Origin: Parcubacteria group bacterium Gr01-1014_13
GTDB taxonomy: Bacteria; Patescibacteriota; Patescibacteriia; Magasanikbacterales; GWA2-37-8
Direction: 5' to 3'
Length of the DNA stretch: 64,000 bases
NCBI GenBank assembly: GCA_007376295.1
Contig: VMGB01000001.1
Location: 182,643-246,642 of the forward strand
This document shows, piece by piece, positions 1-64,000 of this stretch; within the stretch, counting starts at the first letter, position 1, and each line of letters opens with the position of its first letter. The position numbers and the translations under genes are program-made. The notes beneath the pieces were generated by a model, which worked only from the letters and a program-made list of their open reading frames with translations, made no database searches and was not told the DNA's origin.

Positions 1-246
1 CGCCCGCATATTGATACTGGTGATAAAGTTGAAATCCACAATGTTGGTGAAATTCGTTTTACCGGTAAAAAGATGGAGACTAAAGGATTAAGACACCACA
101 GTAATCACCCGGGTGGTTTGAAGACAAAAATGGTTAAGGAATTAATTAAAGAAGATCCAAAACGAATCCTTATCCACGCTATTGGTAGAATGTTGCCAAA
201 AAACAATACTCGTCCACGCAGATTATTGCGTATATCTTTTAAATAA
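1..246 (+). CDS. rplM: 50S ribosomal protein L13, C-terminal part; the 5' end lies outside the window
   Basis: Frame 1 translates to ...HSNHPGGLKTKMVKELIKEDPKRILIHAIGRMLPKNNTRPRRLLRISFK*, matching the L13 C-terminus. Stop codon at 244-246. rpsI follows directly, as in the conserved rplM-rpsI operon. Confidence 0.8.
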   Translation, partial: RPHIDTGDKVEIHNVGEIRFTGKKMETKGLRHHSNHPGGLKTKMVKELIKEDPKRILIHAIGRMLPKNNTRPRRLLRISFK

Positions 247-255
247 AAAACACCT

Positions 256-675
256 ATGACAAAGATTGCAAAGACAAAAGAAAAAGAAGGAGATGTAATG
301 CGTTCTGTTGGACGACGCAAGAGAGCTTCCGCACGCGTACGTTTATCTCCAGGTGAAGGTAAAATTACCGTAAACGGAAAAGATTTTAAAGTATATTTCC
401 CATATTTTGAATGGCAAAATATTATCATGGCTCCACTTACCGCTGTAGGAAAAGATAAAACTTTTGATGTTTCTGCCAAAATTGTTGGTGGTGGTCAAAA
501 GGGTCAAGCAATTTCCATACAGCTTGGTATTGCCCGCGCTTTGGTAAAATGGAATGAAGATTTAAAGAAATCTCTAAAAACTCAAGGATACCTTACTCGC
601 GATGCCAGAATCAAAGAAAGAAAGAAATTCGGTCTCAAGAAAGCTCGCAGAGCGCCACAGTGGTCCAAACGTTAA
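256..675 (+). CDS. rpsI: 30S ribosomal protein S9
   Basis: 139-aa ORF ending ...KKARRAPQWSKR, the S9 C-terminal signature. It sits immediately downstream of rplM. Confidence 0.9.
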   Translation: MTKIAKTKEKEGDVMRSVGRRKRASARVRLSPGEGKITVNGKDFKVYFPYFEWQNIIMAPLTAVGKDKTFDVSAKIVGGGQKGQAISIQLGIARALVKWNEDLKKSLKTQGYLTRDARIKERKKFGLKKARRAPQWSKR

Positions 676-687
676 ATCTCTACCAAA

Positions 688-711
688 AAGACGCTCTTGA
701 AGCGTCTTTTT
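688..711 (+). terminator. Rho-independent terminator after rpsI
   Basis: 8-bp stem aagacgct/agcgtctt with loop cttga, followed by a T-run. Confidence 0.6.
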
Positions 712-737
712 GTAAAATTGCAGTATTATTTAATAAT

Positions 738-1205
738 ATGGAGGTTGAATTACAAAAATTAGCAGAGATTAGAGTTCGGACAGAAGAAGAATATAAAAAG
801 ATAGGCTCAGTTTTTTGTCCTTATTTAAAAAAACAGATTGCTTTTAACGCAAAAGGTTTGGAACATATTAAATTTAAAGGCAGAAATAAAGCTAGAAGTA
901 ATGTGGATCAGTATATACGTTTGCGTTCATTGCCCATTGCTAAAATTATTATAGAATCTTCTCATACCCTACAAGGTTACCAAGAAAGGAATGAAATGGT
1001 AATGATAAAAAAGAAAAAATGGGGCACAATAATGAAACCAGTAAAATATTATGAGTTTGTTGCCGTGTTGAAAAATGTGCGTCTAAGAGTTATTGTTAAA
1101 CAAGTTGAGGGCGGTGAGTTGCATTTTTGGAGCATTATCCCGTTTTGGAGAATGAGTATGCTAGGTACACGGCTTCTTCATAACGGTAACCCAGCAGAAG
1201 ATTAG
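738..1205 (+). CDS. Hypothetical protein, 155 aa; the track start at 660 is a GTG, and ATG 738 (MEVELQ) is more plausible
   Basis: Intact ORF flanked by terminators on both sides. No family recognised. C-terminal motif KYYEFVAVLKNVRLRVIVKQVEGGELHFWSIIPFWR. Confidence 0.45.
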   Translation: MEVELQKLAEIRVRTEEEYKKIGSVFCPYLKKQIAFNAKGLEHIKFKGRNKARSNVDQYIRLRSLPIAKIIIESSHTLQGYQERNEMVMIKKKKWGTIMKPVKYYEFVAVLKNVRLRVIVKQVEGGELHFWSIIPFWRMSMLGTRLLHNGNPAED

Positions 1206-1209
1206 AACA

Positions 1210-1238
1210 AAAAAAACACCATTAATGGTGTTTTTTTG
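1210..1238. terminator. Bidirectional rho-independent terminator
   Basis: A-run, then perfect palindrome aacaccatt/aatggtgtt, then a T7 run. Confidence 0.6.
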
Positions 1239-1417
1239 TAGTGCTATGTGCTACGGTTTACTTATTAACCGTGAGAGGGCCGAAGCCCTACACAAGCACT
1301 AAAGATAGTATACTAAAAACTCGCCATTTTGTCAATATATGTGGATAAACCCCGGTTTGGTTAAAATTCCTGTTAAGTATTTTATTCTTTAAGGTTTTAC
1401 TGTAAAATACAGGCACT

Positions 1418-2866
1418 ATGTCCTCATATACCGTAGCTCAAAACACCTCTTTTCTAACGGTTGCCTCTGTCTTACAGAAGGTAATTTCTTTCTTTTATTT
1501 TATCTTCGTGGCCCGGATGATTCAGGTAGAAAATACGGGGGTATATTTTTTTGCTATTACTTTTACCACCATTTTTACCGTCGTAGCTGATTTTGGCATG
1601 GGCCCTGTACTCACCAGAGAAGCGGCCAGATTCCCAGATAGAGCCGAAAGTTATTTCAATACCGTCTTTTGGACAAAAATGATGTTTGGAGCCGGCGCCT
1701 ATTTGTTGGTAATTATATTCGCCAACATTTTAAAATATCCAGAAACTACTAAGTTGCTTATCTATATTTCCGGTATCACAATGTTTTTTGACAATCTTAC
1801 CACCTCGTTTAACAGTATTTTCCGGGCTAAAAAAAATTTGATCTATGAATCTCTGGGGGTTATTGGTTCTCAGTTTATCACTTTGCTTATTGGTACTTTT
1901 GCTTTACTCAATCACTGGCCGCTTGTCTGGCTTATCTTGGCATATACTATTCCTAGTTTCTTAAACTTAATTTATATCAGTGGTTTTTTAAAAAAAGTTT
2001 ATCGTATCGGTGTTCGTTTTGTTTGGAACAGTGAAGTATTTAGAATTTTTTTGGCCACAGCCTTGCCATTTGCTTTGGCAGGTATTATTGGCCGTTTGTA
2101 TTCGTACAGTGATTCACTGTTGATGTCCAAAATGCTTACAGCCAAAGAGCTGGGGTGGTGGAGTGTGCCGTACAAAATTACTTTTGCTTTCCAATTTATA
2201 CCCGTAGCTTTATCAGCCAGTGTATATCCGGTATTTAGCAGTCTATTTCTTAGTGAAAAGACGGCTATTGGTCCGTTATTTGAAAAATCTTGGCGTTATC
2301 TCTTTGCTGTGGTTTTCCCTGTGGCTTTAGGGTTGATGGCTGTGGCCGATCCGGTAGTAAGGTTAGTTTTTGGCCAACAATATGCTCCATCTGTTGTTCC
2401 TTTACGAATTCTTCTCGTCAGTCTGATTTTTGGTTTTTTGTCGTTTATTACCGGGGCGCTCCTAAATGCCACTAACAAACAAAAAACCCAAACTAAGCTT
2501 ATAGCTAGTGTATTGGTAGTAAATGTTATTTTAAACCTAATTTTATTACCCCGACTACGAATCGATGGCGCAGCTATAGCTGCGTTAACTAGCAACGCCT
2601 TGCTTTGTCTCGGCGGTTTGTATTTTGCTAGCCGACAGGTGTATATAAATTTCAAAAATATTCTAAGGTATATGAATCAGACCTTGTGGCCAGCTTTGGC
2701 CATGGCTGCGGTAGTATATTTTTTGTCTTTCAGAATGCATTACCTGCTTACCATTGTGATTGGTGGTATAATTTATCTAACCCTAATTTGTTTCACCGGT
2801 GTTATTAACAAACAAAATATTTCAATTGTTATTAATAAAATAAAGCTGAAGTCTAAAGTTGTATGA
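1418..2866 (+). CDS. Polysaccharide flippase (MOP/Wzx-like polytopic membrane protein)
   Basis: 482 aa with about 12 predicted TM segments. Head of a flippase-GT4-GT2 cluster. Stop codon overlaps the next start. Confidence 0.7.
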   Translation: MSSYTVAQNTSFLTVASVLQKVISFFYFIFVARMIQVENTGVYFFAITFTTIFTVVADFGMGPVLTREAARFPDRAESYFNTVFWTKMMFGAGAYLLVIIFANILKYPETTKLLIYISGITMFFDNLTTSFNSIFRAKKNLIYESLGVIGSQFITLLIGTFALLNHWPLVWLILAYTIPSFLNLIYISGFLKKVYRIGVRFVWNSEVFRIFLATALPFALAGIIGRLYSYSDSLLMSKMLTAKELGWWSVPYKITFAFQFIPVALSASVYPVFSSLFLSEKTAIGPLFEKSWRYLFAVVFPVALGLMAVADPVVRLVFGQQYAPSVVPLRILLVSLIFGFLSFITGALLNATNKQKTQTKLIASVLVVNVILNLILLPRLRIDGAAIAALTSNALLCLGGLYFASRQVYINFKNILRYMNQTLWPALAMAAVVYFLSFRMHYLLTIVIGGIIYLTLICFTGVINKQNISIVINKIKLKSKVV

Positions 2867-3975
2867 AAACCTTAATAATTACCCTGGAATACCCACCCCA
2901 AATTGGCGGAGTAGCCTCCTACACCTACAATCTGGCCAAAAACATGCCGGTCGCAGATATTGTGGTATATACGGTAAAGATGGATGGAGGCCCAGATTTT
3001 GATAAAAAAAATCAGTGGAAAGTTGTACGTGGCAAACCGTTTTCGCTATTTCTCTGGCCACGTTGGGTTAAGATGCTCGGAGAGATTTGGGGTCTGGTAG
3101 AAAAAGAAAATATCACTAAAATTTATGTACACCACGCATTGCCGGTGGGATATGTGGCGTATCTATTAAAGAAATTTAAAAAAATTCCATACGTTTTGTT
3201 TTTTCACGGCACAGATTTGGATTTGGGTATAAAAAACAAAAAAAATAAATTAAAAAAGATCTGCTTGGCTGCAGAAAAAATTGTGGTCAATAGTAATTTT
3301 TTGAAAAATAAATTCCAGTCCGCTTTTGAAGATCTGAAAAAAGAGATAACGGTTGTTCATCCTTGTCCAAATGATATTTTTTTACAGCCTGTGCCTGAGA
3401 TGGAATTGAAGAAAATAAAATCGCAGTTAGCTCTGGAGGGTAAAAGCGTAATCATCACCGTGGCTCGTATGATAGAGGGTAAAGGTTATCCACACCTTAT
3501 CCGTCTACTGCCAAAGATTTTAGAAAAAGTTCCTAATCTCGTCTGGCTCATAATCGGCGATGGTCCAAAAAAAGATGAAATTATTAAATCTATCCAGAAA
3601 AATTATCTACAAAATGTTACCCGGTTTATCGGTAAACTACCATATACTGAACTGCCCAAATACTACCAACTGGCTGATTTAATGGTCTTGCTTACCCATC
3701 CAGATGAATCCTCGGCCGAAGAGGCCTGGGGCACAGCGTTTGTGGAAGCAGCAGCCTCTGGACTACCTGTGGTGGCTGGTAGAGCTGGAGGGGTAGAAGA
3801 ATCGGTCGCAAATATGCAAACAGGATTAGTAGTTGATGTGTATCAAGATCAAGGCATTATTTCCGCTGTCAGTGAATTGTTGCGAAACCGTGCATTCGCC
3901 AAACAGATGGGCGCAGCAGGTAGAGAACGGGTAATGCGCGAGTTTAATTGGAGTGAGCAATTAAAAAAATTATGA
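2863..3975 (+). CDS. Glycosyltransferase family 4 (GT-B fold)
   Basis: C-terminal motif EAWGTAFVEAAASGLPVVAGRAGGVEESV, typical of the GT4 E-x7-E region. Overlaps its neighbours by 4 nt. Confidence 0.8.
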   Translation: MKTLIITLEYPPQIGGVASYTYNLAKNMPVADIVVYTVKMDGGPDFDKKNQWKVVRGKPFSLFLWPRWVKMLGEIWGLVEKENITKIYVHHALPVGYVAYLLKKFKKIPYVLFFHGTDLDLGIKNKKNKLKKICLAAEKIVVNSNFLKNKFQSAFEDLKKEITVVHPCPNDIFLQPVPEMELKKIKSQLALEGKSVIITVARMIEGKGYPHLIRLLPKILEKVPNLVWLIIGDGPKKDEIIKSIQKNYLQNVTRFIGKLPYTELPKYYQLADLMVLLTHPDESSAEEAWGTAFVEAAASGLPVVAGRAGGVEESVANMQTGLVVDVYQDQGIISAVSELLRNRAFAKQMGAAGRERVMREFNWSEQLKKL

Positions 3976-4697
3976 CCCCGCTAATCAGTGTAATTATTCC
4001 GGTATACAATCATGCCCATACTTTAAAAAGAACTTTAGAGTCTCTTTTTAATCAAACTTACAGACCGCTAGAAGTAATAGTAGTCAATGACGGCAGTACA
4101 GATAATTTTGACGAAGTAGTCAAAGAATGTTTACTTCTTACGGATGGAGATTGTATTGGTGCGGGTAGTGTATTATCTGTAATTTCACAACCAAACAGCG
4201 GCGCGCCAGTGGCGCGCAACCGCGGTTTTGCTATCTCAAAAGGGGAGTATGTAATATTTTGGGATGCAGACACCTTGGCTCATCCGCAAATGTTGCAAAA
4301 AATGTTTGCTTATCTGCAAAAACATCCAGAAGCAAGTTATGCTTACAGCCAATTTAAATTTGGTTGGAAGAGAATAAAAAGCCAGCACTTTGACGCGGAA
4401 AAATTAAAACAGATAAATTATATCGATGTCACTTCGCTTATCCGCCGAGCCGACTTCCCAAAGTTTGATGAATCATTAAAACGTTTTCAAGATTGGGATT
4501 TGTGGCTTACGATGTTGGAGCAAGGCAAAACTGGTATTTTTATTCCAGAAGTGCTTTACGAAAAAGTTGTTGGCAGCAGAGAGGGGATCAGCACCTGGTT
4601 GCCAAGTTTTATGTATCAGTTGCCGTGGAAAACAAAGCAAGTTAAGAAATATGAAGAAGCGAAAGAAATTATTGTAAAAAAACACCATTTGAAATAG
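3972..4697 (+). CDS. Glycosyltransferase family 2
   Basis: N-terminus ISVIIPVYNHAHTLKRTLESLFNQTY...EVIVVNDGSTDN with a DxD-like FWDADT, matching GT-A/GT2. Confidence 0.8.
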   Translation: MTPLISVIIPVYNHAHTLKRTLESLFNQTYRPLEVIVVNDGSTDNFDEVVKECLLLTDGDCIGAGSVLSVISQPNSGAPVARNRGFAISKGEYVIFWDADTLAHPQMLQKMFAYLQKHPEASYAYSQFKFGWKRIKSQHFDAEKLKQINYIDVTSLIRRADFPKFDESLKRFQDWDLWLTMLEQGKTGIFIPEVLYEKVVGSREGISTWLPSFMYQLPWKTKQVKKYEEAKEIIVKKHHLK

Positions 4698-4701
4698 TTA
4701 T

Positions 4702-5049
4702 ATGTTGAATTTAGAAGAAGTTCAGAAAAAAATTATTGCCTTTCGCGATGAGAGGGATTGGAAGCAATTTCATACGCCAAAAGATATGGCCATTTCTTTG
4801 GCGCTGGAAGCGGCTGAAGTGCTGGAGCATTTTCAATGGAAAAATGAAGCAGAAATGAAAGAATATATTGCCAACCATAAAGAAGAGATAGGGGATGAAT
4901 TGGCCGATGTGTTGTGGTGGGTGTTGCTTATGGCCAACGATCTAGGAATAGATATTTTGGAAGCGGCAGATAAAAAGATAGATAAAACCGCATTGAAGTA
5001 TCCCGTGGAAAAATCTAAGGGGAGGCATACAAAATATACGGAGTTGTAA
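4702..5049 (+). CDS. MazG-like nucleotide pyrophosphohydrolase
   Basis: Motifs RDERDWKQFHTPKDMAISLALEAAEVLE and EIGDELADVLWWVLLMANDLGID, the MazG/dCTPase all-alpha NTP-PPase signature. Confidence 0.75.
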   Translation: MLNLEEVQKKIIAFRDERDWKQFHTPKDMAISLALEAAEVLEHFQWKNEAEMKEYIANHKEEIGDELADVLWWVLLMANDLGIDILEAADKKIDKTALKYPVEKSKGRHTKYTEL

Positions 5050-5060
5050 AAATAGAAATT

Positions 5061-5726
5061 ATGACAAAAATTAAAGATATTCCTAAGATAGACAGGCCTA
5101 GAGAAAAACTAATAAAATATGGCCCGGAGAAATTATCTAGTTCAGAATTGTTGGCAATTTTATTAGGTACTGGGGTAAAGGGTGTAAATGTGGTTGAATT
5201 ATCCAATAAAATTTTAAAGAAATTTAGTGGTGAAGGCCTGGCAAGTGCAAGCTTTAATGAATTAAAAAATACTTTTGGTCTGGGTCCTGCTAAAGCCTGT
5301 GAAATCACGGCTTGTTTTGAATTGGGACGCAGATTGCTTAAAGGGAAAAAATTTGCTCTGCTGTTGTCTCCCCAAGAAGTATGGCAAGAGTTAAGGGATC
5401 TCCGGGATCTAAAAAAAGAGCATTTTGTCGTTTTTTATCTTGATACCAGAAATCAGGAAATTAAACGGGATATTATTTCCTTTGGTACGTTAAATGCAAA
5501 TTTGGTACATCCGCGTGAAGTATTTGAACCTGCTATTTTGCATTCGGCAGCACAAATTATCGTGGCTCACAATCATCCTTCGGATAATCCGGAACCGTCC
5601 GAAGAGGATATAGACATTACTAAGCGTTTGGTTGAAGCTGGCAAGATATTGGGGATAGAGGTTCTGGATCATGTGGTGGTGACCAAATCCAGTTTCAGTA
5701 GCCTTAAGGAACTAAGTTTGATGTAA
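5061..5726 (+). CDS. radC: RadC-like JAB/MPN domain protein
   Basis: HhH N-terminal region plus the C-terminal JAB motif HNHPSDNPEPSEEDIDITKRL. Confidence 0.85.
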   Translation: MTKIKDIPKIDRPREKLIKYGPEKLSSSELLAILLGTGVKGVNVVELSNKILKKFSGEGLASASFNELKNTFGLGPAKACEITACFELGRRLLKGKKFALLLSPQEVWQELRDLRDLKKEHFVVFYLDTRNQEIKRDIISFGTLNANLVHPREVFEPAILHSAAQIIVAHNHPSDNPEPSEEDIDITKRLVEAGKILGIEVLDHVVVTKSSFSSLKELSLM

Positions 5727-5729
5727 ATT

Positions 5730-5766
5730 TGACATATTTTAATATGTACGTTATTATGTACATATA
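5730..5766 (+). promoter_or_regulatory. Sigma70-type promoter with overlapping palindromic operator upstream of the Phd/RelE pair
   Basis: TTGACA (5730-5735), 17-nt spacer, TATTAT (5753-5758). The 8-bp inverted repeat ATATGTAC (5743-5750) and GTACATAT (5759-5766) flanks the -10. Confidence 0.5.
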
Positions 5767-5790
5767 GCTAAATAGCTTAAACTATTTTAT

Positions 5791-6150
5791 ATGAATTCTA
5801 AAACAACCATTTCTATCTCTGAAGCCAGAAAAAAAATATTTGATATTGCCGAGGAAGTCCAACGCCCCGGTAATTACTATACCTTTACAGAAAACGGAAA
5901 GCCCAAAGCCGTGCTAATGAGCGCGGAGGAGTTTGAATCCTGGGAAGAAACCCTGGAAGTTAGCCGTATTTTTCCTGATCTAGATAAATATATCAAAGCG
6001 GCCGACCGAGCCGTCAAATCAGGCGAATACAAAAAATGGCCGACTTTGGCCGATGTAATGTCTAATTACGGCTTTGTTGTAGCCGATAAAAGCAAAAAGA
6101 AGTATGAAGTGGGAAGTAAGGTTCGAAAACAAGGCAAGAAAAGAGCTTGA
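5791..6150 (+). CDS. Phd/YefM-family type II antitoxin with a long C-terminal extension
   Basis: N-terminus TISISEARKKIFDIAEEVQRPGNYYTFTENGKPKAVLMSAEEFESWEETLEV matches the Phd/YefM fold. The 3' end overlaps the toxin start by 47 nt. Confidence 0.7.
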   Translation: MNSKTTISISEARKKIFDIAEEVQRPGNYYTFTENGKPKAVLMSAEEFESWEETLEVSRIFPDLDKYIKAADRAVKSGEYKKWPTLADVMSNYGFVVADKSKKKYEVGSKVRKQGKKRA

Positions 6151-6355
6151 GGGAATCCCTGAGGATTTTAGGATGCGCATCCTTGCGTCTCTGCCTGCTC
6201 TGGCAGAGAATCCTTTTATTGGTAAGAAAATGAAGGGTAAGTATACCGGTTGTTACAGTCTGCGCGTCTGGCCATACAGGATAATTTACCGAATATATAA
6301 AAATCTTGTTTTGTTGGTAATTATCCGTATTGGACATAGGCAAGGGGTGTATTAA
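6104..6355 (+). CDS. RelE/ParE-family type II toxin
   Basis: MKWEVRFENKARKELEGIPEDFRMRILASLPALAENPFIGKKMKGKYTGCYSLRVWPYRIIYRI, a canonical RelE/ParE layout. Confidence 0.8.
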   Translation: MKWEVRFENKARKELEGIPEDFRMRILASLPALAENPFIGKKMKGKYTGCYSLRVWPYRIIYRIYKNLVLLVIIRIGHRQGVY

Positions 6356-6370
6356 TACTCTTTTTTTGGC

Positions 6371-7453
6371 TTGAATTTTTGGTGGGAAGCGGGTAACATG
6401 TATATTATGGTAAAAGATAAAAAAGAGCGTATTTTACAAAAAATGTTTATGGCAAAAATTAAGCAAAAAAAACAAAAAATTATTACACCAACGCTGTTTG
6501 ATACGTCAAAGAAAAAGAAAAATCACGAGTTTACTTTCATTGATCTTTTTGCTGGTGTTGGGGGTACAAGATTGGGATTTGAGCGAGCTGGTGGGGAATG
6601 TGTTTTTACTTCAGAATGGGATTCATCTTGTCAAAAAACATATCAAGCAAATTTCGGGGAATTACCTTATGGGGATATAACAAAAATTAAAGAGACCGAA
6701 ATACCAGCCTTTGATATTTTGATCGCAGGTTTTCCTTGCCAGCCTTTTAGTTCAATCGGGAAAAGACAAGGTTTTATGCATGCTACCCAAGGAACATTAT
6801 TTTATGATGTATTAAGAATAATAAAAGGTAAAAAGAATAAAGCTTTTTTACTTGAGAATGTTGGAGGCCTGGTTACTCACGACAAGGGGAACACTTTTAA
6901 AACAATTCTGGAAGCCCTGGATAAGGTTGGGTATAAAGTTTTTTATAAAATTTTGAATGCGGCTAATTATGGTGTGCCACAACACAGAAAAAGAATTTAT
7001 ATAGTAGGGTTTAGGCGTGATTTGTTTAAAGATGAAAATATAGAATTTGAATTTCCTGAAGGTACGAATAATAAAGATTACATAAATAAATATCTCGAAA
7101 AAGATGTTAAAGGCTATTCTATCTCTACGCATTTACAAAAAAATTATCTATTTAAGAAAAAGGATGGCAGGCCAATCATTGTAGACAAAAACTCCAAATT
7201 TCAAATAAAAACCCTTGTATCGAGTTACCATAAAATTCAAAGATTAACTGGTACCTTTGTAAAAGATGGAGAAACTGGCCTCAGACTTTTAACAGAAAAG
7301 GAATGTAAGGCGATAATGGGTTTTCCAAAAAATTTTATAATTCCAGTTTCCAGAACTCAGATGTATAGACAGATGGGTAATTCAGTAGTTGTTCCTGTTA
7401 TAGAAGCGGTGGCGAAACAAATGGTAAAAACATTATCAAAAATAAAAAAATAA
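6371..7453 (+). CDS. DNA (cytosine-5)-methyltransferase. True start may be internal at 6408 or 6443.
   Basis: Motif I FIDLFAGVGGTRLGF, motif IV GFPCQPFSSIGKRQG (the PCQ motif), motif VI ENV, and a C-terminal QMGNSVVVPV. Confidence 0.9.
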   Translation: MNFWWEAGNMYIMVKDKKERILQKMFMAKIKQKKQKIITPTLFDTSKKKKNHEFTFIDLFAGVGGTRLGFERAGGECVFTSEWDSSCQKTYQANFGELPYGDITKIKETEIPAFDILIAGFPCQPFSSIGKRQGFMHATQGTLFYDVLRIIKGKKNKAFLLENVGGLVTHDKGNTFKTILEALDKVGYKVFYKILNAANYGVPQHRKRIYIVGFRRDLFKDENIEFEFPEGTNNKDYINKYLEKDVKGYSISTHLQKNYLFKKKDGRPIIVDKNSKFQIKTLVSSYHKIQRLTGTFVKDGETGLRLLTEKECKAIMGFPKNFIIPVSRTQMYRQMGNSVVVPVIEAVAKQMVKTLSKIKK

Positions 7454-7454
7454 T

Positions 7455-8060
7455 ATGAAAAATAAATCAGATAAAAAAAAGGATGAGGTAAGTCAGAATA
7501 GTTTGCTGGTTGAGTATTTTCAGAATAATCCAAATAAGAGCGTTGCTCATTTTCAGATTGTTCCTTGGGTGACCAATGAATATAAAAAACTTACAGGAAA
7601 ACCATTCGCCGACCCTGATAGAGGGATAAGAAAGTTGCATCAGGAGGGTTATTTGGTAAAGGAAAAAAAAGGTGTGTACCGGTTTGACCCGTCAATGGTT
7701 AAAAAAAGAGAGCTTGAAGATTTTACGCCAGCAATAAAACAGGCAATATTTGAAAGAGATGGATTTAAATGTGTAATGTGTGGTAAAGGAAAAAAAGAAG
7801 GAGTCGAAATACATGCTGATCACATAAAACCAAAGGATTTGGGCGGGAAAGCTACGCTTGAAAACGGACAAACTTTATGCAGTGCGCATAATTTTTTAAA
7901 GAAAAATTTAAAACAGACAGAAACAGGAAAAAAGATGTTTATTAGGTTATACGAATTAGCAAAGGTTTCGGGAGACACTAATTTGGTTAAATTTTGTACC
8001 GATATATTAGAGGTGTTTGAAAAAAATAATATTAATGGGCATATTGAGTGGAAAAGATAG
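7455..8060 (+). CDS. HNH endonuclease, probable restriction enzyme partner of the C5 methyltransferase
   Basis: HNH core CVMCGKGKKEGVEIHADHIKPKDLGGKATLENGQTLCSAHN. N-terminal winged-helix-like region. Starts 1 nt after the methyltransferase stop. Confidence 0.7.
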   Translation: MKNKSDKKKDEVSQNSLLVEYFQNNPNKSVAHFQIVPWVTNEYKKLTGKPFADPDRGIRKLHQEGYLVKEKKGVYRFDPSMVKKRELEDFTPAIKQAIFERDGFKCVMCGKGKKEGVEIHADHIKPKDLGGKATLENGQTLCSAHNFLKKNLKQTETGKKMFIRLYELAKVSGDTNLVKFCTDILEVFEKNNINGHIEWKR

Positions 8061-8063
8061 GGT

Positions 8064-8477
8064 ATGGTTGATGTTCATACCAAAGAACAGCGTTCAAGAA
8101 ACATGGCCGCTATAAAATCACGTAATACAGGTCTAGAAGTCATTGTTTTTAAAATACTTAAAAATAGGAAAGTTTATTTTCAAAAACACTATAAAGGAAT
8201 TACTGGATCACCTGATATTGCGCTTCCGAGAAAAAAGATTGCAATTTTTATTGATGGTGATTTCTGGCATGGTTATAACTTTGCAAAATTAAAAAGAAGA
8301 TTGCCAAAAAAGTTTTGGATACAAAAAATAGAAAATAATATAAAAAGAGATAAGGCTGTCAGGTTAAAATTAAAAAAAGATGGTTGGAAAATAATGAGAA
8401 TTTGGGAGCATGAAATTAAGAAGAAACTGTTGCAGACTTTGGATAAAATTGAGGATTTTTTAAAAAATATAAAATAA
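8064..8477 (+). CDS. vsr: Very-short-patch repair endonuclease (Vsr)
   Basis: MAAIKSRNTGLEVIVFKIL...IAIFIDGDFWHGYNF matches the Vsr FxDGCFWHG core. Vsr classically accompanies a C5 methyltransferase. Confidence 0.85.
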   Translation: MVDVHTKEQRSRNMAAIKSRNTGLEVIVFKILKNRKVYFQKHYKGITGSPDIALPRKKIAIFIDGDFWHGYNFAKLKRRLPKKFWIQKIENNIKRDKAVRLKLKKDGWKIMRIWEHEIKKKLLQTLDKIEDFLKNIK

Positions 8478-8505
8478 AAACCGCCTATTTACGGCAGTAT
8501 AAGTC

Positions 8506-8553
8506 TATCTCTTTACTTGTAAAATCCCCGTAGGGATTTTACAAGTAAAGAGA
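8506..8553. repeat. Perfect 22-bp inverted repeat with a 4-nt loop
   Basis: atctctttacttgtaaaatccc, loop cgta, gggattttacaagtaaagagat. Read directly from the sequence. No T-run follows. Confidence 0.6.
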
Positions 8554-8703
8554 TGTGATGTCAATAACATTACAAAAATTTCAAGTGTAAGTAAAAATTT
8601 TGATATAGAGTTTAATGATTTTTTAGACATCATAAAAGTATCGCTCAAAGGAATTATACCAAATAAAAAAAGAAAAAGCAAGCGATAAATATTAAAACAT
8701 AGT

Positions 8704-9330
8704 ATGTTCTCTCTCACAAAACAAGAAATAAAAATCCTAAAAAAACTTTCCACCCCCATAAAAATCCAAGATTTTTTGGATAGCCTACCGGTAAATTGGG
8801 AGAAGAAAGGGGAGACATATATGTCTCCGCGTCGGGCTTTAAAGGCGAAAAAAATGCATTGTTTTGAGGGTGCGTTGTTGGCCGCATTGGCTCTGTGGCT
8901 GCAGGGAGAAAAGCCATTGCTAATGGATTTCCAAAATAGCGGGGATGAGGATCATGTGATTGCTTTGTACAAACGCAATGGATATTGGGGGGCGATAAGC
9001 AAAACCAACCATTCCACTCTACGCTACCGTGACCCTGTGTATAAAACCTTGCGCGAACTAGCTATTTCATATTTCCATGAGTATTGGCGGCAGAAAGATG
9101 GCAAAAAGACTTTGGTTGCATTTTCTACTGAGCCATTTGATCTACGTAAGTACGGATATAAATGGGTAACTGCCGAAGAAGAGCTATTTGACATGGTAAA
9201 CGATCTAGACGACGCTCCGCATACAAAAATTATTCCGAAGAAAAATAAAAAATTCCTCCGTCGAGCCGATAAAATGGAAAGACGCGCTGGAAAGATTATA
9301 GAATGGAAGAAAAGCCACCCAAGAACATAA
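8704..9330 (+). CDS. Transglutaminase-like cysteine peptidase-fold protein (hypothetical)
   Basis: Cys...His...Asp arrangement in MHCFEGALLAALALWLQGEKPLLMDF...DEDHVIALYKRNGYWGAISKT, resembling the transglutaminase-like core. This is inference. Confidence 0.45.
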   Translation: MFSLTKQEIKILKKLSTPIKIQDFLDSLPVNWEKKGETYMSPRRALKAKKMHCFEGALLAALALWLQGEKPLLMDFQNSGDEDHVIALYKRNGYWGAISKTNHSTLRYRDPVYKTLRELAISYFHEYWRQKDGKKTLVAFSTEPFDLRKYGYKWVTAEEELFDMVNDLDDAPHTKIIPKKNKKFLRRADKMERRAGKIIEWKKSHPRT

Positions 9331-9360
9331 AATAGAGTGGAAAAATCACTCTATTTTTGT
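9331..9360 (+). terminator. Rho-independent terminator
   Basis: Stem atagagtg/cactctat with loop gaaaaat, then ttttgtttt. Confidence 0.55.
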
Positions 9361-9425
9361 TTTGTATATAAATCAATTTAGTTGTATAATTAATAAAGAG
9401 CGTTTTATTCACTTAATTTATTTGT

Positions 9426-9719
9426 ATGGACACAAAGCAGTTAAAAGAGGAGTTGGCTTCAGGGAAAGATGTAATGATAGTGGATGTGCGCGAACACGAT
9501 GAGTACGAAAAAGGCGACAAAATGGCAGAAGCGACTAATATTCCTATGGGCCAAATGTTTATCGAAGCTTCACAGGGGCATTTGCCTAAAGATAAAAAAA
9601 TTATTACCGTCTGTAAGAGTGGCACCAGATGTGAAATTGTGGCCAGAGAATTAAAAGAAAAAGGATACGACATTGAACACCTGCAAGGCGGAATGGACGC
9701 TTGGAAAGCAGAAAAATAA
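9426..9719 (+). CDS. Rhodanese-domain protein (single-domain sulfurtransferase)
   Basis: DVMIVDVREHDEYEKGDKMAEATNIPMGQ...ITVCKSGTRCEIVARELKEKGYDIEHLQGGMDAWK, with the active-site Cys in CKSGTR. Confidence 0.8.
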   Translation: MDTKQLKEELASGKDVMIVDVREHDEYEKGDKMAEATNIPMGQMFIEASQGHLPKDKKIITVCKSGTRCEIVARELKEKGYDIEHLQGGMDAWKAEK

Positions 9720-9720
9720 T

Positions 9721-10941
9721 GTGAAGAAAACAGTTTTGATTATTATTTTGCTTCTGGTTTTAGCCGGCCTAGGCTGGATCGGTGTTTTTTATTACCAAAA
9801 TTTGCGTGGAATTGCGCCGGTTATATTTCCACCATCTGGCGATATTTCCCAAACTGTTACTAGTACCAAACCTACGGCTTCAAAACCTATCAACAATGGA
9901 TCTTTAAAAATGCCAGATGGTTTTGCTGTTTCTATTTTCGCCAAAAATTTACCTGGCGCGCGGGTAATGATTGCCGACCATGATGGCAATATCTGGCTTA
10001 GCCAGACAGGGCAAGGTAAAGTTTCCAAACTTATTATCAAAGACGGCAGTTTGATAAAACAAACCACAGTTTTGAGCGGGTTAAAAAATCCTCACGGTCT
10101 AGCTTTTGACCCGGATAATTCCAGCATTCTTTTTATTGCCGAAGAAACGAAAATATCCAAAACAACTATTACTCCCACAGGCGTTGGGCCACTAGAAAAA
10201 ATTATAGATCTGCCGCCAAAAGGCAATCATTTTACTCGCACACTCGGCTTTGGCCCGGATGGGCGATTGTATGTCTCAATTGGTTCTACTTGCAATGTCT
10301 GCCATGAAAATGATCCGCGCTACGCTTCTATTTGGTCTATGAAAAAAGATGGCAGTGATTTTAAACAAGTTGCCAGAGGTCTGCGCAACAGTGTTTTCTT
10401 TGTTTTCAAAGATAGTAAAATGTGGGCCACAGAAATGGGGCGGGATTTATTGGGCGATGATATTCCGCCAGATGAAATTAATATTATAGACATTACCTCA
10501 CCTTTAACTTTAAATTTTGGCTGGCCAAATTGTTACGGCAAAAATATTCATGATGATGCTTTTGATAAAAATACATATATCCGTAACCCATGCATGGAAC
10601 CATTTGAAAAAGAAAGCCATATAGATATTCCGGCGCATTCTGCTCCACTGGGTTTGGCTTTTGTATCTCCTAAGGCTGGTTGGCCGGGGGATTATAAAAA
10701 TGATTTGCTTGTGGCCTATCATGGTTCTTGGAACAGAAGCGTGCCAACAGGATACAAGGTGGTGCGCTACCATTTGGATGTTTCTGGGAAAGTATTAGGT
10801 GTAAGTGATTTTCTTTCCGGATGGATAAAAGGAAAAGCAGCCGATGGCCGTCCTGTAGATATTATCTTTGATCAGAACGGAAAAATGTATGTATCGGACG
10901 ATAAAGCCGGTGTGATCTATCAAATTGAATACGTGAAATAA
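9721..10941 (+). CDS. Membrane-anchored glucose/sorbosone dehydrogenase-like beta-propeller protein. GTG start chosen; the track start at 9673 is a TTG overlapping the rhodanese gene.
   Basis: N-terminal TM helix KKTVLIIILLLVLAGLGWIGVFYY. Motifs FGPDGRLYVSIGSTCNVC and GRPVDIIFDQNGKMYVSDDKAGVIYQIEY, typical of the GSDH family. Confidence 0.6.
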   Translation: MKKTVLIIILLLVLAGLGWIGVFYYQNLRGIAPVIFPPSGDISQTVTSTKPTASKPINNGSLKMPDGFAVSIFAKNLPGARVMIADHDGNIWLSQTGQGKVSKLIIKDGSLIKQTTVLSGLKNPHGLAFDPDNSSILFIAEETKISKTTITPTGVGPLEKIIDLPPKGNHFTRTLGFGPDGRLYVSIGSTCNVCHENDPRYASIWSMKKDGSDFKQVARGLRNSVFFVFKDSKMWATEMGRDLLGDDIPPDEINIIDITSPLTLNFGWPNCYGKNIHDDAFDKNTYIRNPCMEPFEKESHIDIPAHSAPLGLAFVSPKAGWPGDYKNDLLVAYHGSWNRSVPTGYKVVRYHLDVSGKVLGVSDFLSGWIKGKAADGRPVDIIFDQNGKMYVSDDKAGVIYQIEYVK

Positions 10942-10942
10942 T

Positions 10943-11410
10943 ATGTCTTTCAAACCAAATCATATTGTTATTCCACTTATTACCGTTGCCACTATTAGTG
11001 TCGGTAGTTTGGTTACTTCTGCCGGAATGAATTGGTATAAAACTTTAAATTTGCCAGCCTTCACTCCGTCGGGAAGTTTTATTGGCACAGTGTGGACAAT
11101 CTTATTTATTTTGGCCACCATTTCGGCTTTGATAGCTTGGAATAAAGCTTGGGGCAAAAGAAAGACGGCAATTGGCGCTGCTTTTGTTTTAAATATTTTG
11201 CTCAATGTGGGTTGGAGCAGTCTATTTTTTGGGTTACATTTTATAGGTCCAGCCATTTACGAAGCTGCCCTTCTAGGCCTATCAGTTTTACTGTTAATAA
11301 TTTTGATTTGGCGGGTTTCAAAACCGGCTTCTTGGTTGCTAGTACCGTATTTGGCTTGGGTTTTGTTTGCAACATTTTTAACTTACACCATCTGGTCTCT
11401 TAATAAATAG
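10943..11410 (+). CDS. tspO: TspO/MBR tryptophan-rich sensory protein
   Basis: WYKTLNLPAFTPSGSFIGTVWTILFILATISALIAW and five TM helices, the TspO pattern. Confidence 0.8.
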   Translation: MSFKPNHIVIPLITVATISVGSLVTSAGMNWYKTLNLPAFTPSGSFIGTVWTILFILATISALIAWNKAWGKRKTAIGAAFVLNILLNVGWSSLFFGLHFIGPAIYEAALLGLSVLLLIILIWRVSKPASWLLVPYLAWVLFATFLTYTIWSLNK

Positions 11411-11412
11411 GT

Positions 11413-11805
11413 ATGCAAATTCCTGAAAGTGAATTAAATATAACTTTTGCCAGATCATCGGGTGCGGGTGGGCAAAATGTTAACAAAACTTCTACTAAAG
11501 TTATTATCCACTGGTCAGTAGGGAAGTCGGCTGTTTTAACCGATGAAGAAAAATCTCGAGTGCGAGAAAAATTGGCCAATAGAATAAATAACGAAGATGA
11601 AGTAGTGTTGATGTCCGAAGAAGAACGCTCGCAACCGCAGAATAGGGAATCCGCCATTTCCCGTTTGCAAGAATTAGTTACTCAAGCTTTACATGTACCA
11701 AAGAAACGTCGTCCAACTCGTCCAAGCAAAGCTTCTAAACTTAAACGGCTCGAATCTAAAAAAATACGGTCGCAAATAAAAAAAGAGCGACGCAGTATCG
11801 AGTAG
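11413..11805 (+). CDS. arfB: ArfB-type peptidyl-tRNA hydrolase / alternative ribosome-rescue factor
   Basis: GGQ motif in ARSSGAGGQNVNKTSTKVIIHW, with a basic C-terminal tail. Confidence 0.8.
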   Translation: MQIPESELNITFARSSGAGGQNVNKTSTKVIIHWSVGKSAVLTDEEKSRVREKLANRINNEDEVVLMSEEERSQPQNRESAISRLQELVTQALHVPKKRRPTRPSKASKLKRLESKKIRSQIKKERRSIE

Positions 11806-11806
11806 T

Positions 11807-12046
11807 ATGTATTATTTATATATTCTGGAATGCGCAGACAAAAGCTTGTATACTGGTATTGCTACAGATTTGGCGCGCAGGCTGGAAGAACACAATAATT
11901 CTTTGTTAGGCGCTAAGTACACTCGCGGGCGTCGGCCTGTAAAATTAGTTTATTCCAAAAAATTTCGCAATCGTTCTCTGGCTTCAAAAGCAGAGGCGAA
12001 GATAAAAATGTTGAGCCGGATAGAAAAGTTAGAACTCATTAAGTAA
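11807..12046 (+). CDS. GIY-YIG nuclease-domain small protein
   Basis: MYYLYILECADKSLYTGIATDLARRLEEHN...KYTRGRRPVKLVYSKKF matches the GIY-YIG UPF0213 family. Confidence 0.8.
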   Translation: MYYLYILECADKSLYTGIATDLARRLEEHNNSLLGAKYTRGRRPVKLVYSKKFRNRSLASKAEAKIKMLSRIEKLELIK

Positions 12047-12051
12047 TTTTT

Positions 12052-13671
12052 ATGACCCAAGAGCAGGCGCTAGCCATACTCAAAACTGGTGCCAATGTTT
12101 TTTTAACCGGCGAACCCGGAGCAGGTAAGACTCATACCATAAATCAATATGCGGCATATTTGCGCGCCCGGGGCATAGAACCATCTATCACCGCCTCCAC
12201 AGGCATCGCAGCGACCCATATTGGCGGTATGACTATTCATTCTTGGAGTGGAGTTGGCATCAGAACTTATCTGGATAAATATGCTTTGGATAAAATCTCT
12301 ACTACCGAATATCTCACCAAACGTATTCGTCGCGCCAAGGTTTTGGTTATAGACGAAGTGTCTATGCTTGGACCAGAAACTTTTTCGATGGTAGAAGCAG
12401 TCTGTCGAGCTATCCGGCAAACTAATGACGCTTTTGGCGGTCTGCAAGTTATTTTAGTCGGAGATTTTTTTCAATTGCCGCCTATTGTAAAAGGGGAGAC
12501 CAATAATAATCCCCAGACTTCGATGTTGGAAACTGCCAAAGCGCGTTTTGCGTATGATTCTCCGGCCTGGAAGAGATCCAACCCGATGGTTTGCTATCTC
12601 ACCGAACAGCACCGTCAGGATGATAATAATTTTTTGGATTTGCTTTCGGCAATCCGCTCTAATAATTTTTCTGATGAGCATTTGTCTCAACTTGAAACCA
12701 GAAGAGTGCAACGCGACAAAATGCCGGATAAAGCCGTAAAACTTTACACCCACAATTTAAATGTAGACCGCACTAACGACGCCATGTTGGAAACTTTTTC
12801 CGGCCATCCGGTAACTTTTACGATGAAAACAAAAGGCGCGCCGATGTTGATAGAAACTTTGCAGAGAGGTTGTTTGTCGCCATATAATTTAGTTTTAAAA
12901 GTTGGAGCCAAAGTAATGTTTACGAAAAATAATCCTAAGGAAGGATATGTAAACGGTACTTTAGGCACCGTAGAGGCGTTTGATAAATTTGTAGGCTTGC
13001 CGCTGGTTCGTACTCATGATGGCCGGTTGATTGCGGTAGACAAAATGGATTGGAGTGTAGAAGAAAATGGTAAACCGCGCGCCACAATTTCACAATTGCC
13101 ACTGCGTTTGGCCTGGGCCATTACTGTCCACAAAAGCCAGGGCATGAGTTTGGATCAGGCAGTAGTGGATTTAAGTGAAGTGTTTGAGTTTGGACAGGGA
13201 TATGTGGCATTATCCCGCGTACGCCGGTTGAAGGGTTTGCATTTGCTGGGGTGGAATGAAAGAGCATTTCAGGTGCATCCAGAAGTATTAGCAGAGGATA
13301 AGACGTTTCGCGCCAGCTCCGAAGCGGCGTTTACGGCCTTTGGGCAGATATCTCCAGAAGAACTGCAAAAAATGCACGATAATTTTGTTAAAGCATGTGG
13401 TGGCAATGTTCTCAGCGCTATTGTTCCCAGCGAGTCTGTTACCGACGAGGAATCTAAGCCTAAGAAAAATAAAAAACAAAAGGGCAAGGGTTTTGATAAA
13501 ATAAGAGAAAAGCATCCTAATGCATTTCGGCCATGGACAGAAGGGCAAGACGAAGAGCTGCGGCAGTTTTTTTCCAATGATATGGCTGTAGAGGAGTTGG
13601 CAAAAACCTTTGGCCGGAAGACCGGGGCTATTCGTATGAGGTTGGTAAAGCTGGGGCTTTTAGAGGAATAA
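12052..13671 (+). CDS. Pif1/RecD-family SF1 DNA helicase with C-terminal HTH
   Basis: Walker A LTGEPGAGKTHTIN, Walker B VLVIDEVSM, the Pif1/RecD motif ITVHKSQGMSLD, and a C-terminal sigma-region-4-like HTH. Confidence 0.8.
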   Translation: MTQEQALAILKTGANVFLTGEPGAGKTHTINQYAAYLRARGIEPSITASTGIAATHIGGMTIHSWSGVGIRTYLDKYALDKISTTEYLTKRIRRAKVLVIDEVSMLGPETFSMVEAVCRAIRQTNDAFGGLQVILVGDFFQLPPIVKGETNNNPQTSMLETAKARFAYDSPAWKRSNPMVCYLTEQHRQDDNNFLDLLSAIRSNNFSDEHLSQLETRRVQRDKMPDKAVKLYTHNLNVDRTNDAMLETFSGHPVTFTMKTKGAPMLIETLQRGCLSPYNLVLKVGAKVMFTKNNPKEGYVNGTLGTVEAFDKFVGLPLVRTHDGRLIAVDKMDWSVEENGKPRATISQLPLRLAWAITVHKSQGMSLDQAVVDLSEVFEFGQGYVALSRVRRLKGLHLLGWNERAFQVHPEVLAEDKTFRASSEAAFTAFGQISPEELQKMHDNFVKACGGNVLSAIVPSESVTDEESKPKKNKKQKGKGFDKIREKHPNAFRPWTEGQDEELRQFFSNDMAVEELAKTFGRKTGAIRMRLVKLGLLEE

Positions 13672-13696
13672 ACATATACACACCCGCCAAATTTCA

Positions 13697-13733
13697 AAAA
13701 AGCCTTGACTTTTCAAGGTTTTTTGTGTAAAGT
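13697..13733 (+). promoter_or_regulatory. Terminator hairpin after the helicase gene, with the atp operon -35 element embedded in it
   Basis: Hairpin aaaagccttga/tcaaggtttt followed by T's. TTGACT (13705-13710), 17-nt spacer, TAAAGT (13728-13733). Confidence 0.5.
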
Positions 13734-13746
13734 AGTGGCGCAATTT

Positions 13747-14010
13747 ATGCAGGAGAACCAACCCAAAAAAACTACTAGCCGCGAATATCATCTATTTGCT
13801 TTCAAAATGCTTGGTGATTTTGGCGCTTCAATTGCCGCGCCGGTTGTCATATTTGTGCTCATTGGGCAATACTTGGATGATAAATACGCCAAATCACCCC
13901 TTTTCACTATTCTAGGATTTGTGTTAGCCGCACTGTTGTCCGCAAAGATTATTTACAAAAAAGCAAAGATATACGGGGAAGAGTACAAGAGAATGAACGA
14001 GAATAAATAA
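13747..14010 (+). CDS. AtpZ/AtpI-like small membrane protein of the ATP synthase operon. The track start at 13705 is the TTG of the -35 box.
   Basis: Two TM helices (ASIAAPVVIFVLIGQYL and LFTILGFVLAALLSAKIIY), located directly upstream of atpB. Confidence 0.5.
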   Translation: MQENQPKKTTSREYHLFAFKMLGDFGASIAAPVVIFVLIGQYLDDKYAKSPLFTILGFVLAALLSAKIIYKKAKIYGEEYKRMNENK

Positions 14011-14013
14011 ACT

Positions 14014-14793
14014 ATGGAATTACATATACCAACTTTAGCTCCAGAAACTATTTTCCACTTAGGAAAATTTCCAGTAACAAATACCATTGTTAATGTCTGG
14101 TTAGCTATTGCGGTATTTATTATTGTCGGGTTGATAATTAGAAACAGAGTGAACCTAAAACCTGGCAAAATACAAAACTTCATGGAATTCTTTTTAGAAA
14201 AACTACTTGTCTATTTTGATCAAGTTACCGGCGATCGCAAAAAAACACTGAGTTTTCTACCTTTGGTAGGCTCAGTGTTCTTTTTTATCCTGCTTTCCAA
14301 TTGGTTGGGGTTACTGCCGGGCACGGGCAGTATCCATATTGGCGAAGCGCCATTACTCCGTCCGGCCAATGCCGATTTAAACATGACTCTGGCCATGGCT
14401 GTTTCAGTTGTAGTTATTTCCCATATAGTAGGCTTGGTTACCGTTGGCGTCTTTACCCATATCGGAAAATTTGTCCAACTTGGCGGTCTTATTAAAAGTT
14501 TTAGCAAAGGCCCAGTAGCGATATTTACCGCTGTAATTAATTTGGCAGTTGGGTTTATAGAAATTATCAGTGAATTTGCCAAAGTATTATCCTTGTCGCT
14601 TCGGTTGTTCGGAAATATTTTTGCCGGTGAAGTTTTAATTACTGTGATTGCCAGTATTTTGGCTATCGTTTTACCTGCTCCGTTTATGCTTTTGGAGTTA
14701 CTGGTTGGTTTGGTGCAGGCAAGTGTATTTACCATGTTAACGTTGGTTTATTTAACGGTAATGTCCAGCGCGCCGCATGGGGAACACAGTTAA
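14014..14793 (+). CDS. atpB: F0F1 ATP synthase subunit a
   Basis: LSLRLFGNIFAGEVL motif containing the conserved Arg; polytopic membrane protein. Confidence 0.9.
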   Translation: MELHIPTLAPETIFHLGKFPVTNTIVNVWLAIAVFIIVGLIIRNRVNLKPGKIQNFMEFFLEKLLVYFDQVTGDRKKTLSFLPLVGSVFFFILLSNWLGLLPGTGSIHIGEAPLLRPANADLNMTLAMAVSVVVISHIVGLVTVGVFTHIGKFVQLGGLIKSFSKGPVAIFTAVINLAVGFIEIISEFAKVLSLSLRLFGNIFAGEVLITVIASILAIVLPAPFMLLELLVGLVQASVFTMLTLVYLTVMSSAPHGEHS

Positions 14794-14861
14794 AAAGATT
14801 ATTAAAATAATTAATTGATATCGTTAGTCCAAACGGGCAAGGATATCGGAAAGGTCAAAAT

Positions 14862-15083
14862 ATGGATCATGAATCAATGTTGGCCCTAGCAAAGGGTCTT
14901 ACAATGGCTATCGGCGGATTTGGTCCGGCTATAGCTATCGGTCTACTTGTGGCAAAAGCCATGGAAGCAATCGGACGTAACCCGGAAGCTTCGGACAAAT
15001 TGTTTGTACCGATGTTGTTGGGTGCTGCTTTCGCAGAATCCATCGCTATCTACTCACTTGTAGTTGTCTTTACTCTAAAGTAA
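14862..15083 (+). CDS. atpE: F0F1 ATP synthase subunit c
   Basis: 73-aa hairpin proteolipid with GLLVAKAMEAIGRNPEA...AFAESIAIYSLVV. Confidence 0.9.
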   Translation: MDHESMLALAKGLTMAIGGFGPAIAIGLLVAKAMEAIGRNPEASDKLFVPMLLGAAFAESIAIYSLVVVFTLK

Positions 15084-15139
15084 TTCGACTCATTGGGTTC
15101 GAGGGAGCCCAATGGAATTGAATTATTTAATAACAATAT

Positions 15140-15700
15140 ATGTCACTAATAAATACCGTTTACGCAGCTGAAACCGCTCCGCATACAACCGCCGAATCGA
15201 CAGACGGGGGAGTATTGGCAACGCTAGGAATAAATAGTACACTTTTTGCTTTTCAACTGGTAAACTTTGCTATTGTAATCGCTGTTTTGTGGTTTATGAT
15301 CCTAAAACCACTTACCAAAAAAATGTCCGAGAGACAAAAAATGATTGATGACAGTATTGATAATGCTAAGAAAATAGAAACAAATTTGGGCATGAGCGAA
15401 AGAAAATATCAAGAGAAAATAGATCAAGCCAAAGTTGACGCTAATAAGTTTATCGAAAAAGCCCAACAGGAAGCACTGCTCGTAGCTGAAGCTACAAAAG
15501 AAAAAACCAAAAAAGAAATAGAGCAATTAGTAGAAACTGCGAGAAAAAATATTAAAACCGAAAGAGATGAATCCATAAATGAACTAAAAGAGCATGCCGC
15601 AGATTTAATTATTGCCGCAGCAGAAAAAATCTTATCTGCAAAAATTGATGTGGATAAAGATGATAAATCAATTGAAGAAGCTGTAAAGAGCTTAAAATAG
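15140..15700 (+). CDS. atpF: F0F1 ATP synthase subunit b
   Basis: N-terminal TM helix, long charged coiled coil, and position in the operon. Confidence 0.8.
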   Translation: MSLINTVYAAETAPHTTAESTDGGVLATLGINSTLFAFQLVNFAIVIAVLWFMILKPLTKKMSERQKMIDDSIDNAKKIETNLGMSERKYQEKIDQAKVDANKFIEKAQQEALLVAEATKEKTKKEIEQLVETARKNIKTERDESINELKEHAADLIIAAAEKILSAKIDVDKDDKSIEEAVKSLK

Positions 15701-15701
15701 T

Positions 15702-16091
15702 ATGCGAAAAAAAAGTAATCTACAATTTGCTAAGGCTCTATACGAAGTTACCAAGGATTTACCAAAGAGCCATTTACCGGAAGCGATAAAGCAATTTGTT
15801 TTGATTTTACAAAAAAATAACAAACTAAAGAAAATAGATTACATAATAGAAGAATTCGAGGCTTACGCCAAAAAACAAGATAGGGCAAAGATAATAGAGA
15901 TTGAAACTGCTAGAAAACTGGATCAGACGGCCCTAAACAAGATTAAAAAAATATTTGGTGAAAAATCGGAGATTACGGAACTGGTAAATAAAGAACTGCT
16001 CGGTGGGGCCAGAATCACAGTGAACGACATGATATACGACGCCAGTTTAAAAACACAATTAAAATCACTAAGACAACAGTTAATTTCTTAA
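15702..16091 (+). CDS. atpH: F0F1 ATP synthase subunit delta (short form)
   Basis: Lies between atpF and atpA. C-terminus ...[29 protein letters not shown] is delta/OSCP-like. Confidence 0.7.
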
Positions 16092-16098
16092 TTACCAT

Positions 16099-17586
16099 AT
16101 GTCCACAAATAACATCGTCGAAGAACTGAAAAAAAATATTGCCCACTTCCAAAAAGAGACAGAAAAAGAAGAAGCCGGCAAAGTAGTTGAAGTTGGTGAC
16201 GGCATCGCCCGTATTTCTGGTTTAAGCAAATGCCAAGCCGGGGAAATGTTAGAATTTTCTGGTGATGTGTTTGGTTTAGCCTTAAACTTAGAAGAAGAAA
16301 CTGTTGGTTGTGTGCTTTTGGGTGATTACGAACATATTAAAGAAGGGGATACTGTAAAACGCACCAACAAAATTTTATCTGTACCAGTTGGAGAAGAATT
16401 GATTGGCCGTGTGGTTAATTCTCTTGGTATGGCTATAGATGGAGGCAAGGATATTAAAACTACCAAATTTTACCCAATCGAAAAAATCGCTCCGGGCGTA
16501 ATGACGAGAGAACCAGTAACTCAACCTGTGCAAACTGGTATCAAAGCTATTGATGCGATGATTCCAATTGGCCGCGGTCAGCGCGAACTTATTATCGGCG
16601 ACCGCCAGACTGGTAAAACAGCTGTGGCTATAGACACCATTATCAACCAAAAAGGTAAAGACATGATCTGCGTCTATGTGGCTATTGGTCAAAAAGAATC
16701 AAAAATTGCTCGTATCGTGGCCAAACTGAAGGAAACTGGCGCGATGGACTATACAATTGTGGTTGTAGCCGGCGCATCTTCTCCAGCCGCTTTGTCATAT
16801 ATTGCTCCATATTCTGGTGTAGCTATGGCTGAATACTTTATGGATCAAGGTAAAGATGTTTTGTGTGTTTACGATGATTTATCCAAACAAGCTTGGGCAT
16901 ATCGTGAAATTTCTTTGTTGTTACGCAGACCACCAGGCCGCGAAGCTTATCCAGGTGATGTATTTTATCTTCACTCCAGATTGCTAGAACGCGCTTGCCG
17001 CCGAAATAAAGAATCAGGCGGAGGTTCTATTACCGCTTTGCCTATTATCGAAACTCAAGCATCTGACGTTACTGCATATATTCCGACCAACGTAATCTCT
17101 ATTACCGATGGTCAGATTTTCTTGGAAACAGATTTGTTCTACCGCGGTATTCGCCCAGCTTTAAACGTAGGTATTTCCGTATCCCGTGTTGGTGGTGCAG
17201 CTCAAATCAAACCAATGAAAAAAGTTGCCGGTAAATTAAAGCTGGCCATGGCTCAGTTCCGCGAAATGGAAGCCTTTGCTCAGTTTGCCAGCGATCTAGA
17301 TCCGGAAACAAAGAAACAAATCGAACGCGGTCAACGTATTACCGAGTTGTTAAAACAACCTCAATATCAACCAGTATCAGTAGAAAACCAAGTGGTAAGT
17401 ATTTTTGCTACCAACAACGGATATTTTGACAATGTGGCTGTAAAAGATATTTCCACAGCAGAAAAGAAACTAAATGATTTCATGAACAAATCAAAACGTT
17501 CGCTATTAGATAAAATTGCAGCAGGCGAATGGGATGAAAAAATAGAAAAAGAATTAAAGTCCGCTTGCGAAGAATTTAACAAGTAA
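16099..17586 (+). CDS. atpA: F0F1 ATP synthase subunit alpha
   Basis: Walker [19 protein letters not shown] and typical alpha-subunit sequence throughout. Confidence 0.95.
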
Positions 17587-17591
17587 ACGTT

Positions 17592-18545
17592 ATGCCGGTA
17601 AATACTAAAGCAATTAAAGGCAGAATTAAATCCGTGGGTAGTACTAAAAAGATTACCAAAGCCATGGAGATGATTGCGGCTGCCAAAATGCGCAAAGCTG
17701 TAAATGCAGCTTTGGATACGCGTACTTATGCGACGCTTGCTTGGGATTTATTAGTTAGTCTTTCTAAAACACAAAAAACACAGCTTCCTTTATTGGCTGT
17801 CCGGCCTGTACAAAAAATTCTGGTGATTATAGTTACTTCCAATAGAGGATTATGCGGCAGTTTTAATTCCAACATCATAAAAAAAGTTTCCGCCCAACTT
17901 AAAAACCCAGCTCACATTGCTAAACAAATAGTGGGGGACAAGGAACTTCCGGGAAGTGAGAATATAACTATAGATGTGGTTGGTATCGGCAAAAAAGGCG
18001 CGGACTTTGCTAAAAAAATGAACTACAATTTGGTGGCCGCTTTTACCAATATGACAGATACACCGAGTGTAGATGACGCTTTGCCGATTGCTAAGATGGC
18101 CATAGATGCTTATGAAAGCAAATCTTACGATAAAGTAATTGTCGCTTATACAGATTTTAGATCCGCTATTTTCCAATTGGCAAAACTACGACAAGTTCTG
18201 CCAATTTCCGAAGCTGATCTGGAAAAAATGATAACGGGAAAAGAAGATTTAGAAAAACAAGAAAGCAAACAAAAAAATTTACAAGAAGATACATATTTAT
18301 TTGAACCAAACCGACTAGATGTTTTACAAACAATTTTACCAAGACTGGTAGAAACACAGATTTATCAAGCCATGCTAGAATCCGCAGCCAGTGAACACAG
18401 CGCTCGTATGATGGCTATGAGAAGCGCAAGCGATGCCGCCGAAGATATGATCAAAGAACTAAATTTAAATTTTAACAAAGCTAGACAGGCCGGCATCACG
18501 CAAGAGATTGCGGAAATAGCAGGCGGCGCAGCAGCTTTAGAATAA
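17592..18545 (+). CDS. atpG: F0F1 ATP synthase subunit gamma
   Basis: IKSVGSTKKITKAMEMIAAAKMRKA N-terminus and C-terminus ...ITQEIAEIAGGAAALE. Confidence 0.9.
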   Translation: MPVNTKAIKGRIKSVGSTKKITKAMEMIAAAKMRKAVNAALDTRTYATLAWDLLVSLSKTQKTQLPLLAVRPVQKILVIIVTSNRGLCGSFNSNIIKKVSAQLKNPAHIAKQIVGDKELPGSENITIDVVGIGKKGADFAKKMNYNLVAAFTNMTDTPSVDDALPIAKMAIDAYESKSYDKVIVAYTDFRSAIFQLAKLRQVLPISEADLEKMITGKEDLEKQESKQKNLQEDTYLFEPNRLDVLQTILPRLVETQIYQAMLESAASEHSARMMAMRSASDAAEDMIKELNLNFNKARQAGITQEIAEIAGGAAALE

Positions 18546-18549
18546 ATAA

Positions 18550-19926
<1,377 letters not shown>

Positions 19927-19969
19927 AAACCCACCAAAGTCTGGTAGGCAAAGTAGGGAACATGGACTG

Positions 19970-20272
19970 TTAATTTGAGCTGTTTTCTGAGTATGAATCT
20001 TCGAGCCGAACTGCCTTTACGTGAATAGTATGGTACACAATCTTTCGAGGAAGTGAGGGCATAATTTTACGAATAATTTTATATGCATCCTTATCGATAA
20101 TCTTTGTTTCCATCACCGTACGAATTTTTGCCTGGTCTAATTGAGAAAGAGCTAAAATTTTCTCGTTTAAACCGTTGCCTTTAATAGTCGTTCTAAAATC
20201 AATACTTTCGATAAATCTACCCTTTTTATCAAATGTATCAACACCAACAAGCCATACCTTGACTTCGGACAT
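19970..20272 (-). CDS. Hypothetical 100-aa protein on the opposite strand, between atpD and atpC. Start MSEVKVW chosen because it has a strong SD (AAAGGAGATAAAATG).
   Basis: Open frame with an AAGGAG Shine-Dalgarno. No recognisable family. It occupies a 387-bp gap that is normally less than 30 bp in atp operons. Confidence 0.5.
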   Translation of the reverse strand: MSEVKVWLVGVDTFDKKGRFIESIDFRTTIKGNGLNEKILALSQLDQAKIRTVMETKIIDKDAYKIIRKIMPSLPRKIVYHTIHVKAVRLEDSYSENSSN

Positions 20273-20313
20273 TTTATCTCCTTTGGGTAAAAAATTAACA
20301 CAAATAAGCATAT

Positions 20314-20742
20314 ATGTCAACACTTAAATTTAAAATCGTAACACCGGAAAAAGTAATTTACGAAAACGAAATTCTTCAAGTTACCATTCCTACTATGAGC
20401 GGTGAAATTACGATTCTTCCCAATCATATTCCTTTGGTTTCAGTGTTAAAAGCGGGGGAGATGAGAATAAAAGATAAAGACGGTGAACAGAATCTGGCAG
20501 TTTCCGGAGGATTTTTGGAAATACGCGGCAACAACGAAATTGTAATTCTGGCTGATCATGCCGAAAGAGCAATAGATATCGACACTGCTAAGGCTGAAGA
20601 AGCCAAGCAGAGAGCCGAAGAACAAATGAAAAATCTTAAAAACGTTCAGGATGTTGATTATGCCAGACTTCAAGCTGTTATTGATAGGGAACTCAACAAA
20701 ATAAAAATTGCTCGAAAATATAAAAACTTACCAAATAAATAA
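20314..20742 (+). CDS. atpC: F0F1 ATP synthase subunit epsilon
   Basis: LKFKIVTPEKVIYENEILQVTIPTMSGEITILPNHIPLVSVLKAGEMRI, the epsilon beta-sandwich plus C-terminal helices. Confidence 0.85.
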   Translation: MSTLKFKIVTPEKVIYENEILQVTIPTMSGEITILPNHIPLVSVLKAGEMRIKDKDGEQNLAVSGGFLEIRGNNEIVILADHAERAIDIDTAKAEEAKQRAEEQMKNLKNVQDVDYARLQAVIDRELNKIKIARKYKNLPNK

Positions 20743-20747
20743 AAAAG

Positions 20748-20776
20748 ATGGAGACCGTTCAACGGTCTCCATTTAG
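20748..20776. terminator. Bidirectional terminator. Serves atpC on + with a weak T-run and the minus-strand small gene with a good T-run.
   Basis: 10-bp stem atggagaccg/cggtctccat with loop ttcaa. A-run upstream and T-rich sequence downstream. Confidence 0.55.
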
Positions 20777-20791
20777 TTAAAGAACAGAAAT

Positions 20792-21088
20792 TTATTCTGG
20801 TTTGCGCTTTGCTAGCTTAGCGGCTTTTTTCCAAACAGATTTTTTGGTACCGTGATCATTTTCAGCGTAATCACTAACATCGTTCTTAACCGGGAAAACA
20901 CCGGGCCTATAGAGAACCACAGTCCAATGCTTAGGTTTGTGTCCATACTCTTTACGCGGTTCAAACACGCGCACTGTTGATGGATGGCTTATAGAAAGCC
21001 AATGTTCGGGAAGTTTTGACCATCTATATTTTTGCACCCAGACGAAGTGGACACCGTCTACTACTTTGGGATTTCTTCTTGTGGCCAT
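20792..21088 (-). CDS. Small hypothetical protein, paralogue 1 (HWLSISHP...VRVFEP family, unassigned)
   Basis: Shares VHFVWV...HWLSISHP..VRVFEP...LY(K/R)PGVF with the adjacent gene. The track start is a TTG; internal ATG (MATRR) taken instead. Confidence 0.5.
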   Translation of the reverse strand: MATRRNPKVVDGVHFVWVQKYRWSKLPEHWLSISHPSTVRVFEPRKEYGHKPKHWTVVLYRPGVFPVKNDVSDYAENDHGTKKSVWKKAAKLAKRKPE

Positions 21089-21096
21089 AACACCGC

Positions 21097-21405
21097 TCAA
21101 CTCACCGGACGCTTTGCCCAGTTAACGGCCTCTCGCCAAGCAATTCTTTCAGTGCCTAGGTACATTTCCGCATCATACTTGTCGTCGCTGCTAGGCGGAA
21201 TGAATACCCCGGGTTTATAAAGGATCGTCATCCACTCACCATCTTCTTTCGTAAGCGGATGTGGTTCAAACACACGGACTACTTGCGGATGACTAATAGA
21301 AAGCCAGTGCCCCCGAAGATTTGATCCTTCATACTGATCCACCCATACAAAGTGCACATCCAAAACGATTTTGGGTTTTCTCTCGTTATCATTTTTGTTT
21401 TGCAT
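21097..21405 (-). CDS. Small hypothetical protein, paralogue 2
   Basis: About 45% identical over the core to paralogue 1. GGAGG Shine-Dalgarno 5 nt upstream of ATG (MQNKNDNE...). Confidence 0.5.
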   Translation of the reverse strand: MQNKNDNERKPKIVLDVHFVWVDQYEGSNLRGHWLSISHPQVVRVFEPHPLTKEDGEWMTILYKPGVFIPPSSDDKYDAEMYLGTERIAWREAVNWAKRPVS

Positions 21406-21554
21406 GATATCCTCCATTCCTCAAGGGAATTTGTTGAGCGTAGTTAATCACAAAACAACTATGTCAGTCAACTTGACATTTTAAAAAATATATATTGCCT
21501 TCAATTTTTGGTTTTGATATAATCTTTGTAGTATTTATCTTCTAACCTCTACGT

Positions 21555-21683
21555 ATGGAAAAATGCAATAAATGTAGTATACCTTTTGAAGACCAAGTTG
21601 ATTTTTGTTTATGTAACGAAAGCCTCTGCGCACCCTGTTGCGAGTGCGACGATACTTGCGGCTGTCAATGCGGTGAAAAATAG
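21555..21683 (+). CDS. Cysteine-rich 42-aa peptide (11 Cys), not in the ORF track: MEKCNKCSIPFEDQVDFCLCNESLCAPCCECDDTCGCQCGEK
   Basis: Intact ATG..TAG frame. Own promoter-like TTGCCT-N17-TATAAT (21495-21523) and own terminator (21716-21738). No obvious Shine-Dalgarno. Confidence 0.4.
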   Translation: MEKCNKCSIPFEDQVDFCLCNESLCAPCCECDDTCGCQCGEK

Positions 21684-21715
21684 TTGAAAAACAGATGGGC
21701 ATAGATTATACTACG

Positions 21716-21738
21716 AACAGCCAAATAGGCTGTTTTTC
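21716..21738 (+). terminator. Rho-independent terminator after the Cys-rich peptide
   Basis: Stem aacagcc/ggctgtt with loop aaata, followed by TTTT. Confidence 0.5.
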
Positions 21739-21786
21739 AGTCGTAATTTTGTAGAAAACAAGTTATTTTAAATTTTATTATATAAT

Positions 21787-22944
21787 ATGATTAAAAAAAT
21801 AAAAATTAAAAAATCACATAAAACTATTCAAAAAGATTTTGAATTAGATTTAGAAAAAACAACAGTTATTACTGGGAAAAATAACTCTGGGAAAACAAAC
21901 TTTATTCAAGCGGTAAATGCTAAAAAAGACGTGGAATTTACTAATGCAGAGTTCTTGGATGAAAAAGATAAATTAATAATTCCAATTACTATTTATATAG
22001 CTGCAGAAAATATAAACCCTTCTGATAATGAATCAAACTCTTCGGCTAAAAAAAGTAGTTTGATACAAAATTTAGCAGAATTATTTTCTAATTTAGGAAT
22101 TAAATTTATTCTTGAAGAACAACCTAAAATTATTCAGGAAATAAAAACTTTAATAGATAAGGCGGATGAAAATTTAAAGGAATTCAGCGGAAAAAATGAT
22201 CATGGTATTAAAATAAAATTTAATGAAGGAGAATTGGACCCCGCTACCATAGCACAAGCCTTAATTAAAAAAATTATTGGAGACGAAAACGGAGAGGAGG
22301 TAGATCTAGACGATTTAGGACAAGGCACTCAAAGAATAATTGTTGCTTCAATTTTGAAAGCGTATGTGGATATTTTGATCGAAAGAAACAAACATTCTCA
22401 AGAACCAATACTAATTCTTTTTGAAGAACCCGAAATTTATTTACACCCTGAATTGAAAAGGACTCTTAACATAACATTAAAAAAGATAGCTGAGCAAGAT
22501 AATCATCAGGTTATAATTACGACCCACGATCCATACTTTGCTTATACTAATTTAAATGGTGAAAATAGCGTTGTTTACTCTTTTTTAAAAACTGCAGAGT
22601 ACACAGAAAAAACAGAGCCAGGTATTATATTTGGAATTGAAGATGAATTACTTCATATTCATCTTTTTGAAAAAATGATACAAATATTAAAGAAAAGTGG
22701 GAAGGTTAAATCTTTTATATTAGACCCTGGTAAAGAATTAGACATCTATATAAAGGGTTATTGCGGAAAAGAATTAAGAGCAAATACATGGTATAAAGAA
22801 AAAAAAGGCATAGAAGATAAGCTTTCTCTACCTTTACATATCAGGCATTTAATCCACCATCCTGGAGGTAAAGATAAATTCACTGATATTGATTTAGAAA
22901 AATCAATAGAAATATTAAATTTAATTCTAAGCAAAGCATCTTAA
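21787..22944 (+). CDS. AAA/ABC-type ATPase of the OLD/AAA_15-AAA_21 family (385 aa)
   Basis: Walker A VITGKNNSGKTNFIQAV, ABC-like signature region DLGQGTQR, and Walker B/D-loop ILILFEEPEIYLHPELKRTL...VIITTHDP. The C-terminal 130 aa has no obvious match; it may be a degenerate Toprim-like region (GIEDE...LDPGKELD). Confidence 0.8.
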   Translation: MIKKIKIKKSHKTIQKDFELDLEKTTVITGKNNSGKTNFIQAVNAKKDVEFTNAEFLDEKDKLIIPITIYIAAENINPSDNESNSSAKKSSLIQNLAELFSNLGIKFILEEQPKIIQEIKTLIDKADENLKEFSGKNDHGIKIKFNEGELDPATIAQALIKKIIGDENGEEVDLDDLGQGTQRIIVASILKAYVDILIERNKHSQEPILILFEEPEIYLHPELKRTLNITLKKIAEQDNHQVIITTHDPYFAYTNLNGENSVVYSFLKTAEYTEKTEPGIIFGIEDELLHIHLFEKMIQILKKSGKVKSFILDPGKELDIYIKGYCGKELRANTWYKEKKGIEDKLSLPLHIRHLIHHPGGKDKFTDIDLEKSIEILNLILSKAS

Positions 22945-22970
22945 TGATGATCTAATTTTTTGTATTAAAT

Positions 22971-24476
22971 ATGGATTTTATTAGTAAAACAACTTATTTA
23001 GAGTATTTATCTTGCGGTAAAAATGCCTGGCTTAGATGTTATAAACCGGAATTAAAATCATTATTTAAATTATCTGATTTTGATAAAAGCCTAGTAGATA
23101 AAGGAAACTTAGTGGAAGATTGGGCGCGCAAACTTTTTCCAGACGGCGTTTTAATTACCGAATCAGACGAAGAAGCTTTACGAATTACCAAACAGCATAT
23201 CGCAGATAAAACACACGTTATTTTTCAATCAAAATTCATTCATGACAAATTTTTGGCAAAAAACGACGTGCTTGAGTATGATAAATTTAATGATTGTTGG
23301 AATTTATACGAAATTAAAGGCACTAATACTTTAGACGAAAATGTAAAAGAAATAGATCATATAGAAGATGCCACTTTTCAAACTATTATTCTAAAAGCCG
23401 TAGGAATTAAAGTTGGTAAAGTATTCATTATCCACCTAAACAAAGAATACGTCAGAGAAGAAGAAATAAACGTGGAGGAGCTTTTTATTAAGGATGACAT
23501 AACTGAGGAAGTTAAAAATAGGGAAGAAAATACAAAAGAAAAAATGCAAAAAGCAGCCGAATGTTTATTTCAACAAAATGAACAAGCTTTGGTCTGTCAA
23601 TGTGTCTATTCAGGCCGAAGCGCGCACTGTGCAACATTTAATTACTCCTATCCCAACATTCCAGAATACTCGGTTCATGATTTATCTAGAATAGGGAATA
23701 GTAAAAAAAAGTTAGAATCTTTGGTTGATTCACAAATTTTTGATATAAATGAAATTCCTGAAGATTTTGAATTAACACCCAATCAGCAAAATCAAGTTTA
23801 TGTACACAAAACTCAAAAACCAATAGTAGATTTAGTGGCTATAAAAAAAGAGCTTAAATCGCTTGCATATCCTCTGTATTTTTTGGATTATGAAACATAC
23901 CCGCCGGCCATACCTTTGTTTAAGGGTTTTAAGCCATACCAACAAATACCATTTCAATTTTCTTTACATATAATAGATGATGAAGATAGCGAACCGATCC
24001 ACTTGGAATATTTGCACGAAAATGCTACGGATCCATCTTTGTCTATTATACTCAAATTAAAAGAAATGATTGGTCCAAATGGCAATATAATTACCTGGAA
24101 TAAAAGATTTGAAAAAGGAATAAATACACAATTAGCTGAAAGAAACCCGGAATATGCAGATTTTATTGAAGATATAAATAGTAGAATTTATGATTTAATG
24201 GAAATATTCCAAAAACAATTTTATGTTCATCCTGGTTTTAAAGGAAAAGTTTCCATAAAAAAAGTTTTACCTATTTTAGTTCCTAAATTAAGCTATAAAG
24301 AACTAGAAATAAAAGAGGGCGGATCTGCTATGGAAGCATGGTACGAGATGGTATTTGGATCTGGCTCACAAGCAGATAAAAATAAAATAGCTGACGACCT
24401 GCGAAAATATTGCGGTTTAGATACTTATGCAATGTATGCAATTTGGAAAGAATTAATGAAAATTGTATGGCAATGA
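22971..24476 (+). CDS. Cas4/RecB-like PD-(D/E)xK Fe-S nuclease N-domain fused to a DUF2779 domain (predicted RNaseH-like exonuclease)
   Basis: N-terminal Cys-containing region (LSCGKNAWLRCY), D...EIK motif (NDVLEYD...YEIKG), Cys cluster CQCVYSGRSAHC, and DUF2779 core YFLDYETYPPAIPLFKGFKPYQQIPFQFSLH. Confidence 0.65.
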   Translation: MDFISKTTYLEYLSCGKNAWLRCYKPELKSLFKLSDFDKSLVDKGNLVEDWARKLFPDGVLITESDEEALRITKQHIADKTHVIFQSKFIHDKFLAKNDVLEYDKFNDCWNLYEIKGTNTLDENVKEIDHIEDATFQTIILKAVGIKVGKVFIIHLNKEYVREEEINVEELFIKDDITEEVKNREENTKEKMQKAAECLFQQNEQALVCQCVYSGRSAHCATFNYSYPNIPEYSVHDLSRIGNSKKKLESLVDSQIFDINEIPEDFELTPNQQNQVYVHKTQKPIVDLVAIKKELKSLAYPLYFLDYETYPPAIPLFKGFKPYQQIPFQFSLHIIDDEDSEPIHLEYLHENATDPSLSIILKLKEMIGPNGNIITWNKRFEKGINTQLAERNPEYADFIEDINSRIYDLMEIFQKQFYVHPGFKGKVSIKKVLPILVPKLSYKELEIKEGGSAMEAWYEMVFGSGSQADKNKIADDLRKYCGLDTYAMYAIWKELMKIVWQ

Positions 24477-24763
24477 AATCACTTGGAGAAATTTTAAAAA
24501 GACAAATGAAGCAAACGGCGGGTTGGAAGCATGTTGAGGCTTCTATAGTCGTAGAGAAAACAAATGAGGTTTTGCAAGAATTTTTTGGGGTGGAATCAAA
24601 GAGATTTGCCCAAGCTGTGTACTTCAAAGACCGAACAATTAGCATTACCTGCTTAAGTTCTGTGATGGCGCAGGAGATAAGGTTAAATGAAAAAAAACTA
24701 ATTCCGGCCATAAACAATAAGCTTGGTGGCCAGACCGTAGAAAAAATCAGGTACTTAGCCTAA
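24473..24763 (+). CDS. DUF721 (DciA-like) small protein, ATGA-overlapped with the upstream nuclease gene
   Basis: C-terminal pattern ISITCLSSVMAQEIRLNEKKLIPAINNKLGG..VEKIRY resembles the DUF721/DciA motif. Start overlaps the stop of the preceding gene. Confidence 0.5.
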   Translation: MKSLGEILKRQMKQTAGWKHVEASIVVEKTNEVLQEFFGVESKRFAQAVYFKDRTISITCLSSVMAQEIRLNEKKLIPAINNKLGGQTVEKIRYLA

Positions 24764-24813
24764 AAATAACTATTGCCAAACTCTCTAAACAGAGCTAAAA
24801 TTAAGTTACTATT

Positions 24814-25206
24814 ATGACTCTTCGCCAATACCTCGTTTTAATGTCTGTAGGAGCGGCCATCTGCTGGATGGCCTGGGTTTTTGTTTTAGGAAGCACAGAC
24901 CCCGCAGAAGCTGGATTTTTTGGTTTTCTATTTTTTTATTGCAGCCTATTTTTGGCTTTGGCCGGCACTTTTTCTGTTATCGGGTTTCTTATTAAAAAAA
25001 TTATTTTAAAAAATGATCAAATTGTTTTTCATCACGTAAAAAGTACTGTCAGACAAGGCATGTTGGTAGCCGTATTTATCATTGTGGGTTTAATTTTATT
25101 ACAAATTAAATTACTTACCTGGTGGAATGGAATTTTGTTAATTCTGCTATTTGCGGTAGTCGAAGGAATTATTTTCACAAATAGAAAGTACAACAATTAT
25201 GTTTGA
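24814..25206 (+). CDS. Hypothetical membrane protein (4 TM)
   Basis: 130 aa with four hydrophobic helices. Overlaps mreB start by 8 nt. Confidence 0.45.
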   Translation: MTLRQYLVLMSVGAAICWMAWVFVLGSTDPAEAGFFGFLFFYCSLFLALAGTFSVIGFLIKKIILKNDQIVFHHVKSTVRQGMLVAVFIIVGLILLQIKLLTWWNGILLILLFAVVEGIIFTNRKYNNYV

Positions 25207-26251
25207 AAATCTGTTGGGGAAATTAAGAAAGGACATCGGTATTGATTTAGGAACTGCCAACACCTTAGTGTACGTTAAAGGCAGAGGGATAATCATAAAC
25301 GAATCAAGTGTGGTGGCTGTAAATACCAAAACAGAACAAATTTTGGCTGTAGGCAATGAAGCCAAAGAAATGTTAGGTAAAACACCGCCGCACATTGTTA
25401 CCACCCGTCCGCTCATAAACGGTATTATTTCTGACTTTGAAGTAACCGAAAAAATGCTTAAATACTTTATTGATAAAGTATACGAAGATAGCATGAATTT
25501 TATGACCCGCCCAAGAGTGGTGGTGGGAGCGCCGCTGGAAATTACCGAAGTTGAATTAAAAGCCATCAATGACGCAGCGATTAACGCCGGCGCCAGAGAA
25601 GTGATTGTAGTTCAAGAACCGATGGCTGCCGCTATTGGCGCCCGAATGCCTATTCGAGAGCCAGTAGGAAATTTCATCGTAGAAATTGGCGGCGGTACGG
25701 CAGAAATTGCCGTTATTTCTTTGGGCGGTATAGTTACTTGGCGCTCTATTCCGGTTGCTGGAGATGAGTTAAATAGAAATATTATCCAATACGCCCGAGA
25801 TAAATTCAATTTATTACTGGGTGAAAAACAAGCTGAGGAAATAAAAATTAAAATCGGATCAGCTATAGAGTTAAAGGAGTCTATGCACTTTCCCATGCGC
25901 GGCCGCGATCTTGTTTCCGGTTTGCCAAAAGAAATAATGATCGATGATTCTCAGGTCAGAGAGGCAATTACCAAATCATTACGAACCATTATCGAAAATA
26001 TAAAAGGCACGCTAGAAATTACGCCACCCGAATTAGTGGCTGATATTCACGAGAGGGGAATCGTGCTTTCTGGTGGGGGTGCGTTACTGCGAGGATTTAA
26101 TCAGCTAATTAGCCGGGCCATAGAAATTCCAGTGCGTATTGCCGACGATCCACTAACTTCAGTAGTCAGAGGCACCGGTTTACTTCTAGATGATCTGGAA
26201 TTACTGAATGAAATATCTATCAAGACCGACCAGAATAAAAGATCTTCTTAA
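25199..26251 (+). CDS. mreB: Rod-shape-determining protein MreB
   Basis: IGIDLGTANTLVYVKGRGII at the N-terminus and an actin-fold sequence throughout. Confidence 0.9.
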   Translation: MFENLLGKLRKDIGIDLGTANTLVYVKGRGIIINESSVVAVNTKTEQILAVGNEAKEMLGKTPPHIVTTRPLINGIISDFEVTEKMLKYFIDKVYEDSMNFMTRPRVVVGAPLEITEVELKAINDAAINAGAREVIVVQEPMAAAIGARMPIREPVGNFIVEIGGGTAEIAVISLGGIVTWRSIPVAGDELNRNIIQYARDKFNLLLGEKQAEEIKIKIGSAIELKESMHFPMRGRDLVSGLPKEIMIDDSQVREAITKSLRTIIENIKGTLEITPPELVADIHERGIVLSGGGALLRGFNQLISRAIEIPVRIADDPLTSVVRGTGLLLDDLELLNEISIKTDQNKRSS

Positions 26252-26259
26252 GAAATACT

Positions 26260-27060
26260 ATGCTGCGTTTTAAAGCTAAAAATTACTTCTTTTTAGGGTT
26301 TATATTTTTGTTGCTGGTTTCTTTTCACTATTTGGGATGGCTAAATGGCCTGGAAAACGGCGTTCGCGCTTTATTTATTCCAATTTCCACAAAAATAAAT
26401 CGCTGGCGCTCGGCTTCGCAAGATTCTTACAACTATTTCTTCAACCAAAAAATGTTAGTGGATCAATACCATGCTTGTCTGGACAAAAGTCAAAATTCAC
26501 AAGTAGCCGAAGCTAAATTGATTGAGCTGGAAAGAGAAAACGCTGAAATTAGAAAGCAGCTTAATTTTTTTCATCGCCGTAATTTTACGAGTGTAGCCGC
26601 CGATATTGTCGGCCAAAGTTCGGACAGCGTGGAAAAAATGGTAATAATTGATGTTGGTGATGCCGCCGGAATAAAACTTGGTCAGCCGGTGATTTCTGGA
26701 GATGGTATCCTTGTGGGTATTATCGCTAAAGTTGAAAAAAATATTTCCATGGTACGTTTGATAAATGACAATCAAAGTAAAATTGCCGCTACTATTTTAA
26801 ATAAAAATAACAGTCTGGGGGTTGTTGAAGGCGGTTATGGACTAAGTGTACGAATGAACTTTATCCCTAGAAACGAAGATGTGCTTCTCGGTGATAAAAT
26901 TATTACCTCCGGTTTAGAAGAAACTATACCGCGCGGACTGTTCATCGGTGAAGTGGCAGTGGTTGAAAATGAAGCCTACCAACCGTTTCAACAAGCTGTT
27001 CTTACTACCGCCATTGATCTTTCGAAACTTACCATTGTCAGCGTTCTGATTTCTAACTAA
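26260..27060 (+). CDS. mreC: Rod-shape-determining protein MreC
   Basis: N-terminal TM helix, coiled coil (LIELERENAEIRKQL), and a beta-rich C-domain with ...VISGDGILVGIIAKV. Confidence 0.8.
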   Translation: MLRFKAKNYFFLGFIFLLLVSFHYLGWLNGLENGVRALFIPISTKINRWRSASQDSYNYFFNQKMLVDQYHACLDKSQNSQVAEAKLIELERENAEIRKQLNFFHRRNFTSVAADIVGQSSDSVEKMVIIDVGDAAGIKLGQPVISGDGILVGIIAKVEKNISMVRLINDNQSKIAATILNKNNSLGVVEGGYGLSVRMNFIPRNEDVLLGDKIITSGLEETIPRGLFIGEVAVVENEAYQPFQQAVLTTAIDLSKLTIVSVLISN

Positions 27061-27065
27061 TACCT

Positions 27066-27608
27066 ATGCGATTACTCTGGAGAGCGCTTTCGCTTATTCT
27101 AACCATCTGGCTAATTCTGATAGCTCATATTTTTGTTGTAAACTTTTTACCTTTTCCGTTTAACTCTATAAATATTACATTTTCTTTATTATTGCTATTT
27201 TTAACGGTTAGTCAAAATAAAAAAATTATCTGGCTTGGTCTGATTACCTCTTATTTTTTGGAGTTATTCAGCGGCTCACCGTTTGGCATAGGTATGGCTG
27301 CCACTATTATCAGCCTGTTAGTAATAAATTGGTTTCAGCTAAATATTTTAACCAACCGCTCCGGGTATATAGTTTTGTTATCACTTCTTTTGGGTATAGC
27401 TCTGTATAGAATTTTGTTTGTTGCTTTTTTGGTTGTTTCCCGGTATTTCTTTCATCAAGAGTCGTTATCCTACAAACAAGTTATTGTCGACGCGGGCTGG
27501 GAAGTCTTGCTTTCTTCCGTGCTTTTATTTTTATTGCAATTAATTGGTTCGAAATTTATAAAACGCTTCAACTCGACGCGTACAAAAACTGGAATAATTT
27601 ATGGCTGA
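27066..27608 (+). CDS. mreD: MreD-like membrane protein
   Basis: Polytopic 180-aa membrane protein at the canonical position between mreC and PBP2. Confidence 0.5.
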   Translation: MRLLWRALSLILTIWLILIAHIFVVNFLPFPFNSINITFSLLLLFLTVSQNKKIIWLGLITSYFLELFSGSPFGIGMAATIISLLVINWFQLNILTNRSGYIVLLSLLLGIALYRILFVAFLVVSRYFFHQESLSYKQVIVDAGWEVLLSSVLLFLLQLIGSKFIKRFNSTRTKTGIIYG

Positions 27609-29568
27609 ACTGTTTAACATTTCCGAAGACAAAATACAGCATGGTGATCTGGAAGGAAAATACAACCATAATTGGGTGGAGGAGTCTTTTAATTTCGAAG
27701 CTAAAGCGGGAAAACAAGTTCCTATATCTCATACCAAAACCTATCTCGGAACCAGTATTTTAAAAAAGAAGATTTTTTTTATGAGTTTGGTGGTAGCGAT
27801 TGGATTGGGGATTATAGCCGCTAGGACCGCTTACCTGCAAATAGTTCGCGGAAGTCACTATCGCGGTTTGGCCGAAGGAAACAGAATTCGTCTCCAGCCA
27901 ATATTTTCCGAACGGGGGATAATCTACGATAGATTTCATACCGAACTGGTAGAAAATGTGCCTAATTTTTCTTTGACAATGATTCCGCAGGATCTGCCGC
28001 GTGATTTGAAAAAACGTGAAGCTATTATTGATACAGTCGTAAATCTAAGCGGGGTACCTAAGGAAAAAATTCAGGATTTGTTGAAAAGATATAGTTCTTA
28101 CAGCTACGCTTCTTTAGTTGTTAAAGAAAATTTAGACTACCAATCAGCTCTGAAACTATATATCCAAAGCTCTCAGCTCCCCGGTATATCCATAGAAAAA
28201 GGAAGTAAGCGCAAATACATTGCCGGCGATAGCGCAACCAGCAGCGTTTCTAGCGCTTCCCACTTTCTTGGTTACTTGGCAAAACTTAACGATGAAGAAA
28301 TAGAAAAGTTAAAGGATAAAGGGTATTTGCTTTTTGATAACATAGGAAAAAGCGGTTTAGAAAAAACTTATGAATCGGATTTACGTGGTAAGTATGGTAT
28401 TAAAAAAATAGAAGTTGATGCTTTAGGGCATGAACAAACTGTTCTCGCTGAAGAACCGCCTCAACCGGGCAAAAATTTAGTCTTGACTTTGGATTTGGAA
28501 GCTCAAAAAAAATTAGAGGAACTTCTGAAAAACATGCTGGTTAGAGCAAACAAAAAAAGAGCCGCCGCTGTCGCCATGGATCCGCGTGACGGATCTATTT
28601 TGGCTATGGTCAGCCTGCCTGCATTTGATAACAATGAATTTTCCGGAGGAATTACTCAAAAAAATTACAATACTTACATCAATAACCCCGATAACCCTTT
28701 GTTTAACCGGGCCATTGGTGGTACCTATCCTTCTGGCTCTACTGTTAAGCCAATAGTTTCTGCGGCTGCTCTGCAAGAAAAAATAATTACCGCTAACACT
28801 ACTTTTTTAAGTACGGGTGGATTACAGCTTGGCGATCGTTTTTTTAGAGACTGGAAACCTGGTGGCCATGGCACTACAGATGTCAAAAGAGCCTTGGCCT
28901 GGTCTGTTAATACTTTTTATTACTATATTGGCGGGGGATACAAAAGTTTTGTCGGGTTAGGCGTTGATAGGATTATAAAATACATGCAATACTTTGGTAT
29001 TGCGCAAAAAAGTGGCATAGATATACCCGGTGAAGCCACCGGATTTGTACCTAGCAAGGAATGGAAATCAAAAACCAAGGGAGAAATTTGGTTTGTCGGA
29101 GATACCTATAATTTATCAATTGGACAGGGTGATTTATTGGTTACACCTTTACAAGTCGCGGTCTGGACAGCGGCGGTAGCCAATGGTGGCCAACTAGTTC
29201 AGCCCCATTTGGCAGATAAGCTAGAAGAGCCTGTAACCGACAAGGAAGTGTCTTTAAAGTTTAATAAACAGAGTGTGCCTATCTCGCCGGAAAACTTTGC
29301 TATAGTCCGCCAGGGCATGAAGGACTGCGTCTCCTACGGGAGTTGTCAGATGATGAAGAGCTTGCCATTTGCTTCAGGTGGAAAGACCGGTACGGCTCAA
29401 TGGAACTCTAATAAAGAAAACCATGCATGGTTCACTGCTTTTGCCCCATTTGATTCCCCAAAAATAGTGGTCACCGTGCTCATTGAAGAAGGGGTAGAAG
29501 GAGCTGTAGTGGCCGAACCAGTGGCCAGGGATTTTCTTGCCTGGTGGGGTAAAAAATACCCAAACTAA
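27601..29568 (+). CDS. mrdA: Penicillin-binding protein 2 (elongasome transpeptidase)
   Basis: N-terminal TM helix, dimerisation domain, SxxK (STVK), SxN and KTG (GKTGTA) transpeptidase motifs. Confidence 0.85.
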   Translation: MAELFNISEDKIQHGDLEGKYNHNWVEESFNFEAKAGKQVPISHTKTYLGTSILKKKIFFMSLVVAIGLGIIAARTAYLQIVRGSHYRGLAEGNRIRLQPIFSERGIIYDRFHTELVENVPNFSLTMIPQDLPRDLKKREAIIDTVVNLSGVPKEKIQDLLKRYSSYSYASLVVKENLDYQSALKLYIQSSQLPGISIEKGSKRKYIAGDSATSSVSSASHFLGYLAKLNDEEIEKLKDKGYLLFDNIGKSGLEKTYESDLRGKYGIKKIEVDALGHEQTVLAEEPPQPGKNLVLTLDLEAQKKLEELLKNMLVRANKKRAAAVAMDPRDGSILAMVSLPAFDNNEFSGGITQKNYNTYINNPDNPLFNRAIGGTYPSGSTVKPIVSAAALQEKIITANTTFLSTGGLQLGDRFFRDWKPGGHGTTDVKRALAWSVNTFYYYIGGGYKSFVGLGVDRIIKYMQYFGIAQKSGIDIPGEATGFVPSKEWKSKTKGEIWFVGDTYNLSIGQGDLLVTPLQVAVWTAAVANGGQLVQPHLADKLEEPVTDKEVSLKFNKQSVPISPENFAIVRQGMKDCVSYGSCQMMKSLPFASGGKTGTAQWNSNKENHAWFTAFAPFDSPKIVVTVLIEEGVEGAVVAEPVARDFLAWWGKKYPN

Positions 29569-29653
29569 TTCTTCTTTACTCGCCCCCATTAACTGTGTTA
29601 TACTTTTTATGATAATTACCCTTAATTTAAAGGGATAAGATTGCTATTTTCCT

Positions 29654-30124
29654 ATGACAAATGACAAAGTTCAGTACCTCACGCCTCAAGGATTAGAAGA
29701 CCTCAAAGAAGAATTTGAAATTTTAAAAAACAAAAAAATTCCGGACATTGCCAATCTTATCGATGAAGCCAAACAGCAAGGCGATTTATCGGAAAATGCG
29801 GAATACCAACAAGCCAAAGAAGAAATGGCTTGGGCTCAAGGACGTTTGCAGGAACTACGATATCTTTTGGATAATGCTCAAGTAATGGAATCGACGCAAA
29901 ACAAACAGGATATGGTAATGGTCGGCAGTACGATTGTAATAAAAAATAGTACCACCACAAAGTCTTATACTATTGTTGGTCCGCGCGAAGCCAGCCCTCT
30001 GGAAGGAAAAATTTCCAACGAATCTCCTTTGGGAGAATCTTTTCTGGGGCACAAAGTTGGTGATAAAGTTGTTGTTACTACGCCGGCTGGCAAACAAACT
30101 TATGAAATTTTAGAAATAAAGTGA
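29654..30124 (+). CDS. greA: Transcription elongation factor GreA
   Basis: YLTPQGLEDLKEEFEILKN...GDLSENAEYQQAKEEMAWAQGRLQEL coiled coil plus FKBP-like C-domain. Confidence 0.85.
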   Translation: MTNDKVQYLTPQGLEDLKEEFEILKNKKIPDIANLIDEAKQQGDLSENAEYQQAKEEMAWAQGRLQELRYLLDNAQVMESTQNKQDMVMVGSTIVIKNSTTTKSYTIVGPREASPLEGKISNESPLGESFLGHKVGDKVVVTTPAGKQTYEILEIK

Positions 30125-30128
30125 TAAT

Positions 30129-31592
30129 ATGTCAGATCAAATCAAAGAAGATGTAGTTCGATTAGAAAGGTTGGAGCACCTACGTTCTTTGGGGATTAAT
30201 CCTTACCCAAGCAATACTGAAGATAGAATTTCCACTAAAGAAGCTCTGTCAAAACCGGAAAAAACCCAAGTAAAAGTTGCTGGCAGACTGATTTCCAAAA
30301 GAGAAATGGGGAAAATTAGTTTTTCTCATTTGAAAGACGAAAGCGGAAAAATCCAATTGGCTTTTTCAGAAAAAGAACTGGGGAAAGATAGTTATAAATT
30401 ATTTATAAAATATTTTGATTTAGGTGATTTTCTCCATGTAGAGGGTGAGATTTTTGTAACTCATAAAGGTGAGCTAAGTATTTTGGTAAAAAAATACGAA
30501 CTTCTTACCAAGACGTTATTGCCGTTGCCGGAAAAATTTCATGGGTTAGCAGATATAGAAATAAGATACAGACAAAAATATCTGGATCTGATTGCAAACG
30601 AAGACTCAATGAAAATTGCTAAAACACGTAGTTTAATCGTACGCGAAATCAGAAAATATTTTGATAATAATGGTTTTTTTGAAGTAGAGACTCCAGTTCT
30701 TCAGTCGTTATATGGCGGGGCAGCGGCTAAACCCTTTAAAACTCACCATAATGCCCTAGATATTCCACTTTTTCTTCGTATTGCCCCAGAACTATACTTA
30801 AAACGCCTGATTGTGGGCGGATTTGAAAAAGTATATGAAGTAGCTAAATGCTTCCGTAATGAAGGTATAGACAACAATCATAATCCAGAATTTACTCAAG
30901 TAGAATTTTATTGGGCTTATGCAGATTACAATGACTTGATGAATTTGATAGAAGATTTGCTTCCCAAAGTTATTCAAGCCGCTGGTTTACCGCTCAAATT
31001 CAAAGCACATGACAAAGAAGTTGATTTTACCCCGCCTTACCCGCGTCAAACCATGCGAGAAATAATCAAGGAATACGCGAAAATTGATATTGAAGAATTT
31101 CCTGATCAAAAATCTTTGTATGCAAAAATAAAAAAATTAAATATTGAAGGCGTTGATGCTAAAACTGGTTATGGAAAAATGGTTGATGAAATATATAAGA
31201 CTTATGCACGACCAAAAATTATCAATCCAGTTTTCATGATTGATCACCCGGTAGAACTTTCTCCATTAGCCAAACGCAAAACAGATAATCCAAAATATGT
31301 GGAACGCATGCAATTGGTTTGCGTTGGTGGTAATGAGTTATGCAATGGTTTTTCTGAATTAAATGATCCGCTTGATCAAGAAGCAAGATTTAAAGATCAA
31401 GAACGTCTACATGCTGCCGGTGACGAAGAGAGTATGCCATACGATGAAGATTATATTATCGCTCTTAAACACGGTATGCCGCCAACGGCTGGCTTGGGAA
31501 TGGGTATAGATCGATTGGTAAAACTGCTCGTTGACGCTCCAAACCTAAAAGAAGTAATACTTTTTCCTATATTAAAACCAGAAAAGCAATAG
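30129..31592 (+). CDS. lysS: Lysine--tRNA ligase (class II)
   Basis: OB-fold N-domain and class II motifs (FRNEGIDNNHNPEFTQVEFYWAY, GLGMGIDRLVKLL). Confidence 0.95.
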   Translation: MSDQIKEDVVRLERLEHLRSLGINPYPSNTEDRISTKEALSKPEKTQVKVAGRLISKREMGKISFSHLKDESGKIQLAFSEKELGKDSYKLFIKYFDLGDFLHVEGEIFVTHKGELSILVKKYELLTKTLLPLPEKFHGLADIEIRYRQKYLDLIANEDSMKIAKTRSLIVREIRKYFDNNGFFEVETPVLQSLYGGAAAKPFKTHHNALDIPLFLRIAPELYLKRLIVGGFEKVYEVAKCFRNEGIDNNHNPEFTQVEFYWAYADYNDLMNLIEDLLPKVIQAAGLPLKFKAHDKEVDFTPPYPRQTMREIIKEYAKIDIEEFPDQKSLYAKIKKLNIEGVDAKTGYGKMVDEIYKTYARPKIINPVFMIDHPVELSPLAKRKTDNPKYVERMQLVCVGGNELCNGFSELNDPLDQEARFKDQERLHAAGDEESMPYDEDYIIALKHGMPPTAGLGMGIDRLVKLLVDAPNLKEVILFPILKPEKQ

Positions 31593-31594
31593 GT

Positions 31595-32014
31595 ATGAAA
31601 AAAGTGTTAGCTTTTGGTACTTTTGATATTTTGCATCCAGGACATATGCATGTGCTAGAGGCCGCTAAAAAACTGGGAGACCACCTAACGGTAATTATAG
31701 CCAGGGATGCTACAGTGCTAAAGGTAAAAGGACAAGAACCTGTATTCAACGAAAAAACTAGGTTAAAGAATTTAAAAAAACTAAATATTGCCGACAAGGT
31801 GCGTCTTGGCAGTCTCGGAAATAAGTATCAGGTTATAATAGACGAAAAACCAGACATAATTGCTTTGGGGTATGATCAAAAGTTTTTTGTGGACGATCTA
31901 AAAAATTTTGTCGGTAAAGATATTCGGATTGTGCGTTTAAAGTCGTATAAACCAAAAATACATAAGAGTTCAAAGATGAGAGGCCTGTATGAGAAAAATT
32001 CTAATAGCCACTAG
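31595..32014 (+). CDS. Cytidylyltransferase-like nucleotidyltransferase (RibL/TagD-like, HxGH motif)
   Basis: FGTFDILHPGHMHVLEAAKKLGDHLTVIIARD matches the CTP_transf_like HIGH-type motif. Confidence 0.65.
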   Translation: MKKVLAFGTFDILHPGHMHVLEAAKKLGDHLTVIIARDATVLKVKGQEPVFNEKTRLKNLKKLNIADKVRLGSLGNKYQVIIDEKPDIIALGYDQKFFVDDLKNFVGKDIRIVRLKSYKPKIHKSSKMRGLYEKNSNSH

Positions 32015-33020
32015 CAATATCGGAAAATTTACAGAAATTACTGCGGAATTAGAAGACCTGCAATTTAAGTTTGTTAATTTAAAAGATCTTAAATTAGATA
32101 AATTTGAAGTAGAAGAACCGCATAGCACTACTTGGCAAAATGCTTTAGAAAAAGCAAAGTTTTTTGCAAAAAAAAGCGGACTGCTTACCGTAGCTGAAGA
32201 CACAGGTTTATTTGTAGATCACTTAGACGGAGCGCCAGGTGTAAAATCAAAACGTTATGGCGCTACGAGTCTAGAAAGAAACGAAAAACTTTTGGCCGAA
32301 TTAAAAAATGTTCCAGATGAAAAAAGAGGCGCTTATTTTGAAACCGCTGGCTGTATTTATAATCCTGGCAATGATAATTTTTCCATTTTTATTGGTAAAG
32401 CACGGGGAGTAATCACAAAAAAAATTAATCAAGCATCAAGACAGGGTATGAGTTTTGATTCTATTTTTTATTATCCACCTCTTAAAAAAACTTTTGCCGA
32501 ACTATCGATGTTAGATAAAAATAGAGCGAGTCACCGCGGACAGATGGTTGTTCAATTAAAAATTTATTTAATGACTCACTATTCTTTAAAGCAAGTAATT
32601 TGTGCTGCCGGAATAATTGTTAAAGACCGTAAAATGTTAATGACCAAACGCCGTGATTTACGTCCAGCTTTTAATAATAAATGGGAATTTCCAGGCGGGG
32701 GAGTAGAGAATGGAGAAACTTTTGATGAAACTTTGTACAGAGAAGTAACTGAGGAAACTGGTTATAAAATACAAAAAATAGAGCAACTACCTGATATTCT
32801 TACTGCCACAGCTCTTAACAGTAAGGAGAGTTATCAAGTACATCTTTTTATGTCTGTGTGTAAAATAAAATCAGGTAAATTTAATCCGGCTGATGCCGAA
32901 ACTAGCGGACACGGTTGGTTTACTTATCAAGAAGCATTAAAAATGCCTATGTTACCGTTGAACAAAAAAGTTATTCAATCAACAGTAAATAAAAAAATAT
33001 TAAAAAAATACATAGATTAA
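31989..33020 (+). CDS. Fusion protein: RdgB/HAM1-type non-canonical purine NTP pyrophosphatase plus a C-terminal NUDIX hydrolase
   Basis: HAM1 motifs ILIATSNIGKFTE and EDTGLFVDHLDGAPGVKSKRY. NUDIX box GGGVENGETFDETLYREVTEETGY. Confidence 0.75.
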   Translation: MRKILIATSNIGKFTEITAELEDLQFKFVNLKDLKLDKFEVEEPHSTTWQNALEKAKFFAKKSGLLTVAEDTGLFVDHLDGAPGVKSKRYGATSLERNEKLLAELKNVPDEKRGAYFETAGCIYNPGNDNFSIFIGKARGVITKKINQASRQGMSFDSIFYYPPLKKTFAELSMLDKNRASHRGQMVVQLKIYLMTHYSLKQVICAAGIIVKDRKMLMTKRRDLRPAFNNKWEFPGGGVENGETFDETLYREVTEETGYKIQKIEQLPDILTATALNSKESYQVHLFMSVCKIKSGKFNPADAETSGHGWFTYQEALKMPMLPLNKKVIQSTVNKKILKKYID

Positions 33021-33023
33021 TAT

Positions 33024-34277
33024 ATGTTAGACATAAAATTTATCCGCGACAACAAAGAATTGGTTAAAGAAAATTGCAAAAACCGCAATGTGAATATAGA
33101 TATTGATCTATTGTTGAATTTGGATAATGAGAGGCGTGCCGGGTTAAAAGAAGTAGAAACCCTGCGTGCTTTACGCAATAACAAATCCAAAGGTAAGCCA
33201 ACTGAAGAAGAAATTGCTAAACTTCGTCAGGTGGGTGAAGAAATATCAGGATTAGAGAAAAAAATGGAAGATATTGAAAATAAATACCGTGAATTATTAT
33301 ACAAGGTCCCGAATCTTACCCACCCCGAAACTCCTATGGGAGGGGAGAGTGATTTTAAAGTTATTCATACTAGCGCTAGCCCAAAACCATTTAAATTTAT
33401 TCCAAAAAATCACGAGGAATTAATGCTCAATCTTGATCTGATAGATTTTGAAAGAGGCGCCAAGGTAGCTGCTGCAAAATTTTATTTTTCTAAAAATAAT
33501 TTAGTTCGCCTAAATCAGGCTTTATTAAATTACGGGATAGATATGCTGACCAAGAACGGATATACCTTGGTGGAAACTCCAGACGTAGCAAAAAATGAAA
33601 TTTTGGCCGGGGTTGGTTTTAATCCCCGTGGTGAAGAAACTCAAGTTTATTCTCTAGAAAATACAGATTTAAGCTTAATTGGAACTGCGGAAATAACTAT
33701 GGGTGGCTATCATGCCCAAGAGGTATTGGATTTAAGTAAAGGGCCAAAAAAATATGTAGCTTTATCACATTGTTTTCGAACCGAAGCTGGCGCTTACGGC
33801 AAAACCAATAAGGGTCTTTACCGAGTGCATCAATTTACAAAATTAGAGATGTTTATTTACTGTAAACCTGAGGATAGTGAAAAAATGCATTTAGAATTGT
33901 TGAGCATGGAGAAAAAAATTGCTGACGGACTAAAGCTTCCTTATCGCGTAATCGAAGTGGCTAGTGGGGATTTAGGCGGCCCTGCATACAGAAAGTATGA
34001 CATTGAAGCCTGGATGGTGATGAACGCAGAAAATGATCAACAGGGCGGATATGGTGAAATAACTAGTACCAGTAATTGTACCGACTATCAATCTCGCAGA
34101 CTAAATATAAAGTATCGTAAAGAAAATGGCGAAACCGAATTTATGCATACGCTAAATGGTACCGCTATAGTTACTAGTCGTTTTCCTTTAGCTATAGTAG
34201 AGAATTTCCAACAAAAAGACGGCAGTGTTTTAGTGCCAAAAGTTTTACAAAAGTATACCGGATTTAAAAAATTGTAA
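33024..34277 (+). CDS. serS: Serine--tRNA ligase
   Basis: N-terminal coiled-coil arm and class II core (FRTEAGAYGKTNKGLYRVHQFTKLEMF). Confidence 0.95.
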   Translation: MLDIKFIRDNKELVKENCKNRNVNIDIDLLLNLDNERRAGLKEVETLRALRNNKSKGKPTEEEIAKLRQVGEEISGLEKKMEDIENKYRELLYKVPNLTHPETPMGGESDFKVIHTSASPKPFKFIPKNHEELMLNLDLIDFERGAKVAAAKFYFSKNNLVRLNQALLNYGIDMLTKNGYTLVETPDVAKNEILAGVGFNPRGEETQVYSLENTDLSLIGTAEITMGGYHAQEVLDLSKGPKKYVALSHCFRTEAGAYGKTNKGLYRVHQFTKLEMFIYCKPEDSEKMHLELLSMEKKIADGLKLPYRVIEVASGDLGGPAYRKYDIEAWMVMNAENDQQGGYGEITSTSNCTDYQSRRLNIKYRKENGETEFMHTLNGTAIVTSRFPLAIVENFQQKDGSVLVPKVLQKYTGFKKL

Positions 34278-34294
34278 AAACAAAATAAAATAGT

Positions 34295-35398
34295 ATGCTT
34301 ACCTGGCTCGAAATCAATTCTCGGGCTATTCAACATAATTTGCGACAGTTCAAAAAAATTGCTGGTCGCAAGGTTTTGCTTATGCCAGTAATCAAAGCCA
34401 ACGCGTATGGACACGGATTTTTAAACGTAGCCAAAATTTTACAAAAAAATAAGGAAACAGACAGAGTTTGTGTGGCTAGCCTGGATGAAGCGCTGGAGCT
34501 GATAAAAAATAAACTTACCAAAAAACCAATAATGATTTTAAGCTTTTTTGATCAGGATGAAAAAAAATTAGCTTTAACTATAAAAAATAATGTTATTTTT
34601 CCTTTATACAGCTTGGAAAATGCCGGACTGCTAAACAAAGTAGGGGAGAGTACGGGCAAGAAAGTAAAAGTGCATCTTAAAATAGATACCGGCGCTTCCA
34701 GATTAGGAATTTTACCGAGAGAAGCCTTGGATTTTATAGATAAATTAAAAAAATATAAAAAATTATATTTAGAAGGGATATGGAGCCACTTCGCTTCTAG
34801 TGAAGATGATTTTACTTATACCAAGAATCAGCACGAAATTTTTCAATCAGTTTGTAAAAATTTAAAAGACCGTAATATTTTTATTCCTATCAGACATATT
34901 GCTTGTTCGGCCGCAACGCTGAGTTATAAGTTTACCCATGAAAACGCTTTGCGTTTGGGCTTGAGTCTGTATGGTTTATACCCAAGCTCCAAAAATAGCG
35001 CTATTCAATTAAAACCGGCTTTATCCTGGTATACCGCTATAATTCAAGTAAAAACCTTGCCAACAGGCACTAAAATCGGTTATGGAGGCACTTATACGAC
35101 TAAACGACCTACAAAAATAGCTGTTTTACCAGTGGGGTATTGGGATGGCTATGACCGCAGGCTTTCCAATCATGGGTATGTGCTTATCAAAGGCAAAAAA
35201 TGTCCTATATTAGGCCGAATTTGTATGAATATCTGTATGGTAGATGTCACTAATCTATCAGTAAAAGCAGGGGATAAAGTGGTGCTAGTAGGTAAAGATA
35301 AAACAAAGAATATTTCGGTTGATGATCTCGCCAAATGGTGCGGCACTATCAACTACGAAATAGTAGACAGAATCAATCCGTTACTACCAAGAGTATGA
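34295..35398 (+). CDS. alr: Alanine racemase
   Basis: PLP-lysine motif VIKANAYGHG and a C-terminal beta-domain. Confidence 0.9.
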   Translation: MLTWLEINSRAIQHNLRQFKKIAGRKVLLMPVIKANAYGHGFLNVAKILQKNKETDRVCVASLDEALELIKNKLTKKPIMILSFFDQDEKKLALTIKNNVIFPLYSLENAGLLNKVGESTGKKVKVHLKIDTGASRLGILPREALDFIDKLKKYKKLYLEGIWSHFASSEDDFTYTKNQHEIFQSVCKNLKDRNIFIPIRHIACSAATLSYKFTHENALRLGLSLYGLYPSSKNSAIQLKPALSWYTAIIQVKTLPTGTKIGYGGTYTTKRPTKIAVLPVGYWDGYDRRLSNHGYVLIKGKKCPILGRICMNICMVDVTNLSVKAGDKVVLVGKDKTKNISVDDLAKWCGTINYEIVDRINPLLPRV

Positions 35399-36399
35399 AG
35401 CATTTTCGTTCTGAATACGCTTTTCAAAAATATAAACCACATGTAAGTTGGCGCAAAAGATTTTTGCGGTTTTTTCGTAAAAAACAATATGTAATTCCAT
35501 CTTCTCAAGATTCGTTTCATTATAAAACAAATCCTTTTAAAGCGCATAAGAAACCGAGTAAGATTAAAATTAAAGTTATAATTTTTGTTATATTTTTGGT
35601 AGCTTGGGCTATCTGCTTAGCTTATATTCCTTATTTTAAAATCAGTAAAATTAATTATTCCGGATTAAATAATACTACAAGAAGCGAGCTGGATACATTT
35701 ATTTATACAAATTTTCTAAATAAAAAGAGTATTTTACCATTGAATGCTTACTTTTTTATTAATACTCCTAAAATATCTGGCGAGCTTTACAAAAAATTTC
35801 CTTTTGAAACTATAGAAGTAATAAAAACTTTTCCAAATCAATTAGATATAAAAATTAAAGAAAAAATTTCTTCTGTTATATACGACAATGGTAAGAAATA
35901 CTTTTTGTTGGATAGTGGGGGAACAGCTATTAAATATTTAAAAGATGTAGAGTCTTATGAAATAACAGAACAAATTAGTACCAGCAGCTTTGATCTTTTG
36001 GCCTCCAGTACTATGCCTATAGCAAACACTTCTACAATCGAACACACTCCAGATTATAAAAAAATAAATAAACTATTTGGTAATTATCCTTTAGTTTACG
36101 ATCGACGTAGTTTTGAAGTTGAAATTAAACAAGAAAACATTTTACCTTCCGAACATATTGCCGCTATTATTAGTTGGTATAAAACTCTTACCGAACAGGG
36201 GATAGCAACCCCTAAATTCTTTGTTATAGACAACCTTAACTCCGGGATAGTGATAGATACGGCGGATTCCTGGGATATTTTATTCCAGCCAAAAAATAAT
36301 AACGATGCACAAATAAATACTCTAAAAGAAATTTTACCAACAATAAAACCACAGTATTACGTAGATCTTCGTTACGGAGAAAAAATTTACTGGAAGTAG
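35395..36399 (+). CDS. FtsQ/DivIB-like cell-division protein (POTRA domain). Start MKHFRSEY overlaps the alr stop (ATGA).
   Basis: Basic cytoplasmic N-terminus, single TM (IKVIIFVIFLVAWAICLAY), and a POTRA-like segment INYSGLNNTTRSELDTFI...FETIEVIKTFPNQLDIKIKEK. Confidence 0.5.
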   Translation: MKHFRSEYAFQKYKPHVSWRKRFLRFFRKKQYVIPSSQDSFHYKTNPFKAHKKPSKIKIKVIIFVIFLVAWAICLAYIPYFKISKINYSGLNNTTRSELDTFIYTNFLNKKSILPLNAYFFINTPKISGELYKKFPFETIEVIKTFPNQLDIKIKEKISSVIYDNGKKYFLLDSGGTAIKYLKDVESYEITEQISTSSFDLLASSTMPIANTSTIEHTPDYKKINKLFGNYPLVYDRRSFEVEIKQENILPSEHIAAIISWYKTLTEQGIATPKFFVIDNLNSGIVIDTADSWDILFQPKNNNDAQINTLKEILPTIKPQYYVDLRYGEKIYWK

Positions 36400-36507
36400 A
36401 GAGGGGAAGGGCTTATTTGATTGAAATGTAGTTGTTTGGTATTATATACTTAACGTCGTATAACATAGATTAAGCGACTATATACTCGATTTAACCTAAC
36501 TCACCAT

Positions 36508-37470
36508 ATGCATAAATCCAATCAACCTATAGCCCAACATGTCCTCGCCTTTCTCGAATACTGCGAGGTGGAAAAAGGTTTAAGCCCTGTCTCCACTCGT
36601 AACTACGACAATTTCTTAAAAACCTTTATAAAGTGGCTTGACGAGTCAAAATTTTCGAGTTTAAAGCCTCACGAGCTTAATCCTGAGCATATTTGGTCAT
36701 ATCGCGTATATTTGTCGCGTAAAAAGGATGTTAAGGGTAAATATACCAAAAAAACGACCCAAAACTATTATCTTATAGCCATCCGTAATCTATTGAACTA
36801 TTTTGCCGAAAAAGATATAGTTTCCCTGCCTTCGGAAAAAATTAAGCTGCCAAAATTAACGGACAAAGATAAAACAATAAAATTTTTAAAATTCGAACAA
36901 ATAGAAAAATTAATGAAAATGCCTGATACTTCTACGCCTGAAGGTTTACGCGATCGAGCTATTTTAGAAACATTGTTCTCTACCGGTATGCGGGTATCAG
37001 AGTTAACGTCGCTTAATATAACACAGTTTAATAAAGAGAATTTAGTAAAAGGAAAATTTGATGATCAAGAATTAAGTATCTCCGGTAAAGGTGGATCCAC
37101 CAGAACTGTATATTTTTCTAACCGAACTCTAAAATGTTTAGCTGACTACATTAAAGCCAGAAAAGATATGTTTACTCCTCTCTTTGTTAATTACAAAAAA
37201 GACGATGACGACAAAGAGCATCGCTTAACTCAAAGATCTGTCGAAAGACTGGTGCGAAAATATGCCACTATGGCTGGTTTGCCAGTAGAAGCTACGCCAC
37301 ATACCTTGCGACATAGTTTTGCTACGGATTTACTTCAGCAAGGAGCGGACATGCGCTCAGTGCAAGAGCTTCTTGGTCACAAAAATATTGTTACCACTCA
37401 AATTTATACCCATCTTACCAACCCTCACTTGCGGGACATCCACAAAAAATTTCACAGCGGAAAAAATTAA
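36508..37470 (+). CDS. Tyrosine site-specific recombinase (XerC/XerD family)
   Basis: C-terminal catalytic motifs ...LRHSFATDLLQQGADMRSVQELLGHKNIVTTQIYTHL, the R-H-R-Y family signature. Confidence 0.85.
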   Translation: MHKSNQPIAQHVLAFLEYCEVEKGLSPVSTRNYDNFLKTFIKWLDESKFSSLKPHELNPEHIWSYRVYLSRKKDVKGKYTKKTTQNYYLIAIRNLLNYFAEKDIVSLPSEKIKLPKLTDKDKTIKFLKFEQIEKLMKMPDTSTPEGLRDRAILETLFSTGMRVSELTSLNITQFNKENLVKGKFDDQELSISGKGGSTRTVYFSNRTLKCLADYIKARKDMFTPLFVNYKKDDDDKEHRLTQRSVERLVRKYATMAGLPVEATPHTLRHSFATDLLQQGADMRSVQELLGHKNIVTTQIYTHLTNPHLRDIHKKFHSGKN

Positions 37471-37473
37471 CAT

Positions 37474-38451
37474 CTATAAACTCGCTTCTATAATATAATC
37501 CAGCATTTTGCTAAAGTTTATCCCCGCTTTGGCTGCAGCTTCTGGAAATAAACTGGTCGGAGTCATGCCAGGAATGGTATTTGTCTCTAAAATATATAAT
37601 TTTTTATCGTCACCTACAAAAATATCCGTACGCGACATGCCGCGGCAATCCAGGGCCTTATGTGCCATGACCGCTAAATTTTGTATCTGCTGATTAATAA
37701 TATCGCCAAAATCGGCCGGACAAATATGGGTAGAGCCACCGGCAGCATACTTGGATTTATAATCATAAAATTCTCCTAAATTTGGCAAAATATGTGTGGG
37801 TGGCAAGACCATCATTTGCCCATCTTTTTCTAATACGCCGCATGTCGCCTCTTTGCCTTTAATAAATTTTTGCGCCATTAACCAAGGAAATATTTTAATA
37901 GTTTTATCTATAACTTTTCGGAGCTCATCATGAGATTTTACTTTGTTGACCCCCACAGCAGATCCTTGATCGACTGGTTTTACCACCATCGGAAAACCTA
38001 CTTTACTCACAATATCGTTTATTATTTTATCCGGACTTCTTTTCCATCCGTCTCTTTTGAAATGAACAAAATCCGGATGGGGTAAGCCGTTGGCTAAATA
38101 AACTTCAGCTGCAAAAACTTTGTTCATCGCCAGAGCGCTGGAAAGCACGCCCGGACCTGTATATTTGACCCCTAAGGTATCAAACAACCCCTGTACTCCC
38201 CCATCTTCACCCGGGGATCCATGCATAGCAATAAAAACGAGATCAAATTTTGTTTTAACTAAATTTAAAAAATTAAATTTCTTTTTTTTATTTTTTTGGA
38301 TAACAAAAAAATTGGCATTTTTATCCATTTCTACTAGCGTAGTTGAGTATTTTTGTTTATCCAAATTTTCAAATACTGCCTTGCCGGTTATAAGTGAAAT
38401 TTCTCTCTCCGCCGATGGTCCTCCCATTAAAACAGCAACTTTAAGCTTCAT
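37474..38451 (-). CDS. ddl: D-alanine--D-alanine ligase
   Basis: MKLKVAVLMGGPSAEREISLITGKAV... and an ATP-grasp domain. Confidence 0.9.
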   Translation of the reverse strand: MKLKVAVLMGGPSAEREISLITGKAVFENLDKQKYSTTLVEMDKNANFFVIQKNKKKKFNFLNLVKTKFDLVFIAMHGSPGEDGGVQGLFDTLGVKYTGPGVLSSALAMNKVFAAEVYLANGLPHPDFVHFKRDGWKRSPDKIINDIVSKVGFPMVVKPVDQGSAVGVNKVKSHDELRKVIDKTIKIFPWLMAQKFIKGKEATCGVLEKDGQMMVLPPTHILPNLGEFYDYKSKYAAGGSTHICPADFGDIINQQIQNLAVMAHKALDCRGMSRTDIFVGDDKKLYILETNTIPGMTPTSLFPEAAAKAGINFSKMLDYIIEASL

Positions 38452-38467
38452 AATTATAGTTAAATTA

Positions 38468-39673
38468 TTACAGATAACCCATTGGGTCTACCGGAATACC
38501 ATTTAAACGTACCTCAAAATGCAGGTGTGGTCCAGTAACAAATGGCCCGGCGCCAACGGTCCCCGGCCGACCGCCAGAAAGCCCGATAATATCTCCTTTT
38601 TGCACAAACTGATCACCAACTACATCTACTCGGCTAAAATGACCGTATAAGGTCGATACGCTGCCTGTATGCACAATTAATACATATGCATAACAACTGG
38701 AGGTGCTACAAATTTTAGCGCGGGCTACATAGCCAGATGCCGCTGCGCGTATCGGTGTGCCCTGTGAAGCGCGGATATCTATACCACTATGTTGGAAAAC
38801 ATTTCTAAACGGATAATCTGGATCATGAAAAGTGGCATTTACGACACGGCTGGGTACAGGCCAAGTCAACACATCTATGCTGTTGTTTAATTTATTTTCC
38901 AGAGCAAGTTTTTTTCTAACTTGATCTTCAAATGCCCGCTGTTCGTTTATAACCGACTGGTACTGTTGTTTTAAACTGGATAAAAGAGTCTTGTATCTTA
39001 ATTCCGATGATCTGGTTTCCACCAGTAAATTTTCTTTTGCTTTTGACTGACCCTTTAATTTATCTTGCTTAGCTAGCAATTCTGTCTTTAGGTTTTCATA
39101 TGTTTTTTTTCGACTAGCCACTTGGGCTTCTTTCGTTTGCAAATCTTCTTTTACTAAACGCAAAATTTTTACCGACTTGCCCAAGTCGGTAAAAACATTC
39201 ATGGTATATTGCAATTGATCATAGAATTCGGCAAAACTATTGTTAGTTAAAAGAACCTCCATATAGTTTTTTCGTTTGTCGGCATTGATACCCTGAACTA
39301 TTTTGGAAATAATCTTTTTTTGTTTTTCCATTATTGCTTCCTTGTCAGCAATGCTGAGCTGTAAAGCCTCTATTTCCAACTCGGCCTTTTTTATTTTTTC
39401 TTGGGTAAGTTCTATATCTGTTTGTGCTTTATTGATGTGATTGTCGAGAATGCTTAATTGGTTTTTCAAAGAAACAGCTTGCGTTTGTTTTTGTTGAATG
39501 TTTTTATTGTATTTATTTATAGTCTCCTCGAGCTCTTTAATTTTATCTTTTCTTTGAGCAATCTGTTTATTTAACTCTTCAATTTCTGCGGAATTAACAG
39601 TTTGCGCTAACGCAAAAACGGGGTTAAAAATTAAACCCACTATAATTAAAAAAATAACCAGAATTTTTTTCAT
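38468..39673 (-). CDS. M23 family metallopeptidase with N-terminal coiled coil (EnvC-like)
   Basis: Signal/TM, long coiled coil, and C-terminal M23 motifs HTGSVSTLYGHFS and GPHLHFEVRLNGIPVDP. Confidence 0.85.
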   Translation of the reverse strand: MKKILVIFLIIVGLIFNPVFALAQTVNSAEIEELNKQIAQRKDKIKELEETINKYNKNIQQKQTQAVSLKNQLSILDNHINKAQTDIELTQEKIKKAELEIEALQLSIADKEAIMEKQKKIISKIVQGINADKRKNYMEVLLTNNSFAEFYDQLQYTMNVFTDLGKSVKILRLVKEDLQTKEAQVASRKKTYENLKTELLAKQDKLKGQSKAKENLLVETRSSELRYKTLLSSLKQQYQSVINEQRAFEDQVRKKLALENKLNNSIDVLTWPVPSRVVNATFHDPDYPFRNVFQHSGIDIRASQGTPIRAAASGYVARAKICSTSSCYAYVLIVHTGSVSTLYGHFSRVDVVGDQFVQKGDIIGLSGGRPGTVGAGPFVTGPHLHFEVRLNGIPVDPMGYL

Positions 39674-39698
39674 GATTATATTATACCACGAGGAAGCT

Positions 39699-41165
39699 CT
39701 AATTGCTTAATTTGCCAATAGCGAGGTTTATACGCTCCAAAACAGCATCTTTTCCTAAAACTTCCGCAATCTCAAACGGTCCTGGGGATTTTTCTTGTCC
39801 AGATAAAGCGGCGCGCATAGGCCAAAGGACCGAACCGGTTGAATACCCATTTTGGCCAACCCACTCCCCTATCTTTTCTTCCAGTTTTTCTTTATTCCAA
39901 TCACGAACACTTATTGTGTTCATGAATTCCGCCAGCTTTGGCAGAATATTTTTTACTTCATCGGCTGTACTTTTTTTCCAAACCAATAGTCCGGCATTAT
40001 AATCTGGTAAATTGAAGACAAATTTTATAGCTTCTGGCAATTCAGAAAGCACCTCGATTCTTTCTCTTTCCAATCCAACCGCTCCTTCTATGATTTTATT
40101 ATCTATATCAATACCAGCTTCAGCTAACCAAGGTGTAGCGATTTTTACTAAATCTTTGTTGGATAAGTTTTTAAGATACTGTTTGTTAAACCAATTTAGC
40201 TTATCTACATTAAACACTGCGCCAGTTTTACCAACTTTTGAAAAATCAAAATCCGCTACTAACTCATCTAACGTATACATTTCTTTTTCTGTGCCAGGAT
40301 TCCAACCTAAAAAGGCCACAAAATTCACCAGTGCTTCTGGTAAGTATCCTTTTTTCATATAATCCTCTACAGCCACATCACCTTGGCGTTTGCTCAACTT
40401 AGATTTATCTGGATTGAGCAATAATGGCAGATGAGCCATTTCTGGCACCTCCCAGCCAAAGTACTTATATATCTGCAGGTGTTTGGGTACGCTACTAATC
40501 CATTCCTCGCCACGAATAATATGGGTAATTTCCATTAAATGATCATCTACTACCACTGCAAAATGATATGTAGGATAGCCATCAGATTTCATCAAAACTT
40601 GATCATCCACCAATTCATTTTTAAATCGCACTTCCCCGCGGATCATGTCATTAAAAACAGTTTCGCCACTCTTTGGCATTTTGAGTCTCACAACGCATCT
40701 TTCTCCAGACTTAGCTCGTTTTTTTGCTTCTTCTGGATTAACCGACAAACAATGACCGTCATAGCCTGTGGGCATTTTTTTGGCTGTTTGCTGTTCGCGC
40801 AACTGGGTTAATCTTTCTGGTGTACAAAAACAATAATAGGCATGGCCGTCTGCCAAAAGTTTTTCGGCGTGTTCTTTATATATATCCAAACGTTGCGATT
40901 GAACATACGGACCATTTTTACCTTTTTGAGTAATTTCTTCCTTGTCTAAAATTACTCCTTCGTCCGGTACAACACATGCCCAGTATAAAGATTTTAAAAT
41001 GTTAGCAACGCCGTCGGCTACATAGCGCTCTCTGTCAGTGTCTTCTATACGTAACAAAAATTTGCCTTTATTTTTTTTGGCAAATAAATATGAATACAGA
41101 GCGGTGCGCAATCCGCCGACATGTAAATATCCGGTTGGGCTAGGGGCAAAACGAGTCCGAATCAT
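39699..41165 (-). CDS. gltX: Glutamate--tRNA ligase
   Basis: MIRTRFAPSPTGYLHVGGLRTALYSYLFA... with the HIGH motif, plus KMSKS-like KLSKRQG. Confidence 0.95.
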   Translation of the reverse strand: MIRTRFAPSPTGYLHVGGLRTALYSYLFAKKNKGKFLLRIEDTDRERYVADGVANILKSLYWACVVPDEGVILDKEEITQKGKNGPYVQSQRLDIYKEHAEKLLADGHAYYCFCTPERLTQLREQQTAKKMPTGYDGHCLSVNPEEAKKRAKSGERCVVRLKMPKSGETVFNDMIRGEVRFKNELVDDQVLMKSDGYPTYHFAVVVDDHLMEITHIIRGEEWISSVPKHLQIYKYFGWEVPEMAHLPLLLNPDKSKLSKRQGDVAVEDYMKKGYLPEALVNFVAFLGWNPGTEKEMYTLDELVADFDFSKVGKTGAVFNVDKLNWFNKQYLKNLSNKDLVKIATPWLAEAGIDIDNKIIEGAVGLERERIEVLSELPEAIKFVFNLPDYNAGLLVWKKSTADEVKNILPKLAEFMNTISVRDWNKEKLEEKIGEWVGQNGYSTGSVLWPMRAALSGQEKSPGPFEIAEVLGKDAVLERINLAIGKLSN

Positions 41166-41166
41166 A

Positions 41167-41616
41167 CTATTTTATAATTAACAGAGAACCCTTGCTATTT
41201 TTATAAGCTTTTTCTACTTGATTTTTTGTTAAATACTTTCCAGAAATTCTGGGGTCGAGGTAGTGTCGGCCTGTTCTAATTTTTCCATCCTTTATTTCAA
41301 GTATTAGCACAAGCGGTGTTCGGTATGCCTTTTTTGTTTTTGGATCAGGATAACTTTCTACTAATTCCACCATAACAACCCCTTCTCCTTCTGCTATATT
41401 TCTAATTTCATATTGTCGGCCCTTAATTGGATAAACTTCCTCTAACTCAGCTTTGAGATTGGGTGTAGTAGAAGGAAAAAGGTTTTTACCAACATAAACC
41501 CACGTCATTGTATAATCGTTAGTCATTCTTTTTAAAGCCGAGGCCACATCGCCATCCACCTCATTTTTAAGAATTTCCAACACAACCTTAATATTTTTAC
41601 TAAATTTTTTCTTCAT
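41167..41616 (-). CDS. Hypothetical protein, possibly NTF2-like fold
   Basis: 149 aa. Weak resemblance to SnoaL/NTF2-like proteins. Coupled to gltX. Confidence 0.35.
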   Translation of the reverse strand: MKKKFSKNIKVVLEILKNEVDGDVASALKRMTNDYTMTWVYVGKNLFPSTTPNLKAELEEVYPIKGRQYEIRNIAEGEGVVMVELVESYPDPKTKKAYRTPLVLILEIKDGKIRTGRHYLDPRISGKYLTKNQVEKAYKNSKGSLLIIK

Positions 41617-41852
41617 AAGAACAGTTTAACAATAACCACCATCGCGATTATTAACCAAACAATGTTTAAAAAAACTGACTGGTAGGCGCGTTTTAAAAGT
41701 GAGATATAAGCAATTCCGCACGCACCTGCAACATTCAAAAGCTGGTAAGTTAAACCGGCCGCCTCAATTACTTCAAAACTAATCAAGAAATAAGCCAACA
41801 AAATTGCCAACGCAGCCAGCCATCCAATAATCTCGTTTAAAATCTTAATCAT
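41613..41852 (-). CDS. Small hypothetical membrane protein (2-3 TM)
   Basis: 79-aa hydrophobic ORF. Overlaps its neighbours by 4 nt. Confidence 0.4.
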   Translation of the reverse strand: MIKILNEIIGWLAALAILLAYFLISFEVIEAAGLTYQLLNVAGACGIAYISLLKRAYQSVFLNIVWLIIAMVVIVKLFL

Positions 41853-41853
41853 T

Positions 41854-42588
41854 TTAAAATTTGGATTTTAAAACCAAATAACTAAATTTGGCTGTGGCAT
41901 TAAATATTCTACCGATACGACTGGGTTGTTGAATTAATCGGTACATCCATTCTAACCCAAGTTTACGCAAAAATAAAGGGGCGCGTTTTATATGTCCGGA
42001 AATAAAATCAAATGATCCGCCTACTCCCATCGCTATTTTTATCCCTGGCATTTTGGTTAAATTGTCGCAAATCCATTTTTCTTGTTTACCCATACCAAAA
42101 GCGACAAATAAAATCTGCGCTCCGGACTGATTTATTTGTTCAAAAATAGGGCCTTCAAATTTGCAGGCGGGATTTTCATTTATTTCCGGGCCCTTGTTGT
42201 ATCCAGAAATTTTTAAATTTGGGAATTTTTTTTCTAGTTCTTCAAATGCTCCACCCACAACTTCGTCGCTTCCGGAACCTAACAGGTAGACGCCTCTCCC
42301 CTGCTCCGCGGCTAATCTACAAAGTTCCAACATAAAATCTATCCCGGGAATTCTTGTTTTAATCTTGGCAAAAATTTGCAAACCCACACCGTCGCACAAA
42401 TTTAAATCGCCTGAATTTAAAACATTTTTAAAGCTTTCATCTTTTTGGGCCTTAACAATTATCTCCGGGTTGGGAGTGAAAATTTTATGTTGACCAGATG
42501 AATTTAAAAATTCAGTCGCTTTTTGCAGCGCCTGTTCTTTGGAAACTTCATCAACTCTAATACCCAAAAATTGCATACTACTTACCAA
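41854..42588 (-). CDS. WecB/TagA/CpsF-family glycosyltransferase (N-acetylmannosaminyltransferase-like)
   Basis: FLGIRVDEVSKEQALQKATEFLNS...IFTPNPEIIVKAQKDESFKNVLNSGDLNLCDGVGL. Confidence 0.8.
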   Translation of the reverse strand: MVSSMQFLGIRVDEVSKEQALQKATEFLNSSGQHKIFTPNPEIIVKAQKDESFKNVLNSGDLNLCDGVGLQIFAKIKTRIPGIDFMLELCRLAAEQGRGVYLLGSGSDEVVGGAFEELEKKFPNLKISGYNKGPEINENPACKFEGPIFEQINQSGAQILFVAFGMGKQEKWICDNLTKMPGIKIAMGVGGSFDFISGHIKRAPLFLRKLGLEWMYRLIQQPSRIGRIFNATAKFSYLVLKSKF

Positions 42589-43279
42589 ACCTTCTTTGTC
42601 GTTTATTAAATTCTGCTATTGCCTTGTCAAATTCTTTTTCATTAAAATCCGGCCAATGAACTTTGGGGAAATACAATTCACTATATGCACCCTGCCAGAT
42701 TAAAAATCCAGAAGTTCTCTGTTCCCCTGAAGTGCGGATAATAAAATCTGGATCAGGCAAACCAGCAGTGTCCAAATTATTGCCGATTAGATCCAAAGTA
42801 ATATCTTTGGCCTCTACCCCGTCGTCAACCAACTTTTGCACAGCACGTTTAATTTCATCCCGACCGCCATAATTCAAAGCCAGATTAGCAACAATCCCCT
42901 GGTTATTTTTTGTTAGCTCAATGGCGCTCTTAAGTTTCTTTTGCAGAGATGCGGGCAACTCTTTTAGCGATCCGATGTGTCTAAATTTTATGCCTCGTTT
43001 ATGGTAATCATCTATGTATTTATCTAAGTAGTTTTCAAAAAGCTTCATTAAATAATTTATTTCCTTCTCTGAACGCGACCAGTTTTCGGTGGAAAAGGCA
43101 TACATAGTAATGACCTTAACTCCCGCTTTTTGGGCATACAAGACAACTTTTTTGGCATTTTCCATACCTTTTTTATGGCCAAAAAAAGTCGGCAGACCGC
43201 GCTCTTTGGCCCACCTTCTGTTCCCATCCAAGATGATAGCTATGTGGTTGGGAGTAATTTTTGGGTTAGTATTAGTCAT
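42578..43279 (-). CDS. uppS: Undecaprenyl diphosphate synthase (cis-prenyltransferase)
   Basis: HIAIILDGNRRWAKERGL motif and a C-terminal RFG. Confidence 0.9.
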   Translation of the reverse strand: MTNTNPKITPNHIAIILDGNRRWAKERGLPTFFGHKKGMENAKKVVLYAQKAGVKVITMYAFSTENWSRSEKEINYLMKLFENYLDKYIDDYHKRGIKFRHIGSLKELPASLQKKLKSAIELTKNNQGIVANLALNYGGRDEIKRAVQKLVDDGVEAKDITLDLIGNNLDTAGLPDPDFIIRTSGEQRTSGFLIWQGAYSELYFPKVHWPDFNEKEFDKAIAEFNKRQRRFGK

Positions 43280-43326
43280 TTGACTATGCTAGAATATGGT
43301 GCAATAGTACTAAATACTACCATATC

Positions 43327-43382
43327 TTGACACAATTTATCAAGATGGTATAGTATTATCACTCTCGGCTAATGAGTGATAA
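43327..43382 (+). promoter_or_regulatory. clpB promoter followed by a CIRCE-like HrcA operator
   Basis: TTGACA (43327-43332), 16-nt spacer, TATAGT (43349-43354). Then TTATCACTC-N9-GAGTGATAA (43356-43382), compared with CIRCE TTAGCACTC-N9-GAGTGCTAA. Confidence 0.6.
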
Positions 43383-43393
43383 TCATAAAGCCT

Positions 43394-46021
43394 ATGATAC
43401 CACAAAATTTTACCAATAAATCACAAGAAATTATTCAAAATGCGGCCAAAATTGCCTATGAAAATGGGCAAGGGCAAATCGAGCCACCGCACTTGTTTTT
43501 TGCATTGCTCGAGGACACGGAAGGTGTTGTAGTTTCAGTTTTGCGTAAATTTAACGCTAATGTTATCGCTTTAAAGGCAGGTACTCAATCTCTCATAGAT
43601 AAACTGCCGAAGGGAATAGCGCCAAATGGCGGAATTGGTCAAATTTTACTTGGCCAGTCCATGCTTTATATATTTCAAACCGCAGTTGGCGAAGCTAAAC
43701 AAATGGGTGATGAATATATTAGTGTCGAACATTTATTTTTAGCATTTTTAGTCGGACACAATCCTATCGGAGATTTGTTAGACACAAATGGCGTAAGCTA
43801 TGATGAAGCTCTAAAAATTCTGGCCGGCATCCGCGGGACCCAAAAAGTAGACAGTCCGGAACCGGAAAGTAAATACAATGTTTTAGAAAAATACGGTAAA
43901 AATTTAACTGATTTAGCGTTCAAAGAAAAACTTGATCCGGTAATTGGCCGCGACGATGAAATTCGACGCGTGATGCAGATCCTTAGCCGCCGAACGAAAA
44001 ATAATCCGGTGCTTATCGGCGAACCTGGTACCGGAAAAACCGCTATTGCCGAAGGTCTGGCCCAAAGAATTGTTAATGGCGATGTGCCGGAATCTTTAAA
44101 AAATAAACAGGTTATCGCTTTAGATATCGGTTCCCTGCTCGCGGGTACAAAATTCCGCGGCGAGTTTGAAGATCGGTTAAAAGCAGTATTAAAAGAAGTA
44201 GATGAATCAGCCGGAAAAATAATTTTATTTATCGACGAACTACACATCATTGTTGGTGCCGGATCATCCGAAGGTTCTGTAGATGCTTCCAATATGCTTA
44301 AACCTGCGCTCGCCCGCGGCACTCTTCATGCCATTGGCGCGACCACTTTAAAAGAATACCAAAAATATATTGAAAAAGATGCGGCCCTAGAACGCCGTTT
44401 TCAACCGGTAATGGTAAACGAACCATCCCGCGATGATGCTATCGCCATCTTGCGCGGTATCAAAGAAAAATATGAGGTCCATCATGGTGTACGTATTACC
44501 GACTCCGCTATTTTAGCCGCCGTTGATCTTTCCCAACGATATATATCAGATCGTTTTCTACCGGATAAAGCTATAGACTTAATCGACGAAGCGACTTCAG
44601 CTTTGCGTTTACAGATAGATTCCATGCCCGATGAGCTGGATAAAATGAAACGCGCCATGATCAAACTGGAAATCGAAAAACGAGCTTTAAAAAAAGAAGA
44701 AGAAAAGGAAGCTAAGGAGCGTTTGGTAAAACTGGAAAAAGATCTGGCCGAATTAAAAGATAGAAGTACTGAACTCGAGGCGCGCTGGAGAAATGAAAAA
44801 GAAATAATCACCGACATCCATAAACATAAAAAGGAGATTGAACAAATCCGCCAAAAAGCGGAGATAGAAGAAAGAAAAGGTGATTTGCAAAAAGTAGCCG
44901 AGATTAGATATGGAAAAATTCCTAATTTAGAAGCGCAAATCCGCCAAAAAGAACATAAATTACTGGAGCTGAAAAAAACTAGCGGTATTTTGAAAGAAGA
45001 GGTTACTGAACAAGATATTGCTCAAGTGGTATCGCGCTGGACTGGTATTCCAGTTTCCAAAATGTTAAAAGGCGAAGCCGACAAACTTCTGCATATGGAA
45101 GACGAACTCGCCAAACGCGTAGTGGGACAAGAAGAGGCGGTCAAAGCCGTGGCCAACGCTATCCGCCGTTCACGCGCCGGCATTGCCGAACCGAACCGCC
45201 CTATTGGCTCATTTATCTTTTTGGGTCCAACGGGTGTGGGTAAAACCGAACTGGCCAAAGCACTGGCTGAATTTATGTTTGATACAGAAGAGGCGTTAGT
45301 GCGCGTTGATATGAGTGAATATATGGAAAAGCACTCTGCTTCTAAAATCATCGGCTCCCCTCCTGGCTATGTGGGCTATGAAGAAGGCGGTCAACTCACA
45401 GAAATCGTACGCCGTAAACCATATTCCGTAATATTATTTGATGAAATAGAAAAAGCGCATCCCGATGTGTTTAATATTTTATTACAAATTCTTGACGACG
45501 GCCATGTTACCGACGCCAAAGGCCGCACGGTAAATTTCAAAAATACCGTAGTCATCATGACAAGCAATATTGGTAGTAATTTAATTTTGGATTGGAATAA
45601 AAAAGGCGAATTTGGTTTTGCCGGCTCACAAACCAAAGGCGGAGAAAAAAGTATGCGTGATAAAATTATGGAAAATTTGCGCGAACATTTTAAGCCGGAA
45701 TTCTTGAACCGTGTTGATGAGATAATCACCTTCCATTCCTTGGCTGAAAAAGATATTGCCAAAATAGTTGAATTACAATTGGAAGAAGTTCAAAATAGAT
45801 TGCTTGAACAAAAAATTTACTTGATCATCGCTGATACTGCTAAAAAATATTTGGCTAAAAAAGGTTTTGATGAAAACTATGGCGCCAGGCCGCTCAAACG
45901 TTTGATTCAAACTGAACTTTTGGACGAACTGGCCATGGCCCTTATAGAAAAAAAGTTTAAAAATGAAGATAAAATAAAAGTTGGTACCAATAAAAATAAA
46001 ATCGTGTTGGAAAAATCATAA
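43394..46021 (+). CDS. clpB: ATP-dependent chaperone ClpB. ATG 43394 chosen; the track start at 43376 is a GTG inside the operator.
   Basis: Two AAA+ modules ([15 protein letters not shown] and [15 protein letters not shown]), a long coiled-coil middle domain, and N-terminus [11 protein letters not shown]. Confidence 0.95.
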
Positions 46022-46142
46022 AAAATACCAAGGTATTTTTTACATACGCTCGGAAATGAAAATAAATTTTTATTTCTCTCACTTTATATTAAAAATAAAA
46101 GCGAGGTGATATGCCTCGCCTGAAAATATTTCTCTCTTTTTT

Positions 46143-46886
46143 CTAACCACCCTTCAACATCTTTAGCGAACCGTTCGCTTCGGGTAGAGCCAGCTCGCGA
46201 TACGGATCATCAGACGGATCTTTTGCCGTATTAAGCTGATGCTGACTAATTGTAGTGCTAATTTTTTTCGCCTCTCTATATAATAGTTGTCGGCGTTCTT
46301 CTAGCCACTCACAAAATTTTTCATTCATTTTTCCTGATGTTTGCAGATGATCTAGGATATCAAACAGGTTGCAGCCATGAGCTTTTTGAAGCACTGGACA
46401 GATGAAGCTGCTATTTAGACGGCCGACACCAGCTGGCTTCTCGTCATTTTTTTCAGCTGTAATTCTTTGAAAAATACCACAGCTATTGCAAAAAGTGCCT
46501 ATATTTCCTGCACCAACTAGAAATGCTCCTGTCACTGAATGATCTTTCATTTCACTGATTTCGTGGAGCACTAGAAAATTTTGTTTACAATAAATACAGA
46601 CACTTTCAGCTCTACTCGTTTGCAACCAGCCTAGCATGTGCGCCCGCGGCGCTACGTTCTTTTCCAAAACAGTAAACCCCAACTGTCGCAAACGTTGGAC
46701 AACTGTTTGCCCGCCTTCCGGTCCTCCGCCGGTACCGAGCAAAAGAGCCTCTTTTGCTGCCAGTCGTCTGATTATCGTAGTTTCTAGCAAGAGACTGTAT
46801 TTGATTTCTGCGAGTTTACTGGCCAAGATAAAACCGCCACCCCCAGCGAGTAACACCCAGACTAAACATACAATGAGATAGAACAT
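46143..46886 (-). CDS. Hypothetical membrane-anchored Cys/His-rich protein
   Basis: N-terminal TM helix, Gly-rich GTGGGPEGG, and CIYCKQ...H...CNSCG...HGC clusters. Strong GGGAGG Shine-Dalgarno. Own promoter and terminator. Confidence 0.55.
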   Translation of the reverse strand: MFYLIVCLVWVLLAGGGGFILASKLAEIKYSLLLETTIIRRLAAKEALLLGTGGGPEGGQTVVQRLRQLGFTVLEKNVAPRAHMLGWLQTSRAESVCIYCKQNFLVLHEISEMKDHSVTGAFLVGAGNIGTFCNSCGIFQRITAEKNDEKPAGVGRLNSSFICPVLQKAHGCNLFDILDHLQTSGKMNEKFCEWLEERRQLLYREAKKISTTISQHQLNTAKDPSDDPYRELALPEANGSLKMLKGG

Positions 46887-46988
46887 GATGTCCTCCCTTT
46901 TTTGTCTCCCAAACTTAGCAAAATTTTAACGCTTTGTCAAGATAAAAAAAGGGCTCCTATATGTTTTCACATGTAAAAGCCCATTGAC

Positions 46989-47792
46989 TTACTGATCCAT
47001 CCCGCACTCATTCCAGTTGACCGGCGCGAATCCCTGTCCTGGGTACCTATCAAGGATATTACTCATGGCCGTGGCAATCTCTTCATCCCACCGTTCTCCA
47101 GTTGTTAACAGGAGAAAGGTATTTTCGGTCGGGCCGAATGAGACACTATTACGATTCATGATACACTCGTCCTCACCCGGCGGATACGCTTCCGGACAGG
47201 TGTGATCTCCGGGCTCGTTCCCGCTACCACAATAATGGTGATGCAGTCCCAATGTATGACCAAACTCATGGGCAAAGATTGTTTCGTAAACCAGATAGAC
47301 TTTGTGTCCGCCACCATAGGAAGTACCAGTACCTCCTAGAGTAGCCACGATATCATGACCAGGTAGCTGGTCGGCATCCATACCTGGCTGGTATTCCAAA
47401 AATGTGAAACTCCAACCCGGAAATTGCAGTTCCGCTAGGCGCTTGAGAGTGGCGAAATGTTCGGCTTCGTTTGTCCATGGCGGGTTGTAAAGTACCGGGT
47501 TTTCGTAGCGAACGTAGACGTTTACTTCGTGCTCATGACGACCGCTGAGATAGGCCCTGGACCACGTATTCTTACGTTTGAGCATCCAATCGGCCCACTC
47601 TGGCAGCATGCCAATTTTTGCTTGATAGGCCGCCATTTCAGCTTCATAGCCCAGCAAAATCTCTTCGTCTTCGGAGGTGCCAACATCGTTTGGCCCTGCA
47701 TCGGCGACCGAATCGTCGCTCTCCGTATCGCTATGGCAAGCAGCAAAAGCAAAAATGAACAAAGCAAACATCAGACAAGCCTTGAATTTCAT
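46989..47792 (-). CDS. Lipoprotein zinc metalloprotease of the metzincin type
   Basis: Lipobox LFIFAFAAC, the HExxHxxGxxH motif (HEFGHTLGLHH), and a downstream Met-turn candidate (ECIMN). AGGAGG Shine-Dalgarno. Confidence 0.7.
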   Translation of the reverse strand: MKFKACLMFALFIFAFAACHSDTESDDSVADAGPNDVGTSEDEEILLGYEAEMAAYQAKIGMLPEWADWMLKRKNTWSRAYLSGRHEHEVNVYVRYENPVLYNPPWTNEAEHFATLKRLAELQFPGWSFTFLEYQPGMDADQLPGHDIVATLGGTGTSYGGGHKVYLVYETIFAHEFGHTLGLHHHYCGSGNEPGDHTCPEAYPPGEDECIMNRNSVSFGPTENTFLLLTTGERWDEEIATAMSNILDRYPGQGFAPVNWNECGMDQ

Positions 47793-47916
47793 GAGTTTCC
47801 TCCTGTTAAAGTTGATTGCAAGCTACCATATTTTAGTGGTTTTGTCAAGGTTAAAAGTTTAAAAAAGCCCTCGTACGTTTACACATACAAGGGCCCATCA
47901 AAACCAACAAAATTTG

Positions 47917-48420
47917 TTAAATCACTTGCGCCAGAGTCAAAGCTCTGTGCTCTGTCTGCTGAAAAATTATGACTGCGTCTTCCGGATTCAAAAACCGATC
48001 AAACCGGTAACGACAGAAACATCGTCTCGAGCCCCTTACTCTGGCATAAGCAACGCAGATATCATTATCTGTGTTTAGCCATCTGGAATCTTCATCCAAA
48101 GCAAAAACTGCGGAATACTTTTCAATCTCCTCTGGATAGTGTCTGGCAAACTGGACAAGCTCACCGATATTCCCAAGGATATAGCCTTCGGCCACAAGAT
48201 CGCGCGCAAACTTTTCGATCCCTTTCCAACACAGGCACGGCGCCAATCTGGGAAGCATTATTCCGCTATTACCCCCGGCGCAATTAAATGTTTCAAAAGG
48301 AATATCCAGAGAAATATTGTAAAGATTTTCTTCGCCTACCGCCTTACGGGCCAATTCCCTTAAGCTACAGGTACTATCCAACACAGTTGGAAAAACCTGG
48401 CTGATTTTCGTTTCGCTCAT
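47917..48420 (-). CDS. Hypothetical protein (167 aa, Cys-rich, no family recognised)
   Basis: AAAGGAGG Shine-Dalgarno. Bounded by promoter and terminator modules like its neighbours. Confidence 0.5.
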   Translation of the reverse strand: MSETKISQVFPTVLDSTCSLRELARKAVGEENLYNISLDIPFETFNCAGGNSGIMLPRLAPCLCWKGIEKFARDLVAEGYILGNIGELVQFARHYPEEIEKYSAVFALDEDSRWLNTDNDICVAYARVRGSRRCFCRYRFDRFLNPEDAVIIFQQTEHRALTLAQVI

Positions 48421-48554
48421 CGCGCAACCTCCTTTTACCCGTTATTTTCTAACCCCAGTTTAATCAAATTTTTACGCTTTGTCAATATTGAATAATAAAA
48501 AAATACCTGGCGTATGAATGTTCTACAACTAAACATTTCTTTACGCAGGTATGA

Positions 48555-48965
48555 TTAGAGCCGCTTAGGAAACTCAAGCACTTTGTTTACTTCAGAATCT
48601 TTTTTAAGTTCATCGATTTGCTGACCCAAATCGGAAATCTTTCCCTCTAATTCCGCTCTCTTTTCCTGTAAAGCGTTCAACTTTTCAGCCACATCCACAG
48701 CAGAATCTTGAGCCTCATCCGTTGATGGAGGTAATGCCTCAACCTGCTTTGCTGGTGGTAGCTCTTTAGCGCTCTTTTCTAAGCCACTAAATATGAAGAT
48801 GGGCCAAATTGCTCCTCCAAATATACTAACAAGTACGGCAAACTGTTTATCGCAATCATTCCCTGCTCTAGGCAGTAATTTTTTAGCGATATTTTTCCCA
48901 GTCACATAGCCAAGATTGGCGTAAATAATGCTACCAAGAACCAACAAAACTATGTACAGCGGCAT
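48555..48965 (-). CDS. Hypothetical membrane protein with C-terminal coiled coil. Start MPLYIV chosen; the track start is the TTG of the -35 box.
   Basis: Two TM helices plus a charged coiled coil. GGGAGGG Shine-Dalgarno 4 nt upstream of the ATG. Confidence 0.5.
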   Translation of the reverse strand: MPLYIVLLVLGSIIYANLGYVTGKNIAKKLLPRAGNDCDKQFAVLVSIFGGAIWPIFIFSGLEKSAKELPPAKQVEALPPSTDEAQDSAVDVAEKLNALQEKRAELEGKISDLGQQIDELKKDSEVNKVLEFPKRL

Positions 48966-49002
48966 AGACCCTCCCTTTCCTTCTGGGTTTGAAGGAGCTT
49001 GC

Positions 49003-49053
49003 AAATTATCATAAAAATTAGCCTTTGTCAATATTGAAACCTTGTGCTACAAT
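49003..49053. promoter_or_regulatory. Divergent promoters sharing one palindromic -35 element (TTTGTCAA)
   Basis: Plus strand: TTGTCA (49025-49030), 17-nt spacer, TACAAT (49048-49053), leading to ATG 49064. Minus strand: TTGACA (49031-49026), 17-nt spacer, TAATTT. Confidence 0.45.
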
Positions 49054-49063
49054 TAACAATAAT

Positions 49064-51271
49064 ATGTGTAGAGAGATACGAAAAATTATATCCTTTATTT
49101 TGCTAAGTGGGCTTTTTTTGAGTCCGCCTTTGATTGCTTTGGCGCAGGTAGAATTCAACCCTCAATTTATAATTTCCGACGAAGAAATGCAGAGTACTGC
49201 TAACTGGACACAAACAGATGTTCAAAAGTTTTTACAAGACAGGGGTAGTTACTTAGCTACTCTCGTTGCCGAAGACCCGGATGGATTGTTTAAATCAGCG
49301 GCGGAGATTATTTATGATACGGCTGTAAAATATCAAATCAACCCAAAATTCTTGCTTGTTACTTTACAAAAAGAACAGAGCCTAATTACTGATGATACTC
49401 CCACCCAAAAACAACTCGACTGGGCTACAGGTTATGGTGTTTGCGACAGTTGTGATTTAAATGGCGACAGTCTTTTGAAATACAAAGGTTTTGGCAAACA
49501 AGTAGACAACGCCGGTGGCCTCATTCGTTGGTATTACAATAATACTGACAAATCTTTTGTTAAGAAAAAAGACCAAAACACCACAATAGATAATCAAATC
49601 ATTATTCCTCAAAGCTGGGCCACGGCTTTTTTGTACACTTACACTCCGCATATCCATGGCAACAAAAATTTTTGGCGTATTTGGAACACTTGGTTCAGCC
49701 AGATTTATCCTAATGGCACACTGCTTCGCTCGGCTTCTAGTTCTGAAGTCTGGCTTATCCAAAACAACATTAAACGTAAATTTAAAAATCAATCCACTTT
49801 GCTTAGCCGGGCTGATCCAAAAATGATTGTCACCGTACAAGAATCTGAATTAAGTAACTACCAAACTGGACAAGAAATATCTTTTCCTAACTACTCTGTT
49901 CTAAAAACTGCGTCTAGTTTTTATCTTTTAGACTACGATACTCTGCGCCCATTTGCTTCGGCCGATGTGGTGCGACAAATTGGTTATAACCCGGATGAGT
50001 TTATCGAAATTACCGACGCTGATATTGTCGGTTATCAACTAGGTTCGGTTATAAACGCATCAACCACTGCCCCGCAAGGTATAGTTTACCAAATTACCGA
50101 CCTAAACAATTCTTACTACTTATTTAAAGACAGCACTTTGTATCCGATAACCGACAAAAATATTATTGCTACCAATTACAAAGATTTGGCAATTGAAAAA
50201 CATCAACTTAAAGACATCAAAAATTTACCAGTCGCGGATTTGCCTTTGAATTTTAAAGACGGCACTCTTCTGCGGGTTACGGATAGTAGTAATGTTTATG
50301 TTATAGAAAATGGAAAGAAACGGCTGATTGCTGATGTAGATACATTTGCAGCTTTAGGTTACAATCGAAATAACGTAATTTCAGTCAGTGCTATTACAGC
50401 TGCCAATATTTTAAACGGCGAGCCTATTTTTATTAATGGTAGCCTTATTTCTTCACGCAATAAGTATCTGGGAGACAGTGAAGTAAAAGTTGATGATTTG
50501 TTTGGTAGTAAAATCCCCTCTTACCTGGTAGCCGAATACCCTAGCGGCCGAATTATTTCCGGCAAAAACATCGACAAACCCCGGTCTATCGCTTCGATGG
50601 TCAAATTATTGGTTGGGTATGAAGCTTTAAACCAAGATTTTAATTTAGCTAAATTCTCTGTTTATTCCAAGACAAAAAATGGCGCTCCGGGAAATAACCT
50701 GGCTTTACGAAATGGTGCGGTGATAAAAAATGCAGACTTATTTAACGCCATGCTTATCGGATCCACCAACAACACGGCCCGTTTAATCGGCCAATCCAGC
50801 GGTCTAAGTGAAGCATCATTTATTGAAAACATAAATAAAAGACTGGAAAATTGGGGTGCCGATGACACCAAAATTGTCGACGTCACTGGACTCGATGGCA
50901 AAAATAAGTCTACTCCCCGTAATTTATTAAAGATATTTACGCGTATTCTGGATAATCCAAACCTAAAAACATCGTTATCAAAAACCAAATATACCTTTAA
51001 AGAATTACCTAGTAAAGTTGGTGCTAAAAGTCATGCTATCTCCACTCCCAACAAGCTTGTTCCTTTAGCAAATGCAAATTACAAAATAATTGCGAGCAAA
51101 ACTGGTTCCACCAATGAAGCGGGAGTAGTTACGGTTATGCTTATAGAAACAATCAAAACCAAAAAACAATACACAATTATTACCATGGGCAGTACGGATA
51201 TAAAAAATCAAGAAGCCAACAAAATTGCCAAATGGATTTCCACTGGCAAAGTAAAAATTACCAGTAACTAA
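49064..51271 (+). CDS. Secreted multidomain protein with N-terminal domain, about four tandem 50-aa repeats, and a C-terminal D-Ala-D-Ala carboxypeptidase (S11, PBP5-like)
   Basis: Signal peptide ending ALAQV. C-terminal SxxK (SIASMVKLL), SxN (STNN) and KTG (SKTGST) motifs. Confidence 0.75.
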   Translation: MCREIRKIISFILLSGLFLSPPLIALAQVEFNPQFIISDEEMQSTANWTQTDVQKFLQDRGSYLATLVAEDPDGLFKSAAEIIYDTAVKYQINPKFLLVTLQKEQSLITDDTPTQKQLDWATGYGVCDSCDLNGDSLLKYKGFGKQVDNAGGLIRWYYNNTDKSFVKKKDQNTTIDNQIIIPQSWATAFLYTYTPHIHGNKNFWRIWNTWFSQIYPNGTLLRSASSSEVWLIQNNIKRKFKNQSTLLSRADPKMIVTVQESELSNYQTGQEISFPNYSVLKTASSFYLLDYDTLRPFASADVVRQIGYNPDEFIEITDADIVGYQLGSVINASTTAPQGIVYQITDLNNSYYLFKDSTLYPITDKNIIATNYKDLAIEKHQLKDIKNLPVADLPLNFKDGTLLRVTDSSNVYVIENGKKRLIADVDTFAALGYNRNNVISVSAITAANILNGEPIFINGSLISSRNKYLGDSEVKVDDLFGSKIPSYLVAEYPSGRIISGKNIDKPRSIASMVKLLVGYEALNQDFNLAKFSVYSKTKNGAPGNNLALRNGAVIKNADLFNAMLIGSTNNTARLIGQSSGLSEASFIENINKRLENWGADDTKIVDVTGLDGKNKSTPRNLLKIFTRILDNPNLKTSLSKTKYTFKELPSKVGAKSHAISTPNKLVPLANANYKIIASKTGSTNEAGVVTVMLIETIKTKKQYTIITMGSTDIKNQEANKIAKWISTGKVKITSN

Positions 51272-51281
51272 TTTAATAAAT

Positions 51282-52079
51282 ATGCCCCTTGTTTTTGCGG
51301 CTATCACCCCTCACCCACCACTCCTGATCCCCACTATCGGCAAACAGTCATTAAAAAAATTGGAAAAAACAAAAATTGCTCTGGAGCAGATGGAAAAAGA
51401 TCTGTACATCACTCATCCGGAAATTTTAATAATCATTTCTCCTCACGGCAGCTATTTTCATGATGCTTTTACGCTTAACGTCAGCACTCACTACCAGACC
51501 GATCTGCGCGAATTTGGCGATCTGGCTACAAAGATAAAATTTCAGGGCGAAACACATCTGGCCACTATGATTCGCGAAGGCACAAAAAAAGAAAATTTTC
51601 CCGCTACCATGATAAGTGAACAAAATTTGGACCACGGTTCTTCCGTGCCTTTATCTTACCTGACTAAACATCTTAAAAAAACAAAGATAATCCAGATTGG
51701 CTTTTGCGATTTAGATTGGAAAACCCATGTTGCTTTTGGAGCTATGATTGCCGATAAAATTTCGCAAATAAATAAACGGGTGGCGGTTATTGCTTCCGGA
51801 GACTTATCACACGCTCTGATTTCCGATGCACCCGCCGGCTACAATCCAGCCGGTCCGGAATTTGATAGAAAAATTCAGGAACTTTTGGAGAGTAAGAATT
51901 TATCCGGCATGTTGCAGTTGGACAAAAAGTTGGTGACTAACGCGTCTGAGTGCGGTTTTAGATCATTTTTAATTTTGATGGGCATCTTGCAAGGTGTTCA
52001 TCACACTTACAAATCGTACAGCTACGAAGCCCCTTTTGGCGTTGGTTATTTAACAGCAAATTTTGCTTTGTCTCCCTAA
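51282..52079 (+). CDS. LigB/Memo-superfamily protein (class III extradiol dioxygenase-like)
   Basis: MPLVFAAITPHPPLLIP..., ISPHGSYFHDAF and SGDLSHAL His-containing motifs. Confidence 0.45.
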   Translation: MPLVFAAITPHPPLLIPTIGKQSLKKLEKTKIALEQMEKDLYITHPEILIIISPHGSYFHDAFTLNVSTHYQTDLREFGDLATKIKFQGETHLATMIREGTKKENFPATMISEQNLDHGSSVPLSYLTKHLKKTKIIQIGFCDLDWKTHVAFGAMIADKISQINKRVAVIASGDLSHALISDAPAGYNPAGPEFDRKIQELLESKNLSGMLQLDKKLVTNASECGFRSFLILMGILQGVHHTYKSYSYEAPFGVGYLTANFALSP

Positions 52080-52087
52080 TTTTATAT

Positions 52088-53965
52088 ATGATTGCTCAAG
52101 TGATTCCGGCTAGGCGCATGCCGTTGTCATTGCCTTTTTTGGATTACTCTGTTCCAGAAGAAGACAAAACCAAAATTAAAATTGGCCAACTAGTCAAAAT
52201 TCCTTTTCGTAATAAGGAAGAATTTGGCGTGATTTTAAATATTAAATCCTCCGGTGCGTTGAATATAAAAACTAAACCGATTAAAGAAATAATTTTTTCT
52301 GAACCCATTTTATCTAAAGAACAATTAAATTTTTTAATAGATATTTCCGAATTTTATCATGTTTCTTTGGGATTTTTACTCAAAGGAAATTTGCTTCCCT
52401 TGCAGATCAGAAAATTGCAAAAAGTTTTTTCTTCAGAGCGGCTTGGCGCTCCCCATACAAACAAACCCGCAAAACCACAAGTTTTTATTCACAAAAATGA
52501 GGAGGAGAAAAAAGATTTTATCCTTGATAAAATAAAGACGGGCGGACAGTCTTTGATTCTAGTTCCGGAATTGACCGCTATTGCTAAAATAACCAATTTA
52601 CTTCCTAGTAATATTTTGGACCGTTCCGTAACTATTACCAGTGAATTAAAAACTAAAGAACTTTTTGCTAAATGGCTGCAAATTTGGTCTGGTGAAAAAG
52701 ATATTATTATCGGTACCAGAACAGCTTTATTTCTGCCTTGGTTTAATTTAAAAAACATTATCCTCACAGACGAAGGAAATCCCAACTATAAAAGCTGGGA
52801 TATGGCTCCGCGTTTTCATACGCGGGACGCGGCACTATTTTTATCGAAACACCATAGAGCCGAATTGTCCATTCTATCGCACACTCTTTCGGTAGAAAGT
52901 TATTATTTTGCGAAAAATAAAGTTTATAATACAACCGATGATTTGCAAATCAAATCTCTAAACAAAACCACCGAAATTGTAGATATGAAATCACAATGGC
53001 GCGGCGGCAATCGCAGTATGATGAGCACTGATGTGCTGGAAGAATTTAAAAAAATAAAAACCGGTGATGTTGTTTTTTTTCTCAACCGGCGCGGTACAGC
53101 CAGTTATGTCGGTTGTGCTGATTGCGGTAATGTTTTAAGATGTCCGCATTGTAAACTTTCTTTGACTTATCATCAGGATAAAAAAATTCTGGTCTGTCAT
53201 TATTGCAAATTCTCCGAGCCAATGCCGCTTGCTTGCAAAAATTGTGGCAGCGTAAATATCGGTACCCGTGGTGCCGGCACGCAAATGGCCGAAGAATTAA
53301 TAAAAAAAATTACAGAAAAAATTACCGACACCCGCCCGGTAATCAGATTAGATAGCGATGAAAACGAATTGGGTAAACTTGAAAATAAAGAAGACAAAGT
53401 AATAGTCTGTACGCAATTGGCTTGGGGTCATTTGCCATGGGATAGAATAAAATTATTTGTATATCTGGATGCTGACTCTCCGCTTTTTATCCCCGAGTAC
53501 AAAATTGTCGAAAATTTATGGCAACAGCTTCGCGATGTTCAATATAGGCTTAATCCGGAATCAAGTTTTCTTGTGCAAACTGAACATCCGGAACATCAAG
53601 TTTTCAAATCATTATATAGCCCCGATCTTTTCTACTCCGAACAACTGGCCGAACGTCGGGTTTTGGGATATCCACCGTTTAAATACATGCTCAAACTACT
53701 GACAAGTAACCCAAAATCTGCTATCCTGGATAAAGAAACAGCCCAGGTACAGGCTGGCCTGATAAACTTGACTAAAGGCGTTTCTGGGGTTAGAATACTC
53801 GGCCCGCTAGAAATGTCACCATATTACTCTGGTGGGCAATATAGACAGGTTATCTTAGCTAAAATAGGCTACGAAAACTATAAACAAAATACCAAATTGC
53901 TGGTGGCGAATGTGCCGGAAAATTGGAAAATAGACCCAAACCCAAATTCATTACTTTCAGAATAG
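52088..53965 (+). CDS. priA: PriA-like primosomal protein lacking Walker A and Walker B motifs
   Basis: Zinc-ribbon CADCGNVLRCPHCKLSLTYHQDKKILVCHYCKFSEPMPLACKNCGS and C-terminal FLVQTEHPEHQ are conserved. The helicase motif I region and the DEEH box (here TDEGN) are degenerate. Confidence 0.75.
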   Translation: MIAQVIPARRMPLSLPFLDYSVPEEDKTKIKIGQLVKIPFRNKEEFGVILNIKSSGALNIKTKPIKEIIFSEPILSKEQLNFLIDISEFYHVSLGFLLKGNLLPLQIRKLQKVFSSERLGAPHTNKPAKPQVFIHKNEEEKKDFILDKIKTGGQSLILVPELTAIAKITNLLPSNILDRSVTITSELKTKELFAKWLQIWSGEKDIIIGTRTALFLPWFNLKNIILTDEGNPNYKSWDMAPRFHTRDAALFLSKHHRAELSILSHTLSVESYYFAKNKVYNTTDDLQIKSLNKTTEIVDMKSQWRGGNRSMMSTDVLEEFKKIKTGDVVFFLNRRGTASYVGCADCGNVLRCPHCKLSLTYHQDKKILVCHYCKFSEPMPLACKNCGSVNIGTRGAGTQMAEELIKKITEKITDTRPVIRLDSDENELGKLENKEDKVIVCTQLAWGHLPWDRIKLFVYLDADSPLFIPEYKIVENLWQQLRDVQYRLNPESSFLVQTEHPEHQVFKSLYSPDLFYSEQLAERRVLGYPPFKYMLKLLTSNPKSAILDKETAQVQAGLINLTKGVSGVRILGPLEMSPYYSGGQYRQVILAKIGYENYKQNTKLLVANVPENWKIDPNPNSLLSE

Positions 53966-53967
53966 CT

Positions 53968-54459
53968 ATGATTCTACCAATCACAAAGGAACCAAATCCA
54001 CTTTTACATCAGGTTTCTAAAAATTTAACCGCGGAAGAAATTAACTCCAAAGAAACAAAGGAGTTTCTTACTAACCTCGTAGAAACCATGTATGCCAAAG
54101 ACGGTGTTGGTATTGCTTCAGTGCAAGTGGGAAATCCAATTCAACTTTGTGTAATTGCCAAAGATTTTACTCCAGACAAAAAAACAGACCTCGTGTTGAT
54201 CAATCCAACTTTTACCAAAGCTTCAGTTTTGCGCGAATGGGCCGAAGAAGGCTGTTTGTCCGTACCAAATATATACGGATCAGTAAGACGATACAAAAAA
54301 ATAAAAGTGTCTGCTTTAAATGTTAAAGGCGAAAAGATAGAATTTGTAGCCACAGAATTTTTTGCTAGGATCATTCAGCATGAAATAGACCATTTAAACG
54401 GGATTTTGTTTATAGAAAAAGCAAAAAAGCTTCACACTTTTGAGAAAGAAAAGATTTAA
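53968..54459 (+). CDS. def: Peptide deformylase. Start MILPITKEP chosen, directly after the priA stop.
   Basis: Motifs GVGIASVQVG, EGCLSVP and HEIDHLNG. Confidence 0.9.
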   Translation: MILPITKEPNPLLHQVSKNLTAEEINSKETKEFLTNLVETMYAKDGVGIASVQVGNPIQLCVIAKDFTPDKKTDLVLINPTFTKASVLREWAEEGCLSVPNIYGSVRRYKKIKVSALNVKGEKIEFVATEFFARIIQHEIDHLNGILFIEKAKKLHTFEKEKI

Positions 54460-54461
54460 TT

Positions 54462-55361
54462 ATGCAAAAAGTTAAGACTGTTTTTTTCGGCACACAAGAT
54501 TTTGCTGCCACTATTTTGCAAGGATTGCTGGACAGCGATATTGTTTCGATAGAAATGGTTTTTACTCAACCAGACAGAAAAACTGGACGCAAACAAATTA
54601 TCGAAGAATCTCCGGTAAAAAAATTGGCTAAAAAATATAATATAAAAATAGAACAGCCGGAAACATTAAAAAATTCCGAGATTGATTTATCTGGATTTGA
54701 ATTAGGAATCGTGGCGCAATACGGTTTGATCATCCCAAAAAAGATTATTGACTCCTTCCCTAAAGGCATGATCAATGTACACGGCTCTCTGCTTCCAAAA
54801 TACCGTGGCGCCTCCCCTATTCAGGCAGCCTTAATAAATGGAGAAAAAGAGACTGGGGTAACTATTATGGTTATGGACGAAAAGATGGATCATGGCCCTA
54901 TTTTATCTCAAAAATCCATACTTGTTGACCCAAACGACACTTATACCACCCTGGCCTCTAAAATGGCTGTGGAAGGCCAAATTTTGCTTTTAAATACCCT
55001 TCCAGATTGGCTAAATGACACTTTAAAAGCTCAGCCACAAGACGAAAGCCAAGCTACCTTCACTAAGCTCTTGGCTAAAGAGGATGGGCTTGTAGATTTT
55101 CACAAAACTAATGATGAAATATATAACCAGTACCGAGGTTTGAGTCCTTGGCCTGGGGTTTGGTGTATGCGTAATGACAAACGATTAAAACTTTTAAAAA
55201 TTTCTAAATCAGGCAAAACTTTGCCTGTCGGTGAAGCCATGGTAGAAAACAAACGCATTTTTATTGGTTGCAGTAAAGGCTCAATTGAAATTTTGGAACT
55301 ACAATTAGAAGGAAAGGCCGCTATGGATGCCTCTACCTTTTTGAACGGATATAAAGTATAA
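54462..55361 (+). CDS. fmt: Methionyl-tRNA formyltransferase
   Basis: Formyltransferase N-domain (VFFGTQDFA...HGSLLPKYRGASPIQ) and C-domain. Confidence 0.9.
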   Translation: MQKVKTVFFGTQDFAATILQGLLDSDIVSIEMVFTQPDRKTGRKQIIEESPVKKLAKKYNIKIEQPETLKNSEIDLSGFELGIVAQYGLIIPKKIIDSFPKGMINVHGSLLPKYRGASPIQAALINGEKETGVTIMVMDEKMDHGPILSQKSILVDPNDTYTTLASKMAVEGQILLLNTLPDWLNDTLKAQPQDESQATFTKLLAKEDGLVDFHKTNDEIYNQYRGLSPWPGVWCMRNDKRLKLLKISKSGKTLPVGEAMVENKRIFIGCSKGSIEILELQLEGKAAMDASTFLNGYKV

Positions 55362-55423
55362 TGTTAGTGGTATCGCCAACCATTCGGGTTGGTATGAGCC
55401 GTGGCTAGTAAGAGGAGCGATCG

Positions 55424-55573
55424 TTGACGACGAAACAGCGAAAGAAACAAGTCCGTAGAACTGTGGCCAGGGAATACCAGTTGCCGGTTCAGAAGTTCTT
55501 CTGGGATGGCAACATTTTGTTCCTGTGCAAGGACGGCAAGAAAGAGCGTGTTGCGGAGGTTCGCACCAACTAG
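55424..55573 (+). CDS. Possible small basic protein (49 aa, TTG start) in a GC-rich segment: MTTKQRKKQVRRTVAREYQLPVQKFFWDGNILFLCKDGKKERVAEVRTN
   Basis: Strong Shine-Dalgarno AAGAGGAG 6 nt upstream of the TTG. Followed by a strong terminator. Not in the ORF track. Could instead be part of a structured RNA. Confidence 0.35.
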   Translation: MTTKQRKKQVRRTVAREYQLPVQKFFWDGNILFLCKDGKKERVAEVRTN

Positions 55574-55587
55574 GGTCAGACCCTGAT

Positions 55588-55627
55588 ACAAGGCTTTTAC
55601 CAGCGTTTGGGCCCATCAAACGCTGGA
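55588..55627 (+). terminator. Rho-independent terminator
   Basis: 10-bp stem ccagcgtttg/caaacgctgg with loop ggcccat, followed by T6. Confidence 0.6.
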
Positions 55628-55639
55628 TATTTTTTCCTC

Positions 55640-57073
55640 ATGACGCAGATTTCCAAAAAACAAATTTATCTATACATCGCCATCTATTTTGGCATAAGAA
55701 TTTTCTCATATTTTTTCAGCCCGGCCACGCCACTATATTTTGCAAACCCTGTAAACTGGATTGTCTCCACCACCATTCTTTTGGTGGTGGTTTATTTTTT
55801 ATTAAAAAAGGATATTCATGGCTGGCTGCTTATCGCCAGCGGAATGGTTTTGGGCGGAGCAGGTAGCTTTTTGGAAATAAAAGGAATTTATTTAAGGACC
55901 TTCCTTTTGGTGTTCTCAATAGCAATTTTTACTTATCAAACTATTAAGGAGAAGAAATATAACATATTTTTGGAAAATAAAACTATTCTTTTTGCATTCC
56001 TCGCCCTGTATACAATTGTTGGCATGTCTGCCTTACGCGGTTATTATGCCGGCCATAACCTTAAACTTGTTATTGCCGACACTCTCCCCTATCTTTTTTT
56101 CTTATACTACTTCCCTATCAAAGAACTCTTGAAGTCAGAAAAATTCCGCAAAGCAGTATTTAACATGCTGATTGTAGCTGTAATTTGTAATTTTGTTTTT
56201 GTCTATTTTACCTTGGTAGCATTTTCTTCAGGGATTTTTGTTTTGCAGGATTCTTATTATCACTGGTTTAGAGATGTGGCGAGCGGTAAAATTACGGATT
56301 ATGGCACAGGATTTTTCCGAATATTGTTAAACGAACAGTTGTTGCTGGTGCCGTTATTTTTATGGCTGTTTGCCAAACAAATTTACAGCGAGAATACGAA
56401 AAAAATCGTTTTCATAATATCTGGCATGGCTCTTTTAGCAGTACTCAGTATAAATATTACCAGAATCTACTTGGTTGGTTTGGCTGTGGGAATTTTATTT
56501 TTATTTTCTTTCAAAAACTGGAAACGCTGGCTGGCATACTCCGCTGGCGCGCTTGGGTTTTTTATTATAGCTTTTACACTCACTCACTTGGGTGCGACAA
56601 AAGGAAAAAGTTTAGGATGGGAGTACTTGGGTTTGCGCCTACAAAGCATAGCTATGCCGCAAACAGAAGATAGTTCGCTAAGCCGACTGTTGCTCCTGCC
56701 GAAGATTATGGAGAAGATCAAAGCTCATCCCCTACTGGGCAATGGTTTAGGAGATACAGTTACGGCTTATAGTCCAATTTTTAAGGCAAACATAACCACA
56801 CCACACTTCGACTGGGGTTACTTAGAGATTATTGCCGAGATGGGAGTTCTGGGATTGATGATATGGGGTTTAATAATTGGATATTTGATATTAAAAATTA
56901 AACAAAACAGAGGCTTGTTGGCCTCTGTGATTGCGTTGTTGGTTATAAACATTACTTCTCCCGCGCTATTTCATGTAATGGGGATAATTCTGATTGCTTA
57001 TTTCTTTTCTGTAAACAAAGCTACTCCTCTACCTAATAGCCAGGCTACGAGCCCGATGGCCATCGGGAAATAA
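55640..57073 (+). CDS. Polytopic membrane protein, O-antigen ligase/polymerase-like. ATG 55640 (MTQISKK) chosen; the track start is a TTG inside the terminator.
   Basis: More than 10 TM helices, with a large periplasmic loop near the C-terminal third that is typical of Wzy_C/WaaL-like proteins. This is inference. Confidence 0.5.
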   Translation: MTQISKKQIYLYIAIYFGIRIFSYFFSPATPLYFANPVNWIVSTTILLVVVYFLLKKDIHGWLLIASGMVLGGAGSFLEIKGIYLRTFLLVFSIAIFTYQTIKEKKYNIFLENKTILFAFLALYTIVGMSALRGYYAGHNLKLVIADTLPYLFFLYYFPIKELLKSEKFRKAVFNMLIVAVICNFVFVYFTLVAFSSGIFVLQDSYYHWFRDVASGKITDYGTGFFRILLNEQLLLVPLFLWLFAKQIYSENTKKIVFIISGMALLAVLSINITRIYLVGLAVGILFLFSFKNWKRWLAYSAGALGFFIIAFTLTHLGATKGKSLGWEYLGLRLQSIAMPQTEDSSLSRLLLLPKIMEKIKAHPLLGNGLGDTVTAYSPIFKANITTPHFDWGYLEIIAEMGVLGLMIWGLIIGYLILKIKQNRGLLASVIALLVINITSPALFHVMGIILIAYFFSVNKATPLPNSQATSPMAIGK

Positions 57074-57348
57074 ATGTGTTGTAAATCAAAGTAGACTTCA
57101 AATAATGCTGCTGGAATTAAAGTGATGGCAATCCACCAGTATTTTTTTGCGCCGCCGAAGGCGGTGAAGAGGAGGGTGAGGAAAAAGATGTAGGCTAAAA
57201 AAATACCTACAATAAATTTTCCGGCATTAGCGGGAATAGATATAAAACTGCCTACTTGTGGAAATAAGTAAAAATAAAATTTTCCAACAAGCTCGGCTAT
57301 CAACACTGATAAGATTAAACTTGCTAAAAATAATAGGATTTTTTTCAT
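56998..57348 (-). CDS. Small hypothetical membrane protein (116 aa, about 4 TM) downstream of the lipase-like gene
   Basis: Hydrophobic ORF. Its 3' end convergently overlaps the preceding + gene by 75 nt. Confidence 0.4.
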   Translation of the reverse strand: MKKILLFLASLILSVLIAELVGKFYFYLFPQVGSFISIPANAGKFIVGIFLAYIFFLTLLFTAFGGAKKYWWIAITLIPAALFEVYFDLQHIYFPMAIGLVAWLLGRGVALFTEKK

Positions 57349-57352
57349 AAAT

Positions 57353-60076
57353 TTAATTATTTAGTAACCAATTTATATCTTCTGCTAATAAATCATGCGC
57401 CGTATCATTCATCCATCCTCGCTCTTTATAATGATCCAGCTCTCGTAATAGTTGTTTGGCCAAAACTCTGTCTATCTTATTCTCCAAGCGCTCGATTAAT
57501 TTAGCCACCTTTGGTTTGATAAGTAACTTTTCCTCCAATATGTCTATTCTTTTTTCAATTTTTATAATTCTTGTCAAATCACGCTTCAATTTTTCCTTTA
57601 CTTCCTCTTTAATAATCCAGCCAAGAATGTAAGATCGTTCAACATCACTAATAGTACTTGAGACCGTCGCAACAATTTTGAAATTGTTGCTTGAGGTAGC
57701 AGTATTGCCCACAAAGTCAGTGGAAGTAACGGACACAACATGATCGCCTAAATGTTCAAAGAAAAAATCTACTGCGTCGCCATTATTTATAATTTTACCA
57801 TCAAACGAAACTTGATGCAACAATACGCCAGTACCACTGTCAGTACTTGTTGTGTCTACTACCATAACTTCTGAACGCAAATAATCGCGGGCTTCGGGCG
57901 AAGTGATGGTAATAATTGGTGATACATCATCATTCGGTACCACCTCTATGGTGTTGCTAGAATTATTAACTTCAATATTCAAAGATGTAATCATTCCCGG
58001 CAAAGTTGTAGCTGTAAAATCATGCTCATTGGAACCTTCATCCGTAATCAAACCCGTGGCCACTGTATATTCACCACCATTGTCGGTACCAACAGTTTCT
58101 ACCTTGTATTCACCGTCCAATGGGTTGGGAATAGTGATATATTCATCATCAGTCATGAACCCAGAATAAAAAGCTCCGTCAATTTCATTTACTTCCTGCT
58201 CACTTATAAAACCCTTTCCAACTCTCTTGCCGTCTGGCGCAATAACTACCATATCCACTGGTGAAAGAAGTCTGATAATTAAAAACCTCTCAATAAAGCT
58301 CTTGTGGATAAGTATAGACGCTGTTTGATTAGTTAATTTTTTATAAATTAAATCCTCCCCATTGGATGGTATTTGTGTATGTCCTGTATTAATTTTATTT
58401 AAATCATTATTAATGGCTGCGGCACTAAAGCCTGGAACTGTTCCATCTCCCCCACCTACTTCTAACCCTCTGTCACCTATTTTTTCATTAAAGCCGTCCG
58501 GGTAACCGTGCTCCCATAGTGGCAAATTAATTGTCGGCACAACACGCAGAGCATTGATAGTACTAGACACACCTGCTTCACCCACAATATTAGTAATTTT
58601 TATACCGGAATTAAATAATGATGACGATGTATTATTGAGATTCTCTAGAAATGTATTTACTGGATAATTATTTGGGTATTCACGCATCAAGCCTGTGTCC
58701 TTGTCGCGAAGATAGTTATAAATTGGCAGTAATTCTTGTACCGAAACTATGGGATTATTTTTAATATAATCAAACAAATTATTATAACCAGCCTTTTTGG
58801 CTTCTGCTGAAAAAAATAATTTTGCAATACTATTGAGAATACCTGGAGCATTTGTACCACCCTCCCACGTTAAATAATCTTCGGGTGCACCCAAATGTGG
58901 TGTCCCTAAAAATATTAGCTGATCAACATCATTTTCGTAATAATTTGATTGCGCGTATTGGCGCGCCACCAAACCACCCATTGAGTGTCCAACTAAATCT
59001 ACCTTATCACAATTACAAACAGCTTTGACTTCGTCAATTTTTTGATGCAACTGAAAAGCAGTCAAAATATTTGATTGTCGCCAGTTATACGGAAAAGAGA
59101 ACAGGTCAACGCCTTTGGTATAACCATTAGCTGCCAGCGTATCAATCAAATCATCGTAAGTATGGAAAATAGGATCAATCAACCATACGCCATCTTTTTC
59201 CGCCGAACCCAAAATTCCCGGTATTATAATAACTGGATCATTTTTAGTTATTTTTCCAATCCACGGATCGTAAACAACATTACCAAAAAAAGTCTGACCC
59301 GTTCCGCCTGGATTAGATGGTGTGGTTGGACCGCTAGCATCGCCCCACCAACTGTTGGTAGCAAAAACCTGCGGATTCCAAAACCAATCAGCATTGATAG
59401 CTCCGCTTAGATTGTCATGGAAACTGCTTGAAGTTATAACAATAGGGATTTTGGTGTAAAGACCATAGCTTTCGCTGTATGCTAATTCCAAATTATTCAA
59501 TTGTAGTAAATTTACATTCCTATCAATTTTTAATTCGGCGTTAAATGTGCCAACGCCACCATAGCGGATAATGGCATTATTAATACTCACATTATTGTCC
59601 CCGGAATTTTCGATGCTAAGACCTGCCCAATCACCTGGATGTGGCAAGGTCGTGCTGGCATCTCCATTAGTGTCACCGCCAGCTGTATCATCATTCCAAG
59701 AAGTGAAAATTACCGGATCATCAACTGTGCCATTGACGATAAAATTACCGCTGATATCTATACGGGTTTTTATGGGTGAACCAAAACAAGTTCCAACCGG
59801 TGCGAATTTCACTACTACGCCAGCTTCTACAGTAAAGGTATAGCCACCGGATACTTTGTTAAAACTGTTATTACAGCCACCTAATACAAGATACGGGCTT
59901 TTATCTTTAGTTAAAATTTGGTTGGAAAGATTGCTTGTAAATTGTTCGTATTTAATTATGGTATAGCTCGCTGCTTCCGCAGGGAGGGAGCTGAATCCAA
60001 AAAATAAAAAAGCGGCCACAATAGTGCCGGTCTTCAACATTTTTATCACTGCCCTCCTAGCAGTTTTGTTTTGCAT
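57353..60076 (-). CDS. Large secreted multidomain protein with alpha/beta-hydrolase lipase/esterase domain
   Basis: Signal peptide (IVAAFLFFGFSSLPAEA), N-terminal beta-helix-like region, lipase nucleophile elbow VDLVGHSMGGLVARQY, and a C-terminal coiled-coil tail. Confidence 0.7.
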   Translation of the reverse strand: MQNKTARRAVIKMLKTGTIVAAFLFFGFSSLPAEAASYTIIKYEQFTSNLSNQILTKDKSPYLVLGGCNNSFNKVSGGYTFTVEAGVVVKFAPVGTCFGSPIKTRIDISGNFIVNGTVDDPVIFTSWNDDTAGGDTNGDASTTLPHPGDWAGLSIENSGDNNVSINNAIIRYGGVGTFNAELKIDRNVNLLQLNNLELAYSESYGLYTKIPIVITSSSFHDNLSGAINADWFWNPQVFATNSWWGDASGPTTPSNPGGTGQTFFGNVVYDPWIGKITKNDPVIIIPGILGSAEKDGVWLIDPIFHTYDDLIDTLAANGYTKGVDLFSFPYNWRQSNILTAFQLHQKIDEVKAVCNCDKVDLVGHSMGGLVARQYAQSNYYENDVDQLIFLGTPHLGAPEDYLTWEGGTNAPGILNSIAKLFFSAEAKKAGYNNLFDYIKNNPIVSVQELLPIYNYLRDKDTGLMREYPNNYPVNTFLENLNNTSSSLFNSGIKITNIVGEAGVSSTINALRVVPTINLPLWEHGYPDGFNEKIGDRGLEVGGGDGTVPGFSAAAINNDLNKINTGHTQIPSNGEDLIYKKLTNQTASILIHKSFIERFLIIRLLSPVDMVVIAPDGKRVGKGFISEQEVNEIDGAFYSGFMTDDEYITIPNPLDGEYKVETVGTDNGGEYTVATGLITDEGSNEHDFTATTLPGMITSLNIEVNNSSNTIEVVPNDDVSPIITITSPEARDYLRSEVMVVDTTSTDSGTGVLLHQVSFDGKIINNGDAVDFFFEHLGDHVVSVTSTDFVGNTATSSNNFKIVATVSSTISDVERSYILGWIIKEEVKEKLKRDLTRIIKIEKRIDILEEKLLIKPKVAKLIERLENKIDRVLAKQLLRELDHYKERGWMNDTAHDLLAEDINWLLNN

Positions 60077-60146
60077 ATCTAGTTAATTGTTTAACTTAAA
60101 CCAGACTACACCTTACTATTCTTCCCAAACACACGCAATAGGCTGC

Positions 60147-61007
60147 TTAAATTTTATCCACACCCCTATAAACTATCTTTTGGAAGAGATTTTTGGCATT
60201 TTTAGTCGTGGCTGCCGCAACTTCCTGTAAAGAAAGACCTTTTACTTCGGCAATTTTCTTAATCACTTCTTCTACCATCCATGGTTCACAGCGTTTGCCA
60301 CGGTACGGATTTGGAGCCAAATACGGAGCGTCGGTTTCTACAACTATGCGATCTAACGGGCAGTTTCGGACAACTTCCAGTAAAGACAGTTGTGTTTGAG
60401 GATCAGATTTTTTAGGCGGGAAAGTAATAACCCCGGTAAACCCAAGATTTAAACCCAAAGCCAAATACTTTTGAGCAAAGTGCCAATTACCTGTATAACA
60501 ATGCACAGTGCCACGAACTTTGTCTGTCAAACTTTTTAGCAGCTCAACCATTTCTTCGTGCGCTTCTCGCACATGAATCACCATTGCCAAACCTAATTCC
60601 TGCGCCAAATTATATTGAGCTGTAAAAGTCGTTTTTTGTTTTTCCAGTATTTCTTCTTTTGTTCTGCCTTCCGGTAATCTGTATAGATCCAATCCGCACT
60701 CGCCTATCGCCACCACCTTTGGGCTTTTGCCCAAATTCTTGTAATATTCGTAATCAAAATTTTCTTCTCGCGATAAAAATTTGCTTTCTTCTTCGTCTAC
60801 ATGCGTAGAAAATAAATGAATCGGGTGTAGCCCGATACTGGCATACATAAAAGGATGTTTCTCGGCAATTTCTACCGCGGCTCGGCTAGTATCTTTTTGT
60901 GTGCCGACAACGTTTAAGATAACACCTTTTTCTTGGCAGCGTTTAATCACATCGGCTTGGTCAGTTTTGTAGGCATTAAATTGTATATGACAATGCGTGT
61001 CTATCAT
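60147..61007 (-). CDS. tatD: TatD-family metal-dependent hydrolase (DNase)
   Basis: MIDTHCHIQFNAY N-terminus and TIM-barrel His/Glu/Asp motifs. Confidence 0.85.
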   Translation of the reverse strand: MIDTHCHIQFNAYKTDQADVIKRCQEKGVILNVVGTQKDTSRAAVEIAEKHPFMYASIGLHPIHLFSTHVDEEESKFLSREENFDYEYYKNLGKSPKVVAIGECGLDLYRLPEGRTKEEILEKQKTTFTAQYNLAQELGLAMVIHVREAHEEMVELLKSLTDKVRGTVHCYTGNWHFAQKYLALGLNLGFTGVITFPPKKSDPQTQLSLLEVVRNCPLDRIVVETDAPYLAPNPYRGKRCEPWMVEEVIKKIAEVKGLSLQEVAAATTKNAKNLFQKIVYRGVDKI

Positions 61008-61016
61008 ACAGGATTT

Positions 61017-61541
61017 TTAAATCAGATTATCTACCGTACTTCGCAGTAATCTAAAGGCTTCTGGGAATAACGGAATAAGGATTGAAGCCAGCTTTACTAG
61101 AGCTGGAGCTATTTTCGATTCTCCCAGTCCCTGCATGAATGTCAAACTTATCGGGAAACGTGAAATAAAAAATAAACTTACACCTAGGACAACTGCGCCC
61201 TCTAAAGCTCCAAAAATCGCACCCATTATCCTATCTAAACCATGAATAAAAGGCATGCGGGTGAATATCATCAAAAATTTTTCCATAATCCAAAAAACAA
61301 AACCCACTATTCGAGTGATGAGCAGAAAAGTGATCACAAAAACTATCACTTTTATGTAATTCTGATTCCAACCGGAAAAATTTATTATCCAACTCGCAAC
61401 AGGTTCATAAAAACGACTGGCCAGATAAACACCAAAAACTGTACCGATCAGTGAGCCTAGAGTATGTATTAAACCAAACCAGAGACCAAAAAGAGAAAAA
61501 CTGGCGATGATAACGAGAAGCACTATGTCAAAGATAGACAT
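61017..61541 (-). CDS. cvpA: CvpA-family membrane protein
   Basis: MSIFDIVLLVIIASFSLFGLWFGLIHTLGSLIGTVFGVYLASRFYEP, typical of CvpA. Confidence 0.75.
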   Translation of the reverse strand: MSIFDIVLLVIIASFSLFGLWFGLIHTLGSLIGTVFGVYLASRFYEPVASWIINFSGWNQNYIKVIVFVITFLLITRIVGFVFWIMEKFLMIFTRMPFIHGLDRIMGAIFGALEGAVVLGVSLFFISRFPISLTFMQGLGESKIAPALVKLASILIPLFPEAFRLLRSTVDNLI

Positions 61542-61550
61542 ATTATAAAA

Positions 61551-63083
61551 TTATGTTAAGCGTGGAAATAATTGTTCTGGTTTTGCAATCTTATTTCCCG
61601 CTAAAGCATTCCCCCACTTCTGCAGTTTGGCTAACGGCTTGGCTAGTTCTTCAGAGACATCTAACCCTAATTGAACAAATAATTTTTCAGCTGTTTCTGG
61701 CATAACAGGCCAGATCATAACTGCGATATGGCGCAGAGCTTCGGAAAGATTGGATAATAAATCATAGACTTCCTTCTCTTTTCCAGCTTTCATCATTGCC
61801 CAAGGTTGGCTCTTGGTAATTATACCATCGCAAAAACCAATCAGCTCCCAAATCATTTCTAAAGTATGGCTAAAACCAAAATTAGACATCTGTTTGTTAT
61901 ATTTACTTTCTATATCATTTGTATGCTTAGCTAAATCTTTGAGCGGAGATTTGGCTTTTGGTATTATTCCTTCACAATATTTTTCTACCATCACTAAAAT
62001 ACGATTAGTGAGGTTGCCTAAACCATTGGCCAGATCCGCTTCATAGCGTTCACCAAATTTTGCATAAGAAAAATCCCCATCATTATCAAATTGAATTTCG
62101 CGCATCAAAAAATAACGGACAGCTTCCAGCGGATATTTTTTAGTTAATTCCAACGGGTCAATTACATTACCAATAGTTTTGCTCATTTTTTGCCCGTCTA
62201 CAGTAATCCAACCATGTACAGCAATTTGTTTAGGTAAATCAATGCCTACCGACAGAAGCATGGCCGGCCAAAGCAGAGAATGAAAACGATTAATCTCTTT
62301 TCCGATAACATGGGCATCTGCCGGCCAATATTTTTTGAATGATTTATTATCTTTTGTCCCCCAACCCAAAGCGGTAAGATAATTTGTTAACGCATCAAAC
62401 CAAACATACATAACCTGTTTGTCGTCTCCTGGCACAGGCACACCCCAACTTAATTTTTCTTTGGTTCGGGAGATGCTGATATCTTCCAAACCTTTTTTTA
62501 ACATGTTGCTAGCTTCGTTGAATCTGGATTCTGGGTACACAAAATCAGGATGTTTTTTGAACAGTGCTTCCAAAGGCTTTTGGAATTTAGATAAACGAAA
62601 AAAATAATTTTCTTCGGAAACTGTTTCTGGTACAGTGTGATGGTCTGGGCACTTGCCATCTACTAAATCTTTTTCCAACTTAAATGCTTCACAGCCCACA
62701 CAATACAATCCGGTATATGTTTTTTTATAAATATCACCGCTAGCCATGGATTTTTGCCAAAATTCTTGCGCACCGGCAATATGTCTATCTTCGGTAGTGC
62801 GAATAAAATCGTCATTGGTAATATTCCACGCATCGGCGAGTAACTGGTACTTCGCAGATTTTTCGGCAGCAAATTTTTCTACTGGTTGACCGGCTTCTTT
62901 AGCTGTATGTAACATTTTTTGACCATGCTCATCTGTACCAGTGAGAAAGTAGACATCTTTTCCTAAGAGTCTTTGGTAACGAGCCATGACATCGGTATAT
63001 AAAATTTCCAAAGCAAAACCAATATGCGGATCTGCATTGGCGTATGGAATGGCTGTGGTTATATAAAATTTGTTTTTTGCCAT
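61551..63083 (-). CDS. metG: Methionine--tRNA ligase
   Basis: HIGH-type motif (ANADPHIGFAL), zinc knuckle (CVGCEAF...CPDHH), and KMSKS (KMSKT). Confidence 0.95.
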   Translation of the reverse strand: MAKNKFYITTAIPYANADPHIGFALEILYTDVMARYQRLLGKDVYFLTGTDEHGQKMLHTAKEAGQPVEKFAAEKSAKYQLLADAWNITNDDFIRTTEDRHIAGAQEFWQKSMASGDIYKKTYTGLYCVGCEAFKLEKDLVDGKCPDHHTVPETVSEENYFFRLSKFQKPLEALFKKHPDFVYPESRFNEASNMLKKGLEDISISRTKEKLSWGVPVPGDDKQVMYVWFDALTNYLTALGWGTKDNKSFKKYWPADAHVIGKEINRFHSLLWPAMLLSVGIDLPKQIAVHGWITVDGQKMSKTIGNVIDPLELTKKYPLEAVRYFLMREIQFDNDGDFSYAKFGERYEADLANGLGNLTNRILVMVEKYCEGIIPKAKSPLKDLAKHTNDIESKYNKQMSNFGFSHTLEMIWELIGFCDGIITKSQPWAMMKAGKEKEVYDLLSNLSEALRHIAVMIWPVMPETAEKLFVQLGLDVSEELAKPLAKLQKWGNALAGNKIAKPEQLFPRLT

Positions 63084-63084
63084 A

Positions 63085-63753
63085 TTACTTTTGATTCACC
63101 ACTACTACAAACTCACCCCTCTCGTCAGTCATCTGCTCTATAATCTCATCGATATTTCCTCGGTAAATTGTTTCAAATTTTTTAGTTAATTCTCTACAAA
63201 CCACCAATCCCCTGCCTACATCCAGATTTTCTTTTAATTCCTGCAAACACTTTTTTATTCGGTGGCCTGATTCGTAAAACACAACTGTATATTCGGCCGC
63301 GGCAACTTCTTTAAAAAATTTCTGTCGTTTATTTTTATGCGGCGGAAAACCCATGAAAACAAATTTGTCTGTAGGGAATCCGGAAATAGATAATGCTGCC
63401 ACTACTGCTGAGGCGCCAGGAATAGGAATAATCTCCGGTTTTAAATTTTTAACTAACGATTTGATAAGCAATCCTCCCGGATCGCTGATTCCAGGTGTGC
63501 CTGCATCGGTAACTAAGGCTAAATTTTTACCTTCTTCTAATAATTTAGCTATTTCTTTTACTTTTCTTTCTTCAGTGTGTTGGTGGTAACTAACCATTGT
63601 TTTGTTAATTTCGTAGCGTTCCAGTAAATTTTTAGTGACTCTGGTGTCTTCGCACAAGATAAAATCAACATTTTTTAATGTCTCAATGGCGCGTAAAGTA
63701 ATATCGCCCAGATTACCAATCGGAGTAGCTACTATATAAAGTTTACCTAACAT
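63085..63753 (-). CDS. rsmI: 16S rRNA (cytidine1402-2'-O)-methyltransferase RsmI. Start MLGKLYIVATPIGN chosen.
   Basis: LYIVATPIGNLGDITLRAIETLKNVDFILCEDTRVT, the tetrapyrrole-methylase-like RsmI N-terminus. Confidence 0.85.
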   Translation of the reverse strand: MLGKLYIVATPIGNLGDITLRAIETLKNVDFILCEDTRVTKNLLERYEINKTMVSYHQHTEERKVKEIAKLLEEGKNLALVTDAGTPGISDPGGLLIKSLVKNLKPEIIPIPGASAVVAALSISGFPTDKFVFMGFPPHKNKRQKFFKEVAAAEYTVVFYESGHRIKKCLQELKENLDVGRGLVVCRELTKKFETIYRGNIDEIIEQMTDERGEFVVVVNQK

Positions 63754-63839
63754 ATACAGTGATATTTTAGCAAATAAATAACAAAAAGGCAAAAGAAAAG
63801 CTCCGCGCGCATCTTTAATACGGGGAGCCTGAATGAACA

Positions 63840-64000
63840 TTATAGATTAGGACTTTCAGCCTCTTGTTTACTCAATTGGCATTCTACCTTACCAGATTCA
63901 TAGATTGTACAAGTCAGCGGGCCGGGATTCTTTATCCAGCTTACCAGTACGTCCGGATCATTTGTAATAGCCCCAATCCCTTGGCAATTCAGTTCTAGAA
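63840..64000 (-). CDS. 3' end of an unidentified gene; the 5' end lies outside the window
   Basis: Open frame on the minus strand ending ...TNDPDVLVSWIKNPGPLTCTIYESGKVECQLSKQEAESPNL*. Too short for the ORF track. Confidence 0.3.
   Translation of the reverse strand, partial: LELNCQGIGAITNDPDVLVSWIKNPGPLTCTIYESGKVECQLSKQEAESPNL

Follow-up and report, generated by a model that had tools for sequence, protein, structure and literature searches.

The stretch of DNA analysed in this study (the window; 64,000 nt) derives from Parcubacteria group bacterium Gr01-1014_13 and carries on its plus strand a complete F-ATPase operon, in the order AtpZ-like gene, atpB, E, F, H, A, G, D and C. Few bacterial gene clusters are as conserved and as tightly packed as the F-ATPase operon, and the epsilon subunit, encoded by atpC, controls ATP hydrolysis versus synthesis. 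The AtpZ-like accessory gene (13705-14010), identified by its Pfam match to PF09527, occupies the usual 5' end of the operon. The genes atpD (F1 beta subunit; 18559-19926, plus strand; Pfam PF00006/PF02874/PF22919, ATP-synt_ab E 1e-73) and atpC (20314-20742, plus strand; Pfam PF02823/PF00401, ATP-synt_DE_N E 2e-26) are separated by exactly 387 nt (19927-20313), and the remaining junctions of the operon are short. On the minus strand of this gap lies an ORF of 100 aa (19970-20272, including the stop codon), with its ATG at 20272, its stop at 19970-19972 and the protein N-terminus MSEVKVWLVGVDTFDKKGRF.

A previous sequence-only reading of this DNA had pointed out the 387-bp gap, the 100-aa minus-strand ORF and an AAGGAG Shine-Dalgarno (SD) sequence, all of which were confirmed from the sequence, the ORF calls and Pfam. 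Its statement that atpD and atpC normally lie less than 30 bp apart is roughly right: the median spacing in 77 other genomes was 24 nt, with 48 junctions of 30 nt or less and 6 of at least 200 nt. In those of the larger gaps that were inspected, the ORFs were on the same strand as the operon and never on the opposite one. The spacing survey (77 loci) and these same-strand ORFs together indicate that the observation was correct and that the arrangement is unusual. The GenBank entry for the identical protein (G01um101413_208, hypothetical protein) is 113 aa long and starts at an ATG at 20311, which lacks an SD and lies upstream of the predicted -10 element and transcription start. Based on the family alignment, the position of the SD and the predicted promoter, we favour the 100-aa start at 20272.

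A new orphan family between atpD and atpC

Sequence searches with the single ORF, and an exhaustive HMMER scan of 1.84 billion representatives with a two-sequence profile, returned only its own cluster. Family members were therefore reached via synteny, by scanning metagenomes with an AtpC alignment, comparing the junctions and confirming candidates with profiles. Among close relatives, with AtpD 94-100% identical, some had a tight junction and the others a gap of 363-396 nt with a minus-strand ORF. The filled junctions measured 363-428 nt and held a minus-strand ORF of 88-103 aa preceded by an AGGAGG SD. In total, 10 further loci from related Parcubacteria/Magasanikbacteria assemblies were found to carry a homologue at the same junction and in the same orientation as the window. 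Several of the loci stem from groundwater of the Hainich wells and of Rifle-type aquifers. A six-sequence profile search retrieved nine database proteins (P0003-P0011), all from opposite-strand ORFs at the atpD-atpC junction; one family member comes from Candidatus Magasanikbacteria GCA_001783215.1. P0005 and P0006 stand in the database at 73 aa because their ORFs, of ~93-95 aa, were called too short. The final 11-sequence profile, searched against 5.8 billion proteins, gave no additional members, and the family thus closes at about 11 known members.

The members fall into three allele types, A (the window), B and C, with 15-30% identity between types. Type-B ORFs are ~20% identical to the window protein, yet can be aligned with it end to end, and hhalign comparison of types A and B gave a probability of 95% (E 2e-8, 88 ungapped columns); type C (L082) matched type B weakly, with E 0.002 over 41 columns. 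These results establish that the proteins form a new orphan family. Its known members number about 11, lie without exception on the opposite strand at the atpD-atpC junction, and come from a narrow Parcubacteria/Magasanikbacteria clade of ultra-small (CPR) bacteria. Neither a gene at this junction nor the junction family was described in the literature searched; the family is a genuine, previously undescribed one with a fixed antisense address inside the ATP synthase operon. The earlier reading had treated the insert as a one-off, and had named as evidence against its interpretation the finding of the same gene at the same place in relatives under annotation as a known atp accessory protein. 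In fact, the insert belongs to a positionally fixed, fast-diverging gene family (11 loci); the same gene does occupy the same place in relatives, but as an unannotated orphan.

The ORF is the sole frame open in both the window and its closest ORF-bearing relative, the JGI contig L001, which shares the layout atpD / opposite-strand ORF / atpC. Host-like (positive) codon usage was found in the ORF frame only, with a score resembling those of the other small genes of the window. The L001 protein (P0002) is 75% identical to that of the window, of equal length and without indels over 100 codons. Between these two loci, dN/dS was 0.31 for the ORF, 0.015 for atpD and 0.10 for atpC, and close pairs within allele types gave 0.13-0.33. 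By these sequence measures, the junction ORF genuinely codes for protein and is subject to purifying selection. That it is instead a chance ORF or a decaying remnant in a non-coding spacer, in keeping with its lack of known domains and with the substitutions against L001 by codon position (16/13/25), whose position-3 bias is non-significant when taken alone (p = 0.11), is scarcely credible; it is effectively refuted by the 11 independent assemblies whose homologous ORFs are intact, keep the SD, promoter and terminator and show purifying selection. The GC content of the inserted unit (hereafter the cassette) is 35.3%, against 38.2% for the window, and its codon score lies inside the host range, so that a recent foreign origin is not evident.

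Predicted expression signals of the cassette and the start of atpC

The promoter, SD and terminator described here are predictions from consensus and conservation, and the signals of this phylum have not been mapped experimentally. Read on the ORF strand, all 11 loci share one layout: GTTGACAT, a spacer of 16-17 nt (often ending TG-N), TAnnnT (TATACT in the best cases), 14-23 nt containing AGGAGG, the ATG and the ORF, and then, after 15-30 nt, a GC-rich hairpin and a T-run. This unit occupies every nucleotide between atpD and atpC. In the window, the predicted -35 element TTGACA (20315-20320, minus strand) is the reverse complement of atpC codons 1-3 (A-TGTCAA-CA) and is perfect in 11/11 loci; the predicted extended -10 element TG-T-TAATTT (20292-20300, minus strand) follows, with TAnnnT found 16-17 nt from the -35 in every locus. 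The L001 promoter, TTGACA-17-TATGTT with TG, scores 10/12 and is the joint best promoter-like site on its contig. TCA encodes AtpC Ser2 in all 11 loci, although it accounts for only 17% of the Ser codons in these genes and synonymous changes occur at other conserved Ser positions, which argues that the constraint on the -35 acts on DNA. The sequence-only reading had proposed looking for an atpC promoter within 20273-20313; the promoter predicted there faces the opposite strand and would serve the ORF.

The SD of the window ORF, AAGGAG (20278-20283, minus strand), lies 5 nt before the ATG. AGGAGG-type SD sequences precede 11/11 junction ORFs, compared with 4/52 long ORFs of the window, 0/9 genes of the atp operon and 3/28 long ORFs of relatives. 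The SD of the cassette is thus foreign in style, atypical for a host that rarely uses SD sequences, and adds a case of an SD-led gene standing out in a lineage that barely uses SD-led initiation. The 16S anti-SD motif is missing in about half of Parcubacteria (PMC9297842); no rRNA gene lies within the window. In 7 of the 11 cassettes, a short palindrome, CTCCT-N4-AGGAG, has the SD as its 3' arm, with the 5' arm next to the -10 or overlapping it. Examples between the -10 and the SD are TATACTCCTTTCTAGGAGG in L092, CCTCCTTTTTAGGAGG in L113 and CCCTAGCTCTTAGGG in L120, the last of which covaries (CCCTA...TAGGG); the type-A allele of the window has no such palindrome. The palindrome may act as an operator or fold into a hairpin, either one that sequesters the SD or one in the atp-sense leader of atpC.

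At the other end of the cassette, the terminator scan placed an intrinsic-terminator hairpin of the minus-strand gene at 19929-19949 (minus strand). Its U-tract UUUUUAUUUU (19919-19928, minus strand) is the complement of the last codon of atpD, the TAA stop and the following A-run, and a T-run follows the hairpin in 11/11 loci. The window hairpin folds at -12 kcal/mol on the minus strand, compared with -6.1 on the plus strand. In an alignment of 10 loci, pairing holds in 94.9% of hairpin cells, while controls with the partner shifted by 1-3 columns reach 30-47%; compensatory changes occur in 3/8 pairs, and 13 G.U cells would be C.A mismatches if read on the atp strand.

Comparison with empty junctions revealed how the cassette meets atpC. 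In relatives that are at least as close (L087, L002, L088, L091 and L097), the atpD stop and the atpC start are 1-11 nt apart. The empty site reads ...GTA AAA TAA T ATG CTT AAA TTT... and AtpC starts M-LKFKIV (L087, L088, L090/91, L097 and L002), whereas the filled site reads ATG TCA ACA CTT AAA TTT, giving MST-LKFKIV. This start codon and the two extra N-terminal codons (MST-) are exclusive to cassette-bearing loci. TAA-T-ATG empty junctions were found in relatives with AtpD 89-100% identical; in L087, AtpC is 87% identical to that of the window and the available AtpD residues (231-455) are 100% identical, and L088, L090/91, L097 and L002 are more distant than L087. The comparison of empty and filled sites shows that the ancestral junction was tight and that the cassette is an insertion, in line with that part of the earlier reading's proposal of an insertion that split the operon. 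As close relatives keep the tight ancestral TAA-T-ATG junction, the insertion now supplies the start codon of atpC, and the difference between filled and empty starts implies that the cassette brought or created this codon together with the two extra ones. As judged from these junctions, the 1-nt coupling of atpC to atpD is removed by the cassette.

A transposon-like event was considered and rejected: the lone flanking direct repeat is an imperfect, A-rich 17-mer (76%) that is not evident in L001 and was not accepted as a target-site duplication, and the cassette has no terminal inverted repeats.

The terminator scan found no terminator-like site on the atp strand between atpD and atpC, and no positionally conserved atp-strand promoter was found before atpC, whether inside the ORF or at 20273-20313, so that a promoter of atpC's own in these regions was rejected. 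The simplest account is therefore that atpC is expressed by read-through. The predicted cassette transcript runs from ~20285 to ~19920 without overlapping the atpC start, so any interference would act by polymerase occupancy or collision, or by processing of the leader duplex, and not by masking of the start codon. Judging from the arrangement of these signals, the convergent cassette promoter probably interferes with epsilon expression.

Turnover of junction alleles

Pairwise identity ranged from 15 to 75% for the ORF, from 59 to 94% for AtpC and from 82 to 100% for AtpD, the last across the 11 filled loci. Identities of the ORF and AtpC were uncorrelated (Spearman 0.05, n = 36): L083 and L084 share 94% identity in AtpC against 38% in the ORF, and the window and L115 share 88% against 20%. 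Nucleotide identity between the window and L115 passes from 87% to 41-46% and back to 84%, with the shifts exactly at the cassette borders. For this pair, dS was higher in the ORF (1.74) than in the flanks (0.65-0.84); between the window and L001 it was lower (0.47, against 0.83-0.89 in the flanks).

A neighbour-joining tree of atpD+atpC was bootstrapped 200 times, with some sequences partial and with 11 filled loci known. The filled loci were monophyletic in 0/200 bootstraps. The empty L002 grouped with the filled L092 and L113 (99%), and L085, whose junction holds a 56-nt hairpin only, grouped with the filled L116 (82%). L001 grouped with the type-B locus L115 (75%), despite sharing type A with the window. 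These results show that the cassette alleles (types A, B and C) are uncoupled from their flanks. The nested empty sites L002, L085 and L087 carry the ancestral M-L/I-KF start of AtpC and not MST-, which makes simple deletion an unlikely source of them.

From these patterns we infer, as the simplest account, that lineages exchange whole junction alleles, with the conserved atpD and atpC genes as the sites of homologous recombination. A single ancient insertion followed by strictly vertical inheritance, with very fast divergence in place, several independent losses and no recombinational exchange, would fit the identical location, orientation and regulatory layout of all loci and the fact that the alleles are all homologous or plausibly so. 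It is nevertheless rather improbable, since simple deletion would not recreate the ancestral AtpC start of the nested empty sites, the dS of the cassette is above that of the flanks in one pair and below it in another, and in the flank tree L001 joins the type-B L115 in spite of the type A that it shares with the window. A donor, phage or plasmid copy of the cassette was not found, and a phage origin was rejected, as there were no matches in IMG/VR or among GenBank phages (INPHARED).

For this clade, the gaps between atp genes are hot spots of insertion. The atpD-atpC gaps of the ORF-less relatives L085, L089, L095, L096, L100, L103, L106, L108 and L109 measure 33-165 nt, and L111 and L114 have atpG-atpD gaps of 144-161 nt. 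Such ORF-less atp junctions often hold palindromic MITE/REP-like repeats, of the form TGTCATTC[CT]GA...GGATGACA or as AAAGGCC/GGCCTTT arrays. L002, the closest relative in the genome collection, has no atpD-atpC cassette and instead has ~420 extra nt between atpA and atpG (L002 2572-2990), with a same-strand orphan ORF of ~137-148 aa that has no Pfam match; this is a different, lineage-specific insertion.

The encoded protein, its possible roles and known systems

The family proteins are 88-103 aa long, with GRAVY values of -0.41 to +0.01, a pI range of 5.3-9.6 and no transmembrane-like stretch. The AlphaFold2 model built from the 11-sequence alignment (pLDDT 67) has the order beta(3-14)-beta(20-31)-alpha(34-47)-alpha(61-70)-beta(82-95), with the conserved C-terminal motif [YF]xT[LI][RH]V as its third strand. 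Conserved positions are mostly hydrophobic (W7, F14, F20, L35, L42, S43, T82 and V85), and no invariant polar residue of catalytic look was found across the allele types. Pfam and NCBIfam gave no match for any of the 11 members, PADLOC and PHROGs profiles gave none with E < 0.1, and no significant fold match or relative outside the family was detected. Rfam had no family in the junction region or the whole window. The hydrophobic nature of the conserved positions, the variable pI and the lack of a catalytic-looking invariant polar residue suggest, together with the model, a small binding protein with a changeable surface.

We consider it reasonably likely that the gap represents an autonomous, convergently oriented one-gene accessory cassette, moron-like or minimal-mobile-element-like, that has become interlocked with atpC. 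Its parts would be, in order, a sigma-70-type promoter with the -35 taken from the atpC start, the extended -10, the strong SD, the 100-codon ORF and the intrinsic terminator. Alleles, and the presence or absence of the cassette, would pass between lineages by homologous recombination via atpD and atpC, in the manner of minimal mobile elements. The protein would be expressed separately from the atp operon, through its own strong promoter and SD. It may be small and soluble, of beta-beta-alpha-alpha-beta order, with a binding role, a hydrophobic core that is conserved and a surface that changes rapidly, and would most likely be an accessory or conflict-type factor and not a core part of the ATP synthase. 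The loss of translational coupling between atpC and atpD would be a side effect, or one that has been co-opted. Transcription of atpC would depend on read-through over ~390 nt antisense to the cassette and into an oppositely firing promoter, and since the read-through meets this promoter, cassette and epsilon expression would be expected to antagonise each other transcriptionally. The strict confinement to one junction could reflect a functional tie to the ATP synthase.

The sequence-only reading had also offered a cis-antisense regulatory arrangement. A cassette that served chiefly as a dedicated cis-regulator of epsilon, throttling atpC relative to atpD by convergent transcription or promoter occupancy with the protein as a secondary feature, would account for the DNA-level constraint that makes the -35 part of the atpC start in 11/11 loci, where RNA polymerase would cover the first codons of atpC. 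The strictly conserved position, the lack of a detected separate atpC promoter and a terminator that limits antisense transcription to the atpC leader, sparing atpD, point the same way. We regard this as unlikely, although it deserves some weight. The ORF is open in 11/11 loci with dN/dS of 0.13-0.33 and retains a strong SD in an SD-poor genome, which indicates that the protein itself is under selection; antisense regulation is therefore plausible but probably not the whole story. In addition, the very close relatives L087 and L002 manage without the cassette, and the predicted transcript misses the initiation region of atpC, so that masking of the start codon at the RNA level is unlikely.

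The protein might instead be a lineage-specific accessory or inhibitory subunit of the ATP synthase, comparable to the epsilon C-terminal domain, zeta, AtpTheta or IF1 and encoded beside the genes of its partners. Every known member is linked to the atp operon and the protein is small and soluble, but this proposal is very doubtful: the gene lies on the opposite strand with its own predicted promoter in place of co-transcription, its distribution among close relatives is patchy, and its allele types differ to 15-30% identity against the far higher values of AtpD and AtpC. Furthermore, no sequence or fold likeness to known atp accessory proteins was found, and a genuine accessory gene (the AtpZ-like PF09527 gene) is already present at the 5' end of the operon. 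It is a long shot that the cassette is a dedicated, swappable control module for epsilon, in which a promoter built from the atpC start gates synthesis and the protein acts on the ATP synthase or on the energy machinery of a partner organism; if so, it would be a new class of ATP-synthase regulator, spread by using the conserved genes of the enzyme as homology arms.

Small regulators and accessory genes of the ATP synthase include AtpI/AtpZ, the epsilon C-terminal domain, the zeta subunit, AtpTheta and IF1. The cassette resembles these in its small size and physical association with atp genes; it differs in lacking sequence or fold similarity, in its opposite strand and patchy occurrence, and in its extreme divergence, and the profiles for F-ATPase accessory proteins (AtpI PF03899, AtpZ PF09527, epsilon, and zeta DUF1476) matched none of the 11 members. 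Convergent or antisense units can interfere with an operon by transcriptional interference, as in excludon-type arrangements. Here, too, a strong predicted cassette promoter opposes incoming atp transcription, and the atpC leader in any read-through mRNA would be fully complementary to the cassette mRNA; unlike in those arrangements, the antisense transcript is predicted to be short, to end before atpD and to encode a selected protein. Type I toxin-antitoxin or cis-antisense sRNA loci, with a short hydrophobic toxin of <60 aa and an overlapping antisense RNA, do not fit the length and GRAVY values given above, and no Rfam family was matched.

A phage moron is an independent promoter-gene-terminator unit inserted between adjacent genes (PMC2920897). 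Like a moron, the cassette lies between genes that are adjacent in relatives (1-11 nt in empty sites versus 363-428 nt in filled ones), has its own predicted promoter (TTGACA-17-TAnnnT, 11/11) and factor-independent terminator, and is variably present at a site that is a hot spot with different insertions in other relatives. Unlike a moron, it shows no deviant composition, its SD usage alone being atypical; it resides in the chromosomal, essential atpBEFHAGDC operon and not in a phage or prophage, is anti-parallel to its host operon and provides the start codon of atpC. The minimal mobile elements of Neisseria (Saunders & Snyder 2002) are described in PMC3787668 as variable regions which lie between particular conserved genes and are exchanged by homologous recombination. 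The cassette is similar in that the space between atpD and atpC is taken up in the closest relatives by one of three allele classes, by palindromic repeats or by nothing, in that no transposase, integrase or terminal repeats are present, the 387 nt holding only the ORF and its signals, and in the phylogenetic uncoupling of cassette and flanks with sharp drops of identity at the borders. It differs in that both flanks are cistrons of the same operon with a usual spacing of 1 nt, which places the element within a unit of transcription. Natural transformation and recombination are putative in these CPR bacteria, where the incongruence, the border drops and the dS contrasts lend indirect support to a transfer through the flanks by homologous recombination. 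By analogy, the structure is closest to a phage moron and the population behaviour closest to the Neisseria elements.

This clade tolerates a strongly signalled gene firing head-on into the beta-epsilon junction and depends on the cassette for the start of atpC, and the junction alleles turn over far faster than the neighbouring genes. If exchange by recombination is correct, accessory genes could park, safe from deletion, beside essential and ultra-conserved genes that double as portable homology arms. If the cassette regulates epsilon, it would offer a testable handle on epsilon tuning in CPR bacteria.

Other features of the window were also recorded. Immediately downstream of atpC, two tandem paralogous orphans of 102 and 106 aa (20792-21100 and 21097-21417, minus strand; ~46-51% identical) share the motif VHFVWV...WLSISHP..VRVFEP, have no Pfam, PHROG or PADLOC match, and have copies beside atpC in L001, L082 and L087. 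As they and the junction ORF adjoin atpC, this gene has minus-strand orphan genes on both sides. Kinship of the junction ORF with this pair was rejected, since tblastn with the ORF hit no copy of the pair in related loci and the sequences were dissimilar on inspection. Between atpC and the pair, an 11-bp GC-rich hairpin flanked by an A-run and a T-run (20748-20772) is conserved in L001 (440-467) and looks like a bidirectional terminator common to atpC (plus strand) and the convergent orphan at 20792-21100 (minus strand). Just past the operon, 21787-24476 (plus strand) encodes an AAA_15/AAA_21 (OLD/AbiEii-like) ATPase followed by a DUF2779 protein, a defence-like pair; because this region differs from L002, the 3' side of the operon borders on variable DNA. 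The only other strong SD sequences of the window (GGGAGGA, AGGAGGA and AAGGAGG) belong to three adjacent minus-strand genes at 46143-48420 (46143-46886, 46989-47792 and 47917-48420). These have low codon-usage scores, the middle gene has weak metallopeptidase (reprolysin/met-zincin) matches, and the block was probably acquired horizontally.

Follow-up and report, generated by a model that had tools for sequence, protein, structure and literature searches.

Beside the atp operon, on the minus strand, lie two adjacent small genes, here called A (upstream) and B (downstream). Sequence and conservation show both to be genuine protein-coding genes under selection, transcribed together as a unit of two. 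Their family is very rare, is seen in Patescibacteria/CPR-type contigs only, and has its placeable members in Magasanikbacteria and Uhrbacteria. None of the libraries tested can classify this family, which is new in that sense only. Sequence comparison firmly supports the view that A and B are old paralogues held in very different evolutionary regimes, with B conserved and polycationic. Coordinates refer to the window, the whole stretch of 64,000 nucleotides of Parcubacteria group bacterium Gr01-1014_13 that was analysed.

The initial annotation had proposed a pair of small genes at 20792-21417 on the minus strand, and the region does hold two intact, co-oriented paralogous genes. Mechanical calling of open reading frames gives 106 aa for 21097-21417 (-) and 102 aa, from a TTG start, for 20792-21100 (-). 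Gene A (21097-21417, -) is the promoter-proximal paralogue, an intact ORF that keeps all the family core residues and ends in TGA at 21097-21099; its true start is likely the ATG at 21405 (MQNKND..., 102 aa), where the database copy P0001 also starts and whose position is homologous in all relatives. Gene B (20792-21088, -; TAA stop at 20792-20794) most likely starts at the ATG at 21088 (MATRRNPK..., 98 aa), an N-terminus common to all orthologues. Aligned over 89 residues, the two proteins share 51% identity (E 2e-23), and the core motif quoted earlier (VHFVWV, HWLSISHP, VRVFEP, W, LY(K/R)PGVF) was read correctly. At the DNA level the conserved core of both genes is a direct repeat, D1, of 119 nt with 71% identity and a spacing of 305, whose arms lie at 20958-21076 in B and 21263-21381 in A. 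The spacer between the genes (21089-21096, -) measures 8 nt from the TGA of A to the ATG of B, not the 9 nt first given, and has no separate promoter, which points to co-transcription and probably to translational coupling of A and B. The same 8-nt spacing recurs in the second tandem lineage (L039/L042-L046).

Transcription of the pair would begin at a sigma-70-like promoter (21442-21471, -) that is conserved in register in the window and seven other related loci. It consists of a -35 element TTGACT (21466-21471), an 18-nt spacer ending in TG and a -10-like TTAACT (21442-21447); across related loci the spacer is 17-18 nt and again ends in TG. Downstream of it follow a conserved leader and a GGAGG (21411-21415) placed 5 nt upstream of the ATG at 21405. 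A generic promoter scan did not flag this promoter because its -10 is weak, and the assignment is an inference from conservation. The -35 element abuts a plus-strand TTGACA to form the palindrome GTCAAnTTGAC (21466-21478); that TTGACA is also present in two loci that lack the family (L011, L012), in which a terminator hairpin separates it from the -10 of the neighbouring Cys-rich gene. A conserved upstream operator palindrome was considered and rejected, as the promoter elements alone are conserved there. Repeat I6, by which 14 nt of the leader are complementary to the A-B junction, was likewise dismissed, being not conserved in L039, and Rfam returned only a sub-threshold chance match for the region.

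The unit ends at a terminator hairpin (20748-20772; 12-bp arms, repeat I4) located between the stop of B and the stop of atpC. Its folding energy is -21.8 kcal/mol on the minus strand and -23.7 kcal/mol on the plus strand, with z about -6 to -7. On the small-gene side CUUUUUUAUU comes directly after the hairpin. On the atpC side the hairpin is 6 nt from the atpC stop and the U-run is weak. Equivalent hairpins are present in related loci. The proposal of a bidirectional terminator shared with atpC therefore holds structurally, with the qualification that the hairpin is asymmetric, as a good U-run is found in the small-gene direction only.

The suggestion that the ORFs are spurious, or that one copy is a decaying pseudogene, is hardly tenable. 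A has no database orthologue other than the identical fragment P0001, and the protein in the A slot (the upstream position) of the second tandem lineage, P0015, no longer has two of the near-invariant residues (G replaces W, and FES replaces FEP), both of which might be taken as signs of decay. Against this, both ORFs in the window are full-length with all core residues, A has a conserved promoter and Shine-Dalgarno sequence, and A-slot genes are intact in two lineages and five independent contigs despite a dN of 0.43. B is under strong purifying selection. Neither copy is thus decaying; clear decay of one copy is what the initial annotation had named in advance as counting against it.

The duplication is not recent. 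Within the window A and B differ with pN 0.37 and pS 0.69, so synonymous sites are close to saturation and the formal ratio of 0.27, although the proposed dN/dS comparison between the paralogues could be computed, is unreliable. Neighbour joining recovers the B clade at 98% bootstrap and leaves A outside it with no supported partner, which places the A/B split before the radiation of B. Against its orthologues B shows dN/dS of 0.06-0.2, and the B genes of the window and of L039 (94% identical) have dN 0.038, dS 0.66 and a ratio of 0.058. The A-slot genes of the window and the second tandem lineage are 49% identical with dN 0.43 and a saturated pS of 0.77. In a sliding comparison of these two lineages nucleotide identity is 80-90% in the promoter, the Cys-rich gene and B, and drops to 37-68% in a valley that coincides exactly with the A slot. 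From these sequences the slot appears to hold anciently diverged alleles or replaced cassettes, both occupants being intact, and the divergence could reflect allele replacement rather than functional partnership. An earlier description of a fast-evolving accessory family is consequently half right: the locus is accessory, but only the upstream slot is fast and B is under strong purifying selection.

Family members are scarce. With A as query, a collection of 5.8 billion clusters yielded A itself (the identical fragment P0001) and two B-type proteins only; with B as query it yielded ten orthologous clusters, 63-95% identical. A profile search of 1.84e9 50%-representatives gave 22 matches at E<=1e-3, about 20 of them real (86-202 aa); the remaining two are repeat proteins and were set aside as not family. 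Searches of the 5.8e9 collection gave 10-16 clusters, the profile search having contributed one further cluster (P0033) and the sole source name within the family, that of a Candidatus Uhrbacteria MAG in which the protein is listed as hypothetical. Ten clusters that were looked up hold one or two sequences each. The closest relatives of the neighbouring atpC protein (64-84% identity, plus two at about 40%) come from MAGs titled Patescibacteria, Candidatus Magasanikbacteria or Magasanikiibacteriota, and a few of those MAGs bear other, obviously automatic labels.

The family had been called unrecognised, and no library changes this. Neither A nor B matches any Pfam-A, PHROGs, NCBIfam or PADLOC profile at E<=1, and a sequence profile search of the PDB returned nothing; in particular, no profile in the libraries tested places the two proteins in a housekeeping family, which would have overturned that description. 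Scanning 26 members singly at E<=10 gave scattered single matches, the best being DUF3876 in two of the 26 (E 0.044). Pattern scans found no family match in GTDB species representatives or in IMG/VR viral contigs, and tblastn found none in INPHARED phages (with B) or PLSDB plasmids (with A), so the family gives no sign of being phage- or plasmid-borne in these collections. Two published accounts describe CPR/Patescibacteria genomes as small, with a large share of genes unassigned (PMC6744442, PMC8672522), and orphan families as common in CPR genomes (PMC6744442).

Variation in copy number across relatives had been put forward as a check, and it is extensive. Among genomes whose atpC is 75-88% identical to that of the window, the site is found in four states: (i) empty (L010-L013); (ii) B only (L001-L008, L040, L041); (iii) an A-like gene only (P0013 in L022-L024 and L038; P0016 in L025); (iv) a tandem of A-slot gene and B (the window; L039/L042-L046). 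A fifth, fused two-domain state (P0012) stands apart from this comparison, on a contig of 959 bp (L009) whose flanks are not placeable. Genomes in different states are intermixed along the scale of atpC similarity, implying that the genes were gained and lost repeatedly. In an atpC-anchored scan of GTDB, 12 species-representative genomes with a related atpC had no family member within 6 kb. Directly 3' of atpC, the empty sites carry the Cys-rich gene (L011-L013) or DUF2779 (L010).

In all Magasanikbacteria-type loci that reach atpC the family gene is convergent with atpC and monocistronic, or forms a two-gene unit if tandem, and such loci have their own conserved promoter, leader, GGAGG and terminator. 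The other flank is a conserved gene for a 42-aa protein with ten cysteines on the atpC strand; beyond it the content varies between DUF2779, an ABC transporter and a UvrD/PD-(D/E)XK helicase, with an AAA_15 ATPase in the window only. Distant members are flipped and monocistronic and adjoin FtsEX and tRNA genes with a SurA-like gene, NifU/IscS, or PRC/YidC/NusA. The family is a self-contained accessory cassette in opposite orientation at the 3' end of housekeeping operons. No conserved partner gene was found across the loci, and no terminal inverted or direct repeats flank the genes to mark a mobile element. Gene GC (46% in A and 44% in B, against 38% for the window) is above that of the flanks in most loci, for example for the P0018 gene in L029 (59% against 41%), and below it in one.

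Constant adjacency to atpC across 75-88% atpC identity might indicate an accessory factor of the ATP synthase. The family distribution largely refutes this idea, which we regard as very improbable. The genes run on the opposite strand with their own promoter and terminator, rather than being co-directional, co-transcribed and co-inherited with the operon, and they are absent from the 12 related species-representative genomes, which have the same atp operon. The position of distant members beside unrelated operons indicates that adjacency to atpC is clade-level synteny with no functional link. Neither A nor B has a membrane segment or any similarity to AtpI or other atp proteins.

A neighbouring defence cassette had also been suggested. 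The ATPase concerned (21787-22944, +; 385 aa; GC 28% against 38% for the window) matches AriA, Old and GajA ATPase models and has no Toprim domain and no recognisable partner gene. It is missing from this site in every related locus, so it is not a conserved partner but a strain-specific insertion between the Cys-rich gene and DUF2779. The DUF2779 protein itself (22971-24476, +; 501 aa) belongs to the conserved backbone and not to a mobile defence cassette; in several relatives (L001, L002, L005, L006, L010) it is followed by DciA, a 130-aa protein, MreB and MreC.

Could the pair nonetheless be a conflict gene, an immunity or anti-phage factor or a phage-derived moron, whose A slot diversifies in an arms race? 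The sharp divergence valley between conserved flanks, repeated gain and loss at one site among relatives of similar atpC identity, gene GC that departs from the flanks in several loci, and the landing of a defence-type ATPase in the same variable region of this genome are all in keeping with such a gene. We consider it unlikely, as viral, phage and plasmid collections (IMG/VR, INPHARED, PLSDB) and the PHROGs and PADLOC profiles give no match, no toxin, integrase or phage gene is adjacent in any context examined, B evolves slowly, and the ATPase is absent from all other family-carrying loci.

Structure prediction describes the domain, about 90 residues long, as an antiparallel sheet of six strands with a single C-terminal helix behind it (AF2 model of B: pLDDT 89, pTM 0.81). 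No known fold was matched among solved structures despite the confident model, and the predicted fold is apparently new. Among the closest known systems are beta-sheet DNA-binding domains (the N-terminal domains of ASFV DNA ligase, 6imk, and of McrB, 3ssc, and AP2, 6sy0) and the coat proteins of leviviruses (ssRNA phages). PsiB, the RecA inhibitor of conjugative plasmids (3nct), gives a score against the family that is not significant and has no sequence similarity to it; PsiB is plasmid-borne and about 140 aa, whereas the small-gene family has no plasmid match. Every position invariant across the family holds a hydrophobic or aromatic residue (F, W, W, A, plus V, V, W). As the invariant columns are hydrophobic only, the domain is probably not an enzyme.

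The two paralogues differ in charge. A is mildly acidic (pI 5.5-6.0, net charge about -2) and B strongly basic (pI 10.2, net charge +12), as is every member of the B clade (pI 10-10.5, +12 to +15); P0015, in the A slot of the second tandem lineage, has a net charge of -3. According to the alignment and the AF2 model, the extra basic residues of B lie in the N-terminal RRNPK, in an HGHKPK loop specific to the clade and on the exposed face of the helix at the C-terminus, KKSVWKKAAKLAKRK. This polycationic surface, together with the weak fold resemblance to sheet-type DNA/RNA binders, suggests that B binds nucleic acid. Polyanion binding cannot be the function of the family as a whole, since its members are mostly neutral or acidic.

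Some members depart from the simple domain. P0012 (L009, 131-688) is a natural fusion of two family domains, 185 aa in all, with a linker of about 8 residues and a net charge of about -1 on each half. Its halves group away from the B clade (a weakly resolved placement), which suggests that doubling probably arose more than once. In P0018 (L029, 2458-3066) the N-terminal part contains two hydrophobic segments and the C-terminal tail is acidic. P0028 (L026, 6001-6573), whose gene lies just downstream of tRNA-Gly and tRNA-Thr, and P0032 share the feature of an unrelated N-terminal extension of about 100 aa; that this extension is a degenerate extra copy of the domain was rejected (hhalign probability 0.1% against the family).

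Taking these features together, we propose, tentatively and at somewhat less than an even chance, that the products of these genes are a dimeric, non-enzymatic binding module, B possibly binding nucleic acid. The domain would serve as a binding or scaffold module that works as a dimer, as the natural two-domain fusion suggests. In this genome A and B, made from one mRNA, would form an A-B heterodimer in which the basic surface of B contacts nucleic acid or another polyanion and A modulates or diversifies that activity. Such a heterodimer would not be obligatory, given that many genomes have B alone or an A-like gene alone. A more ambitious version, to which we give a low probability, is a structurally new, CPR-specific two-component module in which a conserved polycationic B is combined with an interchangeable, rapidly diversifying homologue in the A slot, acting in recognition or conflict, for instance in specificity towards phages or between host and symbiont. 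If true, it would account for the way in which a single genomic site has repeatedly seen gain, loss, duplication and fusion.

The arrangement of the pair resembles a type II toxin-antitoxin system, in which a harmful basic B would be neutralised by an acidic A, or some similar addiction pair. The two small genes are adjacent and co-transcribed, with an acidic upstream and a basic downstream product, an 8-nt spacer, one promoter and one terminator; the locus is accessory with presence/absence variation, and its GC exceeds that of the window. An addiction pair is improbable all the same. Co-occurrence is not obligate: B, which is usually the only copy, stands alone in about ten clusters or lineages, where it persists without A under strong purifying selection, and A-like genes are found alone too. 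The partners are also homologous to each other, in place of a toxin of known superfamily paired with a DNA-binding antitoxin, and neither of them matches a model of any toxin or antitoxin or any model in PADLOC. In the fused two-domain version both halves are acidic. The solitary occurrence of each partner and their homology weaken the comparison.

Tandem, diverged small paralogues with one hypervariable slot recall the orphan immunity arrays of polymorphic toxins. A and B differ from these in having no Imm/SUKH-type Pfam match and never more than two copies, and no locus has an adjacent toxin or secretion system; the neighbours seen are atpC, the 42-aa Cys-rich gene, the AAA_15 ATPase, DUF2779, the ABC transporter and the UvrD/PD-(D/E)XK helicase, with no toxin domain among them. 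Nor do the small genes appear to be part of a PARIS (AriA/AriB), Gabija or OLD-type system, as the ATPase is absent elsewhere and there is no Toprim or DUF4435 gene.

What sets the pair apart is the contrast between a conserved and a hypervariable paralogue in an apparently new predicted fold. Clean presence/absence states among close relatives, together with strong selection on one paralogue, are an unusual combination. Were the domain a true nucleic-acid-binding or recognition fold, it would define a new structural family, and the two genes, of about 100 residues each, would offer a tractable system for strain-level variation in episymbiotic bacteria. If the family is only another lineage-specific orphan, its value is limited to annotation.

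Two further small ORFs of the region deserve mention. The Cys-rich gene (21555-21683, +) encodes 42 aa with ten cysteines, MEKCNKCSIPFEDQVDFCLCNESLCAPCCECDDTCGCQCGEK, and is preceded by a TATAAT promoter with an extended TG. Copies are 60-93% identical at the amino acid level, and every Cys is invariant in all nine of the full-length copies translated. The ORF matches nothing in Pfam or NCBIfam; its conservation indicates that it is probably a real micro-protein. A link between this gene and the family was rejected, since it is also present in genomes that lack the family and is not found upstream of the distant members examined.

The second lies within the atp operon itself. The spacer between atpD and atpC (19927-20313) is 387 nt long and holds an antisense ORF (19970-20323, -) that encodes about 100 aa when read from the ATG at 20272. 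An antisense ORF also occupies this spacer in L008 and in L043; those two are homologous to each other (43% identity, E 2e-12), and the ORF of the window resembles them only marginally (E 0.05). Some other relatives have about 170 nt between atpD and atpC, or have the two genes side by side. On this comparison of sequences the atp operon encloses, in the spacer ORF, a second small gene that is variable and flipped.

Follow-up and report, generated by a model that had tools for sequence, protein, structure and literature searches.

Described systems closest to the locus

PrrC, of ~400 amino acids, and RloC are anticodon nucleases of the AAA_13 ATPase family, a family other than that of the 385-residue ATPase analysed here. 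Fusions of an ABC ATPase with a HEPN domain are associated with R-M and Fic/RhuM genes (Anantharaman et al. 2013; PMC3710099); according to the same source, the HEPN fold comprises ~100–120 residues, is mostly α-helical with two α-hairpins and a conserved upstream acidic residue, and carries an Rx4-6H motif with a polar residue (N, D or H) right after the arginine. OLD nucleases (class 1/2 ATP-dependent endonucleases) have a C-terminal Toprim domain with an E…DxD motif, and the partners in Gabija, PARIS and Septu are the UvrD-type helicase GajB, the DUF4435-Toprim protein AriB and the HNH protein PtuB respectively. The DUF2779/UU173 family (MMSYN1_0389 of JCVI-syn3.0; F.17 of the RNase H-like classification) combines a Cas4/DUF83-like PD-(D/E)xK nuclease with a DEDD(h/y) exonuclease, a double-nuclease architecture that is already published together with its Cas4/RecB-like assignment (HHpred, E=2e-6 for one member) and the quasi-essentiality of one member in JCVI-syn3.0 (PMC13621843, PMC3985635). 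The DUF2779 domain itself was placed in an exonuclease clade in PMC3985635 and described as DEDDh/MrfB-like in PMC13621843.

We analysed a 64000-nucleotide stretch of a Parcubacteria (CPR) genome (hereafter the window), in which an original prediction had joined the genes for a Cys-rich peptide, an ATPase, a DUF2779 protein and DciA into one compact, undescribed system. The ATPase is close to PrrC in size and shares with the PrrC/RloC-like proteins (PMC3710099) an N-terminal ABC-type NTPase followed by a helical C-terminal domain of ~130 residues with the Rx4-6H motif, its arginine followed by a polar residue, and its family shares their frequent location within or next to R-M operons, sometimes near Fic/RhuM genes (here loci L174 and L172). 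It differs in its head, which is of the AAA_15/AAA_21 (OLD-like) type, and no PrrC/RloC family was among its Pfam/NCBIfam matches at E≤1; curated HEPN families likewise gave no sequence or profile link to it. Furthermore, the R-M partner of PrrC is type Ic, whereas those of the present family are type II, IIG or III, and PrrC is embedded in its R-M locus, whereas no R-M gene lies beside the ATPase in the window. RNase activity is only predicted here. By sequence and fold, the head is closest to OLD, GajA and AriA, but the C-terminal domain is helical and not a Toprim domain, neither a GajB-type helicase nor an AriB-type partner is present at the locus, and no HNH partner of the PtuB kind is present in the window. 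PtuA of Septu and retrons belongs to the same ABC structural class (Foldseek 1e-7 to 1e-8), and an HNH gene lies directly upstream of the ATPase in two related loci (L174 and L090); PtuA, however, has no Rx4H C-terminal domain. The DUF2779 protein in turn has the predicted double-nuclease fusion of UU173 with all of the catalytic residues conserved, but it is shorter (501 residues), retains all four Cas4-type cysteine residues where the Mycoplasma protein keeps two (PMC13621843) and, unlike UU173, is coupled in this clade to DciA and a Cys-rich micro-protein. It scored 65 bits against the NCBIfam UU173 model, far below the cut-off of 225.

Gene content and insertion of the ATPase gene

All four open reading frames were confirmed on the plus strand in agreement with the original prediction: the 42-residue peptide with 11 cysteine residues (21555–21683), the 385-residue ATPase (21787–22944; Pfam AAA_15/AAA_21), the 501-residue DUF2779 protein (22971–24476; Pfam DUF2779) and DciA (DUF721; 24467/24473–24763), the start of which overlaps the DUF2779 stop. 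The domain calls were also upheld: the ABC head is of the OLD/AAA_15 type, the 501-residue protein joins a Cas4-like half to a DUF2779 exonuclease half, and the last gene encodes DciA. The ATPase (166 homologues) and the DUF2779 protein (>3,343 homologues) are thus real genes and not chance open reading frames. The two duplicated small genes reported next to the cassette exist and are 47% identical, but they lie on the minus strand.

We compared three sequence-distinct close relatives represented by five contigs (L165, L167/8 and L169/70). Their gene order was atpC, none or one small gene, in some the Cys-peptide gene, DUF2779, DciA, a 130-residue protein and mreBCD, and the ATPase gene was absent from this site in all three. 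The blastn breakpoints coincided exactly with the stop of atpC and the start of DUF2779; homology with L167 spanned the Cys-peptide gene and the hairpin downstream of it and then stopped, so that this hairpin marks the left border of a window-specific segment of ~1.2 kb (21740–22970, no strand assigned) that contains the ATPase gene alone. No flanking repeats were found around it. The ATPase gene had a GC content of 0.282 and a GC3 of 0.189, the lowest of the long window genes measured (means of 0.384 and 0.335). The ATPase gene alone is therefore an insertion. For the DUF2779–DciA part, this conserved position in relatives agrees in part with the outcome that had been named as speaking against a new system.

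The Cys-rich peptide, DUF2779 and DciA genes

The Cys-peptide gene adjoins DUF2779 in two of the three close relatives (L167/8 and L169/70), lying upstream of it in genomes without the ATPase, and in L169 its stop is 4 nt from the DUF2779 ATG. The window peptide shares 93% identity with that of L167/8 and 69% with that of L169/70, with all 11 cysteine residues kept in both, and its codons differ between the window and L167 by 13 synonymous and three non-synonymous changes, which shows that it is a real gene and not a chance open reading frame. It matched no family in the Pfam search and had one database homologue. As had been proposed, the peptide gene appears to have its own expression signals: a consensus scan gave a TG-extended promoter-like site upstream of it (TTGCCT-17-TATAAT, 21495–21523, plus strand; 10/12 matches), the function of which is putative, and a terminator scan gave a hairpin with a T-run downstream of it (~21716–21738, plus strand), both kept in L167. 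Judged from this distribution, the peptide is part of the vertically inherited cluster and lies outside the ATPase insertion.

The DUF2779 orthologues of the three relatives are 79–84% identical with the window protein, and this divergence matches that of the surrounding core genes (79%, compared with 80% for atpG, 79% for MreC and 82% for PBP2). DciA was assigned by its profile (PF05258; score 40.4 bits, cut-off 24; E=3.4e-10; full profile length covered). At the junction with DUF2779, GTATGGCAATGA, the ATGA overlap that had been described results from a start at the second ATG, and the DciA orthologues, 84–86% identical, overlap or almost abut DUF2779 in all three relatives. The cluster is joined to mreBCD–PBP2 by the 130-residue membrane protein (24814–25206, plus strand), which is 84–93% identical and unchanged in position in all syntenic relatives.

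Within the DUF2779 protein, the N-terminal half (22971–23876, plus strand) is a predicted Cas4/RecB-like PD-(D/E)xK nuclease according to its invariant residues (Asp99, Glu114 and Lys116) and the published family assignment; hhalign of this half with Cas4-like proteins aligned the core motifs alone and was not significant (E=0.21). Its four nearly invariant cysteine residues (Cys15, Cys209, Cys211 and Cys220) probably form an Fe-S motif. The C-terminal half (23877–24476, plus strand) is the DUF2779 domain (PF11074, 6e-41, residues 303–428), a predicted RNase H-like DEDDy 3′–5′ exonuclease domain in which Asp306, Glu308, Asp408, Tyr480 and Asp484 are invariant and the catalytic residues are intact.

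The ATPase head and its C-terminal domain

Residues 1–254 of the ATPase (21787–22548, plus strand) form an ABC-type nucleotide-binding head of the AAA_15/AAA_21, OLD/PtuA/Rad50-like kind, as seen with Pfam, PADLOC and Foldseek. The Pfam matches (AAA_15, 5e-27; AAA_21, 2e-19) covered residues 1–253 only, and the sequence matched OLD (PDB 6p74) at 7e-11. The model of the head (pLDDT 85) gave OLD 6p74 as the best Foldseek match (1.8e-9), followed by retron PtuA/Eco8, Rad50, SMC, RecF and GajA. Residues of the Walker A (Gly30, Gly35 and Lys36), signature (Gly180, Gln182 and Arg183), Walker B (Glu214 and Glu216) and H-loop (Thr246, His247 and Asp248) motifs are invariant, and the next best homologue is 64% identical. 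In the PADLOC search that had been suggested, the best matches to the head were AriA (4e-30), Old (2e-28) and GajA (3e-19), and the neighbouring Cys-peptide and DUF2779 proteins had no match.

The C-terminal domain, residues 255–385 (22549–22944, plus strand), was modelled as helical with two three-residue strands only, and contains the motifs G-I-E-D-E…L-H and I-R-H-x-I-H-H. In the alignment of homologues, Arg353 of I-R353-H-L-I-H-H358 is invariant and His358 nearly so, the residue right after Arg353 is H, D or N, and thus polar, in all members, in agreement with the Rx4-6H motif of HEPN domains, and acidic residues and a histidine residue are conserved upstream. The Rx4H motif is retained in ~290 representative proteins, and all of those checked have an AAA_15/21 head N-terminal to it. 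These features suggest that the domain is probably a HEPN-like predicted RNase. This assignment is statistically unsecured: no Pfam HEPN model matched the domain, the closest being HEPN_MAE_28990 for one family member (E=0.038), and neither Foldseek nor a PDB HMM search with the domain found anything. The degenerate Toprim domain originally suspected here (GIEDE...LDPGKELD) was rejected, as the LDPGKELD part falls in a variable, mostly gapped alignment segment, the helical domain bears an Rx4H motif, and OLD-like_TOPRIM gave no match in the ATPase at E≤1, compared with 3.8e-19 for the OLD protein of L059.

Genomic contexts of the ATPase family

Contexts were counted over 21 independent loci. 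R-M genes (type II, IIG or III) lay at most two genes from the ATPase in 11 of them, with a restriction endonuclease gene flanking it in L008, L011 and L085. DUF2130 was directly 5′ of the ATPase in four loci, and an integrase or recombinase was near it in several; it also had a GIY-YIG gene beside it in L001, PDDEXK_1 in L173 and HEPN_AbiV in L008. These R-M neighbours, together with the PADLOC matches, support the earlier view of a defence-type ATPase. DUF2779 was directly 3′ of the ATPase in three loci and not adjacent in the other 18, more distant DUF2779 homologues occur without the DciA, peptide or ATPase of the window, and the close relatives have no ATPase, hence the proposal of one compact four-gene system could not be sustained.

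Proposed model and alternative explanations

The explanation that we favour, with a probability of roughly 0.62 when the proposed roles are included, is that the locus is a composite of two juxtaposed units of different history. One unit would be vertically inherited and lead, directly after the atp operon, from the Cys-peptide gene through DUF2779, DciA and the 130-residue membrane protein to mreBCD–PBP2; its DUF2779 protein may process DNA ends for host replication or repair in a reduced genome and may be co-expressed with the helicase-loader homologue DciA, a housekeeping role suggested by synteny in one narrow clade, whereas more distant homologues lie in defence or mobile settings. The other would be the single-gene insertion of ~1.2 kb, coding for a 385-residue protein with an OLD/AAA_15-type head and a ~130-residue helical domain, the conserved R-[H/N]-x-I-H-H of which is consistent with a HEPN RNase site. 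In analogy to PrrC/RloC, the head would keep the RNase inactive until infection is signalled, perhaps by the loss or overload of a companion R-M system, and the freed RNase would cut cellular RNA such as tRNA and halt translation. As the ATPase gene has landed between the peptide terminator and the DUF2779 start, DUF2779 and DciA are probably transcribed by read-through from it.

A housekeeping operon of all four genes for replication or repair, in which a RecF/RecN-like ATPase and an end-processing nuclease would accompany the helicase loader DciA, would suit the overlap of DciA with the DUF2779 stop, the quasi-essential DUF2779 protein of JCVI-syn3.0 and the weak SMC_N/RecF matches of the ATPase (Pfam 3.8e-4; NCBIfam recf 2.6e-4), which are confined to residues 1–43. 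We nevertheless regard it as highly improbable and, for the ATPase, as largely refuted, since the ATPase is missing in the three closest relatives, has far fewer homologues than DUF2779, usually neighbours R-M, integrase and Fic/RhuM genes, and reached 20.3 bits (residues 3–43 only) against the recf equivalog cut-off of 172, in line with the original argument against a RecF-like role. It also seems unlikely that the C-terminal domain is a regulatory, dimerization or partner-binding helical domain of an effector-less sensor or accessory ATPase that uses neighbouring nucleases. The want of a significant HEPN profile or structure match and the nuclease genes flanking the ATPase in many loci are consistent with such a role, but conservation is highest at charged or histidine residues (Asp286, Glu287, an H292-type His, Arg353, His357/His358 and P-E-N), their spacing is fixed across a wide family, a pattern typical of an active site and not of an interface, the residue pattern fits all three published HEPN sequence criteria (PMC3710099), and in both L184 and the window the gene stands alone amid housekeeping genes. 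The nucleases that an effector-less ATPase might use include restriction enzymes, HNH, GIY-YIG, Cas4-like and DUF2779 proteins.

The neighbourhood analysis bears on whether ATPase and DUF2779 form a two-gene defence module, in which the ATPase would sense infection or foreign DNA and license the nuclease, with DciA and the peptide as bystanders; Gabija, PARIS, Septu or Lamassu would be models for such a module. The pair has the same strand and order in the window, L006 and L011, three lineages that are divergent from one another, with a gap of 26 nt and no terminator in the window, 10 nt in L006 and an ATGA overlap in L011; the L006 and L011 proteins are 55% and 36% (ATPase) and 39% and 45% (DUF2779) identical with those of the window. 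Three of 21 is far above the ~0.05–0.2% adjacency per locus that we estimate for random placement in a ~1,000-gene genome. DUF2779 is moreover ≤3.4 kb from the ATPase in L008, a full OLD protein adjoins it in two Caldilineaceae contigs, and other NTPases lie directly 5′ of it, namely SNF2 (L171, ATGA overlap), NACHT-STAND, GHKL and AAA+, including on plasmids of three phyla. This recurrence makes an ATPase–nuclease partnership possible. However, R-M genes and DUF2130 are the commonest neighbours of the ATPase, most loci lack an adjacent DUF2779, orthologues of the window DUF2779 function in the absence of the ATPase in the three nearest relatives, and the identities of the two genes are incongruent among loci, which indicates that they were not co-inherited. 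The NTPase partners are mutually non-homologous, which fits co-residence in variable islands equally well, in L059 a strong hairpin lies between DUF2779 and the OLD gene, and no PADLOC model covers DUF2779. With unrelated NTPases preceding DUF2779 in island-like contexts, we thus consider a direct partnership, and the module built on it, possible but doubtful.

A broader reading, which we hold to be quite unlikely, is that DUF2779 double nucleases are a shared effector recruited by varied NTPase ‘sensors’, in a class of two-gene defence systems that spans phyla and has no name so far. If so, the resident DUF2779 gene of the window would have gained such a sensor, and the Cys-rich micro-protein might serve the nuclease as a regulator or an additional metal-binding subunit. 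Candidate sensors are the ABC-ATPase/HEPN-like family, OLD, SNF2, NACHT-STAND, GHKL and AAA+ proteins.

Gene content of the locus

The original prediction was of a single undescribed system of four genes lying between the atp and mre operons. The window derives from a CPR bacterium, and the database entries for its two large proteins carry the name Parcubacteria group bacterium Gr01-1014_13. All four ORFs were found in the window as listed, namely the Cys-peptide (42 aa with 11 cysteine residues; 21555-21683, + strand), the ATPase (385 aa; 21787-22944, + strand), the DUF2779 protein (501 aa; 22971-24476, + strand) and a DciA gene of ~98 aa, whose start and the stop of the DUF2779 ORF overlap (GTATGGCAATGA). 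Pfam agreed with the domains claimed for the last three, placing AAA_15/AAA_21 over residues 1-253 of the ATPase, DUF2779 over residues 303-428 of the 501-aa protein and DciA on the last gene. PADLOC matched the ATPase solely through generic head models (AriA, Old and GajA) and gave no match for the Cys-peptide, the DUF2779 protein or DciA, and none of the proteins scored above any NCBIfam cut-off. Rfam families were absent from 19500-25500, and no tRNA genes were found in the whole window.

The genes and domains of the prediction thus stood, and its reading of them as one system was only partly supported. The locus is best described as a composite: a conserved cluster of Cys-peptide, DUF2779 and DciA genes, joined to mreBCD, is accompanied by a single inserted defence-type gene, the product of which is best described as an ABC ATPase of the OLD type with a HEPN-like tail. 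This corrects the tempting call of a new four-gene system, and shows how near-relative synteny can set core genes apart from a mobile defence gene that has landed beside them.

Synteny with close relatives

Three sequence-distinct close relatives, present on five contigs, are syntenic with the window. In L165 the order is atpA-G-D-C, DUF2779, DciA, a gene for a 131-aa protein and then mreB, mreC, mreD, PBP2 and greA, with DUF2779 (79% identical to that of the window) beginning 3 nt past the atpC stop. L167/L168 have atpC, one small minus-strand gene, DUF2779 (84%), DciA, a gene for a 130-aa protein and mreBCD, and in L169/L170 atpC is followed by a 380-bp gap, DUF2779 (79%), DciA, a gene for a 134-aa protein and mreB. 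The ATPase gene is absent from all of these contigs. When the window was compared with the relatives by blastn, the breakpoints in synteny coincided exactly with the stop of atpC and the start of DUF2779. The window and L167 stay homologous at the DNA level across the Cys-peptide gene and the terminator hairpin that follows it, and homology is lost beyond; since the loss comes only after this hairpin, the window-specific insertion is the ATPase gene alone (about 21740-22970). This gene has the lowest GC (0.282) and GC3 (0.189) among the window genes measured, and no direct or inverted repeats were found flanking the insertion.

The DUF2779 gene lies 5-10 GC points below its neighbours in the window (22971-24476) and likewise in every syntenic relative (L165, 6974-8479; L167, 1765-3264; L169, 4911-6416), despite its vertical inheritance there. 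The low GC hinted at recent horizontal transfer; this was rejected, as the deficit is just as large in all of the relatives and is a property of the gene.

Adjoining atpC in the window are two tandem small genes (20792-21100 and 21097-21417, both on the − strand; 102 and 106 aa), which are paralogues (47% identical) with a common motif, VHFVWV…HWLSISHP…VRVFEP, and which Pfam, NCBIfam and PADLOC assign to no family. L167/L168 have one orthologue (78%) at the equivalent position, and L165 and L169 have none; this difference among relatives marks the junction between atpC and DUF2779 as a variable spot. A perfect hairpin with a 12-bp stem and T-runs on either side (20748-20772) lies 3′ of atpC, and looks like a bidirectional terminator common to atpC and the convergent small gene. 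The interval between atpD and atpC holds ~420 extra bases (19905-20325) compared with a 57-nt gap in L165. This stretch is an insertion within the atp operon and contains a 117-aa ORF (19970-20323, − strand), which has neither an assigned family nor a homologue among the loci retrieved. In L165 a TatD-like gene (1-237) is directly 5′ of the atp operon; in the window the gene (60183-60419) lies in inverted orientation at a distance of ~40 kb, a rearrangement between close relatives.

The Cys-rich peptide

Using tblastn, the Cys-peptide gene was also found 5′ of DUF2779 in L167/L168 (93% identical) and L169/L170 (69%), with all 11 cysteine residues retained in both; in L169 the stop codon of the peptide gene and the true ATG of DUF2779 are 4 nt apart. 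Codon differences between the window and L167 comprise 13 synonymous and three non-synonymous changes. The database search returned only one homologue, and gene callers had overlooked the gene in the relatives. This small Cys-rich protein is new, and adds a conserved micro-protein of a kind that gene callers miss.

The C-terminal domain of the ATPase

In the model of the full ATPase (pLDDT 85), the head matched OLD, PtuA, Eco8, Rad50, SMC, RecF and GajA in Foldseek. Residues 255-385 modelled alone (pLDDT 86.7) gave a helical domain with two three-residue strands, for which Foldseek against the PDB returned nothing significant. An HMM search of PDB sequences with the domain profile gave no match, and a member-by-member Pfam scan returned noise only. 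The profile retrieved 292 representative proteins, and in all those checked the domain is C-terminal to an AAA_15/AAA_21 head. Conservation is seen in G-I-E-D-E…L-H, located at the first helix, and in I-R353-[H/D/N]-x-I-H-H358, and the family has [YW]-I-R-[HN]-x-I-H-H-P-E-N in common.

The possible degenerate Toprim domain proposed for this region was rejected on the helical fold model, the conservation pattern and Pfam, the 'LDPGKELD' segment being variable and mostly gapped. A RecF/RecN identity was rejected, with a RecF score of 20 bits against an NCBIfam cut-off of 172, and membership of PARIS, Gabija or Septu was rejected because their partner genes are not present. The domain is covered by no curated family; together with its association with CPR bacteria and R-M genes it is new, and putatively of the ABC-HEPN kind. 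We putatively assign the tail as a HEPN-like Rx4H domain, which is a testable assignment. The R-M-linked genomic context described below leads us to propose that the ATPase may be a PrrC/RloC-like latent RNase, which the ABC head would hold in check and which could act alongside R-M as a second line of defence. If the HEPN-like reading is true, the PrrC/RloC principle of an RNase backing up R-M would extend to a further lineage of ATPases as well as to CPR bacteria.

Genomic contexts of the ATPase

The ATPase has 166 homologues, the next best being 64% identical; no homologue was found in plasmids. We surveyed 21 independent loci encoding close full-length relatives (29-64% identity), drawn from genome and metagenome scans and exact-protein look-ups, with neighbours annotated. 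R-M genes lie within two genes of the ATPase in 11 of the 21: a LexA-methylase and GIY-YIG (L001); an integrase, a methylase and a type IIG enzyme (L002); a methylase and EcoO109I REase, then HEPN_AbiV (L008); C5 methylases (L009 and L010); an Eco57I-type methylase and Tsp45I REase (L011); two methylases and BsaWI REase (L085); a Dam methylase (L086); type III mod/res (L092); a methylase (L093); and two methylases and HNH, with a RhuM/Fic gene not far away (L174). At L184 the ATPase gene is alone amid housekeeping genes. A search of the literature for HEPN in CPR defence returned nothing relevant.

DUF2130 is directly 5′ of the ATPase in L005 (1-294), L006 (5465-6979), L172 (3729-4988) and L173 (3740-4993), and in L007 (5459-6979) it adjoins a truncated ATPase copy. 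The DUF2130 protein is ~420-505 aa with an N-terminal CxxC zinc-ribbon-like start, and the gaps to the ATPase are 7-22 nt across the five loci. The truncated copy (7001-7582; 193 aa, 68% identical over residues 1-136), 3′ of DUF2130, suggests decay of the ATPase gene in one lineage. Among the papers searched, none described this recurrent DUF2130–ATPase pair or gave anything relevant on DUF2130.

The DUF2779 protein and its contexts elsewhere

The DUF2779 protein has >3,343 homologues, many of them 60-84% identical. Majorek et al. 2014 (PMC3985635) assigned PF11074 to the RNase H-like superfamily, within its 3′-5′ exonuclease clade, and reported its fusion to DUF83/PD-(D/E)xK, and a 2026 paper describes MMSYN1_0389, which is quasi-essential in JCVI-syn3.0, as having a Cas4-like N-half joined to a DEDDh/MrfB-like C-half (PMC13621843). 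The double-nuclease reading of DUF2779 proteins is thus already published. An alignment of 33 homologues showed that the window protein has intact PD-(D/E)xK residues (Asp99, Glu114 and Lys116) and retains Cys15, Cys209, Cys211 and Cys220 as well as the exonuclease residues Asp306, Glu308, Asp408, Tyr480 and Asp484. PDB sequences gave no match either to the DUF2779 profile in an HMM search or to the protein as a single-sequence query.

More distant DUF2779 homologues show no link to DciA, the Cys-peptide or the ATPase family. In L171 (DUF2779 62%) an SNF2 helicase gene overlaps DUF2779 (ATGA), with a HEPN gene and a gene for a Type ISP R-M enzyme alongside; in L166 (67%) DUF2779 is surrounded by NERD, HD, GIY-YIG, methylase, recombinase and terminase genes. 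Two Caldilineaceae contigs have DUF2779 followed by a full OLD protein, and in L059 a STAND-like NTPase is 5′ of DUF2779 and a strong hairpin separates DUF2779 from the OLD gene. No homologue was found in phage genomes. Thirty plasmids carry DUF2779. On plasmids the genes directly 5′ of it differ, and encode a NACHT-STAND protein in Aliarcobacter, a GHKL ATPase accompanied by a DEAD helicase in Planktothrix, an AAA+ protein in Rhodoferax, a PD-(D/E)XK protein in Arcobacter and an SbcCD-like pair plus a hypothetical protein in Selenomonas. Across plasmid loci L175-L178 and L180, together with L171 and L059, the same-strand genes immediately 5′ are unrelated NTPases or nucleases (NACHT-STAND, GHKL HATPase_c_3, AAA+, SNF2, AAA_22/35 STAND-like and PD-(D/E)XK), with PLD, WYL, macro-domain, NERD and R-M genes nearby. 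Within the clade of the window DUF2779 behaves as a core gene, and outside it as an island gene; this dual behaviour is also new, and deserves attention in a widespread double nuclease that is quasi-essential in a minimal cell.

Adjacency of the ATPase and DUF2779

Of the 21 loci, only three have DUF2779 directly 3′ of the ATPase: the window, L006, where 10 nt separate the two, and L011, where they share an ATGA overlap; in L008 the distance is 3.4 kb. With random placement the two would adjoin each other directly in far fewer than 1% of loci, so the adjacency is not due to chance. A real functional pairing could explain the excess, as gene order and strand are constant across the adjacent loci and L011 shows translational coupling, and we regard it as unlikely. 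The other explanation, that the two genes have the same variable islands in common, lying within or next to them, is favoured by several points: the majority contexts of both genes, the nearest relatives having no ATPase, and the non-homologous NTPase partners of DUF2779. It is favoured too by incongruent divergence, as identities to the window are 55% (L006) and 36% (L011) for the ATPase and 39% and 45% for DUF2779, which indicates that the pair was not inherited as a unit.

Cas4-like PDDEXK_1 genes also occur 3′ of the ATPase. When DUF2779 was aligned with such proteins using hhalign, the match was not significant (E 0.21), and the catalytic core alone aligned, with identical spacing. In L173 (6162-8700) a Cas4-like PDDEXK_1 gene (~280 aa, 1+3 Cys) and a Pif1/RecD-like helicase gene are directly 3′ of the ATPase; a few kb 3′ of it are a Cas4-like PDDEXK_1 gene in L008 (9831-10670) and one with a P-loop/helicase-like gene in L009 (11444-13549). 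The nuclease and helicase may be a conserved CPR end-processing pair.

Follow-up and report, generated by a model that had tools for sequence, protein, structure and literature searches.

A short gene on the forward strand of the genome studied here belongs to what is, judging by comparative sequence analysis, a genuine, conserved and unnamed family of small proteins of the Patescibacteria (CPR), often left uncalled in annotations and marked by a strictly invariant signature of eleven cysteines. Its product is predicted to be a cysteine-rich miniprotein that is probably well expressed. The gene lies in a stretch of DNA of 64,000 nucleotides (the window), where the frame running from the ATG at 21555 to the TAG at 21683 on the + strand translates into MEKCNKCSIPFEDQVDFCLCNESLCAPCCECDDTCGCQCGEK, a peptide of 42 aa with 11 Cys, exactly as an earlier note on this DNA had read it. 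Cysteine accounts for 26% of the residues, among which there are two Phe, and inspection by eye revealed no signal or leader peptide in the 42 residues. The probability of finding at least 11 Cys codons among 42 by chance is 1.5e-8, which corresponds to about 0.001-0.002 expected cases per window over six frames, and the runner-up among the 40-aa stretches in any frame of the window holds seven Cys. The absence of this frame from the program-made list of open reading frames, pointed out in the same note, extends to the public record, which holds no called gene with such a product. The identical frame is also present on a Logan contig from this organism (L042), where the gene calls skip it, and the gene was uncalled in four of the five loci checked.

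The gene was also described in the earlier note as standing alone, and in the window it is indeed monocistronic, with a promoter and a terminator of its own. The features of the locus are the following:

21467 to 21478, + strand: conserved palindrome GTCAACTTGAC(A), which contains TTGACA and lies about 40 nt upstream of the -10 element
21495 to 21500, + strand: -35 element TTGCCT, from the promoter scan
21515 to 21523, + strand: extended -10 element TGaTATAAT, from the promoter scan, in which TG precedes the hexamer TATAAT at 21518-21523
21530 to 21554, + strand: predicted 5' UTR of about 25 nt, A/T-rich and without a Shine-Dalgarno sequence, its start placed about 7 nt after the -10 element
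21555 to 21683, + strand: coding sequence of the acidic 11-Cys miniprotein, stop codon TAG included; 28 distinct homologues keep the 11 Cys
21716 to 21737, + strand: intrinsic terminator AACAGCC-AAAUA-GGCUGUU followed by UUU, the terminal hairpin in RNA folds

Homologues of the peptide were recovered by searches of increasing depth. A word-indexed search returned one homologue, 93% identical, and an exhaustive HMMER search added six further small proteins, while additional loci came from profile and pattern scans of genomes and metagenomes. Two of the HMMER matches (P0002 and P0005) are large eukaryotic repeat proteins and were set aside as compositional false positives. Among four sampled loci of AtpC homologues, three contained an uncalled copy of the gene. 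As it stands, the family comprises 28 distinct peptides of 40-54 aa from about 40 loci, found in Magasanikbacteria-like and other Patescibacteria. A tblastn search of phage and plasmid collections returned no copy of the peptide, and as far as the searches reached, the sequences recovered show a family confined to Patescibacteria.

Conservation of the cysteine pattern, which the earlier note had proposed to check, is complete. All 28 members fit the pattern C-x2-C-x9-11-C-x-C-x4-C-x2-CC-x-C-x3-C-x-C-x-C, and the 11 Cys are invariant despite an overall identity of about 50%. Other positions are conserved as well, namely Pro10, a hydrophobic residue at 11 and 24, Glu12, and Asn21. The members consist of 22-28% Cys, have a net charge of -1 to -8, and contain 0-2 aromatic residues and 0-3 His.

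The pattern of nucleotide substitution is that of a protein-coding gene. Between the window and its relative L001, differences at codon positions 1, 2, and 3 number 2, 2, and 14, with 13 synonymous against 3 replacement codons (pS 0.71, pN 0.03). In comparisons with more distant members, synonymous change has reached saturation (pS 0.5-1.0), whereas pN ranges from 0.05 to 0.33, and every one of the 11 Cys columns toggles between TGT and TGC. The comparison of synonymous and non-synonymous drift that had been proposed as a check thus comes out in favor of the gene, with saturated synonymous change, pN of 0.03-0.33 over all comparisons, and every Cys retained. Frame-breaking indels, which the earlier note had named as evidence that would speak against the peptide, do not occur: the + frame is intact in all 23 distinct DNA sequences. 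In terms of codon comparison, the gene is shown to be real and under strong purifying selection. An antisense frame at 21535..21702 is also open in 18 of the 23 sequences, an effect of composition alone; it is not conserved as a protein, because the wobble changes of the + strand hit its codon position 2.

These results bear directly on the proposal that the frame is open by chance or that the locus is instead a non-coding small RNA, to which only a negligible probability can be given. What speaks for it is that gene callers pass over the frame and that, as the earlier note had observed, the start codon is preceded by no clear Shine-Dalgarno sequence. However, the genome of the window is almost free of such sequences: a Shine-Dalgarno-like motif, even by a loose definition, precedes 6 of the 43 window ORFs that encode 180 aa or more, and the DNA around start codons is rich in A and T, so that its lack at this gene is normal and SD-less starts are the rule. 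A canonical AAGGAGG is present in L018 (Berkelbacteria), a distant member. Against a chance frame stand the expectation of about 0.001 per window, an open frame at all loci, and saturated synonymous change around 11 invariant Cys in the 23 sequences. As for a small RNA, which the earlier note had kept in play, Rfam scans of the locus with gathering thresholds and with E-values gave nothing relevant, and the predicted transcript has no unusual degree of structure (z = -0.54). Substitutions distributed by codon position, in a genome that does without Shine-Dalgarno sequences, effectively exclude the RNA reading on comparative grounds.

The signals that frame the gene are conserved too. A promoter scan recovered the TTGCCT and TATAAT elements claimed earlier, 17 nt apart and with 10 of 12 matches, and added the TG extension of the -10. 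An element of the form TTGC(C/G/T)N is found 17 nt 5' of the -10 in more than ten divergent loci (L001, L011, L015, L016, L017, L008, L020, L021, L024, L025, and L038), and an extended -10 of the form TGnTA(T/C/A)AAT is shared by L001, L011, L017, L008, L020, L021, and L024. Between the window and L001, identity is 100% from -10 to +20 but just 74-81% in the flanking coding DNA. The leader folds weakly (-6.7 kcal/mol, z = -1.5). Downstream, the terminator described as clean does form a hairpin, with arms AACAGCC at 21716-21722 and GGCUGUU at 21728-34 around the loop AAAUA, and this hairpin is terminal in RNA folds; the word clean is slightly generous, since the U-run that follows is short. Equivalent hairpins with a U-run lie 3' of the frame in L001, L002, L013, and L008, and many loci have a terminator in this place. 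The promoter and terminator architecture of the gene is thus a conserved one.

Upstream of this promoter, the GTCAACTTGAC element is identical in the window, L001, and L020, and near-identical in L024. L011, L008, and L021 have a TTGACA about as far from the -10 as well, placed 5' of the atpC terminator hairpin. It is not the -35 element of the Cys gene, since 39 nt from the -10 is too far. The intergenic region in which it is located is common to the Cys gene and the divergent s106 gene, and the element may be an operator, an UP-like element, or the promoter of s106. In six loci (L011, L017, L008, L021, L030, and L038), the intergenic region between atpC and the Cys gene has terminator and promoter overlapping, with the -35 inside the loop or the 3' arm of the atpC terminator hairpin and the T-run of the terminator serving as promoter spacer.

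In the window the gene order is atpA-atpG-atpD, o117 on the - strand, atpC, a convergent terminator hairpin, s102 and s106 on the - strand, and the Cys gene, followed on its 3' side by genes for an AAA_15/AAA_21 ATPase, a DUF2779 protein, DciA, a membrane protein, MreB, and MreC. The conserved neighbor is atpC on the upstream side, overlooked in the earlier note. The window's AtpC is 100% identical to that of Parcubacteria group bacterium Gr01-1014_13, with close relatives labelled Candidatus Magasanikbacteria, and in all Magasanikbacteria-like loci with upstream sequence (AtpC 52-100% identical to that of the window) the Cys gene is located 3' of atpC on the same strand. Similarly, atpC always precedes it in relatives with an AtpD 86-99% identical to that of the window, and the sole interruptions between the two genes are small minus-strand ORFs in some lineages. 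In L002, L013, L005, L012, L037, and L029 the gap from atpC is 15-50 nt, the shortest distances being 15-17 nt, and contains neither a promoter nor a strong terminator, which makes co-transcription with the atp genes likely. In most loci, including the window, an atpC terminator and a separate promoter uncouple the Cys gene from the operon. The gene on the 3' side varies, and can encode an MsbA-like ABC exporter, a UvrD/PD-(D/E)XK helicase-nuclease, a DUF2779 protein, an AAA_15 ATPase, or an HhH-GPD protein. Four other lineages have no atp genes in view near the Cys gene:

L016/L031: Cys gene between two GT4 glycosyltransferase genes
L032: Cys gene 5' of genes for a GT4, a nitroreductase, and another GT4
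L027/L028: Cys gene between genes for a membrane protein and a WecG/TagA transferase
L018/L034: Cys gene between genes for an epimerase and a Cas4-like nuclease

The earlier note had raised the question of whether the peptide always precedes an ATPase-nuclease pair. It does not. Among the fetched loci, the AAA_15 gene is found in the window's own genome only (the window and L042), and it is missing even from three loci with peptides 81-93% identical, L001, L021, and L024, where an ABC exporter, DUF2779, or UvrD-nuclease gene follows; this rules out the pair as a partner of the Cys gene. The ATPase itself (21787..22944, + strand, 385 aa) is of the ABC type, has AriA, Old, and GajA as its best PADLOC matches, and contains no Toprim or other nuclease domain according to Pfam. 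Close relatives, L021 for one, have an MsbA-like exporter in its place, a difference that suggests a recent defence-like insertion beside the DUF2779 gene. The slot before dciA, in turn, holds the 501-aa DUF2779 protein (22971..24476, + strand) in the window, L001, and L021, and a UvrD/PD-(D/E)XK (AddB-like) helicase-nuclease of 980-1118 aa in most relatives (L002, L005, L011-L013, L024, and others), a distribution that suggests the replacement of one nuclease type by another.

Several small genes are lodged in and around the atp operon of this clade. The paralogous s102 (20792..21100) and s106 (21097..21417), both on the - strand and inserted between atpC and the Cys gene, encode proteins of 102 and 106 aa that are 50% identical and share the motif VHFVWV...HWLSISHP..VRVFEP. 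They have homologues at the same place in L001/L019, L020, L023, L024, and L041, and no match in Pfam, NCBIfam, or PADLOC. The gene o117 (19970..20323, - strand; 113-117 aa) interrupts the operon between atpD and atpC; its product matched no family and has distant homologues in the same slot of L035 and L036 (20-23% identity, E 1e-3 to 7e-6). A Fic-domain gene inserted between atpG and atpD in L038 (1547..2623) is another case of foreign genes lodged in the operon. Five of the related loci (L011, L013, L014, L015, and L017) come from MAGs titled 'Candidatus Udaeobacter sp.' or 'uncultured Gammaproteobacteria bacterium', labels that look wrong because their AtpD is 86-97% identical to that of the window and they have the same CPR gene order.

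Searches of family and structure collections place the peptide in none of the named families tested, which suggests that the 11-Cys family stands apart from all of them. With the window peptide as query, Pfam gave no family at E<=1, and with eight members it gave no metallothionein family, the bacterial SmtA type included, at E<=10. NCBIfam had nothing for the window peptide, nor for 18 members at E<=10, the SCIFF model being part of that search, and PADLOC assigned no family to the peptide or to the members. In a profile search of the PDB with alignment A2, the best matches were the Hakai RING and a LIM domain, at E = 1-2.3; with the larger alignment A3 there was no match, and the RING and LIM hits were gone. 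AlphaFold2 models from alignments of 8 and 11 sequences reached pLDDT values of 54 and 47, with no confident apo fold, as is expected for a fold templated by metal. In the literature on Patescibacteria small proteins, metallothioneins, and atp operons, we found no description of such a Cys-rich family, nor any report of a metallothionein from Patescibacteria/CPR.

By composition, metallothionein-like peptides remain the best fit, as proposed in the earlier note. Operationally, a metallothionein is a protein of less than 10 kDa with about 15-35% Cys arranged in CxC, CxxC, and CC motifs and few aromatic residues or His; all 28 members lie within these bounds of size and Cys content. The resemblance extends to a mass below 6 kDa, a Cys content of 22-28% in those same motifs, perhaps the scarcity of aromatic residues, and an apo form for which no stable fold is predicted. 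Mammalian metallothioneins bind metal in a Zn4Cys11 cluster in the alpha domain and a Zn3Cys9 cluster in the beta domain (PMC10243857), and the alpha domain equals the peptide in its count of 11 Cys. There are also clear differences. The peptide has no sequence homology to SmtA/BmtA-type proteins or to any Pfam metallothionein family, and it is very acidic, whereas classical metallothioneins are rich in Lys and Ser. These are also more variable between their Cys, in contrast to the fixed spacing and conserved non-Cys residues of the present family. Finally, the genomic context is not a metal-responsive one: no metal-responsive regulator, efflux pump, or metal-homeostasis gene was found among the flanking genes and most of the long ORFs of the window, and no metal-related gene was found near the Cys gene in the loci of relatives.

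We infer with good confidence, from the peptide's make-up, that it binds metal through its cysteines; metal binding, the identity of the metal, and the physiological role are all arrived at in this way. The more specific proposal, a cytoplasmic metallothionein-like metal-thiolate miniprotein acting as a putative metal buffer, is drawn from composition and has about an even chance of being right. According to this model, the gene would be transcribed alone in the window genome, between the extended -10 promoter and a terminator of its own, and translated without a Shine-Dalgarno sequence, like most genes of that genome. The 11 Cys, in their CxxC, CxC, and CC motifs, would enclose several ions of Zn(II)/Cd(II) or Cu(I) in a polynuclear metal-thiolate cluster, and the acidic 42-residue protein would then act in the cytoplasm as a metallothionein-like metal buffer, and possibly as a thiol or redox buffer as well.

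Other fates for so many cysteines have to be weighed against this metal-thiolate buffer. The peptide could, improbably, be a very small iron-sulfur protein that carries electrons in the manner of ferredoxin or donates Fe-S clusters in an anaerobic CPR bacterium. Eleven Cys in about 36 residues are enough for one or two clusters, the hosts are anaerobic groundwater CPR, and in L018, L001, and several more loci the next gene encodes a nuclease of the Cas4/AddB PD-(D/E)XK type, a class of enzymes that often carry an Fe-S cluster. Of eight members searched in Pfam, one matched Fer4 marginally (E = 0.93), but none matched Fer4, rubredoxin, or HiPIP significantly, and the ferredoxin motif CxxCxxCxxxCP is found in 0 of the 28 members. 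The dense CxC and CC spacing, typical of bridged thiolate clusters rather than cubanes, speaks against the iron-sulfur reading too, as does the absence of a conserved partner oxidoreductase nearby. More remote still is a RiPP precursor of the SCIFF/ranthipeptide kind, suggested in the earlier note, or a Cys-rich peptide exported through the MsbA-like ABC transporter; both would be very surprising and are already largely refuted. The peptide is short and Cys-rich, and a gene for the 580-aa ABC exporter comes next in about 60% of the distinct loci. This exporter, however, is a generic MsbA-like protein without a C39 peptidase domain, it is missing from the window, L001, L002, L013, L024, and the lineages without atp genes, and terminators often separate its gene from the Cys gene. 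No SCIFF or other RiPP model in NCBIfam or Pfam matched. The observation that no radical-SAM maturase is nearby was borne out, since the flanking genes and most of the long ORFs of the 64 kb window, housekeeping genes only, include no gene for a radical-SAM/SPASM protein, LanM, YcaO, or peptidase, and the loci of relatives are alike in this. There is no double-glycine motif, and neither is there a split into leader and core, because cysteines appear from residue 4 onward (3 in some members) and the peptide is evenly conserved along its length. SCIFF precursors are comparable in being short Cys-rich bacterial peptides of about 45 aa. They differ in having six cysteines in forty-five residues, against the 11 of the window peptide, in the adjacent maturase, leader, and NCBIfam match that the Cys gene lacks, and in their hosts, SCIFF being a family of Clostridia and not of Patescibacteria.

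Closer to the metal-thiolate buffer is a structural zinc-cluster miniprotein that acts through a specific partner, possible though rather doubtful. The fixed Cys spacing, together with the conserved Pro, hydrophobic, and Asn positions, fits a defined fold, and would suit a partner-bound structural Zn module equally well. The N-terminal half gave the weak RING/LIM-like matches (E about 1), but these were lost with the larger profile, and AlphaFold returned no zinc-finger-like fold. A comparison with the CXC/pre-SET domains of MSL2, tesmin/TSO1, and SUV39 is instructive here, since the C-terminal 22 residues of the peptide, with nine Cys that start as C-x-C-x4-C and end as C-x3-C-x-C-x-C, have a comparable density and order of CxC motifs, and by analogy these nine Cys could form a bridged trinuclear cluster. 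The consensus of the Zn3Cys9 superfamily is CX[C/H]X2-13CX4-7CXCX5-60CX2-4CX1-2CX2-15CXN (PMC3447885); written as a regular expression it fits none of the 28 members, which lack the signature C-terminal Asn, and membership was rejected. In addition, CXC domains are eukaryotic DNA-binding modules inside large proteins, whereas the present peptide is bacterial and of 40-54 aa. A position right 3' of atpC could hint at a role other than buffering, and in this version, considered unlikely, the peptide would be an accessory or regulatory F1Fo factor, for instance one that modulates the enzyme together with the epsilon subunit in response to Zn or redox state; its gene would be expressed as the last of the operon or directly behind it. 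There is little probability, likewise, that it is a CPR-specific sensor of Zn or redox state, expressed with or after atpC and inhibiting, for example, ATP hydrolysis, or that such a factor plays a role like that of AtpTheta, the zeta subunit, or IF1 with an unrelated sequence. For a link to the ATP synthase speak the same-strand adjacency to atpC throughout the Magasanikbacteria-like clade at AtpC identities of 52-100%, the likely co-transcription in six loci, and the fact that atpC stays while the 3' neighbor changes. On the other side, the region from atp to DciA-MreB-MreC is syntenic in the clade, so that the adjacency may be merely inherited; L016/L031, L018/L034, L027/L028, and L032 have no atp genes in view; and in most loci, the window among them, a terminator and an own promoter separate the gene from the operon. 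Small accessory proteins of F-type ATP synthases encoded in or near atp operons include AtpI, the cyanobacterial AtpTheta, and the alphaproteobacterial zeta subunit, and to our knowledge none of these is Cys-rich. The likeness consists in a small gene tied to the atp operon, seemingly co-transcribed in several lineages in the case of the Cys gene. The peptide has no sequence similarity to these proteins, and its gene is unlinked in four lineages and mostly has its own promoter and terminator.

The genomes of Patescibacteria (CPR) are tiny and contain numerous genes of unknown function, to which this family adds a conserved miniprotein. Its recovery also indicates that genes of less than 50 aa in genomes without Shine-Dalgarno sequences can be rescued by comparative codon analysis. 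Were a link to the ATP synthase to prove true, the peptide would represent a new type of regulator. If it is instead a metal-thiolate protein, the family would be a new bacterial metallothionein-like family and would offer a compact 11-Cys scaffold for metallobiochemistry.
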